Below are positions 1 through 64,000 of a stretch of DNA of 64,000 bases, piece after piece; position 1 is the first letter of the stretch; the number at the start of each line of letters is the position of its first letter. The DNA is from Chara braunii. Its lineage: Eukaryota; Plantae; Charophyceae. The DNA lies in assembly GCA_003427395.1 (NCBI GenBank), contig BFEA01000009.1, forward strand, positions 569,804-633,803, written 5' to 3'. A model generated the notes under the pieces. That model had not been told where the DNA came from, did not search any database, and was given only the letters and a program-made list of their open reading frames with translations. The position numbers and the translations under genes were made by a program.

Positions 1-1297
1 GTTCTGCCAAGTGTAATCCCCTCGTTTTCAGAGGGCTAACTAACTCTAACTACTTATGAATCTGAGGTCACGGGTTCGAGTCCCGCCAGCCCTCGTGCGG
101 GGTGAAAACGGGCCGCCACAGTGCTGCTCCTTATAAAAAAAAACTAGCTCAGGATCAGACGGACTCGATCCCTGAGTCTATGGCTTGATAATTTGAACCC
201 GAACCCACTGAGCTAGCTCCTTCTTTGGATGGAAATGGAACAGCTCAGATCCATATAGGGTTATGGGACTCAGTCGAGCTCGTTTTCTAAGTTTGTGTGC
301 GTGTACACTTACCGGTCTGCCTACCTGTTCGAGTGCTTGTCGGCTTGTGTGTGTGTGTGGCCCGCAAGGGTACTTGGTCGCTCGGAAGGCCCGACGGGTG
401 GGTACTTACTTATAGCCGCGTTATTAAGGGTTGCAGTGGTGAAAACACACAAGTGGCGGGGAAAAAGACTTGCAACACTTAGCAAAAAAATACTACTCAA
501 GTATCAGGTAGGACGTTACCTTACCAATAGAGGTAGATGTGTCGGGTACTCGGGATTGAGCTGAAAAAGACAAAAGCTGGCATTTTTAGAGGCCCGGTAT
601 TGGTAGATAGGCGGGTACCAGTTCAAGTAGCCTGAGTCCGGCCCTATGCGGATGGCATCAAAGCTTTCAACGGTCTCTCCTCCTGCAAAGTGATGAAGGT
701 ACCGGTTGCTTGGGTGACTACGTAGTCAGGGAGTCGCCGCCCAAGACGCAACCTCTTTTCTACATACGGCAGGCTGAAAGGTAGCCTCAACCTTACTCAC
801 TGTATTTGAGTAAGGACAGATGTATGGATTGCCATTCCCAATTATGGTCGGCAGTATGTTTCTTTTGGCTGCCCCGACCGCATGGCCGAGGTTATATTAA
901 TTTTTCAGTCGTCTACTTTCATATACCGGTCGGTCTTGACGCCCCTGAAGTTGTTATAACTCATTTCTGCCTTACCGTCTGATCGTTTAAAGATTTTAGA
1001 TTGTGGTCGCCACATTCCGTGCGACCTTTCTTTTTTTTTCCTTCCAATCCTCCGGTCCTTGTGGTCGAAGACTTTTAATTTTTATTAACCCCTTCCGGTT
1101 GTCGTATGCGTCGTATCACTGCGTATTATCACCTAGCAACCTCGGCCTCAATGGTCGAGAAGTTTGCTTCACGGCGCTATGCCAAAACAATTATCACTTT
1201 TTACTCTAGACCGTCTCCGGTACGGTAACCGGTGTCGCCACTGTATCGAATGTAAAATCATGAGCAAATACCCTTGTAAGGGTGTTTGCTCCGACAG
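1..1297 (+). repeat. Copy 1 of a ~1.3-kb dispersed direct repeat (LTR/5'-leader-like segment of a retroelement family); runs off the window start
   Basis: Colinear with 14117-15441 from gttctgccaagtg to gctccgacag; contains the degenerate Met-PBS-like tggcatcaaagc at 653-664. Confidence 0.9.
32..94 (+). pseudogene. tRNA-derived remnant (T-arm/B-box plus acceptor-like stem), possible truncated SINE head; second copy at 14148-14210
   Basis: acggg-ttcgagt-cccgc T-arm with B-box ggttcgagtcc (73-83); agggct(32-37) pairs with agccct(88-93); D-arm missing; A-run at ~134-143. Confidence 0.5.
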
Positions 1298-4200
1298 TTT
1301 TTCTGGACCCCATTAAACGACGTCCCCGTCGCTAGGGAATCTAAATGCAAACAAAGGTCTTCTGACGCGACAAGTTGTCAAAATCCGATTTCCTTGATGA
1401 AGTTGCGGTTTGAAGACCCTCACTGTCCCCCTTGGTGCGTCCATACTGCCAAGATTTTAACCTGGGTCTCCGACATATCCAAAAATGACAATTCCCAAGA
1501 AATATTATTCCATATAAACCTGAGTGGGGATACTGGATCTGTACTACAGTTATGGAGGTCACCAAGGAAGACAATGATAACTCCTCCCCTCAACTTTAGA
1601 CTTTAATTGGCAGGATCTCGTTGGGTGCCCGAGGAGTTAGGAATCAAAATTGAATCTCACCCTTTCGACGCGGGTCTTAACCTAAGTCAGATTTTACCGT
1701 CCCACTCGAAGTCTAATGCGAGGGGATCGGCAACCTTGGCCTCAACCCACCACAGCCGGTTCATCAGACCGTAACTGCGGCCCACCGCGTTGTTATTTTA
1801 GCGATGGTTCCCGTATTGGTTACGCAATATCGGGTAAAATCCTCCTATCACTCTAGACCCGACTCCTGATCCCTCCGATGTCTACCTGAACCAATTCCAT
1901 CATTAAGGAGGCCCCTCCTCATGTTTCAGTTCTATGCCGTAATCGGAAGGCCCGCTGCCTGGTTATACTTGGTCAGGAGCCCACGCTGGGAGTTACGTCC
2001 CAACGATGCCAATTTTTCACCATAGGCTTGGTAATTTCAAGTCCCTCAGACTGATCTCCTAGAGTGGATGAACGATGATCATTTAAAATATATATGAAAA
2101 ATAATCTGACCAAAAAATTTTATCCCCTCGTCAGTTTGGATGATTGATTCTCTTTGAAAATATATATATGAAAAATTTCACCAATAAGAATAATATATCA
2201 TGATTGTCATATTGTCACTGAACGATGGGCATCGTCAGAGCCACTTAGGGGTCGTGCCTTCCAAACCTCGATCACAGGCTGGAAAGCGAACCAAATATCC
2301 ATAAAAAAAAGTATAAAAAGTATTTGTTTGACTCCTTGTCTTTTCAGAAAGCAGAAAAAACAACCATTTCATTCATAATATACATTCCCCTGTCTCACAG
2401 GGTTGCTCAAACGCATCAAAAATTTTGACTTTCGCATACCCCATTTTTATGGTTTTTTTCAAAAAAAATAACCATATAAGACAAAGCATGGAACAACTGA
2501 CCAACAATGCCAAAACACTTTCAGACCGTACGTATCACATTTCATCCTATCTTTCTTGAACACTTAGGTGTTTTTTTTAGCATCCTAACTCAAGACTTGA
2601 TAGCGCAGTTGACACACACACCCAAGATATACACTTCATCAATCAAAACCAGAAACAGGACTAACTCAAATGTGAAAGTGAAAAGTGTTCATTGTCGGCA
2701 TACCCCATAGATAGAAATCATATATGACTCAGGAGAAAACTTAATCGAATCCGTAGTGTTGAGTCAAAAACAGTCTTGAAACTCGAGTCATATGTCTTTC
2801 TTATCCTCTGTTGTTAGGGTACACATGCTGAGTAAGAAAGGTATAAAAGAGACAATAAAATCTCATGATATCTCATATATCGGAGTACATACTGTAAGAC
2901 ACCTCATCTACACTATTGACTTAAGTTCATTACTGCATCTAAGCGGGAAATAACAAATATGCCGCAGATCTTACCTCACATTCGACTACTAGCGTACAAT
3001 GTCTTATCTGAAGAAGGAAATATGTGAGGGTCCTACTATAGAACTCAAAAAGAATGAAATCAAAAGGTCGTTCATCTACTAGCTAGGCGCAATCCTTTCC
3101 TAATTCTCTTATATTAAGACTTAATTATTTAAATAGTTGAAATCTAAACCTTTCTTCGGCTTGCTTCAGCTGCCCCTAGGTCCGACTCACACAGACAAAA
3201 CGTCAAAAAAGTATCTCTTATCAGTATACAGAGTCTCTCTTCCCTACAATATTCTTCCCGAAAGGCAGTCTTCGAATCAAACCTCACTACATTGCTCATG
3301 TCCAACGTCTAAGACCATTCAAAGGTCGGTGATAATATACTGCGATAATAATGTATTCACAATTTTTGGATATTGAATATCATAAATCATCATAATGACT
3401 GGTTGCTTACAGTAATGATATGCTGTTATAGTGATAACAATATTTATTATAGTTAAGTGAATAGTATTAGAAGGAGAAAGACTAAGTTTAACTGGTATAT
3501 GCGTGCATGGTGATGACGAGAAACTTATAGTAACTGTTACGATAGACAACATTCATGTTGTAGTCAATAAGCCTCCTAACAATAAATGCTTTTAAGTATA
3601 TATATATAAAAAATGAGAGTACTACATTCTACTTCCCGGCTTCGATAGGAGTATATTGTGTCAATGAGCAGTGTAATCCCTTAAAAGGGTTAACATCTTA
3701 GACTCCCGAGCCCTGCTCAAGGATAAAGCCTCACTTCTTCACCCCCCAATTCCAATATTCATTCCTTGCAGACCCTTGTCCATTAGTAGACAACCTCACC
3801 ATACACGTTCCAGGATCCATATCCCATCTCGTGCAGATGAACCCACTTGACATAAAGATAGTTGGGGCATCACCCCCTGCTTCCTTGCGGCAGGTAGTAG
3901 TTGCCTCCTTCACAGACCATAGTCTAATCAAGGTTCAAATACTTTCCTCCTTCTTATTAGTAATATGGTCACCTCTCCTCAAAGGGTTAGGTGACAACAC
4001 CCCACTATGGACCAGGAACATAGTTCTGGCGTGGGTCTCACTCCTACTTCTGAAAACGAGTTTATAGCTCCTTCAAACTATATTTCAGAGAAAAGATAAC
4101 TTAGGATTGCAACTCCCTCAAGAGCAGATTCTACACATTGATCACTTCTCGAGATAATCTCTTCTCTCAAGAAGTTGATCATTCCATTCACCTTCGATCC

Positions 4201-5183
4201 AGCGTCGAACGTGGATTCTGCGTAGCACCTCTACTCTTTATAGGTAGAGCAATCCAACCATATATGTTTAAGTGAATAAACATAAACAGGTAGTCATATT
4301 TGATTAGTTTATAAGGAAGGATTAAGGCTTACTATTTAAAAAAAATAAACTCAGACGGGTAATTCGGCGAGCAACCATGAATAAAAATGCATCAGATAGA
4401 TAGTCTCATATGAATTAATATTAAATATGCTTGACTTAAATAAACTTGGCACGGATGAATAAATTTACATAGATAAGCTTAATAAATGGTCTTAAAAGGA
4501 AGAAACTTTAAGCGCTCAGATTCATGTAGATGATCTTGAAGTACATGAGTTATAACATATAGCCTCATATCTGAATTTTGCCAGCAAGTTAAACATAAAC
4601 TGGATGATTTAACACCAAACTCCTCACTGTCTTACTGACAACACTCAGGATTAGGAGCCTTTGACTGCCCCTTATAGATGAAATCGACCTCTAAATTCTT
4701 CCCAAGCATGGATTTAGCCCATATTGACTCTTTCCTAACACTGAACCTTTATTAAAAACCCGTAGCAAATGAGGGTCTCTACTGTCTCTACCTATATTTT
4801 AGACCCCCTAGTATCCCTAGATATGTCTTCCACTTATTAACATGTTACTAGAACTCTCCTTCCCTTCTCTTGCTGTAGCCGATCAATTGATACTTTTACT
4901 TATGAAGAGAAATTTGTGTCTATTCAAGACGAAAACCCATAGGAATCGCCTGACACCCATCTAGATTGTTTATCCCTAAGGAGGTGCTAACATCTTTCCT
5001 CAATCCCCCCTTTTTCTTCCAAGACGGATACCCCCTTCGTTATGGGCATTGTTACTGACAAGAGAAGAAGTATAGAAATCATCTAGACATATTCCCCTTC
5101 GAGGGTGTTTTTGTGTGATGACCTAGACAAGTACTAAATCATTACTTATCCTGGTCAAGCTTCGTGTTGACGGGACGACATCT

Positions 5184-5687
5184 TTAAATGATCCTTTTGT
5201 TCAATAGGTATGAAATCAGCCCGCATAATTCCATCTGATATAGGAAAAATAGTATCAGGGTGATACATAACCGATGATCCGCAGGTGCAGCCTGAGACAC
5301 TACGGGAGGGTCAGGCACATGCGGCGGTGGCGAAAGAGCAGGTTGAGGCGGCTGAGGAAGGACAGTCAACTGCTGAAGCCGACGTGCCATAGAAGAAGAG
5401 GGAGAAGTATATTCCATTGGATAAGTACGAGGAGGCAGTTCGAACCGTGGGGGCGGAGCGCCGTAATGCTGATCGTACTTATATAAATAATAAGCCATCC
5501 TTCCAGGGGACGGCGTGCGTTCTCGCAAGTCTTCTTGATGTCGACGCAATCTCACCCCTTCCCATCTCTCCTCCTCTTCCTCTTCTTCTTCTCGTTCCTC
5601 TCTTTCCCTTGTCAAATCAATAGGTTTTTCGGCAACCTTCCCTTGTCGTCCACCTCTTCCTCTTCCAGTTCCTGACCCGCGTGGCAT
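5184..5687 (-). CDS. Low-complexity ORF (RG-rich start, poly-E, P-rich) of unknown function, probably the 5' part of a decayed element-borne accessory gene
   Basis: 167-aa ATG-initiated ORF; GC-rich segment upstream (~6250-6650); no recognisable domain. Confidence 0.35.
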   Translation of the reverse strand: MPRGSGTGRGRGGRQGKVAEKPIDLTREREEREEEEEEEERWEGVRLRRHQEDLRERTPSPGRMAYYLYKYDQHYGAPPPRFELPPRTYPMEYTSPSSSMARRLQQLTVLPQPPQPALSPPPHVPDPPVVSQAAPADHRLCITLILFFLYQMELCGLISYLLNKRII

Positions 5688-8600
5688 GGCTAGAGAAAGG
5701 TATTACTCGTAGCTCCTTCCTAGCCACCTACCGATTAAGGTATCGCCTATGTATTGCGATACGTACCTTTATCAAGGAAACTCAATTTTTGTGGTGTAAT
5801 ATGATCAACTTAGCTACTTATCCAAATGATCTTAATTAAAGACTTCAGAAATGGAAGTACACGAGGTCAACGTAGAGATGAAAAATATTATGGTCGGAAG
5901 GAACCAGCGCAGTCGAAAACCTCTCGTGCAGATTTGACAAGAAATTGCCAAATCCTACTGTGTCAATCGGCTCATCCGTTATCCCTACCTACTCCGTTTT
6001 TATGAAGACTTCGCGGTCCTTAGCCGGCATTCGCACATTCCCCTCACGAACAAGCTCGGGAGCAGTTCTCTCGGAAGGTGATAGGGATGTCGTCCAAGGC
6101 TTACACAACTTTAACTAGTAGTCATCTTCTCTTAAGAGGAGCTCGCTCTTATAGACCACCAATTATCCAGAATAGCTACCCAACTAACTAGTAAAAGCCA
6201 CATGACATTCTACTATTTTGTTTTGTCGTTCTGCTAGGGTTTCAATTAACCACACCCAGGTTCGTTCACACAGGACCCCGGCAGGCAACCGAAGGTCCCC
6301 GGCAAAGACGCCATCTGTCGCGCGCGGTGGTCGCGCACCCCCCTGGGAGCACTGAACCTCACGGTCGTGTCACGTAGGATGTATTCCTAAAAAAGAACCG
6401 GTCACCACTTCGACCGTGCGCGCGTGCTATACCTCTCACGACTCCCTGCGACAGGTCGGGACGTCGTGAGGTACAACTTACCTCTACCTGAGGGGCTGTC
6501 ACCACCCTCAGGTAGGTGTATCCCTGCTGAGCTACCGGCCCACATACTAAGGCTTTTACATGCCGTTGTAGAGGTAGGTCGGCGGAGGGCGTTTGCTCGA
6601 TCGCTGTACCATAAGATGGGGTACACGCGGTAAGACGCCTAGAACTGACCCGTTGGATATTCGGGTCGAAATTTTAAAAGGCAGTTTATTTCCGCTACTG
6701 CGTCGAGTATTATTTTCTTGATAATTATCAACCAAACTGTCTTTCTACCAAAATGCGTCCTAGCTTTCTCATCAGGTTATGACTTGGTTGAACTTCAGAA
6801 TAGCATAGAAGTTAAGTTGGACATATGATGAATATGGAAGTATTATCGCCGAGAACCCTTCCCACTTTCACAAGTGCCGTGTGTCCAAGACTTTTCGACA
6901 GACCTGGTCCAGTTTAGTCCAAAATCACGCACAAAACAGACCTGCACAGAATAATGCAAAGACAGTTCACATGCCACGTACTAAGGGCGTCAACCATCAA
7001 CTATTGACCTTGTCCCTCACTTTCCAAACCATGTATGACAGCCTTATCTTTCCAGAGACGTAAACCCAACCCCCTCACATTTCTTCAAAGGACCCTTGAG
7101 AGTGACCGAGACCATTTAGGTAATGACCGCAAGTGACAGTTTTACTAACCACAGAGTTTGATTTTAGAGGTGGGTATCAAGTCAAAGGGGGAAAGTGGAA
7201 TCGGTAAGAACCGACCTGTTTTCGAGAGATAACAGAAATTTGTGTCCTTTCTGTATAACCTCTTACTTGAAATGAAGTAGATAAATAGGGATCTGCACAC
7301 ACACACGTCAACAAAGATTCAACACCCCCACTCGATTTCCCACATATTGATACCTAAGGGTCAAGCCCTTAGACAAGGGTAGTGAGCTCTGGGATCGACA
7401 TTCTAGGTCTAATCCCTTGTTTTACTCTCACAAAACTATCCTAAGTCGTCTCTCACTCTTTCCTTTCACTCAAGGAGTCTCATGCCTGTGTCCTAAGTCG
7501 TCTTTAGGGAAACTCATGTTTACCCTACTCTCAGTCCTTTCATTCTCTCTCTTGGAGATAAGTGCTTCGTTTGACGCTTATGTAGATGAGATATAACTCA
7601 TTCATCGTCGTGGCCTTTCATTCGAAAGCCGTAAACGAACACGGACCTCATGGTAACTCTTTTTCTACTAGTATTCTTTTTTCCGCGGTCCTATTATCTT
7701 TCCTTGTCCCTTTTTCAAATATGTGAAGCCCTTGCTCCAACAGGAGCATTGTTCCTTCCTTTCTCTTCTATTTGTGTTAACATACTTAAGTAGTAGGCTG
7801 ATTCAAACATGAATCTCTTGCCACTTGATCAATACCAAGCAATCTCTTAGTCGAACAGACAGGTGAGTAAGTCGCACATGAGTATTTGACCCCTTTTTAG
7901 TTCTCCTCTAACCAGAGTAGCAGGATAGCTCACACATGATCATCCTTCCTTCAACAAATAATCGGGGCTCCTACAGAAGCACCCCACTACTTGCTTTAGG
8001 TATACTCTTGGAAGATCTGGGTGTCAGTCCTTTCCCAGAGGTTAATAACGATCTGTGTGAATAATAGGCGACCCTCACAAGAGCCCCCTACTATCACGTG
8101 ATAAGGTCCTCTTCATGAGTGCATTAGGATAATCCTAACAAGGATATCGTGCTACCCTTCCGAAGCATACCATCCTGAAATCATGCTAGTTTGGACAGAA
8201 GACGAGGGTTTAAGGTATTCCTACAGGAGTACTCTTCTCGTAAGTTAATATAGAATCAAGTAGGTAATAGACAGACCCCAACATAGACCTCTCTACTATC
8301 TTCCTTGGGTAATGGGTAGTCCAACCGTCAAACAAGTAATATGATGACTCCTAAAGAAGCCTCCCTACTACCTGTCTGGTGGTCGGACTATCTAAGGGTA
8401 AGTAAGATAGGAAAGAAAGAGTAGCAATGTTATTTTCTACTCTTTGCAGGTTGTTAGTCAGCCTTATACTCAAGCGTGTGAACAGGATGACCCTCCCTGG
8501 AGCCCCCTACTGCACCTTGGATAAGTGCACAGACCGAATCTTTCTGGGCTGCTAATAAGAAAGGAAGTTAGTACCAAAATTCCCCTGAGTTTACTTCTCA

Positions 8601-8794
8601 TAGCAGCAAATCCTAGTTAATCGAGGTGGTGAGGTAGCACACACGGGAGTACCGCCACCTTCTGATTATGCCAATCGTCCCGGCGTCAAAGAGCAAGTGT
8701 CCAACCCATACATGGGTTTTCTATCGCCTTCGGAGACTAGTCCGGTAGGCTAACAGGGAGACCCGCACAAGAGCCTACCTTTATTATTTCTAAT

Positions 8795-9610
8795 GTCGGA
8801 CACCATCTCCCCTTCATGACGACAATCAATCCGGTAGATAGTAAGGTAGCTCACACATGAGTACCCAATTTAATTCATAAGTTAGTGTCAGACACTCCCT
8901 TCGACGACAATCAACTCGACAGGTAGTGAGGTAACTCACACATGAGTACCTCATTTTAATTTATAAATTAGTGTCAGACACCTCTACCCGTCACAACGAC
9001 AGCCGATTTGACAGAGAGCACTAACAGTCGATCCGCTAGAGAGCACCCAATTTAGTTCATAAGTTCTTGTCAGATACCTCTTCCCGTCACGACGACAGTC
9101 GTTACGGTAGAGAGTACCCAATTTAGTTCATAAGTTCTTGTCAGATACCTCTTCCCGTCACGACGACAGTCGTTACGGCGACAGTCGTTACGGTAGAGAG
9201 TACCCAATTTAGTTAATAAGTAATTGTCAGATACCTTTTCCCGTCACGACGATAGTCGTTCCGGTAGAGAGTACCTCATTTAGTTCATAAGTTATTGTTA
9301 GACATCCTTTCTCGTCACGACGACAGCCGATCCGGTAAGGTAGTGAGGTAACTCACACATGAATACCTAAGTTCAGTTCATAAGTCAATGTCAGATACCT
9401 CTTCCTATTACGACGACAATCGTTACGGTAGAGAGTACTGAATTTAGTTCATAGGTTATTGTCAGATACCCCTTCCCGTCACGACGACAATCGTTACGAG
9501 GGTACCTTATTATAGTTCCTAAGTTATCGTTAGATACCTCTGTTCGTCACGACGACAGTCGATCAGGCATATTGTAAGGTAACTCACACATGAGTACCTA
9601 ATTGTCAACC
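8795..9610. repeat. Tandem array of ~10 units of ~70-95 bp
   Basis: Recurring tgtcagatacctcttcccgtcacgacgacagtcgttacggtagagagtacccaatttagttcataag; long variants carry ggtaactcacacatgag. Confidence 0.92.
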
Positions 9611-10236
9611 CTTAGTTAAGTTAGAGCATACACAAGTAGTATCGCGACTCACACATGAGCCTCCATCGCCCTACTTTGTTCTTCAAGCCCAAACAACCTA
9701 CGTTCCTTCTTGGTTACTTTAGGTGCTTTTCCTTTCACCAGACATGATTCTTACTTCAATCATATATCCACTTCCCCTTTTGTTAACCTTAGTCCTGAAG
9801 AAACATAAACGGTGTATCACAAAGTCATACAGGCAGTGCAATAGAAGGGCGTAGCCTGTAAGGGTATATGGGAAAGGGATAGACGTGCGTACCTCATGGT
9901 TCAGAGTTCCTCCTGAACTCCGGCAGAGCTCCAGCAATTGCCCTGTATTCGGAGATGTATGGTCTATGCAACTGATTGCTGGTACTTAGAGTTAAAGGAG
10001 GTCAATATTATCTTAGTGAAGGCACATCATCAGCCAATCACAGTCAAAGAGATGGATACTTTGAGAGGACTAACCCAAAACAAGAACAAGGGGGAGGATG
10101 GAGGAGGCAGACACCACCACTCAGTGGCAATGTCTCTTTTCTCTCCAATGCCCCATACTCTCCTCACTCTCCAACCCCTGCTTAACATATGAAGTCTGAA
10201 AATAGCAAATAAATAATAATAATAATAATAATAATA

Positions 10237-10491
10237 CTAGGCTACCAGAGTGGCCCGGGGTCACTTGCCCGACCGAGCCAAAAATATAAAAATAAAAATA
10301 AAATATTATTTTTATTTTTAATTTTTTATTTTAATTTTGGCGAAGAATTTCGATGTGACCCTGAGGCAAAAGTTGTTCAGTTTATTTTTATGCATACCAT
10401 AGTTTTTTTTTGGATCTTTTTTTTTTTTTTGCTGGGACCTCCTTGCACGGGCCGGCCACCCGGGACCCGGGCGACCCGGCTGGTAGCCTAG
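10237..10491. mobile_element. MITE with 12-bp TIR and 8-bp TSD (hAT-like), copy 1
   Basis: ctaggctaccag...ctggtagcctag flanked by taataata on both sides; GC-rich subtermini and AT-rich core shared with 17154-17438 and 39779-40138. Confidence 0.9.
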
Positions 10492-10779
10492 TAATAATAA
10501 TAACAATAATTAATAATAACAATATATCTAGTCGATGCCTAAGACTATTTCGCAATAGACAATGGATCAAAGAAAAGTGGAGGTTATTTATCGGTGTCCC
10601 ACTTAACAGAACCCTCATCCTTTTTAAATGATACGGTTCAGTGAACTTTACATAACACCCTCAACGGCAGTTGCTGAGACACGGCGATCGAGACACTTCA
10701 CTGGACCATTCACTTGGTAGGAGCGACGGCGGTGTGCATAAACGGCAGGGACATAATCAGCAGGAGCTAATTACTCTTT

Positions 10780-11225
10780 TGCAATGAATAGGAGCGGGGA
10801 CGATATACAGTAAACCAAATTGCGAAATCACACAAATGTCCAAGTAGCCGTATACAATTAGAGAGCATAAATATACGGAGATTCCATCTAATAAAAGCAG
10901 CCTAATGAGATGGTCAGTCAATGTTCAAGTACTAAGGCCACACCAACGCAGCATTAATATTGTTCCTCCCTGCCCGGTGCCCAGAGCATCCAACCTATTC
11001 TACTCGCCTATTAACCTTGCCTATGCTCACGGAGCAAGTTCACTCCGCCTTCGAGGGCCAATATACATGTTATCAACACCAAATGCCGATCTCCCTCATG
11101 CACTACGTATGCATCTCCGATTCCCCTCATCATCCCCTGTCAACCACTCTCCGCCCCTCCTCACGAAGACTCTTTCCATCACCGTCAACTTGCCCCGCGT
11201 CCTACAACCTGCGCTAATGCAGACA
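10780..11225 (-). mobile_element. Partial LTR, family A (chromovirus-type Gypsy)
   Basis: tgcaatgaatagg...gatatacag...gaaatcacac aligns with the PBS-adjacent end of the LTR at 29346. Confidence 0.75.
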
Positions 11226-11304
11226 CCCGCATGAGGCCAGCCGCGGGGTAGGAGATATTCGAGCCAGCCGATGCATCACTCATCCTATTGATGGAAAACT
11301 CTCT

Positions 11305-11720
11305 CTCTTTATGTGTGCATCTGTTTGTTTGTGTCTGTCGGTGTCTGTCTGTCCGCTTGTCTGTCTGTCTGTCTGTTATCTCTTTTTGCAAGTCAATATC
11401 TGTCATATTTGTTTATCCATGTCTGTCTGTTAACATGTTTGTCTGTTCCCGTTTGTCTATTGCCTTGCTGTAGTATGTCTGTCGTTTGTGTGTCTGTGTC
11501 TGTACGTGTGTTTTATATTTGTCTGTCTGTTCTGCATTTCCGTCACTGTTTGTCTGGTTGCCTGTGCCTGTCTTTGTTTATGTCTTGTCTGTGTGTCAGC
11601 CATAGTCCGTTTGTTTGTCCGTCTCTTCGTCATTGTTTGTATGTTTGTCTGTCACCGACTGTCTGTCTGTTCGTGCGTGTCTGTTTCACTATCTGTTTGT
11701 ATGCCCGTGCGTGTTTATCA
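11305..11720. repeat. Degenerate (TGTC/TGTT)n low-complexity tract
   Basis: Direct inspection. Confidence 0.85.
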
Positions 11721-12259
11721 TCCCCTCTTTTCTTTTACCAGGGATGCGGCATGGTTCAGTCAGTCCCAATCCGGTCCAGCAGGTGCCATGAGGGACTATG
11801 TGCACCGTGGGCTGATGGAAGGGGTAGACCAACGAGTTACATAAGTATTAATCAAGAGGCAGCGCCCAGTCATTCATTTATTCCTGCGTGAGCCATGCGG
11901 AAGTGCTGCCGCAACGACTTGTGCGAGGTGGTCAGCAGTGAGCCCGCGGACGAAGTGGGCGAGAGGGAAGAGCTTAGCCATATCGATAGGTTAGCAGCGG
12001 CCATAGCCGTAGTTAGAGTTTAATGTGTGTGTGTTTCCTGTGTGTACAGTGTGTGTGCGTGGGGTATCCAGGTTGATCCGGAGTTGAAGTATAAAGTAAA
12101 AGGTGGTGTTGGACTCAATGAAAAGAGTTGCGATGTGTGGGTGTTCATGCATAATAGCCTATCTTTGAGCTTTGAGTTGGGCGCTATGCGCCAGTGTGAA
12201 TCCCCATCTGTTTGCATGTATGCGAAATGTAAAAGAAAACGATCCTGTCTAATAGTAAA

Positions 12260-12395
12260 ATAATAGTAATATTAGTATAAATATAATAATAATAATATAA
12301 TAATAGTAATAATAATAATAATAATAATTATAATAACAATAATAATAATATTATACCAATCAATCAATAATAATAATAAAAAAATAATAAAATAG
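12260..12395. repeat. Degenerate (AAT)n microsatellite
   Basis: Direct inspection. Confidence 0.9.
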
Positions 12396-12397
12396 AA

Positions 12398-12830
12398 TGC
12401 AAGGAAAATGAGCCATAGCGAACTGCAGAAATCAAACAGCATCATATACACAAGACCAGATAGTCGTGACCCCGAACCAACAGCAAAATTGCATCACGAG
12501 ATTCACCAAATAAGAACACTCCAAGAGTTCATAATTGACAATGCTGAAAAAGTCCCATCATCATCAACGAAGAACCAGAGTTGGTATCCTATTTGGCGCT
12601 CAGCGCCCAGACTGCATGTGGCAGATCCTATCTAGCCTATACTACGATGCCGAAAAATGATGTCAACAGCTTTCCCGAAGTACGAGCATATAGCGACCAA
12701 TGTCGCACGCTTCCAGCACCAGGTATGTCTCTCTCCTCACTCACAACCTCGTTCCCCAACACGCAGATGGCACTTGCACCCAAGACCACCACGCGCCACA
12801 TCTCCTTTCCTCTCTCTCACTCTCACACGC
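12398..12830 (-). mobile_element. Partial, diverged LTR, family A
   Basis: Starts tgcaaggaaaatgag (cf. tgcaagaaatatgag at 29346); shares tagtcgtg, ggcgc..agcgccc and caccaggta.gtctctctc landmarks in order. Confidence 0.65.
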
Positions 12831-14116
12831 ATACACACACGTAGTATCCGGTAGTGTGTACATCCACTTTCTAGCGATAGATTCATTCGATTTTATTTTA
12901 TTTATTTATTTATTTTATTTTATTTATCCTATCCGATGGAAGTATCATGAGGTAAGCCCCGAGATTGAAGGCTTACCTGTTCTCTCTTCGTCGTCGCCGT
13001 CGTCACTGTCGTCGGTCTTCGTCGTCAGCCTTCGTCGTCGTCGTCAGCGTCATCGTTGTCGTCAGTCATCACCAGTCGTCGTCAGACGACTTCTCAAAAC
13101 ACCTCACCGCACCCTTCAATCGGTAGGAGCGACGGCGATGTGTACAAAGGGCAGGAACGTAATCAACACGAGCAGATGACTCGTGTTACTAGGCATTCCT
13201 CATTCAAGATCGATAATTACAGTAATCTACCCCGTCATGATGAACCTTAAGAAGGTTACCCGGGCCTTTCGACCCAGGCAAGCTACTCGTTGGATTCATC
13301 AGTGTAGCGCGTGTGCGCCTAGGTAAGAGCTCTTCCTCTCTCTTTTTCTCCTTTCTCTTCTTCTTCTTCTTCTCCTTCTTCTTCTTCATCCTCCTCGCAC
13401 GCCTCCTTCTTCACTCGCGTGCCCGTATCTGTCCTGCGCTCCCCTCTTCCTAGCGGCCACCTTCTTCCCGCTCGTCTTACCTCTACTCCTTCGCGCGTGT
13501 CCACTTGCCTGCTCTCCTTTTCTTTGGGTGCACTCATCTTCTTCGGCGCAACCTCCCCGCGACTCTCTTCCTCTCATTTTCCTCTTTCTCCTCTTCCTCC
13601 TCCTTCTTCTTCTTCTTCTTCCTCTCTACTTCTTCTTCTCCCTCACTGCTTCTACTCCCTCATACCATCTCTGCTATTTTGCGCGCCCCTCTGCGATGCT
13701 CCACCCGCCATCTCTGCTGCTCCGTGCGCACCACCTCCGTACTTGCTCTTTGAGCAACAGCGCCCCCACTCCCGCGCTCGCATGTTTTCTCCTGGCATCC
13801 CCCTCTCGCTTTTCTACTGAGCTTGTCGTCGTGCGCTGCGCTGCCCGTCGAGCCTTCAGTGCAGGCCAAAATTTCGGATGTCGCGTGAATCCGCCTGTTT
13901 ATCAAGGGCTGATTCATTAAAATCGGATCAGTGGAGAGCGGCTTCGGAATCAGAGAGGATCAACAAATAAATAAATAAATAAAAAGAAAAACGAATCTAA
14001 CTAATTTCAAAAAAATAAAAATAAATTAAATAAATAAATAAAAAGAAAAATGAATCTAACTAATTTCAAAAAAATAAAAATAAATTAAAGGAAAGAATCT
14101 AACCACTATCTACTTT

Positions 14117-15441
14117 GTTCTGCCAAGTGTAATCCCCTCGTTTTCAGAGGGCTAACTAACTCTAACTACTTATGAATCTGAGGTCACGGGTTCGAGTCCC
14201 GCCAGCCCTCGGGCGGGGTGAAAACGGGCGGCTGCGGTGCTGCTCCTTATCAAAAAGAGCTAGTTCAAGGTCAAGCGGATTCGATCCTTGAGTTCGGAGT
14301 TTGATGATAAGAACCCGAACCTTCTGAGCTAGCTCCTTATTTGGATAGAAGAGGAGTAGCTCAGATCCATATAGAGTCGTGGGACTTAGTCGAGCCCGTT
14401 TTCTAAGTTTGTGTGTGTGTACACCTACCGATTTGCCTACCTGTTCGAGTGCTTGTCGTCTTGTGTGTGTGTGTGGCCCACAAGGGTACTTGGTCGCCCG
14501 AAAGGCTCGAAGGGCGGGTACTTACCTATAGCCGCGTTATTAAGGGTTGCGGCGGTGAAAACACACAAGTGGCGGGGAAAAAGACCCATAACACTTAGCA
14601 GAAAAATACTCAAGTATCAGGTAGGACGGTACCTTACCAATAGAGGTAGATGTGCCAGGTACTCGGGATTGAGCAGAAAAAGACAAAAGTTGGCATTTTT
14701 AGAGGCCCGGTATCGGTAGATAGGCGGGTACCAGTTCAAGTAGCCTGAGTCTTGGCCCTATGCGGATGGTATCAGAGCTTTCAACGGTGTCTCCTCCTCC
14801 AAAGTGACGAAGGTACCGGTTGCTTGGGTGGCTACGTAGTCAGGGAGTCGCCGCCCAAGACGCAACCTCTTTTCTACATACGGGAGGCTGAAAGGTAGCC
14901 TCAACCTTACTCACGGTATTTGAGTAAGGACAGGTGTACGGACTGCCATTCCCAATTATGGTCGGCAGTAGGTTCCTTTTGGCTGCCCCGGCCGCATGGC
15001 CGAGGTTATATTAATTTTTCAGCCGTCTTTAGATTTTACGGTGGTGCGATCTGCCGACTTTCATATACCGGCCGGTCTTGACGCCCCTGAACTTGTTCTA
15101 ACTCATTTCTGCCTTACCGTCTGATCCTTTAACGGTTTCAGATTGAGGTCGCCAGATCCTGTGCGACCTTTCTTATTTTTTTTTCTTCCAACCCTCTGGC
15201 CCTTGTGGTCGAAGACTTTTAATTTTTATTCACCCCTTCCGGTTGTTGTATGCGTCGTATCACTGCGTATTGTCACCTAGCAACCTCGGCCTCAATGGTC
15301 GAGAAGTTTGCTTCACGGCGCTATGCCAAAAAAATTATCACTTTTTACTCCAGACCGTCTCCGGTACGGTAACCGGTGTCACCACTGTATCGAATGCAAA
15401 ATCATAAGCAAATACCCTGGTAAGGGTGTTTGCTCCGACAG
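14117..15441 (+). repeat. Copy 2 of the ~1.3-kb direct repeat; the element may begin upstream at tgttacta (13184)
   Basis: Colinear with 1-1297 apart from small indels. Confidence 0.9.
14767..14778 (+). promoter_or_regulatory. tRNA-iMet primer-binding-site motif
   Basis: Exact tggtatcagagc; not immediately preceded by an LTR-terminal CA. Confidence 0.55.
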
Positions 15442-15836
15442 CGGCACTACACCTTTTTTTCCGTTTGTGCTCTTTAAAACATCTTGAAACCGCACTGTCA
15501 GGTTTTGGCACGTNNNNNNNNNNNNNNNNNNNNNNNNNNNNNNNNNNNNNNNNNNNNNNNNNNNNNNNNNNNNNNNNNNNNNNNNNNNNNNNNNNNNNNN
15601 NNNNNNNNNNNNNNNNNNNNNNNNNNNNNNNNNNNNNNNNNNNNNNNNNNNNNNNNNNNNNNNNNNNNNNNNNNNNNNNNNNNNNNNNNNNNNNNNNNNN
15701 NNNNNNNNNNNNNNNNNNNNNNNNNNNNNNNNNNNNNNNNNNNNNNNNNNNNNNNNNNNNNNNNNNNNNNNNNNNNNNNNNNNNNNNNNNNNNNNNNNNN
15801 NNNNNNNNNNNNNNNNGAGGGCACGGGATGGTTCCC

Positions 15837-16235
15837 ACTCTGTTACCAGTGTGACGGACCCGCTGTGATGGTGGTCTGTTGAGATGAAGACGAAGGGATG
15901 AGGATGGAGGAGATGGAGATGGAGATGGAGATGGAGATGGACGGGACAACGCAACTCCGACGCAGACTCAACAGGCGCGTACTTCAAAGTGTGCAAAATG
16001 AAGAATGAGGCACAAACATACTACAGTTGGGGTATACCCCCAGCGGACTGATCGGACTGGACTGGACTGGACTGGTACCGACGGTGGTACCCGGCTGGAT
16101 TGGACTTAAACAGCACACAGCCTGTGGGCTAAGACCGTGGCCTGGTCCGACAGACCAAACAGGCAAATAACCTGATAGGCCTTGGCTGTAGGCCAGAGCA
16201 GATAGAGGTCCGCTGGAGCTGTGGAGCTAGTCATG
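15837..16235 (-). mobile_element. LTR fragment with adjacent PBS-like motif
   Basis: Minus strand reads ...gtcaCA-c-TGGTAACAGAGT (PBS-like 15837-15848, LTR end at 15850); same layout as 37266-37279; cut at 16236 by a ctatg-terminus element. Confidence 0.55.
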
Positions 16236-16570
16236 CTATGAATCCCCCGCGACCGCCCGCGACCGCGGGCACCGCGGGCACCACGGGCACGACCATGGTC
16301 GTGAGGCTGTGGTCGTGACCGCCACGGCCTCAGTCTGTCGCGGCCCGCTGCCACTGAGGGGTTTGGGGGTTGGGGGTGGGGGTTGAGGATTGGGGTTCCA
16401 GACCCCCAACCCTAGCCCCTTGAACAAAAAAAAGTTAAGAACAAGATTTCTGTGGGGGTGGTTTTTGGTGTGTGGAATTTTAAAAAAAAAATTGGAAAAA
16501 AAAATAAAATGATTGATTGTTTTTTTGATTGATTGATTGATTGGTGGGGGAGGGGTCCTCCGGGACTCCT
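16236..16570. mobile_element. Terminus of a DNA-transposon-like element (ctatgaatcccccgcgacc) with GC-rich subterminal repeats
   Basis: Nearly identical terminus at 62574 (ctatgtatcccccgcgacc); repeated gcgacc/gggcacc motifs. Confidence 0.55.
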
Positions 16571-16588
16571 CCCTCCCCTCCCCTCGGT

Positions 16589-16671
16589 ACACATACACAC
16601 ACACACAAACACACACACACACAAACACGCACAAATGCGCGCGTGCACATACACACACACACGCACGCAGG

Positions 16672-16708
<37 letters not shown>

Positions 16709-16833
16709 ACACACACATACACACACACACATAGACACACACACACACGCGCGTGCGCACACACACACACACACAAACGTACACAAACTAGGGCGTTGTT
16801 TTGTTTTGTTTTTTTTTCTAATAAATTCACCAG

Positions 16834-16893
<60 letters not shown>

Positions 16894-16941
16894 CCAATTA
16901 CAATGAATGAATGAATGAATGAATGAATGAATGAATGAATG

Positions 16942-16986
<45 letters not shown>

Positions 16987-17000
16987 GTCAATCAATCAAT
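16589..17000. repeat. Compound microsatellite (CA)n, (AATC)n, (AATG)n
   Basis: Direct inspection. Confidence 0.95.
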
Positions 17001-17153
17001 ATTTGTGTCTATCAAAAACGAAAAAAAAAGAAAAAAAAACGGCTTTGGTTTTTCTTTTCATTATTATCTTTTTTTTTGTTCCTTTTATATTTGCATATGT
17101 CAATAAAAGAGAGAATCAAAGAAACATGTGCCCCATGTTTATCTCGCCAGCAA

Positions 17154-17438
17154 CTAGACTACCAGCCGGGCCGCCCGGGTCCCGGGTGGCCAGCCCGTGC
17201 AAGGACCAAGGAAGGTCCCAGGAAAAAAAAAAAAAAACACAAATCCAAAAAGTCAAAAAAAAAAAAACTATGTTATGCAGAAAAATAAACTGAACAACTT
17301 TTGCCTCAGGGTCACATCAGAATTCTTAACCAAATTTAAAATAAAAAATAAAATGTAAAAATATTTTTTTAATTTTTATTAATTTTTATTTTTTCGGCCC
17401 GGCCGGGCAAGTGACCCTGGGCCACTCTGGTAGCCTAG
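17154..17438. mobile_element. MITE with 12-bp TIR and 8-bp TSD (hAT-like), copy 2, inverted relative to copy 1
   Basis: gccagcaa|ctagactaccag...ctggtagcctag|gccagcaa. Confidence 0.93.
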
Positions 17439-17999
17439 GCCAGCAATTAAAAAAAAATAATAATTTTTTTTTCTTTTTCTTAACGATGTTTCTTGTTATT
17501 TTAATAATTGTTTTTTTTTTTTTTTTTTTTTTTANNNNNNNNNNNNNNNNNNNNNNNNNNNNNNNNNNNNNNNNNNNNNNNNNNNNNNNNNNNNNNNNNN
17601 NNNNNNNNNNNNNNNNNNNNNNNNNNNNNNNNNNNNNNNNNNNNNNNNNNNNNNNNNNNNNNNNNNNNNNNNNNNNNNNNNNNNNNNNNNNNNNNNNNNN
17701 NNNNNNNNNNNNNNNNNNNNNNNNNNNNNNNNNNNNNNNNNNNNNNNNNNNNNNNNNNNNNNNNNNNNNNNNNNNNNNNNNNNNNNNNNNNNNNNNNNNN
17801 NNNNNNNNNNNNNNNNNNNNNNNNNNNNNNNNNNNNNNNNNNNNNNNNNNNNNNNNNNNNNNNNNNNNNNNNNNNNNNNNNNNNNNNNNNNNNNNNNNNN
17901 NNNNNNNNNNNNNNNNNNNNNNNNNNNNNNNNNNNNNNNNNNNNNNNNNNNNNNNNNNNNNNNNNNNNNNNNNNNNNNNNNNNNNNNNNNNNNNNNNNN

Positions 18000-18253
18000 G
18001 CCCCGACCCTTCACCCCTGCCCCCGCTGCCAGCCAACCCCAGCCCCACACCCTCCCTCGCCCGCACTATCCCGGGCTCATGAGAAGGGGGTGTAGCCCCG
18101 GGGGGGGCCCGAGGTCAGGCCAAATTGCAGTTTGGCCCAGGGGGTGCAGGCTGCAGCTGCGCACCCCCCTGTTTTTTTTTTTTTTGTCGGGGCCAGGGGT
18201 GCCGGCCCCCGGGACCCCCGCCGGGGCCCCGGGGCTGGGGCTCGACAACCCTA
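18000..18253. mobile_element. One end of a hAT-like element (minus-strand terminus TAGGGTTGTCG) with GC-rich subterminal repeats; other end lost in the gap
   Basis: cgacaacccta ending at 18253, preceded by ccccgggg repeats. Confidence 0.4.
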
Positions 18254-18949
18254 ACCAACAGTAAAGAAAGTACTAACAGGGGGCAGGCGGGGGGCCTCTC
18301 ATTGCACTTGGATCCATATCTTGCTTAACCACACACCAAACCCGCACTGAGGCCGCTAAGAGGAGCGCATGAATGTTTTTTGTCTACACCCGTAAAGATA
18401 ACGAATGTAGTGGTACGGGCGGTGCTGGCAATGCTTGCACACAAAAAGCTAAAAGGCTAGTCGATCTTGTACATTGTATCAAGGTCTTGCTTCACAAAAT
18501 ACAAACTCACACCGAGGCCGCTAAGAATGTATGCCCTTAACCAAAATTACCGAAGCAATAAAAAATGTACTCAAAGGGGGCCGGGGGGAAGGGCTATCGG
18601 ACTTGGATCCATATCTTGCTTCATAACACACAAACCCTAAGAAGTCCGCATGAATGTTTTGTTGTTAGTATATACTCAGGAATATATAATACACATTTCG
18701 TTAAAAGTGAACCTTTTGATTGTTCACTTTTTGTAACAAAGCCGAAATTCATGTTGTAGCGACAAAAATAAGAGAAATTCATGTTCGCAATATGAACTGA
18801 GGAGCGACATAAATAAGAATGAATTGACACAATCATTGCTAAGAGTTTTCGAGAGGCCGCTCTGCAACTCAAAATAAACTCCAGGTGTGTTCGAGTGCTC
18901 CCATCAACGTATAACTTGTAAGAGCTTGAGGGCTTATGACACCTGCTGA

Positions 18950-19940
18950 CCCGCCCCTCCACAACCCCCTACCCCGCACCCTAACCCCCTGGAAGTCACA
19001 TTCTCCCCTCTTGGCTGTTTTCGAGGTGAGTGGACTACACCCTAACCCCTCAAAGTCGCATTATCCACTTTTGGTTATTTTCAAGGTGCGTGGACCAGTT
19101 CCAGTGCTTATAACACCAACAGAATCTTAAACTACGAATTAATTCTCAAATGTTTTTGCACACTTAGTCGTTGGAATAGGTGAGGAGGCACTGCAAGCGG
19201 GATAGAAATGCCACACACTGAGTCATTGGAAGAGGTTAGGAGGCTCTGTAAGCGGGACAGTAATGCCTGCCAGCAAAGCTGGAGGACCCAATTTCAAACT
19301 CGGAAATATTATGTGTTTGAGGACCTTGCTCACACTGAGCCTGACAATTGTGATGCAACGTACAATTCCCACTCTTGCAGATATGAATCATTGCAATTCT
19401 AGTGCATCTTTACCCGTCAAGACGGCAGTTGAGCGCGAAATGAAATCAAAGCGCAGGGGGCCCCTACCCTAGCACCCCAACCCCCTGGAAGTCACATTCT
19501 CCCCTCTTGGCTATTTTCGAGGTGAGCGGACCACACCTTAACCCGTGGAAGTCACATTCTCCCTTTTTTATTATTTTCAAGGTGCGTGAACCACTTCCAG
19601 GGTCTGTGACACCCACAAAATCTCAAACTATGAATTAATTCCCAAATGCTTTTGCACACTTAGTCGTTGGAACAGGTGAGGAGACACTGCAAGCGGGATA
19701 GAAATGCCACATATTGAGTAATTGCAAGAGGTCAGAAGGCGCTGTAAGCAGGATAGTAATGCCTACCAGCAAAGCTGGAGGACCCAATTTCAAACCCAGA
19801 AATATTCACTCTCGCACAGAGCCTGACAATTGTGATGCATCGTACAGTTCTCACTCTCGCAGATGTGAATCATGACAATTCTGGTGCATCTTTATCCGTC
19901 AATATGGCAGTTGAGCGTGAAATGAAATCAAAGCGCAGGT
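18950..19940. repeat. Tandem duplication of a ~500-bp unit
   Basis: ccccctggaagtcacattctcccctcttggct...gttgagcg.gaaatgaaatcaaagcgcagg occurs twice in series. Confidence 0.9.
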
Positions 19941-20279
19941 TAACGTTCATTCCCGCATTATATGAGATTGCGACTGCATTTCGTGCTCGATCACCCATGG
20001 CAGACCCGTTGTCGAGCCCTTCTAGCAAAAATTAGTGGACATTGGGAATCGCTACAACGAAGACGACGAGCGCACATCAAATGTTTTTTGCAACCCAAGA
20101 TGGGACACGCTAAGGCATCGTGCACCCCTTATACCCATATGTTAAAGCGTCGGAAATTGCAAAAGGCTAAAAGCGACCACGTCGGCTGATGCCTTGATGG
20201 TCCGATAGCATCGAAAATTGCAAAAGGCTGAAATCGACCATGTTGACTGACGCTTTGATGGTCTCGTAATGGATGTCAA

Positions 20280-22610
20280 GGTCACGCCACCGTCATTGCG
20301 AAGGTGCGACAAAGGTTGTTTTTGAATTTAGAAGCGGTAGTCGTAAGATGTGAGGAGGCGTTGTAAGCGAGTTATTAATTCCCGTGAGCAAAGGTAGAGG
20401 AGCGAATCGCAAACCACGAATTAATTCGCACATGCTTTCGCACAGTGAGTCGTTGGAAAGGTGATGAGGCGCTTTAAACCACCACTCCCTCTATCAGCAG
20501 GAAATACCCCCTTGTGAGTTCCGACGGGTTCTTAGGGAGGGCGGCGACCGGAGTGCGAAACGGCGGGCCCAGTCTCGCAATTTGACAGCGGCATAGTTGG
20601 CGAGTTTTCACGCTTTGAAGAATTCATAGAAAATTTTGCACCATTGAGGGTTCCTGGATTACCTCGTGGTCCTTTCCTGTGAGAAAAGGTAGAGGAGCGA
20701 ACCGCAAACCACAAATTAATTCGCACATGCTTTCCCACAGCAAGTCGTCGGAAAAGGTGAGGAGGCGCTTTAAACCACCACTTCCTCTGTCAGCAGGAAA
20801 TACCCCCCTGTGAGTTCCGGCGGGTTCTTAGGGAGGGCGACGACCGGAGGGCGAAATGATGGACCCAGTCTCGCAATTTGACAGCGGCACAATTGGCGAG
20901 TTTCGCACTTAGAAGAATTCATAGAAAATTCTGCACCTTTGAGGGTTCCTGGATTACCTCGTGGTCCTTCCCCAAAAAGTATAAAAAATATTTAAACAAC
21001 TCATTTTGACCTCCAAACAACAGTTGCGCCGATTTGGCGCACGTTCTACTTTCGTGACAATGTCATTTATGGGCCAACAGGGAAAGTTTTCCAACTTCAA
21101 GTTTCGCGCTCTGAAGAATGCGTCACAGACCCCAAAATTTGGAGGGTCAGTAAATTTGGTCGTCATCACAAAGGTTGCTTCTGAATTTAGAAGCGGTAGT
21201 CGTAAGAGGTGAGGAGGAGTTATGAGTAAGTTATGACTTCCCTTGATCAAAGGTAGAGGAGCTAATCTTAAACTACGAATTAATTTGCACATTATTTCGC
21301 ACAGTGAGTCATCGAAAAAGGTGAGGAGGCGCTTCAAACCGCCACTCCCACCAATAATCGAAAACACCCCACCCATGAGTAATAGTGTATTCTTAGGGAG
21401 GGCGCCAACTAATGTTCAAAAAATAATTTTGACCTCCAGAGTCCAAACAACCACCACGTCGATTTGGCGGACGTTCGAGTTTTGCCGCAATGTCATTTGT
21501 AGGCCAAGAGGGGAAGTTCTCAAACTTCAACGATTTTTCACGCTTTGAAGAATGCGTCACAGACCTCAAAAAATTGGAGGGTCGGTAGATTTGCTCTTGA
21601 TCTTCAAGGTTGCTTTTGAATGAACAACAGAGGGGGTGAACCGGCAAACGGGGCGGTACGCGAAGAACTACAAATTTGGTACCATGTCCNCTTGATCTTC
21701 AAGGTTGCTTTTGAATGAACAACAGAGGGGGTGAACCGGCAAACGGGGCGGTACGCGAAGAACTACAAATTTGGTACCATGTCCGGACTGGTTAAGTCCA
21801 TCCTAGCAAAATCGTAGTCTCAGTCTAAACTAGCCTGAGTTAGACACATTGCTTAGGAAGTGGTCGATATTAGATCTTCCCTACTGATCTTGGTGGACCT
21901 TGTGCTGTAAGTTTACTGGATTGATATGAGATCCATCAACCTTTTTGGGGCTTCATGCTATTTTGAGAAGTTTATTCGACGAAGTAAAAACTGTGGGAAG
22001 CTGGACCCGGTTTCCAGCTTGGTTTGGCTTCACTTATCGGGTAGAATTGTGATGTTCCCGACCTCGATTTCAATCTGGTTTATAATGAAAAAGCGACAAC
22101 TTCTCAAAAAAAAAAAAAAAAAAAAAAAAACGGTAGTTGCAACATTTTAGGAAACGAGTTATAAATTTTCGTGAGCAATGGTAGAGGAGCGAATCCTACA
22201 GTACGTATTAATTCGCACATGCTTTCGCGCAGTGAGTCGCCGGAGAAGGTGAGGAGGCGCTTTAAACCATCACTCCTTCCGACAGCACGAAACACACCCC
22301 CTGGCAGTTCGGGCGAGTTTTTAGGGAGGCCGGCGACCGGAGGACGAAACAGCGGACCAAGTCTCCTAATTTGACATCCGCACAATTGCCGAGTTTTCAC
22401 GCTTAAAAGAATTTACAGAAAATTCTGAAAATTTGAGGGTTCGTAGATTTGCTCGTGGTCCTTCCAGGGAAAATATAAAAAATATGGAAAAAAATCATTT
22501 TCACCTCCAAACAACAGCCGCGTGGATTTGGCGCACGTTCGAGTTTGGTGACCGATGTCATTTGCGGGCCTAGAGGGGAAGTTCTCCAACTTCAACAATT
22601 TTTCAGCGAC
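20280..22610. repeat. Degenerate complex tandem repeat (units of several hundred bp)
   Basis: ggtagaggagcgaa...aattaattcgcacatgctttc...gaggcgctttaaacc recurs near 20394, 20688, 21252 and 22180. Confidence 0.85.
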
Positions 22611-24743
22611 AAACAATGTCGAAGCACAAGGTTCAAGCATAGTGTGACATACGTTATGGCGATTGACGATGATTTTGGCGAACTTGCAGATATGAACAAA
22701 TTTCAGGTGACAACACAAAAGGTATTCCTTTTCACAAATTTGTAGATGTAAACAGTCTTATCACAAATGTATGTTTTCCAAATTCCGAATATATTACAGG
22801 CAGCATTCAGTGGAGACTACCACATGTATTCTTGCGATACCACTTATTTTTCTGGAGTCCATAAAATGACGCCAAACATACATACATTCTCACAGCAAAT
22901 GATTTTCATTCCGCAATTGTCATATGGAAGCAACACTCAACATTCAGTAGAGACAAAACCGTTCATGGCACACGAAGAATTGGCCTTGGCTGCAGAAGAC
23001 GGGACAGGCAGAAGGAGGGTGGTTTCGGGGAGGAGGATACAACAGAGGGGGTGAACCGGAGAAAGGGGCGGTACGGCGTGCCAAAATTTGTGAAAATCGG
23101 TCGGGGAGGGAGGGAAGGGGGGGAGGGGAGGGGTGTTGGGGTAAGGTGGGTTTCCAGACCATGAAGTTGAGTGTAAGAAAAACAAAAGCAGAGAATTTGG
23201 CGACAAAAAAAAATCATTGATATCTTTCACCGACATCTTGGTAAATGAACCAGAGAATCGACTCTTGTGAGCAGGAGTGTAAATAATGGACACAACAGGA
23301 CAAAGATTGCGCCATGAGTAACACAGAAGCACAACCTGGAAACGAACAAAGGCAGCACGACGCTGCCGCGGTCGTAGAGGACACAAGGAGAATAACCCGA
23401 AAAAAAAACGAAGTCAGGAGGGGACTGGGATATTCGCATCGACATCTAAGCGTCTACTAAAATGATACTACACCACGAGGCCGGAATATTCACAACGACA
23501 TCTAAGCGTCTACTTGACCTACGCTTCCACTGCAACTCTCTGACTGATATCGGGCGGTTAAGGAAAGACAATAACCCGAAAACAAACTAAGGCAGCACGC
23601 CGCTGCCGGCGTCCTAAAGAAAAGGTTTCACGAGGCTGCAACATTTACACCTGGAAAACTAAAAAAACAAGAAAGTGACTACAATCCTCTACAATCCTCC
23701 ACCTCATCCGAAGAACACCAGAGCTCGAGCCAACCAACTGCAAGAACAAGTGGGAATAGATTCACAGTTCTGTTTATGACCTCACAAATTAAAAACTAGC
23801 GTATTCTTTTAATAGGGGTATTATTATGAGCCTTGGATTATATCCACCGCCATCCTCAGCCTAATGTTTGGAATGTCGCTTTGGCCTATCGGAAATGGAG
23901 GTGAATGACCGCGTGCCAGAAAAGAAGCGAAGGCGATCATGAAAACACCGCAGCTCGACCCGTTCGACTATTGAGGGACACCACGAACAACCACCTTCGG
24001 CTCCGGTAGATTCACTTTCGTGTGTCGACCAAATTGACGAACTTCCTCATCACAGAGGTATTTCATGAAGTTCGCAAGCACATCGAAAGAAAAACTGTCA
24101 TCGTCTTGTACGAGGGAGTCGTAGTACTCCAACCCTCCTTCGCGGACGCATTAACAGAAAAAAAAGAGTGTGTTAACACTAAAGTTTAATGGGGAACTTT
24201 GTGTATAACATCATATTTTAATCAGTTTATAAATTTGTTATCTTCATGTTCACGTTAATAATCATGAAGGGGGTTAACCTATATCTATAATCAATGATCA
24301 AATCGGATATCATCGTTTGACCCTTTTCTAACTGTTTACAAACAGTTCATCAAATGTTTATTTTCTCTCCCATCTGTTGAAAACCTGTTGATAAACTGTT
24401 GAAATCATATTGAAATCCAGTGTTGGTGGTGATATTGCAAAATAATGCAAAAAACGGTTAGAAAATCGTTTCAACTTTTAATATAGGGATTATGTTGAGA
24501 GTGGGATAAATTGTCTTAAGTGTGTTGTCCGCATTTATATCACAAAAGGTAATTTTTTTTTTTTTTTTTTTTGCTAACCCTTAATAATTTTTTTTTTTGT
24601 CTGTAGATTTAAGTCTTTTTTTGTCTCTCTTTTGTCCTCTCTCTCTCTCTCTGTGTATATATATACATATATATAGTCAAAGAGAGTTGTCCAGTAAACC
24701 GTAGGCAAAGAGAAAGAAAAAAACAACAAACGAGGGGTTGTGA

Positions 24744-24783
24744 CAGACTATTTTCTCGGAGTTTCACCCACTCATCAGGAGGC
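24744..24783 (-). ncRNA. Degenerate hammerhead ribozyme-like core, homologous to 39692-39748
   Basis: Minus strand cctc-CTGATGA-gtggg-tgaaact-ccgag-AAAA-tagtctg. Confidence 0.5.
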
Positions 24784-24962
24784 AGATATATCTTACAAGA
24801 AAAAGACATGACATGTCTTTGAACAAGAAAATGGGAAGTGGTCAGTAGGTGCATAGTAAAACAAAGCCAATCAATATTTGCAAAGGCAAATTCATATGCA
24901 CCTACCGACCACCATTTTGTTTGTTGTGCGATCTTAGGAAAACAACATTTAATTTATATCAG

Positions 24963-25038
<76 letters not shown>

Positions 25039-25335
25039 TTGAAACCCTCATTTTTTGTAAACTTTCGTTTCTGTACATGGAAAACCATGAAGGTTTTTGA
25101 ATTTTCATGAATAATTATCGATATGACTGTAGTCAACAATGCAATTCTATGTATTTTAGGTAACATGACACAAAAAAACGACATAAAAACGCATATACTA
25201 TAAGCAAAAAAAAAAATCCTTCATTAAGATAAGGACACATTTTTTATCAATTTTTACGTTTGGAATCCTTGATTGCGTTTGTCTCTTCTCTCTCTATCTA
25301 TGTATCTATCTATGTATCTATCTATCTATCTATCT

Positions 25336-25389
<54 letters not shown>

Positions 25390-25394
25390 GTGTG

Positions 25395-25428
<34 letters not shown>

Positions 25429-25506
25429 CATATATATAGTCAAAGAGAGTTGTCCGGTAAAACATAGGCATAGAGAGAGAAAAGGATAATAAACGAGGGA
25501 TTATGA

Positions 25507-25545
25507 CAAACTATTTCGTGAAAGTTTCACCGACTCATCCAGAGA
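25507..25545 (-). ncRNA. Degenerate hammerhead ribozyme-like core, third homologue
   Basis: Minus strand ctc-TGGATGA-gtcgg-tgaaact-ttcac-GAAA-tagtttg. Confidence 0.45.
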
Positions 25546-25892
25546 CTAATATATCTTACAAGAAAAAACTTAAGATGTCCTTAAATAAGAAAATGAAAAG
25601 TGGTCGGTAGGTGCATAGTAAAACAATGACAATCAATATCTACAAAGACAAATTTGTATGCATCTGCCGACCACTACTGTGTTTGTTGTGCGATCTTAGG
25701 AAAAAAACATTAGATTTATACCAGACTCTCTACCTTTTTTTTTTTTTTTTTTTTTTNNNNNNNNNNNNNNNNNNNNNNNNNNNNNNNNNNNNNNNNTTTT
25801 CTCTCTCTCTCCTTTGAAAACTTTGGTTTATGTACATGGAAAACCATGAAGGTTTTTACATTGTCATGAATAATTATCGATATGTTTGTAGT

Positions 25893-27041
25893 CTGCAATG
25901 CACCCACCCACGCACCCACCCACATTAGATACCATCCAAATAATCGGGAGTGGAATCGAGAAGTAGTCAAGATAGTCATGTGTCAAGCACAGAGCACAAT
26001 GCACCAAGATGCCATCAAAATAAGAGCAATACAATGAACTCGTATGTCAATGTCAACGCCTTTGGCCTCACCAACACAGTATTAGTTGTCACTCCTACTG
26101 ATTTGTTCCCAACGCCCAGCCTAAACTTTCAGCCTATCTACGTCTGCCTACGTTCTTGCAACCAGATCACATCGAAGTTGAAGACCACTGTATGTGATGT
26201 CATCAAAATGCCGAGCACCAACAAACACCAAGTACGTTCTCTTTCCTTCTCTGATCACACCCTGTCTCCCATCTTCATGCGCCTCGTATCCAAAAACGAC
26301 CATCGTCATCACCTGTTACCCGCACGCACAACCCGGCTATAAGCGTCGTGCGCCCGCTACCACTACAGCACCCTCTCACCTCTTGCGCCCGCGTGCGTCC
26401 TAGCCTGTCTGCTTAGCGCAGTGTCGCACAGCAAAGCAACAACGTGGCAATGCCTGCTTAGGCCAGAATGTCGCGCCCCTAAGCTCACACTTTCCTATGT
26501 GGAAAGTGCGCCTTGCCGCTGACCGGAACTGGGTCTGGCGTGTAAGGGCCCAGTAGCTTCAAATTGGCCCAAAGTGTCTGCGCCTCAGGCCTAGTTTCAA
26601 ACACTGCTCCAGGCCTCGTGCAGCTGGGCACGTCCAGGTAACCCTCTAGCCTCAAAGTGTTTGCCGCATTCTCATTGGCCTGTGGTAGATGTGTGACGAC
26701 AATGCTGCATTGTCATTGGTCCACTGCCACTACGTCTTGTGTCGGCCTCCCACTACGTGTGCAGAGGGTGCAACCAACTAAGCCCTGGGCTCAATTGTAC
26801 AACGCAACTGTTGCTTCTGGATTGAGCCACAAAAGGCTCACGTTGTTCTGTAACCAACCGACATGTGGCAACTGTTTGATACCCCACATACGGAAAATGT
26901 TAAAAATAGGTCTTTCGTGGATGTACAGACCCGTCTTCACTTAGGGCGGGCACGAGGCTTGCTGGGGCCACAACCAACAACATGTGCATGGTTGAGAAGA
27001 CCCTTGTTCAACTTCTTGTTTTATAGTCTCATCGTCCTGCA
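25893..27041 (-). mobile_element. Diverged, probably solo LTR, family A
   Basis: tgcaa...cctgca; colinear with 32696-33746 including cacttagggcgggcacgaggcttgctgggg...acatgt; boundaries approximate and no TSD seen. Confidence 0.75.
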
Positions 27042-28579
27042 GAAATAACATGCACATTTCTTAGCAAAACAAAATGAGACACCAATAAAAATGAACAACA
27101 CTGCTAGCTGTTTTTCTTTCTCGTTAATATTGTATCTTTAATACACTATGTAAATTACACTTATACACTGAAAAACAATATTCTCGTTGATATCATATCT
27201 TTAATACACTATATAAATTACACTTATACACTGAAAACAATATTAGAGAGAGACAGTCAGTTGGAATCTACGAATTTAAGGTTGGATGCATCAAGTGCGG
27301 CGATATTAGTGAGGACCTATTGAAAAATAGTACTTCATTTCGGATAATCTATCAAACACTTATTTCATTTTACATGTTAGTGTATGTTTATATATTTGTG
27401 ACAAATAAACATCCAAATAGTAAAACCTTTCAAAATAAAGTCAGGGCTTCTAAACATGTGTTCCGTAGGGAAGGTCGGTATGTGCATACTCTATTAACAC
27501 AAGACGCATAAATTGTACAAAAATTAATATGCACCTACCGACCAATAGGGAAATAAAATTAACAGATTACTATTTCCTTAGTGTAATCTTCATGTACATA
27601 CATTATTGTTTAGTGACTGTGGATAGGTTGCACCCCCAACCCCCAGTGCCGGCACACACACACACCATGCACGTAAGCCGCATTTTTTTTTCCAAGTTTT
27701 TGTGTGTGTATATGTATGTGGGACAATGACATAAAACAATGATACAATTTAGGTGAAACACACACACACACACATAACTTTTCAAAATAAGGTCAACGTT
27801 TCCAAAATAAGTGTCACGTAGGAAAGGTTGGTAGGTGCCTACTACTTTGCCGCAAAACGCATCGATTGTGTAAGAATTAATATGCAACTATCGACCATAG
27901 AAAATGAAACTATACTAGATTACTATTTGGACAGTATGATCTCTATGTTCCCATATATTTCACTTCCTTGACTGTTGGTAAGTCGCCCTCCAGCCCCCGA
28001 CACCCCCGACGACGCAAACATCATGCTTTTTTTTATGGAACTATTTTATTTATTCATTAATTCACTGACTGTGGGGTGTACCCCCCCCCCCCCCCCCCCC
28101 NNNNNNNNNNNNNNNNNNNNNNNNNNNNNNNNNNNNNNNNNNNNNNNNNNNNNNNNNNNNNNNNNNNNNNNNNNNNNNNNNNNNNNNNNNNNNNNNNNNN
28201 NNNNNNNNNNNNNNNNNNNNNNNNNNNNNNNNNNNNNNNNNNNNNNNNNNNNNNNNNNNNNNNNNNNNNNNNNNNNNNNNNNNNNNNNNNNNNNNNNNNN
28301 NNNNNNNNNNNNNNNNNNNNNNNNNNNNNNNNNNNNNNNNNNNNNNNNNNNNNNNNNNNNNNNNNNNNNNNNNNNNNNNNNNNNNNNNNNNNNNNNNNNN
28401 NNNNNNNNNNNNNNNNNNNNNNNNNNNNNNNNNNNNNNNNNNNNNNNNNNNNNNNNNNNNNNNNNNNNNNNNNNNNNNNNNNNNNNNNNNNNNNNNNNNN
28501 NNNNNNNNNNNNNNNNNNNNNNNNNNNNNNNNNNNNNNNNNNNNNNNNNNNNNNNNNNNNNNNNNNNNNNNNNNNNNNN

Positions 28580-28662
<83 letters not shown>

Positions 28663-28669
28663 ACCAATC

Positions 28670-28990
28670 GTGGATGGCCCCCTGTATTTCATGCTTCCAA
28701 ACTCGCAACTTTCGCTGAGACTGATCTGTTCCCATCAAGGAGATCAATGTTGCCTCCAACCATGGATTGGCATGTGGACGTCGACGATATCTTGGAACAT
28801 AGCGACTTGCCTGTACCCAAGCCTGTGGGCAGGGGAACCGCCAAAACCTACGAGGGAGTGTCGGGTCAGATTCAGGCATCAAACAAGTCCCAAGGAAGAA
28901 CGTTGGTTCACAAGGGAGGAGCTTGTTAGAACAACATCCGAGGTCGTGGCTGAGTATGAACGAAAGTTGAAGGGGAAAGCACCTGTGTAG
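28670..28990 (+). pseudogene. pol: 3' end of Ty3/Gypsy chromovirus pol: integrase C-terminal motif plus chromodomain (frameshifted)
   Basis: PVFHASKLATF from 28681; VDDILEH...RECRVRFRHQTSPKEERWFTREELVRTTSEVVAEYE chromodomain-like segment; followed by PPT and LTR start. Confidence 0.85.
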
Positions 28991-29016
28991 AACCATCTCA
29001 GCGGACTTTCGAAGCT

Positions 29017-29112
29017 AAGGGGGATGGAATGCGAGGATTAAGCCCTCGCGAGGCCCTTCTCAGGCATGCAAATGTTCCGGGTTGCGCCCCCAGCAAGCCT
29101 CGGTACCACCCA
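29017..29112 (+). mobile_element. Polypurine tract (29017-29029) and truncated start of a family A 3' LTR (TG at 29030)
   Basis: aagggggatggaa|tgcgaggattaagccctc; matches the reverse complement of gagggctcaatcctcaca at the 33746 end. Confidence 0.85.
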
Positions 29113-30437
29113 TAAAGCAATGCAGTGCAACCTCAGCCAAAATGCCATGTCAGCATACTCTCATCATCATACATACATCCGCTGTCGCCACAACCTTCCA
29201 GCGGCTGGCTTCTCCACCTAGGCCCCACTACAACATACCAGCATCAAAGTATCCTTACGTCGATATGAAGCATCGTCAGCGCACCGAGTAACAATGTCGT
29301 CGGTGTCAGGTAAGCGGCGATCAGGAAGCAGCTCTGATACCAAATTGCAAGAAATATGAGTGTGAACGATATACAGAAAACCAAGTTGTGAAATCACACA
29401 GATGTCCAGGTAGTCGTGTCCAAGCTGAGAGTACAAATGCACCAAGAAACCATTCATATAGAGCAATACAATGAAGTAATGAGCCAATGTTCAAGCACAT
29501 AGGCCACACCAACACAATATCCAAAGTCGCTCCTCTCTGTCTGGCGCCCAACGCCCAAAATCCAGCCTACTCTACCCGACTATCCTACCTACAACTGTGC
29601 TCACACAACAGACTCAATTCGACTCTCGAAGACAAATGTACAAGACTGTCAACACCATAGCCGACCTCTCTTCATGCACCAGGTACGTATCTCGTCACCC
29701 TCAATCAGACCTTGATTACCCCACACTCGCCTCCTTCCCTAAAGACCGCCAGATCGCCGACTTACCCCCTGGCGCCCAGTAACCCGATTATGGCTGCCTG
29801 CGCCCCGCTGCCCTGCAGCACCCCATTTCACCTCTACTCGCCCCGTCAGCGCCCTTGGCCGCAGCGCAGCATAAAGCAGTAGTGCAGCAACACTTCCGCA
29901 TTGCCTACGCAGGCCAAAATACCTGGCCTGGGCTGCCTTACTTCTTTTATGGAAGTGGCAGCCTCCTGGATGTTGCGTGTGGCCTGGCTGGAAGCTTCCG
30001 GTTGGGCCTCAGTCCTTGCGCCCAGGCCCGAGGCTACAGTTGAGGGCCTGGGCCCTTTACAGTTCGGCACGACCTGAGTCTCCGGACTTTGGCTTTGGTG
30101 CATTTGTGCACGGCCCTGGGGTAGGTGCGTCGACAGTACTGATTTTGCATAAGCCGCTGGCCGCTTCACAATGTATCGGCCCTGCCTTGTGTGTATGTGC
30201 CCAGGTGCAACTGCCAAGGCCTGGGCCAACTATACGACGCAGCTTAGTGAGGCTCACGCGTCCATCAACCAACTGACGTGCTGCATGAGCCTGAATACCC
30301 ATATAGGAAAATGTCGAATTTTGGCCTCTGATGAATATTCAGGCCCGCCTTCACTTAGGGCGGGCACTCAGCTCGCTGGGGGCCTCTGCCTAGAACATGT
30401 GATGTCTGATAGGGCCCCGTGAGGGCTCTTTCCTCGT
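29113..30437 (-). mobile_element. Family A 5' LTR (29346-~30437) with Met-PBS (29331-29342) and a short leader remnant
   Basis: Minus strand ...ttcttgCA-att-TGGTATCAGAGC; colinear with the solo LTR at 32696-33746. Confidence 0.88.
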
Positions 30438-30565
30438 CGTTATTTCCGAACAAAAACTTGAAAAATAATTAATTAGTATTATTTTTGAATTTCAAAGGAA
30501 CGTCGAAAAACAATTAATTAATTCCAACGTATTTTTGGAAAAGAAAAGAATCTAAAATATTTTTG

Positions 30566-31142
30566 TGCGAGGCATAAGGCCTCACTAAGCCCTACCGGGC
30601 CCCTATTTGCAACAGTGTCGGCCGCCCTAAGTGAAGGTAGGCTCGACAGACGACAACATGCCTATTTTGGACTACTTCGCAACTGGGGGAGAATTCAGGC
30701 AATTGTGCAGCGTCAGTTGGTTGAAAGCGCCCAGGCCCTGACCTCCTTTATCAAATGCATCCGAGTCAGGCCCTGGGCAAGATACGCAGCATGGACTTAA
30801 CTCAGGCTGCTGGCAGTTGGGCACGGGTAACTGTCACAGGCCTTGGGCTTGATCTGTTTGGTCTGGGGCTCAACCTCTCTGGCCCTACCGGAAGCTTCTG
30901 AGGAGGGGCCAAGCGCAGCCAGGCTGCACTCGCAAGGCACGCAGACCACTTCCATTTAGGAAAGGGCCTGCACACACATTCGTCATTTGGGCACTGGCTG
31001 CATGCTGCGCAAGCGCTGCTGCGCTAACGCTGGCCAGACTCGCTTGCTCATGGGCGAGCTGGAAGGAGCAGGCAGCCATAGCCGAGCTACACTGCTGTAT
31101 GCTGGATGGGGCACATGGTGGTTCTTGGGTGCAAGTGGCATC
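30566..31142 (+). mobile_element. 5' half of a family A LTR, interrupted by family B
   Basis: Starts tgcgaggcataaggcctc; contains gccgccctaagtgaagg (reverse complement of the family landmark). Confidence 0.75.
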
Positions 31143-32695
31143 TATGGCATACTGATACCACACGGGCCATAGTTAGGGCCCGGTTCTGTAATAGGCACGA
31201 TTAGGCCTAGGTACCGGGTCCCAACGGTCCCAACTAGGTCTAGGTAGGCCTTGGAACTGTCGGTTCAGTTTAGGGTCTGGTAGGCCTCGTTTAGACCCCA
31301 CCAGACCCAACGGCTAGTTGTTTAGGCCAGGTACCGGTCCATCGGTAGGCCCAGCCGGCAGCGCAGTTGTACGCGCCACTTGTCAGATTCAATCGGATCT
31401 GAACCGTTGGGCCCGATCAACGGTCCAGACCCGAAGACACTCAGTAGGACTGAGGTTGTGGCATACTGATACCACACGGGCCCCAGTTAGGGCCCGGTTC
31501 TACAAGGTATCAGGTCACGACAGTCCCAGCTAGGTCCAGGTAGGCCTAGAAAACGTCGGTTCAGTCTAGGATCCGGTAGGCCTCGTTTAGACCTAACCAG
31601 ACCCAACAACTAGTTTAGGTCAGGTACCGGTCGATCGGTAGGCCCAGCCGGCGGCGCAGTTTTGGTGCCCACTTTTCAGATTTCAAAATCGGATCTGAAC
31701 CGTTGGGCCTGATCAACGGTCCAGACCCGAAGGCCCTCAGTAGGACTGAGGCCGACCCAGCATTATATCAGCTGGGTACCAGCCTCAGTCGGGTAGGTTG
31801 GTGGACAAGAGTTTAGTCTTCAGGATTAGCGCAGCGTTTCAGCATTAGTAAGATTAGCGCAGCGCAGTAGCGTAAGTGTGAGCAACGAGGAGAGATCAGC
31901 ATAGCGGCGAGGAGGGACCAGCGCAGCAGTGGAACAGCGCCAGCCACCGGCCCAGCGCCAGTGTGGCATACTGCGCAGCCACACGGGCCTGCAGGGCCCG
32001 TCCCGCAGTCTCGGCCCAAAAACCTAAAAACAAGGGCTTACAAGCCCCGTGTCGTTTCAGCCTAAAAGCCTGAAAAAAAAGGGTGTGCAGGCCCTATGTC
32101 GTTTCAGCCTAAAACAGGGCCTTCCAGGCCCTGAGTCTTTTCAGCCTGAAATGGAGGGCCACTTTCGGGCCCTTATAAGATCGACCTGCCCTAACACTCA
32201 GGCACCAAACCAGGGGTTTCGGGAACAGGTTATTTTTGACCTGTTCCCACGACAGCCTCAGCAGGAGCTGCAGCGGCAGGCCCTGGCTCACTTCGGCATT
32301 GGCAAGAGCAGCCTCCTGGACTGCCCCACCCCGCAGCTGCAGGCAGTCAGGAGGCAGGCCGAGGTAGTACATAGGGAGTTCCCATGCACTTCACAGGTAG
32401 AGGACAGAAGGCAGGAGGCAGTCTTCAGGATTCGGCCGCAGCACTCTGGAGGAGCATTGCTGGGGTAGTGTTAGCGCTATCAGTAGTCTTCAGTGTTGGG
32501 CGCTAGTAGTTGAGGAGTAGTCTTCAGCGCATGGCGCTAGTAGTAGTAGTAGTAATAGTAGTGTTGGAGAGAGATGGTTGGCGGAGGCCAGTGAGACTTA
32601 CCGGTGGCGCCATAGCTCCAGCTCCATCTTCGAGGTACCTGCATCAAGGCGCCAACTTCACAGGTTAGTACCGGACACAGAGAGAGAGAGAGAGT

Positions 32696-33746
32696 TGCAC
32701 GGAACATGAATGTGGACGAAGCATAGAAATCCCAATTGCAAAATCACGCTGAAGTCCATGTAGTCAAAGCAAGAGCAGATAGCACAATGGAACCAAGGAA
32801 CAATCCATTTGAGAACGATACAACAGAATCGTGAGTCAATGTCCAATCCCAATCGGGCAACACCAATAACGTAACCCAATGTAGCTCTCTCTCTTAGATG
32901 GCGCCAAGCGCCCTATCTACTCCATAGCCTATCCCTACAACTACAACATGAAAGCAACCATACAACTTGACGACCAGCGAGTGATGACGTCAACACCAAT
33001 GCCGACCTCCTCTCCACGAGGTACGTCTCTCTCTTCTCCCTCACTCTCCCTTGTTATCCCACACAACGCCCTTCACCTTTTGAAGAACCACCTTCGCCCT
33101 CACCTCCCTCTGCGCCCTCATGCAGCCCGGCTATGGCCGTCAGCGCCCTGCGCCCAGGCTGCGCCCTACCGCTAAGTGCCAGCCTGCCTGCTCTCAGCCT
33201 AGCGCAGCGCAACACAACACCGCACCTCACAATGCTTCAGCGTGCCGACATTGCTCACAATGGCCAAGATCCCTGCCCACTCGCTTGCTCTGCCTATATG
33301 CCAGTGTTGCGTGTGGGCGGTCTGCCTTGAGCCTGCGCCTGGGCCCCACTACCTGTACCCAGGCCCAATGTGGTTGGGGCTCACGTAATTCAGTTGCGCC
33401 TCTGTCATCAAAGCCTGCGTCCAGATTCAGATAGTGGACCGGTTTCCCATTGGCATTTTCGGTCTCTATGTCCAGCATGCAATGTCGGCCTCACGTTTAT
33501 GCGCCCAGGGCCTAACCAATTCTGGGGCCCTGGTCCTTCTGCATTTGCAGAGCTCTGGTACTCGGTGCACTCCAACCAACTAGCGTGCAGCAACTGTATG
33601 GACACCACTTCGTGAAATGTTGAAGAAAGGGGCTCTCGTTGATTTGCTGGCCCGCCTTCACTTAGGGCGGGCACGAGGCTTGCTGGGGGCCTTAGCCCAG
33701 AACATGTACATCACGACAAGGGCCCATTGAGGGCTCAATCCTCACA
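32696..33746 (-). mobile_element. Family A solo LTR, 1051 bp
   Basis: gagt|TGCACGG...CCTCACA|gagt (4-bp TSD); colinear with 29346-30437. Confidence 0.88.
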
Positions 33747-33823
33747 GAGTTCTTCTTCTTCCTCTTCTAAGTCCAGCATCTCTTCTTCAACTCTCACTAC
33801 CTGACTTCTCTGTATCTGCGGAC

Positions 33824-33888
<65 letters not shown>

Positions 33889-33948
33889 NNNNNNNNNNNN
33901 NNNNNNNNNNNNNNNNNNNNNNNNNNNNNNNNNNNNNNNNNNNNNNNN

Positions 33949-34009
<61 letters not shown>

Positions 34010-34479
34010 GTGACTTTGAGACTTGACGACATTGGATCCAGACCTGACATTGGGATTCAGACATTGGACGAGGGACTATTTGGGCCTGCGCCGAAGACTT
34101 GGTGTTGACGACATTCCCATCTTCCCCTCTTCTTCGTCTAACCCCCCTCTTCTTCGTCTATGTATGGATGGGGACTGACGCATTCTTCCTGTGTGAGCGC
34201 TAGACCCCTTCACACCATGGAGTGATGATGATGTATGTTCGGGGCTGCATTGCAATATTGATTGTTCGGATCATTGGTACCTAAGTCTTCCGCTACGCTA
34301 TCTTATACTTTGTGAGAGAGGTCGGTTCTTGTTCTGGTCTGCACCGTTACGATATGCAACAGTTTGGTATAGGAGCGGATCTCTCAATCAGAGGACCCGC
34401 TCAATCAAGTAACCAGCTTGCTTGATCTATTGATTACTCATTCGTAAATCAAGTAGGACTTTGTCAAATCTCTGGAAAA

Positions 34480-34810
34480 AAAAATTCTCTCGCAACAAAT
34501 ATCTGAGAATTTCTGATAATCGCATTTCGTTTTACCTGAAAATTTCTGATATTAGTATTTCGTTTTCACGCAACAAATATCTGAAAATTTCTAATAATCG
34601 CATTTCGTTTTATCTGAAAATTCCTGATAGTAGCATTTTGTTTCTCCGATATTAGCAGCCGAAACTTCTGATACGAGCATTTCGTTTTCTAGGCATATTA
34701 GGATAACGATAGAGGTCGTCATATTCTTGGAAATTACATTTAGTTTCTTTTCTGAAAATCGCATCTCGATTCTATTTCGCAATTTTTTTTTTCAAAATCG
34801 CATTTTTGTG
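34480..34810. repeat. AT-rich degenerate minisatellite (ctgaaaatttctgataatcgcatttcgttt)
   Basis: Motif repeated at least 5 times. Confidence 0.8.
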
Positions 34811-35396
34811 AAAGCCAAACTTTGCGGAATCTGGCCTAGATCTCGCTCATAGTACTCCTCTGACATGCCTTACTCATAGCATATCGACAAATATATTTAA
34901 AAAAAAAAAGGGTGATCCTCTTCTTTATTTTTTTTATTTTTTTTTGTCTGTTGATTAGGACTGGGAGGAAAGTATAGCTGGGTTGGTTACCTACCTGCGT
35001 TTTCCCTCCATGTATCTCAAGTCTTCCACCGTTTTTGTATTAACTCTGTATTATCTGGTGGGTTATGAGAATCTGCGCCACACTTATGATTGTGTTTCAC
35101 GAGTATGCAACAGAGGCCGACCCATCACTATATCAGTTGGGTACCAGCCTCAGTCGGTAGGTTAGTAGACAGGGAAAGAATAACGAATGCTACATGTTTG
35201 TGAAAGTTTTGAAAAAGAAAATATTTTGGAAAAGCAATGTCGAAAAAGATAATTAGTTAAGTATTTGTAAATTTATAAGAATTTCAAATGAATAATAAAA
35301 ATCAATTATAAATAAATAAAGGGATAAATGAGGGTCTATGATTGATTGGGTGGTAGCGTGGTGGGTAGGGTAAAGGAAAGGTTTGTACCAGGAGAT

Positions 35397-35437
<41 letters not shown>

Positions 35438-36354
35438 TGTGGGGAGAGGGGGAACGTAGGGGGAGAGTCAGGGGGGGGAAGCGGACTCGGGGAATCGCGC
35501 GTGGGACAGAGGAAGTCGGGGGAAGGAGGTCCTGGTTGGGGTCGGGGGTGGGGGCGCGCAGTTGGGGTGGGGGAGTCGCAATCGCANNNNNNNNNNNNNN
35601 NNNNNNNNNNNNNNNNNNNNNNNNNNNNNNNNNNNNNNNNNNNNNNNNNNNNNNNNNNNNNNNNNNNNNNNNNNNNNNNNNNNNNNNNNNNNNNNNNNNN
35701 NNNNNNNNNNNNNNNNNNNNNNNNNNNNNNNNNNNNNNNNNNNNNNNNNNNNNNNNNNNNNNNNNNNNNNNNNNNNNNNNNNNNNNNNNNNNNNNNNNNN
35801 NNNNNNNNNNNNNNNNNNNNNNNNNNNNNNNNNNNNNNNNNNNNNNNNNNNNNNNNNNNNNNNNNNNNNNNNNNNNNNNNNNNNNNNNNNNNNNNNNNNN
35901 NNNNNNNNNNNNNNNNNNNNNNNNNNNNNNNNNNNNNNNNNNNNNNNNNNNNNNNNNNNNNNNNNNNNNNNNNNNNNNNNNNNNNNNNNNNNNNNNNNNN
36001 NNNNNNNNNNNNNNNNNNNNNNNNNNNNNNNNNNNNNNNNNNNNNNNNNNNNNNNNNNNNNNNNNNNNNNNNNNNNNNNNNNNNNNNNNNNNNNNNNNNN
36101 NNNNNNNNNNNNNNNNNNNNNNNNNNNNNNNNNNNNNNNNNNNNNNNNNNNNNNNNNNNNNNNNNNNNNNNNNNNNNNNNNNNNNNNNNNNNNNNNNNNN
36201 NNNNNNNNNNNNNNNNNNNNNNNNNNNNNNNNNNNNNNNNNNNNNNNNNNNNNNNNNNNNNNNNNNNNNNNNNNNNNNNNNNNNNNNNNNNNNNNNNNNN
36301 NNNNNNNNNNNNNNNNNNNNNNNNNNNNNNNNNNNNNNNNNNNNNNNNNNNTAA

Positions 36355-37149
36355 CCGACAGTTTTGGTTGGGTGCGGGTGTGGCAGAAAGGGTGTGGGCT
36401 GGTTTGGCTGGGTGTGAAAATGTGTTGGGTGAAATTGAGTGGGTTGGGAAAGTTTCGGGGGGGTATGGCTGGGTGTTGGAAAAGTGTGTGGGCGGGTACG
36501 ACCGGGTAGAGGTTTCGCCCGGGTGACCCGAAGTCTGTAGGCCTGTATACTAGGCTAGTATAGGACATGTAGGTTGTATTAGGGTCATGCGGCATTAGGT
36601 ATTTGGCCTGCACCCTCCATTTTTTATTCCCAGCCTCCCCAGGTATTCAAGCCTGGTCCTACCAGTAGTAGGAATTAGGCCTGGTTGTTTTCTTTTTCCG
36701 CTAGTCTCGAAATGTGCAAAATAGGCATGGCCTAGCAACGGGCCTTGCTCCAGTAGTCTCCAAATGTGCTCAATGAGACTAAATTGCCCGCTAGAACTAG
36801 GATAGATACATTGCCATATTTTTTGTCCGTTGTGCATGTGGAGAGTAAGAAGGGCATGCTGGGTGGTAAACTTTGGGCATGGGTACGGTCGGGCACGGGT
36901 GGATGAAAATTGCTCGCGGGTGCGGGCGGATGCGGGTGGATTAAATCTAGGGGTGGGTGTGGCTGGGTAGGGGTAAGGGTTCCATTGCAGATTCTGGGTG
37001 GGCTGGGTACGGGTACAAAAATGTTTCATTAGCTTGGGTGGGCTGGGTCAGGGTAAAATAATTTTTTTTTACATGGGTGGCACAGGGTGCGGGTAGATAT
37101 GACATATCAAGGCTTGGACTGGGTCGGATGTGGGTGGGATAAAACACTG
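36355..37149. mobile_element. End of a hAT-like non-autonomous element (minus-strand terminus CAGTGTTTTATCCC) with many (c/t)gggt subterminal repeats
   Basis: gggataaaacactg ending at 37149; dense gggtg/cgggt repeats; other end probably in or beyond the gap. Confidence 0.55.
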
Positions 37150-37501
37150 GTTTGGCAACCTCTGGCGACCATGATGACGTGGCAGCGACGGCGATGACGT
37201 GGCACGAACGACGACGATGTCGACGACGACGGCACTGAATCAGGGCGGGAGGGAGGACCGAAGCGGCTCCGATACCAGTGTGATGGGGCCGAGGCAAGGC
37301 AGCGAGGTCAGGGAAGAGCACACACACACACACACACTCAACTCGACACGGACTCGACACGACTCGACGGACACGGACACAAAGTGGCAAAGTCGCAAAG
37401 TCGCAATCTTGCTTCCCTACACAATGTCGCAGCAAGTCACACTGAAGCACAAGCACGGAGGCCAACAACTGAGTCCCCGAACTCAGCTTCAGTCCGGTCT
37501 T

Positions 37502-38842
37502 TTTTTTTTTTTCTTTTTTTTTTAATGAAAAGTCCATGGTGTTGTAGAGGCCAGTCACTGTGTACACAATGATCACCTGGCGCAGCAGGCCGTGGGTGTC
37601 CTGGAATATGAGACACCTCCCATCCCATCCTCACGTCAATACTCCTAGGGCACCCCCTGTCCCACTATCCTACTTCAGTGTGACCAGCACTAAGGACCAT
37701 TACCCTACCAATGGGAAGGTAACTTGGACCGAACAACAGTGATAGGCACCAGGGCTGATAGGTTGCCTAGCCCAGCCCTGGTGAAAGCGGAATGGGACGA
37801 GCCTTGTCGAACCGGAACTTCGGATCCCAGGCCCAGACAATCTACTGCAGGGCCCAATAGACTCTGGGCCCTAGGTTTCAGACAGGGTAGCACCCATTGA
37901 AGCAGTCTTACTGTCCTTCCCCTAGCCTACCCAAGGCCAGGCGGAACTCAGACTGGCCTGAGCGACGTATACCCCTAAGGGCCCTACCCTTACCCCAAGG
38001 TCTAAGCCTTATATATAGGCACTAGACAATTCTACCCGAATATCAGTAGGAACTCAGGTGGCCCATACCTGTCCCAATCACAGATACTAGACCCCACCCA
38101 GTGACTAGACCCCCCCAATCTGATAGTTGTGTAGCTCGAAATGTATGTGTATACTCGAAGGTTGTGTATGCTTCGTGTATCTATGTATGAAGATGTACAG
38201 ACAGCACTATGTGTGGAAACTTGTGTATGTAGCCCGTAGGCCATGTATAATTCGCAAGTTATGTATATGCCCAAAGGCTATGTGTGCTCTGTGAATCAAT
38301 ATATCGAGATGTATAGGCAACATCATGTGTGTATATCGAAGAGAGAACAGGGTAAGTTGGACAAGGGACCCCCCAAGATCCGAGCCAAGCTCGAACCCGT
38401 GACCTTGAAACATGTAATCGTATGACTCTACCATATGAACGGCTAGGGGAAATGGCGTGAACGTGTGATATGCCAGACTGGGGAGATCAACAGAATGCCC
38501 AAGACCAACACCCCCAAGCAACCCATGTGAAACCCAGAACCAACGTACAACACCATGAACAACCCTTGGGTGGTGCGCAGGCAGTGTCTGTAATAGTACC
38601 ATGCATCAGCCCAAGGGAGTGTGTCCAGCCGTGCATCAGTCTAACGCCCTGTCGGTGCGCAGGCAGTGTCTGTAATAGTACCATGCGTTAGCCCAAGGGA
38701 GTGTGTCCAGCCGTGCATCAGTCTAACGCCCTGTCGGTGTCCATGCGTAAGGTTGCAATTGAGTTTTGAACCCGCAACCTCATACCACAACTTGAATGCG
38801 CATTTCCAACCGGTGCTCTAACCACTGAGCCACATCAACTGG
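37502..38842 (-). mobile_element. tRNA-derived SINE with poly(A) tail and 11-bp TSD (about 330 bp without the nested insert)
   Basis: A-box tggctcagtgg (38822-38832) and B-box ggttcaaaact (38762-38772) on the minus strand; attaaa plus A-tail at 37502-37526; TSD agtccggtctt at 37491-37501 and 38843-38853. Confidence 0.85.
37540..38552. mobile_element. ~1-kb solo-LTR-like insert inside the SINE
   Basis: Termini tgttgta...tacaaca; TATA-like tatatata near 38010; flanked by catg-containing sequence, TSD ambiguous. Confidence 0.55.
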
Positions 38843-39376
38843 AGTCCGGTCTTAAGTACCGGACTTAAGTTGAGTCCGGAGGGCAGAAGTGGAATTTGCC
38901 TCGAGGCTAAGCTGAAAATCGAAGGTCTGAGCCTGAGCGCCAGAATGTTGGATGGCGCCAAGTATAAAAATCCGAAAGTGCCAGGGGGAGGATTTGAGAA
39001 CGGGCGCCAACAGTCAGAAACCGGAGATCGGTGATTCAAAAATAAAATAGCAGCCTGGCGGGTGGTAACCCACGGCCCAGGGATCGAGCCCTGGCTGAGT
39101 CTGTAACAGGAAAGGTCGGAGTGGGGGCGGAAGGTGGGGGGAGACGGGAGCGGGAGCAGGAGCGAGGAGCGGGCAGCGGAAGCGGGAAGCGGGACCGGGA
39201 GCGGGACCAGAGGCGTAAGTGGAGAAGAGGGACCGGGACACAAAAAAAAGGAAAAAAAAAAAGAAAAATCAGTGTGGCAGTGTATATTTCCATGTTCTAG
39301 CGGTAGATTCATTTGATTTTTCTCATCTTATCGATGGAAGTACCATGAGGCCAGCCGCGAGCTTGGAGACTTACCT

Positions 39377-39612
<236 letters not shown>

Positions 39613-39691
39613 AAAAGTCGACCACCGAAAGGGTGTCGCTAACTCCGGGCGATGTGGTGAGTCCTTATCCATCAGTCAAATGAATCCTGGG

Positions 39692-39748
39692 CAGACTGTC
39701 GGGGTTCAACCTCCTAATGAGTCGGTGAAAGTCTGATGAAATAGTCTG
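39692..39748 (+). ncRNA. Type III hammerhead ribozyme-like motif (degenerate core)
   Basis: cagact-GTC / stem I gggg-ttcaa-cctc / CTaATGA / stem II gtcgg-tgaaagt-ctgat / GAAA / tagtctg pairing back to cagactg. Confidence 0.72.
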
Positions 39749-39778
39749 GCAAAGTCATGTTTTTTTTTTAGTGTATAG

Positions 39779-40138
39779 CTCGGCTACCAGCCGGGCCGCC
39801 CGGGTCACCCTATTTTCCCGGGCGGCCCGATCGTGCAAGGACAAGGGAAGGACCTAGCAAAAAAAAAAAAAAAATCGATAAATCCACAAAAAAAACTATG
39901 TCATGCAGAAAATTAAACTGAACAAAAATCGATAAAATCCAAAAAAAAAACTCGATAGAATCCAAAAAAAAAACTGTCTTTTTAAAAATTAAACTGAATA
40001 ACGTTTGCCTCAGGGTCACATCGAAATTTTGTACAAAATTAAAAAAAATAATAATAATAATAATAATTATTAATTTTTATTTTTATCTTGTTTTTCGCCC
40101 GGCCGGGCAAGTAGTCTCGGGCCACTCTGGTAGCCTAG
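39779..40138. mobile_element. MITE with 12-bp TIR and 8-bp TSD (hAT-like), copy 3
   Basis: gtgtatag|ctcggctaccag...ctggtagcctag|gtgtatag. Confidence 0.93.
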
Positions 40139-40854
40139 GTGTATAGTGAATATGACAACACACAAACAGTCTCTCACGCACGCGGGGCAAATGCAAGTTT
40201 TTTTTTTTTTTTTTTTTTTTGATTGATTGATTTATTTATTTATTGATTGATTGATTGATTGATTGGTAGCCCCCGCCAGCAGGGAAACGTTCGAATGTTC
40301 GAATGCTGGTGGGGGCTGCCATTCGCGCTTGGTTAGACTTCGTGAATGGCACCCCCTCTCTTGATGATCGATCCTAGCCACCAAATTCAATCTACGAAAT
40401 TCAACGGCGCAGATCAACGAAGCCACTGACATGTTAGAGGCCCTAAGTTCTCCACCAACTCCGGCGTGCATTGATATAACATTTCCAGAAAGTAAGAGAC
40501 AATCTAGGTAATTTTCGTTGTCGTAGTCTCGTCCGTCAATCGTCATGATCCGACGTACAAAGTGGAGCTTTGTTACCCCCCCGAGGTTAGGAGCGGTAAT
40601 CGCAGTGCAACCGTTCGTTGCGCGCCGACGCCAGGCACGACGGTCCGTTGCGCTCCGAGGCACAATTCCGAACGCTCTCGAAAACCCGTTGTGGCGGTTC
40701 GTTGCACGCCAAGGTCAACACTGGAAACCGACAAAATATGGTTTGGCAGACATTGTGACATTTTGCAAATATCAACGGAGGTGGATAGCGAACGTCCGCA
40801 ATCGCTCCATTTTGAACCAACGCCGCGCTTGCGAACGGAATCGCATCCATTCTC

Positions 40855-42270
40855 ACGCTCGCCATCGCCATAGCCATCGATGCACTTAGCTCATCACCAT
40901 CGCTGTGCACAACTATATTCTCCATCGCAGCGCTGGTAATCGCTATCGTTATTGCTACCATCGCAGCTCTCGCCATCGCTATCGCTACCATCGCAGCGCT
41001 GGCCATCGTTATCTATTCCATTGTCGCGCCATCTCTTTCCATCCCTATCCATGCCATCGCAGCGAGGGCCATCGCTATCACTTCCATCGCAGAGCTGGGC
41101 CATCTCCTGCGCCATCTTTCTCCATCACGGACTCTCTCCATCGCTGCGCGATCTCTCTCCATCACTCCTGCGCGATCTCTTCTCCGTCGCTTCGCAGTCT
41201 TTCTCCATCTCTCTCCATTGCTCTTGCGTGATATCTCTCCATCGCTGCTCGTTCCCTATCCATCTCAGCCCCATCTTTCTCCATCGCGGACTCTCTCCAT
41301 CGTTGCGCCATCTCTCTCCATCACTCCTGTTCGATCTCGTCTCCATCGTTGAGGGATTTCGCTCCATCGCTGCGCATTCCCTCTCCATCGTTGCGTGATC
41401 ACTCTTCATCGCTGCTCGATCTCTCTCCATTGCTGCACCATCTCTTTCCATCGCTGTGTGATCTCTCTCCATCACTGCGCGATATCTCACCATGACTTCA
41501 TCTTTCTCCATCGCGGACTCTCTCCATCGCTCCTACGCGATCTCTCCATCTCCATTGTATAATCGTTCTACTCCTCCATCGGTGAAGTCGCCCATCATTG
41601 CGAAATCGCACGAAACAAGCGCCAGGTATGCGTAATGAACGTTTAACACGACGGATATAACTTTGATTAAGCTAATTTTGAACTGATCTCGGATGCATTA
41701 TATCTAAAACATTAGTTAGCCATTAAATGATGTTGTCTAGGTCAATAGTGAGATATGCGGCACTCCTGCGCCATCTATCTTCATCGTTGCGCCATCACTA
41801 ACCATCGCTTCACCAGATCTCTCCGTCGGCTTGCCATCGCTGAGCATCGTTCGCCATCGTTAACCATCGCTGCACCAGATATCTGCATTTGTGCGCCTTC
41901 GCTAACCATCGTTGTGCCCGCTCTCTCGATTGGAGCGCCATCTTTCTCCATCGGTGCGCCATCTCTCTCCATCGGTGCGTAATCTCTCTCCATCGTTTCG
42001 CGATCTCTCTCCATCGTCGTGCCATCTTTGTGCATCTATCTCCATCGTTGCGCCATCGTTCTCCATTTGTTTCCATCTGTCTCTATCTGTCTCCATCTTT
42101 GCGCCATCACTGACCAATCGACCCATTGTATTGTCGTTGTAGTCCGTCATCGGTGTAGCCGCCCATCATAGTCGAATCGTACGAAACAAGCTCAATGCAT
42201 TTAACATGATGTATTAAGCTAATTTTGAATTGATCCCTGATGCATTATATCTAAATAAACATAAGTTAGA
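40855..42270. repeat. Two blocks of ~22-24-bp (tctctccatcgctgcgcgatc-like) minisatellite, each followed by a shared ~120-170-bp spacer
   Basis: ccatcg motif repeated dozens of times; cgcccatcat...cgaaacaagc...attaagctaattttgaa.tgatc recurs near 41590 and 42160. Confidence 0.88.
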
Positions 42271-42553
42271 CGATTTTGGAACGGCACAATGGCATGGCAG
42301 CCGGATATGCATGGAGTTGCCTATAAACTACAAAATTGTCAGATATGCTTGCAGTTATGAGATTCGTGGATTGGAGTTGCCTACGTACAAGAATGCTTGT
42401 CGGATATGCCTGCAGTTTCGAAAACGAAATGAGTGTGGTGAACAAGTCCGAGTAAACTTGCGCTTCTTCTCGGCCAAAACAAAAGGAAGTCTTTTTCTAT
42501 GTGTGAATTTACTCGCTCTTGAACCAACTGGGAAACTAATTTTTTACTATACG

Positions 42554-44621
42554 CTATGTAACCGGGTGAACGCGCTGAACGCGCGTTCACGTTCAAATGT
42601 TCACGTTCATACCCCCCGGGGCCGCGTTCAATCGCGTTCAAACGCGCTGCACGCCACGTGGCGCGAAAAAATTGAACGCAACCCCAGGGGGCGCGCACTC
42701 GCGTTGTGGACTACGGGGTGGTGGGCCTTGTTGTACAAACCCCGAAAGTGCAACCCCCCCCACCATNNNNNGNNCNNACCCCGAAAGTGCAACCCCCCCC
42801 ACCATAGGTGAAAAGTCCTTTTTTTTTTGGGGGGGGGGGGGGGGCGANCCCCCTAACACGACTCAGACGGCCCATGCAGGCTATCTGAAGGGTCCTCGCA
42901 GCCATGTGGCGCAGACCCCCCCACCAAAATCAAGGCAGGCAGTGAATATGAAGTAGTGCACGAGCTGGCCGAATGTATACTCAAGATTCGAATTCAGGTC
43001 TGTGTTTCAGCAGTTATGGGTTGCTCACGTAGTTAGGGCCTGTTGGTCTTTGCACGTGACTCTTAGGGCTTAGCTGCACTACTCACCAAATGTGCAAAAC
43101 CAGAATGAATCTTCTGCAAAACACGGAATAATACGCCGACATATGTGGTGAGTAGAGGCCTTAGGGCCACTGCACGTATTCCTAAGAAAAGAAAAACGAG
43201 ATAAAAAGAAAAACAAGAAAAAAGAAAAACACGAAGAAAAAACAAACGAGATTTTTTTTTTTTTTTTTTTTTTTTTCCTCCGAGCCTGTTTTAGACGAAC
43301 CTGAATTTCACTGCGCAGCGAGTTTTGCCGAGCCTGGGTCCCATTGTATTTAGTTCTCTGGTACTCACGGCAGCCACAACAGAGAAAAAAAGAAGAAGAA
43401 AAAAAAAAGAAGAAAAAAAAAAAAAAAAAAAGTTCACTTACCCCGTGATAGCCATGAGGTACATCCTTACCAGGTGGTAGTGGGACTGTGCCCTCAGTGA
43501 ACAGTACCCCTTATGCTGTTATCACGGTCGGATGCAGGCCGCAACAGTACCACTGTGACTGTGAGGTGAGCTTTGGCATTTTGTTTCCCAGCGTGCAATC
43601 CGCCCTGCCTCTCGGGTTGGGTGGCAGAACCAAATAAGGAAAAAAAGAAAAAGAGAAAAACCAACATCATGCACGTCACTCACTTGCTGGTCAGATACAT
43701 TCAATGAGGCCCTAAGTCGTTTGTGCCCTCTGTCGGACGTGATATAGTGAAAAGAAAAAAAAGGCATTACAACCATTTCTCCCATATTGCGTTCAGATAC
43801 AGGATCCCACAGTAGTACGTGGGTACGAGTTGAGCTTGCCTGTTTGTCTCCACGTGTGGAATCCGCCCTGCCTCTCTGGCAGGGCATAGCTTCTTCCAAT
43901 GAAACAAAAGGAAGGAAACTCCAACCACTTTGTGAACGTCCCTCACTTATTGGCCAAATACATGAAACAAATAAGTGGTGGTTTTTCCACCTCTGCACAT
44001 TTGGTGAGTAGTGTAGCCAAGCCCTAAGAGTCACGTGCAGAGACCAACAGGCCCTAGCTACGTGAGCAACCCATAACTGCTGAAACACAGACCTGAATTC
44101 AAGTCTTGAGTATATATTCGGCCAGCTCGTTCTCTACTTTATATTCACCGCCTGCCTTGATTTTGGTGGGGGGGTTTGCGCTACATGGCTGCGTGGACCC
44201 TTCAGATAGCCTGCATGGGTCGTCTGAGCCGTGTTAGGGGGATTCCCCCACCCCCCCGAAAAAAAAAAGGACCTTTCTCACACACACACACACACACACA
44301 CATTCACACACACATAAACACACAAATTCACACACACACAAACACATAAATTCACACACACACTTTTTTTTTTTTTTTAATGCCCGTTTTGCCTGGGGCA
44401 TTGACCCACAGGCCCCCCAAGCACCGCCGCCACTCCCCACACTGCCCACAGCCCCCCCAAGCACCGTCGCTGCTCCCCAGCACCCCCGACGGGCCTCCCG
44501 GGCGTGGGTGGCGCCCTACGCGTTCTCATTCAAAGCGTGCACCCGAGTTCTTTGAACGCGCGTTCAACGCGTTCAAAAACTGAACGCGGAACCCGCGTTC
44601 AACGAACGCGCGGCAACACAA
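42554..44621. mobile_element. Non-autonomous DNA transposon with 8-bp TSD and gaacgcg subterminal repeats
   Basis: actatacg|ctatgtaaccgg...gcggcaacacaa|actatacg; imperfect TIR resembling CTATGTTACC. Confidence 0.8.
42808..44281. repeat. Long inverted repeat (arms ~42808-43096 and ~43994-44281), foldback or long-TIR element
   Basis: ccccctaacacg.ctcagacg...ctcaccaaatgtgca is the reverse complement of tgcacatttggtgag...cgtgttaggggg. Confidence 0.9.
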
Positions 44622-45609
44622 ACTATACGGTGAATAAGTCCGAATAAACTCGCACTTGCACTCTCAGTTTTGAAACCGAAATGCTCATTTCAAGTGCGAA
44701 TTTATTCGGTCTTGAACCAACCAGGCCCCTAAATTTCTTACTATACAGTGGAAATGCTCATTTCAAGTGCGAATCTATTCGTTCTTGAACCAACCAGCAC
44801 CGTAATTTCTTGTTATATGGCGAATAAAACCGAATCTACTCGCACTTGCATTCAATGGGCGAGTCTATTTGCCATTGAACCAACCAGGAATCTATTTCCA
44901 ACTGTATACGGCATAAGTCCGAGTCAACTCGCACTTGTGATCTCCCCTAAATGCGGCGCACTTTTCTACGTGCGAATTTACTCGCTTTTGAACAAACCAA
45001 AAATCTTATTTCTTACTGTATGATGAATGTCCGAATCCACTCGCACTTGTACTCTAACCGAAATGATCTCCAAGCTACCCATTTGTTGTTGAACCAACCA
45101 CGAGTGTATTTCCAACTGTATGGTGCAGAAGTCCGAGTCAACGGGCACTTTTGGTCTGCCCTAAATGCGACAAACCATCCGTACTCTATGTGCGAGTCAG
45201 TTCGGTCTTAAATTTTAGTGCATGGTGAATCGGTGTCTCAAATGACGTGCACTTGTACTCTCGCCTGAATGCAAGTACGCCCCTTATTCTATGTGCTCGT
45301 CGATTCGTTGGTGAACCTACGACGGACCTGTTTCGTATTGCATGGTCAATAAGTTCGAGTCAACTTTGCACTTGTGCTCTTGCATAAATAGGATCTCCTC
45401 CGCCAGGAGTGACAATCAACTTGCACCGGAGAGAAAGTGTGAGTTCACTCGGACTTATCCAAACCACTTGCACATTAAACTAACTATAAGGAACAATAGT
45501 CCTTCAACTACCACAGGAGAACGAGTGGGAGAGGAGTCGGATTTGTGAGAACACTTAACCTTTAAATCGGGGTCTGGAAGTGCCACAACATCCATGGTTG
45601 GTTAAAGAG

Positions 45610-45853
45610 CTATGTTACCAGTTGTCCGATGGCAGGACGTCCTGGGCGGACAGTCGGGGGGGTCCCGGACGTCCGGGCCCGGACAACTCAATTTTTAGCA
45701 ATTAAATGCAAGAAAAAAATAAAAAATAATTGGGGGTGCCTTTAATTTAATTTTTTATTTTAAAATTGACAACGATTTTTGATATCATCTCGAGGCAAAA
45801 GTTGTGCAGTTTATGTTTCTGCATAACATAGTGTTTTTTTCAGATTTTTTGGA

Positions 45854-45891
<38 letters not shown>

Positions 45892-45960
45892 CCGTTCGGG
45901 CTCGGACAGTCTGCTAGGGGNGGATGTCCGACCGGTTGTCCGAGCGGACAATTCCGGACG
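45610..45960. mobile_element. Truncated relative of the CTAGG MITE family
   Basis: Terminus ctatgttaccag; shares the core gaggcaaaagttgt.cagtttat.ttt.tgcata.catag; different (ggac/gtcc) subterminal repeats. Confidence 0.7.
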
Positions 45961-48900
45961 GTCAAGGGTTGAAACTGATCCAGTGCTTTTGAAAAGAAGG
46001 CATTGTCTGGATGATACTGGTCTTCAGACAAGTGAAAACGACTTAATACTTGATTGAGTCTAACTGATGCTTTATGATAACTCAGATGAATGAACGTTGT
46101 CGAGGTAATAAGTCTCTGCACTGGTCACTCAGTGGTGGAATGCTGAGAATGTTGATTGAATACTGACTGAATGCTGCTTGAATATTTTTGACTGAGTTCT
46201 AACTGAGATTATTGATAACTCAGATGGTTGAGTGTTTGCTGGGGTAACGACCACCGAAGAGCAACTACTAAAAGAGACTGCAGATTGCTAAGAGGCTTTC
46301 GTTAGCTGAAGTGCTGGTGGGGACCTCAAAGTTTGCGTGCCTTCTCTGTTTACTTGAGCCTGGCCCTGGCCTGATCAGTGGCTTCCAGGGATGAGAAAAT
46401 ACCATGCAACCTTCCGTCTGACTCGTGAATATAAACCACGCACTCAATAAACTTTTAGTTTTTTGCTAGTCCAAGGGCGATTTCCCTCATCAGTTTCTGG
46501 CAGAGCAGAGCGTCGCCGACTGCTTGGTCCTCCCACTTTTCCGCTCTACTCCAATGAAGTGTGAGGGACACAACAAGAATGTCCTTACTATACATGACCC
46601 TCCCTTTTCTCGGATACCATAGAGATGACATCAATCATGAGAGGCAATTTTTCCCTGAGCACCACGCGTGATATCAATGCTTGGAGAAGCCCGTTCGGTC
46701 AACAATATCAGTCGTGACAACTAGTGAGCTGCACTACAGCGTTGGTGGGCTCAAGTCAGGTAAGGCGCAACTCTTGACTGGTTACCATGCGAGAGAGCTG
46801 CAGAACACTGTCTCTGCCCATTTACGTAATACAAGGGCGATGCCAATCCTTTCCTTAATGCATGCACCTCACTGAAGAACTTGGTCGTCACAAACGTTTT
46901 TAGGACTCAACCTTGACCACTCGGCATCTGTTCGTGCTCACGGAGAGTAGTTTTATCACAAGCCAGACCTATACTGGTGACCACTGACCAAGACTTTGGA
47001 CATTCTCAGATTTGACTTGAGAGGCCTAAGCGTCGTCGTTCAACGTTGAAGCTTTGAGCATAGTCCTCTCACTTACTCATCAAATAGGATATGGACTCAG
47101 GGTAAGTCTTAAGATAAGTTTCACGCAGGTGCTGCAACTGGGTACTACTGGTAGTAATTGAGGTCCGATCCATGTAGAACACAACATATTGTACGCTTGA
47201 ATTTCCTGTTTGCCTACAACGAATGGTCCCCAACTAATGTGATAACTCGCGAGAGATTAACACACTACCAAGGATGTGTCAACCGAGCTTACTGAGGACA
47301 GCAGCCACTCACCCTTGATCAACCAAGAGCTCTTAGTCCTCTTCTCGTCCCAAAATTTTAAATTGGTCGGCTGAGAAGGAACAACGGACTGAAATAGAAT
47401 AAGCTAAAATACCATAAGACAAAATAATAAAGCAAATTAGAATAAAATAAAATTGAGTAAGGAAGTTCCCTCACAAGCTCACCCTTTCCTCCCAACAGGA
47501 GAGTGGCTACATTCACGACAATTTTGATCCATGGCTCAACTTGAGAGCGTTCAAGGCCTGTCAATCCCCGTCAAGTAAGAATTTAATCAGCAGATATACA
47601 ATTTTTCTCAGAACTGCCCCCTTCCTTTCCATTCATGCTCAGACTGATGGGAGTAAAGCACTTTCCTGTTTAAGGCCAGCTCTGGATTACTCGAGCTTGG
47701 AAGAAGATAATATTCCCCGACCAGGGAGTCGAACCTAAATTGATTTCATTCATGGCTAGGGTTCACAGTAGAGTCCGTCAAATTTCAACTCATGCATTCA
47801 CCGCACTTAACCCCCTGACCAATCTGTTTTAGGAGAGTGAGACAGAAAGGTCAGATGACAGTTGAAGCGGTTCACTCAGGGTTTGATATAATTGTGACAA
47901 ACTTACTTCACCCGAGCACTCTTCTCACTTTGAGTCCCGATGCAGACTTACCGTTCCCGTACCAGTAACGGTGAGCATCAGATGGTAAGGTGACTGCAGA
48001 GGCGTGCTCAGCAGAGGTTGTCAAATCAACAAGTTGTCATGCAAGCCAACTCACCTACACGTTTTCGCGGCTGGCGAATTCTCCCGGACAGACGAAGACA
48101 CATGGTAGGCGAGCTAAGAGGCATCACCAAGTAACTAAAAGAAAAAGGAAAAATTTATTCACTTTCTTTCGACTGTACTTATTAACTCCAAATTCTTCTG
48201 GTAGTAGGTCCCTCCACGGGCCAGGGACAGAAACAACATTAGTTACATCAATCGCTTTGGCATGTATGGGGTCTTTTCTACGCACTGGCCAAACGGCGCA
48301 GTCACACAAAATCAAGGGTGACATCTGCGTATGATTATCAACTAAGTCTTCTCTACCGATTGATGTATTACAGCCTAAACCCTTCGTCACACACTTTTCC
48401 CAATTCTTAACATCATCAATACTCTACCCTTATACACTCGATCTCTTTACTCCACATACGTAACATAACCTTACAAGCAAAGCTTAGATCGGAAAACGAC
48501 TGACGTCAACTGAATACAGGGGTATTCCTTTTCTCAAGCATTTGTCTCCGCTCACGCCAATGCCTAATCATCTCCCTCTCAGGCGAGAGAGAACTAGTTC
48601 GAGGCGAGAACCAATCTTAAGTACGACCTTTTCTTGGAACCCCAAGTAAAGCCCAAAACTCGTTCACTTATGTCACGATCACACGGGACAACTCAATCCA
48701 CTCATTTTCTTGAGTAGGATGAATCACACAAGCTGATTTGCCTTACTATGCAGAGGTTAATTCTCGTTGAGACTTCTTTATAACTAATGCTTGATTTATC
48801 GCACCTCTCTTCCCTCTTAGCTCACCCTGATCACATATAGAAAACACGTAGTCTCTTCGGGACCTACCTTTTCAGTCACGTCTCCACACGTCAACCCGTT

Positions 48901-50489
48901 CCCTAGATGGCTGACATCATCAGTGATGAGTGAGTGTTACCCGACCACTACAAGCTAGGCCTCGCATAAAGTTTGTTCGTTGCCGTGAGTCGCAGTTTTA
49001 ACCGAGAGGAGTCATTAAGAAGATGCGCTCTTACAAGAGCCTTACTCTCCCTCTCTGTTCTGGCACTGTCTCTTTCATCAGACATTCTCATTCTTGCTCA
49101 CTTGCGTTGGAGCGCACCAAGGTACAAACCATACGTGATCGCCTCGCCAGTACTGACGGCATCAGCCAACCAGGCATCAACAGTGCTGAACTCATCAGGG
49201 TATCCAAACCAAAGAGACATACAACATGCTTTTGTTGATTGTAAGACCTGACACAGTCTCATTCCCCTGCTTCTCACGTAAGCATGCCCATTGTTGCACA
49301 ATCAGTGCAGTGACACGCCAGTCACATTCGGGCTACTCGGACCGCGCCCCTCCCTCTCTCTATTCAACTCTCCGACACATAGTGTTTCCCCACTCACGCA
49401 GAGGCTAGCACGGCATCTCATTGCTCACGTACTGGCTGGTCATAGTGCGCGCACAGACCCTTTCTTCTGCTTGCTCGAAACAACTGTAGTAGTGGACCCC
49501 GCCCTGTGGACGAGCATCTATCCTGACCATGGCAGACGAGTGAGCAGACTGGTCAAAGGCACATGCCTGGAAACTGTCGACGAATCTCTTGCGCTCTGAG
49601 AACCTAATCCCTCTCTCTCCGATTGTGACTGACTCTCCATCACTTTGGTTCTCACACGTGTCCCCTCACCCTAACTTCCCTCGTGTAGAAGTCAAGTTAA
49701 CGTCAGCATCCCGAGCATACATGAGGCACTCGCACGTACCGGTCTAGCCTCCCTCTCGTGTGAATCATCTGTCGAGCCACACCTGCGCAGTCATCCTTGA
49801 GGCCTTACTGTCTGTTTGCCCGCCGTCACGAGTTGGCCTCAGGGCCGGTCTCCACAAGGTCCACAGACGGGTGGTCCCGCCGCCACTGCTCCAGACCATG
49901 CCAAGACAAGGTCTCTGCCTCGCTCATTTCGCTCTCCCCACTCAAGTCCCTGTCCAGATGAGCCTGTTCTTGATCCACCGTATCGGTAGAGGTCTCAGCC
50001 TCATAATACGCAACTGTTACCCACGTTTCCGTTGTCACGCCGTCCCTCATGCAACGTCTCTTTGGGCGGTCCTTGGCCTCAGTGACTGTTGCTTGCAACT
50101 TCGGATCAGCCCTCATCTTTTCTTCCCCAGCTCCCTCCACGTTAATCTTCAACTTGGCCTCGTCTCCCTCGTCACAGTTGAGGATCGTGGTGATCCAAGG
50201 CCCTTCCCAGGACATTGGCCTCCAACGAGTCCGGAGGTTCCAACAATCCGGCCTGTAGCCGTGCAGGGCCATAGTCGTCCTCTCTCCGATAGCCAAAACC
50301 ACTACTAACTCTCTGCTCCCCTCCTCTCACAGCCCGTGCCAGGAACCCGCTAACTAGACCCAGACAGTCTAGGCCTAGAAGCGCCACCGCTATTCCAGGC
50401 CACTCGGCAGCGAGTCACTGACTGGCTACCTGGAGACCCAATGACCGTTTCTCTTATAGCGCCCATGTGTGTCGCGCTCCCAGTGTACA
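45961..50489. mobile_element. ~4.5-kb non-coding insert, possible very long solo LTR
   Basis: ggacg|gtcaag...agtgtaca|ggacg; ends in CA but the left TG is imperfect; no gag/pol motifs found. Confidence 0.45.
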
Positions 50490-51829
50490 GGACGGGGTCT
50501 CAAAACTCTACATTTCCATAATTTGTAATTCAGAAAAAGATAAATTAAAATATGATAAGATAAAATAAATTAAAACAAAGGGACCGAGGACCTCAACGGT
50601 TATGGTTTTCGTAGTGCCATCTGCAGTCAATCACAATGTCTCCTTGTTTGTGGCATGAAGCGCCCGCAGACTCGACGCGGCAGTCCCATAACGGGATACC
50701 AATCAAAGTTTTTCCGTCCTTAAAATCGATGGCTAGCCTTACCCTTGATAGGTACCCGCTTCCGATGGTAAGGAGGGGACTCATGACCTTTCACAGAAGG
50801 TGATGAGTCTCCTACCGATGGGACCGTGGGTGCTCCCATTTTGGAGCCTCTCTACTCAATGCCTAGCAGGCCATGTCCACTGCAAACTAAAACGTTAAGA
50901 GTCAATCAACCTAAACCCTCCGCTTGCTATCCCCATTCGGAAGTGAACCGTTGGTCCCTCTGCGAACGACAAAAAGGGGGAGAATATTCAAGAGACGGCT
51001 ACTAATAATAAAGTTAACAATAGCAAAAAAAAATCTGGTAGAAAAAGAAAAAGATACAGCGCCCCTGCAACTTAGGACCACTAGCTCGTCCTAGACGAAA
51101 ATGGCTAAATAAACCGGGGTGCAGATCCGACACGCGACTTCCCCCGTTGTCTAATTTTCCCTTCCTTTTCTTTTTCTTTGTTTCGTCCTACTCTGATCAC
51201 GACCGCCCTCTGCACTCATCCCGTAACTCAAGTAGGGCGAACTCGGCGCACCGTAGAAAAAACTGCGTCGGTCCTACTCCCTCCGTGTCCCTAGGCGAGC
51301 CCGGCGGCTACCACAGCCACAGGCCGGTTGTGCTTTGTTGTACTGCAGGGCGCCGAGCCTGCGTGGACCAAAGGAAAGTCCAGTGGCGCACCCACCCTTT
51401 TGCTTGTGGGTGTGTCGACTGGACTAACCCTGCTGCAAGTCTGGAATGCTGCAGAGTCCCTCAGACGATCCACAACAAAGGTGTGTGGGCAGACGCCTGG
51501 TATGCAGCGGTGATGAGTGAGCGGACACCTGGTATGCAGCGGTAGTACGTGAGCAGTCACTTGGTACGCAGCAGAGGGTCCGGGCACCGCGCCCTCCGAC
51601 ACCGCTCCCGCCGCCTCCCTTTCTCCCCCTGCCTCCCCCTCTCTTGCTGCGTCCCCCTGTCCCACTTCCTCTCCCTCTCCCACTGCCTCCCCCTCTCCCA
51701 TTGCATCCCCACTCCCACTCTCGCTGCCTCTCTTGCTCCCACTGCCTGCCCCTCTCCCGCTGCGTGCCCCGCTCCAGCTGCCTTTCCCGTTCTCTCACAC
51801 TGCCGCGTGCTGATGCACGCTACTTTCTG

Positions 51830-51876
51830 GTTCAATCAATCAATCAATCAATCAACCAATCAATCTATCAATCAAC

Positions 51877-51928
<52 letters not shown>

Positions 51929-52219
51929 GAAATCAACCAATCAATGAAATCAACCAATCAATTAAATCAATTTATGTTTTTTTCAATTCTCCCCCCCCTC
52001 CTCTCTTAAAAAAAAAAAAAAAAAAGATTGAAAAAAAAAATAGGGGGGCCCTTCGCAACCCCTCCCTACCACCCAGGGGGTCAACCTCCCCCCGACACCC
52101 CCCCACATGGCCCTGGCCAGTTCGGACAGGAACCGTTCGTACGGTTGTACAGTCGTCCATCCGTTCGTTCGGACGGGCCGTACGGCGACCTCCTGTACGA
52201 CGTACGGGGGACTACACTG
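51830..52219. mobile_element. (AATC)n tract plus hAT-like terminus (minus-strand CAGTGTAGTCCCC) with cgtac/ggacg subterminal repeats
   Basis: ggggactacactg ending at 52219; partner end and TSD not identified. Confidence 0.45.
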
Positions 52220-52289
52220 TTCAAAAGATGTATGCAATTGGCCCACAAAATTCAAAAAACGGTCCCCTTTCCTATAATTAATCAAGATC

Positions 52290-53633
52290 TGTAATTCTGG
52301 GCTTACTTCGGGTTTTAGTCTGAAGGGTACGTGAAGTCGTGGGGTACGAAGCTTATCTTATCACAACCCACCCTCGTTTAGCGGCTTTAGCTCACCTAGC
52401 CTTGATCTCCACGTATAATTTGTAACGGCGGAGCTGAGCCAAGTACAAGGCCTTGGTGGTAACTTGATGCAAGGCATGCGGGTGATCCAGGCTTGGGGGG
52501 GAGAGCTCTGAGTTCCAAGGATCCAGCTTAAGCTCCTGGGCAGGGGTGGCTATACGGTAAAGAGGACTGGTCTCTTCCTGCCCCTGTCCCTGAGCACTAG
52601 CACTAATTAGACGTATGCACGGTGCAGGTGATGTAGACCATCGGGCGAGGGTTCCAGGGGATCCCCTAGAGTTGTTAGGCCTCCTTTACATCTCCAGGCC
52701 TTCACTTCATATATATGTTGTTGATCCCCAACTTGGATCTGGTAAAGCATGATCGGCTCCTAGATGCCCTGAACCGCCACCCATTCGTCATTAACCTTAT
52801 CGTTGCAACGCAGCCATTCCACCCAGTCTCCTGGTATAGCCTCCTGTAAGGCGTGCAGTCTCTGCGACGTTGCAACTTGGTGCGACAGCTTGGCGATGAT
52901 GTGACCCTCATCCCGCCATGTCCGTCATTGCGGGTGCCATGTGTGGGCCACCCAGTACACCCCCTTGTTAAACCACTGTTTCCCAAAGGGCCAAAGGCCC
53001 CCGATATTCCTTGCCATTGTTGCCAAGGCTACGGTCGACTGTTCTCCATCAAGACAAAGGGATTGCCAAAAAGGGGCTGGGCCAAGATCTGGTCCACCGT
53101 CATAGGGCGTGTGGGACAGAGATGAAGGTTGCGCCATGCATTCAGAAAGGGGGTCATGAGCGCTCCTATCTTGAGGTTGTGAAGGATACCTTTTTCCACG
53201 AGTGCTTGGAACACCCCCTTGGGTCGAGTCAAAGTGTATCGACCAGCAACCCTCTAGCTCCCTTTCTCGTGTCAGCATTGCCATCCTCAAGTAGCAGTCA
53301 CTGGAGGGGGCGCATCTGCATGGCTTTCACCTGATAAATGGGGGCTTATAATCCCCATGCCCCTTGCCCGTTTGGGTTGTATAAGCTTGACCCGTGCCAC
53401 CCTCTTAATCGTAGTTGACGCGTCAGGCTCGCCGGACCATAAAATAGTAGCTATAAAGGCCCTCAACGCTCTGCATTGTCACCTGGTGGGCATCTACATG
53501 GCGACCACATACCACATGACATCAAGCAAGGAGTTGTTCAGTAAGATCACTCTGCCAAAGGGGCCTGAGACCACGTGGCCCAACCATCCCTTAGCACACA
53601 CCGTGACGGTGCCAATGAGGCCATCCACTTAAC
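52290..53633 (-). pseudogene. L1/Tx1-type LINE ORF2 fragment (region C-terminal to the RT core), with stops
   Basis: Minus-strand translation GRVILLNNSLLDVMWY...FIATILWSGE...RVARVKLIQPKRARGMGI matches the GRxxLINSVL...FxW...PKxxGGLGI pattern of L1-clade ORF2; left boundary approximate. Confidence 0.8.
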
Positions 53634-53634
53634 G

Positions 53635-56164
53635 TGTGATGTATCAGCTTCCGTACCCGAATGATTTTCTGAAAACCTGAGTTTTTGTTCTTGTTCCTAC
53701 TTTTCAGATATCTCTTGAGATTTTGGGGTATCCCTCTTTTCTTTTGTTATCCCCTTAGTGCACAGAATCGCAGGCCAACCAGACCCTCTCACGTCTAAGA
53801 CGATGTTTCTTTTGGATTTCTTTGCAATATCTTTCGGCAATCCATGCATCTACATAGGAATTGCAGGTGCCTTACCACGACCTTAGCGAGAGCGCTAGCA
53901 ATTTTGTTCGACGGTTGGGAACTCCGGAAATTACGAACGCTCCTCCCGCCGACGTGTCCTTTCTTGCAAGTGAATGTTCCCGCACTCACCCACGAAAGAT
54001 CTATGAATTTTCTGTAGGAAGCTAGATAGACGTAGGATTTTCGCACGCTCAATTCTGCGCGCTGATGTTGCTTTTGAATTTTTCAAGATTGAATTAGTTT
54101 TAGAAATAGGATGAAGGAAACGTAACTGTTTCGGTGCCTTTTTTATTTTCTCTAGCAGCGTCATGCATGCAAGCTTTCCCCGTTTCCCGCTACAACCCAG
54201 GCCGTCTTCACCCTTCTCCTCTTCGCGCCTTCCATCCTTCACCTGTAATTGTTTTCCGTCCCCACTCCCTTCGCGTTACTCCCCCATCCATTCCCGTTTG
54301 AATCTTGGTCTTGCTCCGTGCTACTCTTCGCGTGCTCCTCCTTCCCGCCTTCATCCCCATACAGGAACTTCCTACCGATCCCCCCCCAGAGTATTTCAGC
54401 CGACAGGCGACATCGTGTAGGGAGGACACTCCTACACACAGTGATCTGATAGGCTGCGAAGGGACTCACAGAGATCGATATGGCTTTCCCCGGTCGATTA
54501 ATCCATACTCTCTCTTCACCCCCTCCTATCTCCACCCCACTTTTCCCCATCTTCTATTCCCCTCTTTGCAACTATAAGACCCGCAAACACGTCCGAAAAT
54601 CTCTCTCCCAACGCATCTGCCATCTTCAGGGAAGTCGTGGCTAGGCGATGTGCAAGTAGTGAGTCAGAAAGTCCCGACGAGCTGACTGCAGTGTATGCAA
54701 GGCTGTGCGCCAGGTGACCACGACGAAGTGCAGGATCTGGGCAAGTTGGTGCAAAAGCTGAGTTGGTGGGGTGACGATCGCAGTGGTTTGGAGGATGGTA
54801 CGTGGCGCAGGGATCGTCAGTACATGAGTAAGAAGGGTGTGGGTGTACGAGTGGTTGCATGGCCAGAGGCCATTATCAGAGAGCAGAAGGCGGATGCGCC
54901 TTGATTTTGGATTCTTCTTCTTTTGGTTCTTGGAAGCTAAGTCCACGACGAATAGCTAGTTGCTCCCCCTCAAACTTTTCTGTATGACTAAAGTTCTCTC
55001 CTTCTCTTCTCATTCCCCTTCTTCAGTCAAGCTACACTCCGTCTCCCCCTCTATCTCGTGTTCCTTTGCTCCCGTCTACCTGATGGATACCAGAATGATC
55101 TGATGCTTCCCTGTCTCGCTCGTCCCTGTTGAATTCAATCAAATCTTGCATGAAATTTAATGAGCATCATTGAATTTAAGGGACCAGTAAACCCTTGTGA
55201 TCTTACCAATTTTTTCGTTGATGTGTCTCTTGCAACTGAGGATTCGTGTTTGTGAGATTTGTTACACATATGCATCGAATGGGCTAACTCATCTAAGATT
55301 CAACTCATATTATGTGAAAGCATGCCCTCCACTCACTCAATGAATGACGATTGTGGTCTTGATTGAATTGAACTCACATTTTTTATGGATCGGTTCGCCG
55401 GATGAATGAAAGGCAATAGAGCACGTAACATTGTGAGAGATTACTTCTCTGATTGAATAATTGGTCGAGTGAACTTATGTGATCAGTTTTGCCTATGCCA
55501 TGTGGACCGATTCTCCCAATCCGACTGGGTGCCGACTTCCCGTATCCTCATTGCAACCATTCCCGTATAAAGAGGAAAGGACACGTGTATGTGAGTGGGA
55601 CATACGGGTAGCCATCGCCAAGATCGGTCAATGCTATTATTTTCCACCCGAGACTAGGTGTTCTGGATTCGTAGGCGCAGGTTTTGTCATTATCAATACC
55701 GGACATGTAGTGAGGACGAACACAAGGGAAAAGCGCATCCACGTCGGATTCCGAACTCTACTGCGAATGGCACCGGGACTTAATTCGAAAACGAGAACCA
55801 CATGTGTATCCCCGCCTTTCCATTCAAAAACACTACGAGTAGCCGGCATTGAGATGCAAAGATATTTTTTGGATTAGGTGAACATTTGAAAGCAGTGCGC
55901 ACCATCCCTTTCCTGCCCGAGTACACCCCATCTTTTTATCTTTCAAGGCCTATTCCACACAATTTATCACTCCGACCGAAAGATAGCATAAGGTGTGAGG
56001 TTACTATCGGATTCGACACGTTCTGGTAATAGTGAGGCGAGCTGGCGGAAGAACGAGCACGCACTCGAACGAATAAAAGAAATCCTCCCGTCACCCGAAA
56101 CAGGTTGGCAGAGACAAGAAAGAAAGCAGTTATGGCTAACGCTAATGTGCTTGCCCCTCGTGTA
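53635..56164 (+). mobile_element. Probable 5' LTR/leader of the downstream Gypsy element
   Basis: Starts tgtgatg exactly where LINE homology stops; pyrimidine-rich non-coding sequence leading into gag; PBS and LTR end not identified. Confidence 0.4.
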
Positions 56165-57960
56165 ATGGTAAGCATTCCAACCACCTTTCCATTCTATACT
56201 AACCACACTCATCTCGAGGCATGGCTCGAAGCAGTGGAAGCGTAGGGCTATGAAGCGGCTGACCTACCTCGACTCATCACCTTGCCCGTAAGAAATACTG
56301 TGCACGATTGGTTTAAACGCCACCAATAGGTAGATTGGGATACATTTAAAAAAGTCTTTTTGGCAAGATTGGACGAAGTAATTGAGGACAATGCATGGTT
56401 TATACTGAAAACACACCCTCAAGAGCTTGGAGAGCTCTTGCCAAAACTTTGTGGACAAATTTCAAATAGTTTTGGATAAGTTTGGACGGGAAGAAAATGT
56501 TGTTCGAGACTGGTTCATAGATCATCTTCGCAACCCGGTTTTAAAGGCAAAACGGAATAAGAAAGTCCTTCCCAAAACGGAGATCGTAGGTCCGATCAAT
56601 TGGGCGATTTTACCAGCACCACGATCCTGAAAACCCAAGTGGACCAGCACCGAGTCATGTCTCTCATGCTCCCTCCACCGTCGTCTCTCCTCCCTCCTTT
56701 CCTCCTCCTTCCAAGATGACCCCCGTGACCATCGTATTACTGCAATCACCTGACGCCGGTATCCATCACTAATCATCATCTGACTCACATGATTCATACA
56801 GCTACCTTCTGACAAGTGGGATGGATGAACCATCTGATCTAGAGTCAGACGTCGAAATGGAATGATTGAAGCAAGTTTTGGGGGACCTAATGAGCACGCA
56901 CGCCAAAGTACCGCTCGCCACTCCATCTCCTCCTTCGTACCCTTTGCTACATGCCCCTCCTTTTCTAACATCAGTTGTTCCCTCTATAGCTCACTAGACT
57001 ATTCGGCAACAAGGAAGAGTAGAATGCTACAAATGTAAGCAACTCGAACACTTTACCCGAGACTGCCCTCTTCCCAAGAGGAATCAACCTCCTCCTGCAG
57101 CTGCGCCTGTGGCCACTAATCAGGGACAAGTAGGTGTCCTGCTCGAAGGAATAGGTGAGGCAGGGAATAGTTCCCCTTCCCCACTTCCTCCCACGCAATC
57201 GGATATGATTGCGTCGACGTATGGACCTTCATTTGAAGTTGGAGTTGTCGTCGATCCCAACGAGTACCTCTTGTTGACAGGCCTAATTGGAGTCATTCGG
57301 CCCGAAAAAGATGAACTTGAATGAGTGGAATGCGAATCGGAACCCGGTCCTCAGTTTCGGGCGGGAGAAATCGATGTCTTGCAAACACTAAAAAAATTAG
57401 ATATCCGAGTTTCTGTCCCCTTCGGCCACCTGCTAACCATATATGAGGCTGCAAATAACAAGCTCCTCCAGCAATGTTAAAAGAATCAGAAGAGATTTAC
57501 CTACCATCGTGTCCAAGAGATGTTAAAGAAGAAGAAGGAGATGGCGGAACTTGTACCTCCGCCGCCCGATCCCACAACCGTCGTCAAAAAATCAGGAGAG
57601 TCTGAGGCCACCCGAATGACGACAATCTCATACGTAGAGAAAACTCACTTTATCCGCATCTGACTAATTCTATGAAAAAACGCAGAAGGTGATTGCGAGG
57701 TATGGGGGAAGTCGCTCAATGCGTTAGTAGATACTAGGTCATCCGCCGTAGTACTTTTGGTTGACACAGTTCGAAAGGCCGGATAATTAAACTTCATTTT
57801 TCCCTTGTCGTGAAATGATAGCTATGTCTTGGCAGATGAGGAAACCATGCACAACGTCGGGATGATTAAGAATATTGCCATCAAGATTGGGTGAGTGCAC
57901 GCGTTAGTCAATGCATTAGTAATTGACGTACAATCGTGTTGGATGCTGCTGGGATTATGT
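56165..57960 (+). pseudogene. gag: Ty3/Gypsy gag-protease pseudogene
   Basis: MVSIP...LEAWLE...DWDTFKKSF capsid-like segment; CYKCKQLEHFTRDC zinc knuckle at 57025-57066; ALVDTRSS (decayed DTG) at 57721-57744; multiple stops. Confidence 0.88.
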
Positions 57961-58139
57961 GGCTATGGCAATAAACATGTTATTCGTTAACAGAGCACAT
58001 TATATTTTTAATTGGTACTCACAAGCTATTAATTTCATGTTAAAATCACCATATTTTGGACTTGAATGAAACTAAGGATACGAGCAGTGAACCCGAAGAA
58101 TGCAATTGACAGACCATAAATCGAAACTAAAGTGAAGAT

Positions 58140-59095
58140 TCAAGGCAATCACCTAATGAACATGATGGTTTGAGTATGGATTCCATTACACTTCCATAAA
58201 CGTTGCAACTTAAAGGCCATAATTGACATGAAGTTGTCAGAAATTGAAACTCAAGAGAACAGTCAAATTGAATGTAATGGGACACTAAACAACAATTATG
58301 TTGAACTCTCGATTTCATCACACCTTCAAGTTGATCAATTTTGTGTGAGCATTGAGCCAGACGTATTTTACATGACATTGTGACTTGCATAAATTGGAAC
58401 TCAATCGAATAGTCAAGGCAATCACACGGTAAACGAGATGGTTGAAGTATAGATTCCATCGCACTTCGATAATTTATGTACTACTAACTTAGAAGACGTA
58501 ACTGGCATGTCATTGTCATACATTGAAATTCAAGAGAACGGTGAACGCAATGAGACATTGAATGAGAAGGTTGTGAATGACCTCTGCATTTCATCACACT
58601 TCGATTAATTTTGTATATCACCGAGCGTTGAGTCGGACATATTTTACATGGCATTGTGACTGGCAGAAATTGAAAGTGAATTGAAGAGTCAATTCAATCA
58701 CATGGTAAACTATATGGTTTACGTATGGATTCCGTCGCACTTTGATAATTTATATAACTTAAAAGACGTAACTGACATGTTATTGTCATACATTGAAATT
58801 CAAGAGAACGATGAACGCAATAAGACACTGAACGAGAAGGTTGTGAATGACCTCTGCATTTCATCACACTTCAATTAATTTTGTATATCACTAAGCATTG
58901 AGTCAGACGTATTTTACATGACATTGTGACTGACAGAAATTGGAAGTCAATCGAGATCACACGGTACATGAGATGATTTAAGTATGGATTCCGTCACACT
59001 TCGACAAATTATGTACCTTACAAGACGTAACTGACATGCCATTATCATAAATTGAAAGTCAAGTAAGTACTATGGATTATGTTGCACTTCGAGAA
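58140..59095. repeat. Tandem array of ~3.5 units of ~270 bp
   Basis: gtatggattcc.tc.cactt.ga...gacgtaactg.catg...attgaaattcaagagaac...atttcatcacacttc...attttacatgacattgtgact repeated. Confidence 0.9.
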
Positions 59096-59403
59096 ATATT
59101 GTAATCATTAAAAAAAAAAAAAATTAACAAATTGAGGGAATCACACAACGAGGTTCGGATTGTGAAAATAATATGAAAGTATCATATGAACTTTATTTAA
59201 AATTCGAAAATTGTATGTACACATGCGAGGAATTCTAAACGCAAAGATCGAACTACGTCTAATTTAAATGCGACGAGCCAACTCAAAATTGAACTACATT
59301 TAAATTAAATGTTGTGAGCCGCCACAATATAAACTTTCAAAAACGCTATCATTTACAAAAGCATCTACAAGCGTCCCCGTGTCCCATGAGAACCAAACCC
59401 GTA

Positions 59404-60300
59404 TCAGGCATTCATTGACGATCCGAAAGCAAGCGTTTGTGGTTGTCCCTTCGTAGCTACGTTCAAGAACACCGAAATGTATTTAATCCTTACAAACCTA
59501 CCAACACCTCCCAAGGACTTACCGATGGCGTCATGCACGCAACATGCCACTTGCTCTACCTCATGCCACTTGTCAACCAAATGAATTTGACCGACAATCT
59601 TCAAATCAGACCGTCCGTTCTCGTAGAAAAAGCGCAGATTGCTCATATTGCGACCATTGATTCTAAGCTCGTTGCAAGAAACAAGCACTACAGCGTCTAC
59701 CAAAGTTTGCTTTCGGTTCGAACATGCCACACACAACACTCTGCAGAGGTCAGAACCGGCCAAAGACAACAGTACGCAACAGTATGACACATCTTGTGAC
59801 CGTGTTCCGGCAACACGCAACAGATATACTTCCAAAAACGGATTGTAGGATGCACAGTCCAACAACTCTTGTTTCAAGTCTGCAGGCCATATGCGAGGTG
59901 ACCTCGTGACGTTCTCTAGGCGAAGGTAAAACCATTTATTCTCTTGTTGTCTGAGTGAGGCGTGCAGGGACGGAAGTTGCCTGACGCTGATGGCATAATG
60001 GGATACTTTGATTAGACTCCTGAGCCGCTTCTCCAATCCATCGCGAAACCAAACTTGTACTCCTTATGCCATGGATATTTCCTTTCCAGAATTGCTTTAT
60101 CCCATTCTGCCTCGGACCAAGTATCGAGAGCTTTGTCCAAGAAGGGGACGACACTCATCCATGGGTCGTTTTCGAACTTTGTTGTCATTGGCCCGATAGT
60201 TTCAGTATTGTCGTCCGCACCATGCAATCCGCAGGCGCAAGGGCGAATGGGATACGGATAATCATGCCAATCGGTCATTACTCTTGTCGCACTCCCTACA
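59404..60300 (-). pseudogene. Unknown ORF downstream of the transposase, split into two overlapping frames (60012-60476 and 59404-60036)
   Basis: Long, non-repetitive, protein-like reading frames overlapping near 60012-60036; no domain recognised. Confidence 0.4.
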
Positions 60301-60559
60301 TAAGACGTGACATGCAAACACAAACGAAAATTAATTGTTGAAAAAGTAGAAAAATTGCCTCCACGATTAACTTCCAAAATTGTTTCACCAACCATATTAC
60401 AAAAATCAACCCTAGACTGTGAATAAAATCTGTCACCTTGTCGTACCACAGGATCGTCGCAATTCACTAAGTTCAAAAGAATACGCTCCCTTCCAAATTC
60501 CCGTCCGAGCAGTCATTTTTAAATATCCTACTCGCTCACCTATTGGGCGGATTGACAAG

Positions 60560-62050
60560 ACCTATGACGTGCACTCGTCGCATTTGTCCCCTGCATTGAC
60601 ACTCCCTTCAGCAGATGGACTCAGATCTCGAAGTGCAACTTTAGCATTAAGTCGAACATTGGAAGGAATCACAAGTTTAGTCGTGAACGGCTTTGTATCT
60701 TTAGTCGATCTCTCCCAACCAAAAGCGATCGAGTCGGAATGCTGCCATTGTGTCTGGTCAATTATTTTTCGTTTTTCTTACCATGCGTTATCGTACAGTT
60801 CTTGGAGCGACTTTGCTCTCTCAATCAGCACCCTGTATTCCACTAGCATTATAGTTCTGCGAATATTTTTCACCAACCACCTGAGAAAGAGCTTTGCCCA
60901 CCCAGATAGGCACACCGCTGGACAGATCGTCGTCGGAGGGGTGAAGGATAAGAAAAGTACCTATGTCAATATACACGAGGGGGTCGAAACAGATCTTCGG
61001 GCGATCTTTTCTTCGTCCAACAAACAGGGGTTCCCTGTCGTTGCTCAACTTTGTCCTCCTTCACGCTCTCAAATAAAACAATTCATGGAATCCGACCTAT
61101 TTTTGTAAAATATTTCTATTGTTTGGTACTGCAAGCACCATTTTGATGTGTTTCGATTATTTCAAACAAGAACAACCGTAGTCCTGACCAAAAACTTTCC
61201 AGAGGTTGTGAGGACAACCCGTTGGTGATGATGTCGTCGCCATGTTTGATAACCTCCTCCTAGTAATACAAAACTCTTTCTCTCCTACTCACCTCATGGT
61301 CGTTGTAAGTGCACCACGTTGACCGTCTGCTCTCCGGCAACTTGCAAAATCGAATAACACAATTTTTGTCATTATAATAGTCATTTCGAGGAAGGGGTTG
61401 CATAGGAGGCGGGTCAAATGACCACGAAGGACATGCGTAGCTTTCATCGGGGTTTTGATTGAACGAATAACTCAGACCTTCCTCAGACAACCTGTTATCA
61501 TCATCTAAAAACTCCTTGTACAACATGCCTGGATTATCTCTAACCATGAAAAATTTATGCAAGTGCGGTTTCAAAATATCAGTAATGTTCGACACAATGC
61601 ATAAGTCTACTATACTTATCCAATCTGCCAGTGTATCGAGAAAACTACATTTGAGAGGTTTTTTGTGGGATTGCTCTATTAGCTCGCAGAACTCGTCCAT
61701 AGTATAAGCGTCTATGTCTTTCAATTTTTTCGAGAAGACGCTGAAAGTAACATCAACGTCTGTATGGGTATGTCCCACCAGCATGAAACCTATTTCTACC
61801 TCTTGGAAACTCTGAACTTAACCAAGAATGCAACTAGCGCACCTATGTACTTGTTCTTGTTTTCCCGCCAACAATTATCTGCTTGAATGTGCAAAAACGA
61901 TGGCAGTGGCGTCCCGCTCGCTTGAATTTCGACGAGGGTTCTCATAAGATAAGTAGTGATTGTGTTCGAATCGTGTTGAAATACGAAAATCTCGTGTAGA
62001 CATAAATACAAGGGTCTCTACCGTGTGCAATGACACATGTCAGATTCGTG
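60560..62050 (-). pseudogene. DUF7869-type (Sola-like) DDE transposase pseudogene, 5'-interrupted
   Basis: CVIAHG...HDSN...LHIQADNCWRENKNKY...FMLVGHTHTDVD motifs in order, broken by frameshifts and stops. Confidence 0.8.
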
Positions 62051-62083
62051 TTCATCATCATCTCGTGCCTAAGTGCTTTCGAG

Positions 62084-62573
62084 CTATGAGAGAAGGTTAA
62101 CAACAGTCGTATTTTTCATCATCACTTCAAGACCATGAAAACCACCCTTCACCACTTCAAGATACAGCCTGCCTAAACAGGTGGTTTTCGGGGTCTTCGG
62201 AGCTTTCACCACTTCAGGACCATTCAGATCTGAAAATCCTGAATGGTCCTGAAGTGGTGAAAGCTCTGAAGACCCTGAAAACAACCTGTTTAAGCAGGTT
62301 GCATCCTCAAGTGGTGAAGGGTGGTTTTCATGGTCTTCGGACCTTTCACCACTTCAGGACCATTCAGGATTTTCAGGCTGCCCAAAACTCTTTCTTGACT
62401 ACTTCAGGACACCCTTCACCACTTCAGGATGCAGGCTGCCTAAACAGGTGGTTTTCAGGGTCTTTGGACCGTTCACCACTTCAGGACCATTCAGGATTTT
62501 CATACTGCCCAAAACTCTCACTTCAGAATTTTCGTTCCTGAATTTTCAGCTACCCAATAACCGCTTGTGCGAG
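62084..62573. mobile_element. Element end (ctatgagag) with direct and inverted ttcaccacttcagga repeats, inserted in the transposase
   Basis: About 8 accacttca motifs in both orientations; begins close to where transposase homology stops. Confidence 0.5.
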
Positions 62574-64000
62574 CTATGTATCCCCCGCGACCTCGGTCGC
62601 TACGGGCATGCTCGCGGCCCACAGCCGGGCCCGCGGTCAGGACCGTGGCGACCCCGATCGGGGAAGGGCCGCCACGGGCGAGGGAGAGGGGGTACGAAAG
62701 GTCGGGGTTGGGATTCCTAGGGCGGGACCGAGGCCCGACACCCCCCAAAAGAAAAAAATGAAAAAAAATTAAAAACGGGGGGGGGTCCAAATTGGGGTAT
62801 ATTTAGGGGGGGTTAAAAAATAAGGTACCCCCCTTTTTCATTTTCGACGGCGCAGGCTTGGCTTTTGGGGGAAATTGGGGGGTCCACTACAACGACACAA
62901 AGAATTTTTTTTTTTTTTTTTAACTGGGTTTGTTTAAGGGTTGGAGAGGGTGGGGGAGTCATTCGTTGGGAAGGTGTTGGTGGGGGTCATTCATTGGGAG
63001 GGGATTGGGGGGGAGGGGGGTTGGGGGGGCAGAGAGAGAGGGCTCATTCAACTCATTGGTTGGAAGGGGGTTGGCGGGGTCATTCATTGGGAGAGGATTG
63101 GGGTTTAAAGACACAAGGACAATAAAACAGTTAAGGAGGCTTGCCTTTTGGGGGTTCCACTAAAACAATAGACAATTAAATTTTTTGTTTTTTTAATGCG
63201 TTGGTTTGGGGGTTTGAGAGGGTGGGGGAGTCATTCATTGGCAGGGTGTTGGTGGGGGTCATTCATTGGGAGGTGATTGAGGGTGGGGGGGGGGAGCGGT
63301 GTTGGGGGGTAGAGAGAGAAGGCTCATTGATTGAAAGGCGGTTGGCGAGGGTCATTCATTGGGAGGGTATTGGGGTTCGATAGACACAAGGACAATACAA
63401 CACACACAAAAACACCAACACATGATACAAAGAAAGCACTGTCAGTTGTGACGTGTGTATGACCTGGTGACAACACAGTCAATATGAAATCCTCCTACGC
63501 AATAAATCTCACCTCGCCAGACGCCCACAGTTTTCAAGAAAACCATAACTAATGACGTTGTTGAGAAAAAAAAAACTACAACCATCTACAACTGACAACG
63601 TAGGGCAAGTGTGAAACCAAATAACTAAGAACATGAAAGTAATGTACAAGTAAAATAAAGATAATATACAAAAACATGAAAGCAAAAAACTAATCTACCC
63701 TACTACACAAGTCCCTAGCTCCTGTTACCGCGCCCGGTATGAGTGTTGTGACGTGCTCCGCTCCCTCTCCCTGCCCCTGCTCCTCTCTGGCCACTCTGAC
63801 CCCTACCCTGTGGTGCTCGCTCTCTCCCTATGGGTGCAAGGTGTGGGCCTGCTGTGGCTGCTGCTCTCCAATGTCTCTCTCTGAGCGCAACTGTCTTGAT
63901 GGGCTCCGTCTCCATGTCTGCCTCCTCGGCTTGTGCCTCCGTCTCCGACCTCCTTTCACGCTCTCGAACGAGCTCCGCCAACCGCTGCTGCTCAGCTGCA
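62574..64000 (-). mobile_element. 3' end of a DNA-transposon-like element: terminus ctatgtatcccccgcgacc, tcattcattgg repeats and the C-terminus of an R/G/E-rich ORF ending at 63715
   Basis: Terminus matches 16236; ~190-bp block duplicated near 62940 and 63210; ORF 63715-63981 appears to continue past the window edge. Confidence 0.55.

Follow-up and report, generated by a model that had tools for sequence, protein, structure and literature searches.

Among eukaryotic retroelements, hammerheads are characteristic of Penelope-like elements and of retrozymes. In the streptophyte alga Chara braunii, Craig et al. (2021) described a canonical 3' hammerhead in the Penelope-like element Chlamys-2 as well as PLE-X types with hammerheads, and reported that the C. 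braunii elements reach very high copy numbers, are often 5' truncated and form partial tandems (PMC8557442). According to the same study, many Chlamys elements insert at (CA)n or (C)n, and the function of hammerheads in Penelope-like elements is unclear (PMC8557442). Plant LTR retrozymes, which measure 600-1000 nt, consist of two hammerhead-containing LTRs of 300-400 bp and a non-coding centre of 300-600 bp; they also possess a tRNA-Met primer-binding site, a polypurine tract, a 4-bp target duplication and a unit-length circular RNA (PMC4918200). Animal non-LTR retrozymes, in which type I hammerheads recur in regular tandem repeats (150-400 bp), produce abundant circular RNAs, and it has been argued that they derive, as non-autonomous elements, from Penelope-like pseudo-LTRs (PMC7229834; 10.64898/2026.07.22.740005).

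Here we report on a type III hammerhead motif in a stretch of C. braunii DNA of 64,000 nt (hereafter "the window", i.e., the whole stretch analyzed). Our preferred reading, to which we assign a probability of roughly 0.7, is that this motif represents the ribozyme carried by a dead copy (designated c1) of a short, non-coding and abundant retroelement family of C. braunii, i.e., a Penelope-type tail or a non-autonomous derivative. This family shares with Chlamys-2_cBra and the PLE-X elements the host, the hammerhead, a very high copy number and 5' truncation, as well as a preference for (CA)n sites; joints between its copies may reflect similar partial tandems or inversions. Conversely, c1 contains no ORF and comprises only ~178 nt, and may represent either a truncated tail of these elements or a non-autonomous family of its own; short hammerhead-only elements are absent from the main text of Craig et al. 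2021 (PMC8557442). The first-pass annotation of this DNA had put the motif forward as a candidate for an undescribed system, a suggestion that does not hold, as hammerhead-bearing Penelope-like elements of C. braunii have already been published (PMC8557442). Since such retroelements are known in Chara, c1 itself is an ordinary, MITE-interrupted relic.

Anatomy of the locus and its hammerhead

The locus contains the following features (coordinates are those of the window).

39379-39613, no strand: compound (TC)n/(CA)n microsatellite (Tandem Repeats Finder), the presumed insertion target
39615-39778, plus strand: main part of copy c1, ending at the MITE and made up of ~78 nt ahead of the ribozyme, the hammerhead itself and the first part of the tail
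39619-39639, plus strand: GAAA-capped hairpin, a predicted fold specific to copy c1
39692-39748, plus strand: type III hammerhead fold (Rfam RF00008 and pair list)
39692-39699 with 39741-39748, plus strand: stem III, 8 pairs, end open
39698-39700, plus strand: cleavage triplet GUC, predicted cut after C39700
39701-39704 with 39710-39713, plus strand: stem I, 4 pairs, loop UUCAA
39714-39720, plus strand: core CUAAUGA, with A instead of G5 at 39716
39721-39725 with 39733-39737, plus strand: stem II, 5 pairs, loop UGAAAGU
39738-39741, plus strand: GAAA, intact, as is GUC
39771-39778, no strand: left target-site duplication of the MITE, GTGTATAG (8 bp)
39779-40138, no strand: MITE of 360 bp in the element tail, with terminal inverted repeats CTCGGCTACCAG and CTAGGCTACCAG (11/12)
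40139-40146, no strand: right target-site duplication of the MITE, GTGTATAG
40147-40160, plus strand: end of the element tail, TGAATATGACAAC.., with a CA-rich remnant behind it that extends to about 40172

The first-pass annotation had placed a type III hammerhead at this site and had proposed a search with the Hammerhead_3 model of Rfam (RF00008). This search aligned the full model (positions 1-54) to 39693-39747 of the plus strand with 33.3 bits, i.e., under the gathering score of 48.5, and with E values of 2.5e-5 (for a searched stretch of 601 nt) and 0.0026 (for the whole 64-kb window). A second Hammerhead_3 match was not found in the 64-kb window, even at E values up to 10. Stems I and II of the copy at 39692-39748 are capped by loops while stem III is open, as in type III hammerheads, and all 17 stem pairs are standard (four of them G-U), so that the full-length match and the pairing both bear out the annotated fold. 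The cut that had been expected after C39700 is likewise in keeping with the GUC triplet found immediately before the predicted cleavage position. The invariant core CUGAUGA is present in the family majority and is replaced by CUAAUGA in c1. Substitution of G5 abolishes hammerhead cleavage, as established by hammerhead mutagenesis. As its G5 is replaced by A, c1 is almost certainly inactive as a ribozyme, in agreement with the annotation, which had called the copy probably inactive.

We also assessed the predicted stability of the element. The hammerhead fold of c1 has a predicted free energy of -13.2 kcal/mol, as compared to -16.3 kcal/mol for the minimum free energy structure, which represents a different fold. 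The fold of the whole element (39615-39765) was not more stable than those of dinucleotide-preserving shuffles (z = -0.4), and the fold of the MITE-excised element yielded z = -1.0 against simple shuffles. As the element folds are not more stable than shuffled sequences, a rod-like structure is unsupported.

At the 5' side, the last (CA)n array of the microsatellite (39576-39613) abuts the end of c1; the hammerhead stretch is flanked by the microsatellite on one side and by a T-run on the other. Contigs and reads align to c1 from 39631 to 39766-39770, and the family consensus before 39631 still agrees with AAAGTCGACCAC at 39615-39626, beyond which c1 meets the (CA)n. The GAAA-capped hairpin that had been described upstream of the hammerhead does fold in c1, but it is not a family feature, as other family copies show TTTTCTCAG where c1 has CGAAA.

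At the 3' side, one DNA contig links the end of a copy to the next copy via AAGTGTATAACAAATATGACACT, which equals 39769-39778 joined to 40147-40159; this joint confirms 40147-40160 as family tail. With the MITE excised, the tail folds into a terminal hairpin of 9 pairs. Overall, c1 has a length of ~178 nt (39615-39778 plus 40147-40160) and is made up of ~78 nt of upstream region, the 57-nt hammerhead and a tail of ~45 nt with the small terminal hairpin. The element ends in ..ATATGACAC and has neither a poly(A) nor a simple-repeat tail of its own. Both neighbors between which the motif had been annotated, i.e., the microsatellite (39379-39613) and the MITE (39779-40138), are real, and their nesting indicates an order of events in which the microsatellite was followed by insertion of the element and then by point decay and insertion of the MITE. 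The locus thereby provides a worked example of dating by nesting, with a microsatellite, a retroelement, a MITE and C>T decay on top.

The MITE belongs to a family whose members measure ~360 bp, have terminal inverted repeats of 12 bp and produce a target duplication of 8 bp (hAT-like size). Further MITE copies are located in the window at 10237-10491 (minus strand), 17159-17438 (plus strand) and 45709-45872 (minus strand). The left 90 nt of the MITE are highly repeated in the genome and contain an internal A16 run, which is extended as poly(A) by reads.

A 21-nt pattern representing the core region occurs three times in the window, as compared to 0 expected occurrences. The two occurrences outside c1 belong to partial copies.

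24683-24782, minus strand: copy c2, 3' part of the hammerhead only (CUGAUGA, stem II, GAAA and the 3' strand of stem III)
25446-25545, minus strand: copy c3, the same 3'-only form, more decayed (CTGGATGAG)

The homologue at 24772-24778 that had been said to retain CTGATGA is c2, which indeed carries this motif at 24778-24772 of the minus strand, in a copy that represents the 3' part only. The motif match in c3 is located at 25525-25545 (minus strand), and c3 lies 763 bp from c2. Starting some 8-9 nt past the cut-site position, within TA-rich DNA, c2 and c3 are devoid of the cleavage triplet and of the 5' halves of stems I and III. The flanks of c2 are TA-rich and its tail differs from that of c1; the tail type of c2 and c3 reads GTCACA.CCCCTCGTTTGTTG.. 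The Rfam hammerhead model did not match c2 or c3 even at E values up to 10 (for c2, also in a scan of 181 nt). When the window was searched by blastn with the element, with its tail and with c2 and the MITE, no further c1-type copy was detected, and the ORF that spans c2 yielded no relatives at the protein level. Copies c2 and c3 are part of a 763-bp tandemly duplicated unit (24683-25545, minus strand), in which each unit contains a truncated hammerhead fragment within TA-rich DNA, beside another repeat that has inverted arms of 16 bp separated by a spacer of 39 nt.

Family size, transcription and decay

Reads and contigs of the same organism were aligned to positions 39611-39900 (290 nt) at a likeness of at least 80%; the runs used were two raw oligo-dT RNA-seq runs (X21 and X22), one DNA run (X1) and one further run. 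In X1, 7,769 DNA contigs match this 290-nt stretch, and the two oligo-dT RNA runs contribute 5,237 reads (1,468 and 3,769). The family is highly repeated and transcribed. Conversely, a further 43 kb of C. braunii DNA (L003 and L004) contained no copies of the element or of the MITE, and this lack of copies points to a patchy distribution of the family.

Relative to the family majority, c1 shows the following changes within the ribozyme.

39716, plus strand: core G5>A, where the family majority has G
39734, 39737 and 39742, plus strand: three C>T changes, with C being the majority letter in all four runs

At position 39716, G was found in 257/308 and 700/713 reads of X21 and in 746/843 and 1627/1706 reads of X22, i.e., in 83-98% of RNA reads, as well as in 363,283 of 371,500 of the contig depth in X1 (98% of DNA depth). 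C accounted for 83-84% of the X1 contig depth at 39734 and 39737 and for 96% at 39742. The changes at 39734 and 39737 convert G-C pairs of stem II, including G10.1-C11.1, to G-U, and the change at 39742 converts C15.2-G16.2 of stem III to U-G. The majority letters G39716, C39734, C39737 and C39742 yield the core CUGAUGA, an all-Watson-Crick stem II with five pairs, and C15.2-G16.2. As these letters restore a canonical core and stems, c1 has decayed by C>T and G>A changes. Two of the four decay sites are in CpG and two in CHG context, which is consistent with deamination of methylated cytosines. The previous proposal, according to which all departures from an ideal hammerhead are C>T or G>A transitions, is thus correct for the ribozyme (39716, 39734, 39737 and 39742). 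In the rest of the element, two transversions and two additional transitions also set c1 apart from the majority.

The 5' ends of copies vary. Ends were found directly after (CA)n at 39615 (c1), 39684 and 39706, and after (TA)n at about 39710. Such varying 5' ends, combined with a constant sense strand, bear the signature of target-primed reverse transcription into microsatellites with 5' truncation, the hammerhead being in the RNA sense. Summed contig depth also changes along the element, from about 123,000-148,000 over 39661-39700 up to ~394,000 at 39711-39720, with steps at the cut site of 148,000 (39691-39700), 282,000 (39701-39710) and 394,000 (39711-39720). This 2.7-fold rise in DNA depth within ~20 nt past the cut site is partly a clipping artefact; reads clipped at 39702 still have CAGACTGTTGA upstream. 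With that part of the step being artefactual, the rise is consistent with many copies that approximate the 3' self-cleavage product.

Among the RNA reads, the c2/c3-type tail is commoner, as 538 and 1,174 reads in the two runs carry on into such a tail after 39745. First mates over the core lie on the minus strand at a ratio of about 2:1, which agrees with hammerhead-sense RNA if the library follows the usual stranded protocol. An excess of RNA ends at 39700/39701 was not observed in the two oligo-dT runs, fragmented poly(A)+ libraries being a weak test of such ends.

Head-to-tail joints (leading back by 53-121 nt) and two opposite-strand joints between copies were each found in one or two DNA contigs, and could equally represent independent insertions stacked together. 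Among the 5,237 RNA reads (oligo-dT libraries, aligned to a stretch without the tail beyond the MITE), none contained a back-joint, although libraries of this type are poorly suited to detecting circles. As back-joints are confined to DNA contigs, they would represent genomic tandems. The first-pass annotation had considered the motif a relic of a ribozyme-driven retroelement or of a circular-RNA family; the ribozyme-bearing repeat family is substantiated by these data, while the circular RNA finds no support in the 5,237 reads.

Origin of the family and alternative explanations

Microsatellite insertion with variable 5' truncation, a Penelope-like feature, is present in the family. From this insertion style and from the literature, compared by description and not by sequence identity, we infer a link to Penelope-like elements. 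No reverse transcriptase or GIY-YIG ORF was found in the window, where the search for a Penelope-like ORF yielded only a DUF7869 transposase-like ORF and a zinc-knuckle ORF; as it lacks a Penelope-like ORF, c1 would at best be a truncated tail or a non-autonomous relative. We propose that the family represents the 3' tail (part of the pseudo-LTR) of hammerhead-bearing Chlamys or PLE-X elements, or a non-autonomous derivative that would be copied by the reverse transcriptase of these elements. Where a copy is intact, its hammerhead would cleave the transcript after GUC and thereby trim upstream read-through or tandem RNA. The piece of ~90 nt past the cut, which comprises the ribozyme body and the tail, may then represent the minimal unit that is copied back, with target-primed reverse transcription placing it into microsatellite DNA. 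In the case of c1, the MITE later split the copy, and four C>T or G>A changes hit the ribozyme.

We hypothesized further, and more tentatively, that c1-type and c2/c3-type repeats could be dedicated non-autonomous type III hammerhead elements of ~100-200 nt, copied in trans by a Chlamys-type reverse transcriptase, with the 5' end of the template set by self-cleavage; we rate this idea at somewhat below even odds. If correct, these elements would be a streptophyte counterpart of the animal Penelope-derived retrozymes and a bridge to the type III retrozymes of plants. Short dedicated copies with 5' ends set by self-cleavage would help to explain the role of hammerheads in Penelope-like elements, and animal and plant retrozymes would be connected. 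Irrespective of this idea, the family shows that a canonical type III hammerhead is carried, in a streptophyte alga, by a retroelement that is extremely abundant and targets microsatellites, in a Penelope-like style that is unlike the LTR style of flowering plants.

The hammerhead could alternatively be carried by a SINE-like parasite of a microsatellite-specific LINE, or its carrier could depend on some other non-Penelope source of reverse transcriptase. LINE lineages that target (AC)n or (TA)n repeats are known, and 5' truncation likewise occurs in some LINE lineages. The combination of 5' truncation and microsatellite flanks would suit any target-primed retroelement, and there is no Penelope-like ORF near c1. 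However, the end of the element in ..ATATGACAC without a poly(A) or simple-repeat tail argues against a LINE parasite, as does the lack of a tRNA-, 5S- or 7SL-like head in the Rfam and tRNA/SINE-head searches. In addition, it is the Chlamys elements of C. braunii that are documented to combine hammerheads with (CA)n targeting (PMC8557442). Overall, we consider a LINE-dependent origin unlikely.

A relic of a plant-type LTR retrozyme that spreads via circular RNA is far less probable still. The Chara family and the plant LTR retrozymes do have a type III hammerhead in common, and both are non-coding, transcribed and found in the green lineage. The Chara element, on the other hand, has neither an LTR pair nor a second hammerhead nor a primer site, and it is much shorter. 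Specifically, the Hammerhead_3 match is the only one in 64 kb (E values up to 10), direct repeats of 300-400 bp are not found around the hammerhead, the flanks consist of (CA)n and the CA-rich remnant rather than of a 4-bp duplication, and no tRNA-Met primer site lies beside the element on its own strand. The ~178 nt of the element are too short for the unit of such a retrozyme, and fold-back reads amount to 0/5,237 in RNA, back-joints being limited to DNA contigs. We therefore rejected the LTR retrozyme as the source of c1.

The remaining explanation, i.e., that the motif resembles a hammerhead by chance or that the host has domesticated a regulatory ribozyme here, has next to no probability: while the score of 33.3 bits is below the gathering score of 48.5 and the lowest-energy fold of c1 is not the hammerhead, chance is refuted by the canonical letters that thousands of relatives among the family reads and contigs have where c1 deviates, and by the three occurrences of the core pattern in the window against 0 expected, and a conserved host function is opposed by the dead core (G5>A) and the later insertion of the MITE.

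The Chara family resembles the animal retrozymes in consisting of short non-coding hammerhead elements that probably depend on a Penelope-like reverse transcriptase and that occur as genomic head-to-tail copies. It differs from them in that its hammerhead is type III rather than type I, its copies lie scattered among microsatellites and circles were not observed; the type III topology and the single dispersed copy rule out an animal-type retrozyme at this locus.

An exact-pattern scan of JGI metagenome contigs with the core and stem II yielded two near-identical matches, both on phage contigs. This marine phage hammerhead (L001, 8190-8244, minus strand; L002, 3440-3494, plus strand) is intergenic, of type III and scores 53.6 bits; the contigs encode Mu Gam-like, replication O-like, DnaC-like and RusA-like proteins and a DNA methyltransferase. 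Stem II and its loop match those of the Chara majority at every position (39731 being read as C, the letter found in c2 and c3), whereas stems I and III and all flanks differ from the Chara family. As their hammerhead is bona fide but unrelated, the phage contigs were rejected as homologues, and their match represents a recurrent motif without common ancestry of the elements.

Other features of the window

The window contains several further repeats and gene-like sequences. A eukaryotic 18S rRNA fragment of 181 nt (13159-13339, minus strand; 82.6 bits) is internally deleted, lies among simple repeats and is probably an rDNA pseudogene fragment. A near-perfect inverted repeat of 99 nt at 62129-62337 matches MIR395 on both strands with 42 and 41 bits (gathering score 56), a foldback or MITE hairpin being likelier here than a miRNA gene. 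Positions 1-1297 and 14117-15441 form a segmental duplication with 87-95% identity, the two parts being 14.1 kb apart, and assembly gaps (N runs) are located at about 15514 and about 25757.

The DUF7869 transposase-like ORF (61263-61817, minus strand) is 46% identical to C. braunii CBR_g40315; among 5.8 billion proteins, its only relatives are two C. braunii proteins. The zinc-knuckle ORF is gag-like and located at 56998-57321 (plus strand). Exact tRNA-Met primer-binding-site motifs were found at 14767-14778 (plus strand) and 29331-29342 (minus strand), and suggest the presence of LTR retrotransposons. A dispersed repeat of 1.3 kb (29096-30356) is 85% identical to the C. braunii contig BFEA01000525.1 (L003, 2328-3616). 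Arrays of a 21-nt unit (..CTCTCCATCGCTGCGC..) occupy 41224-42077 in two blocks that are about 460 bp apart.
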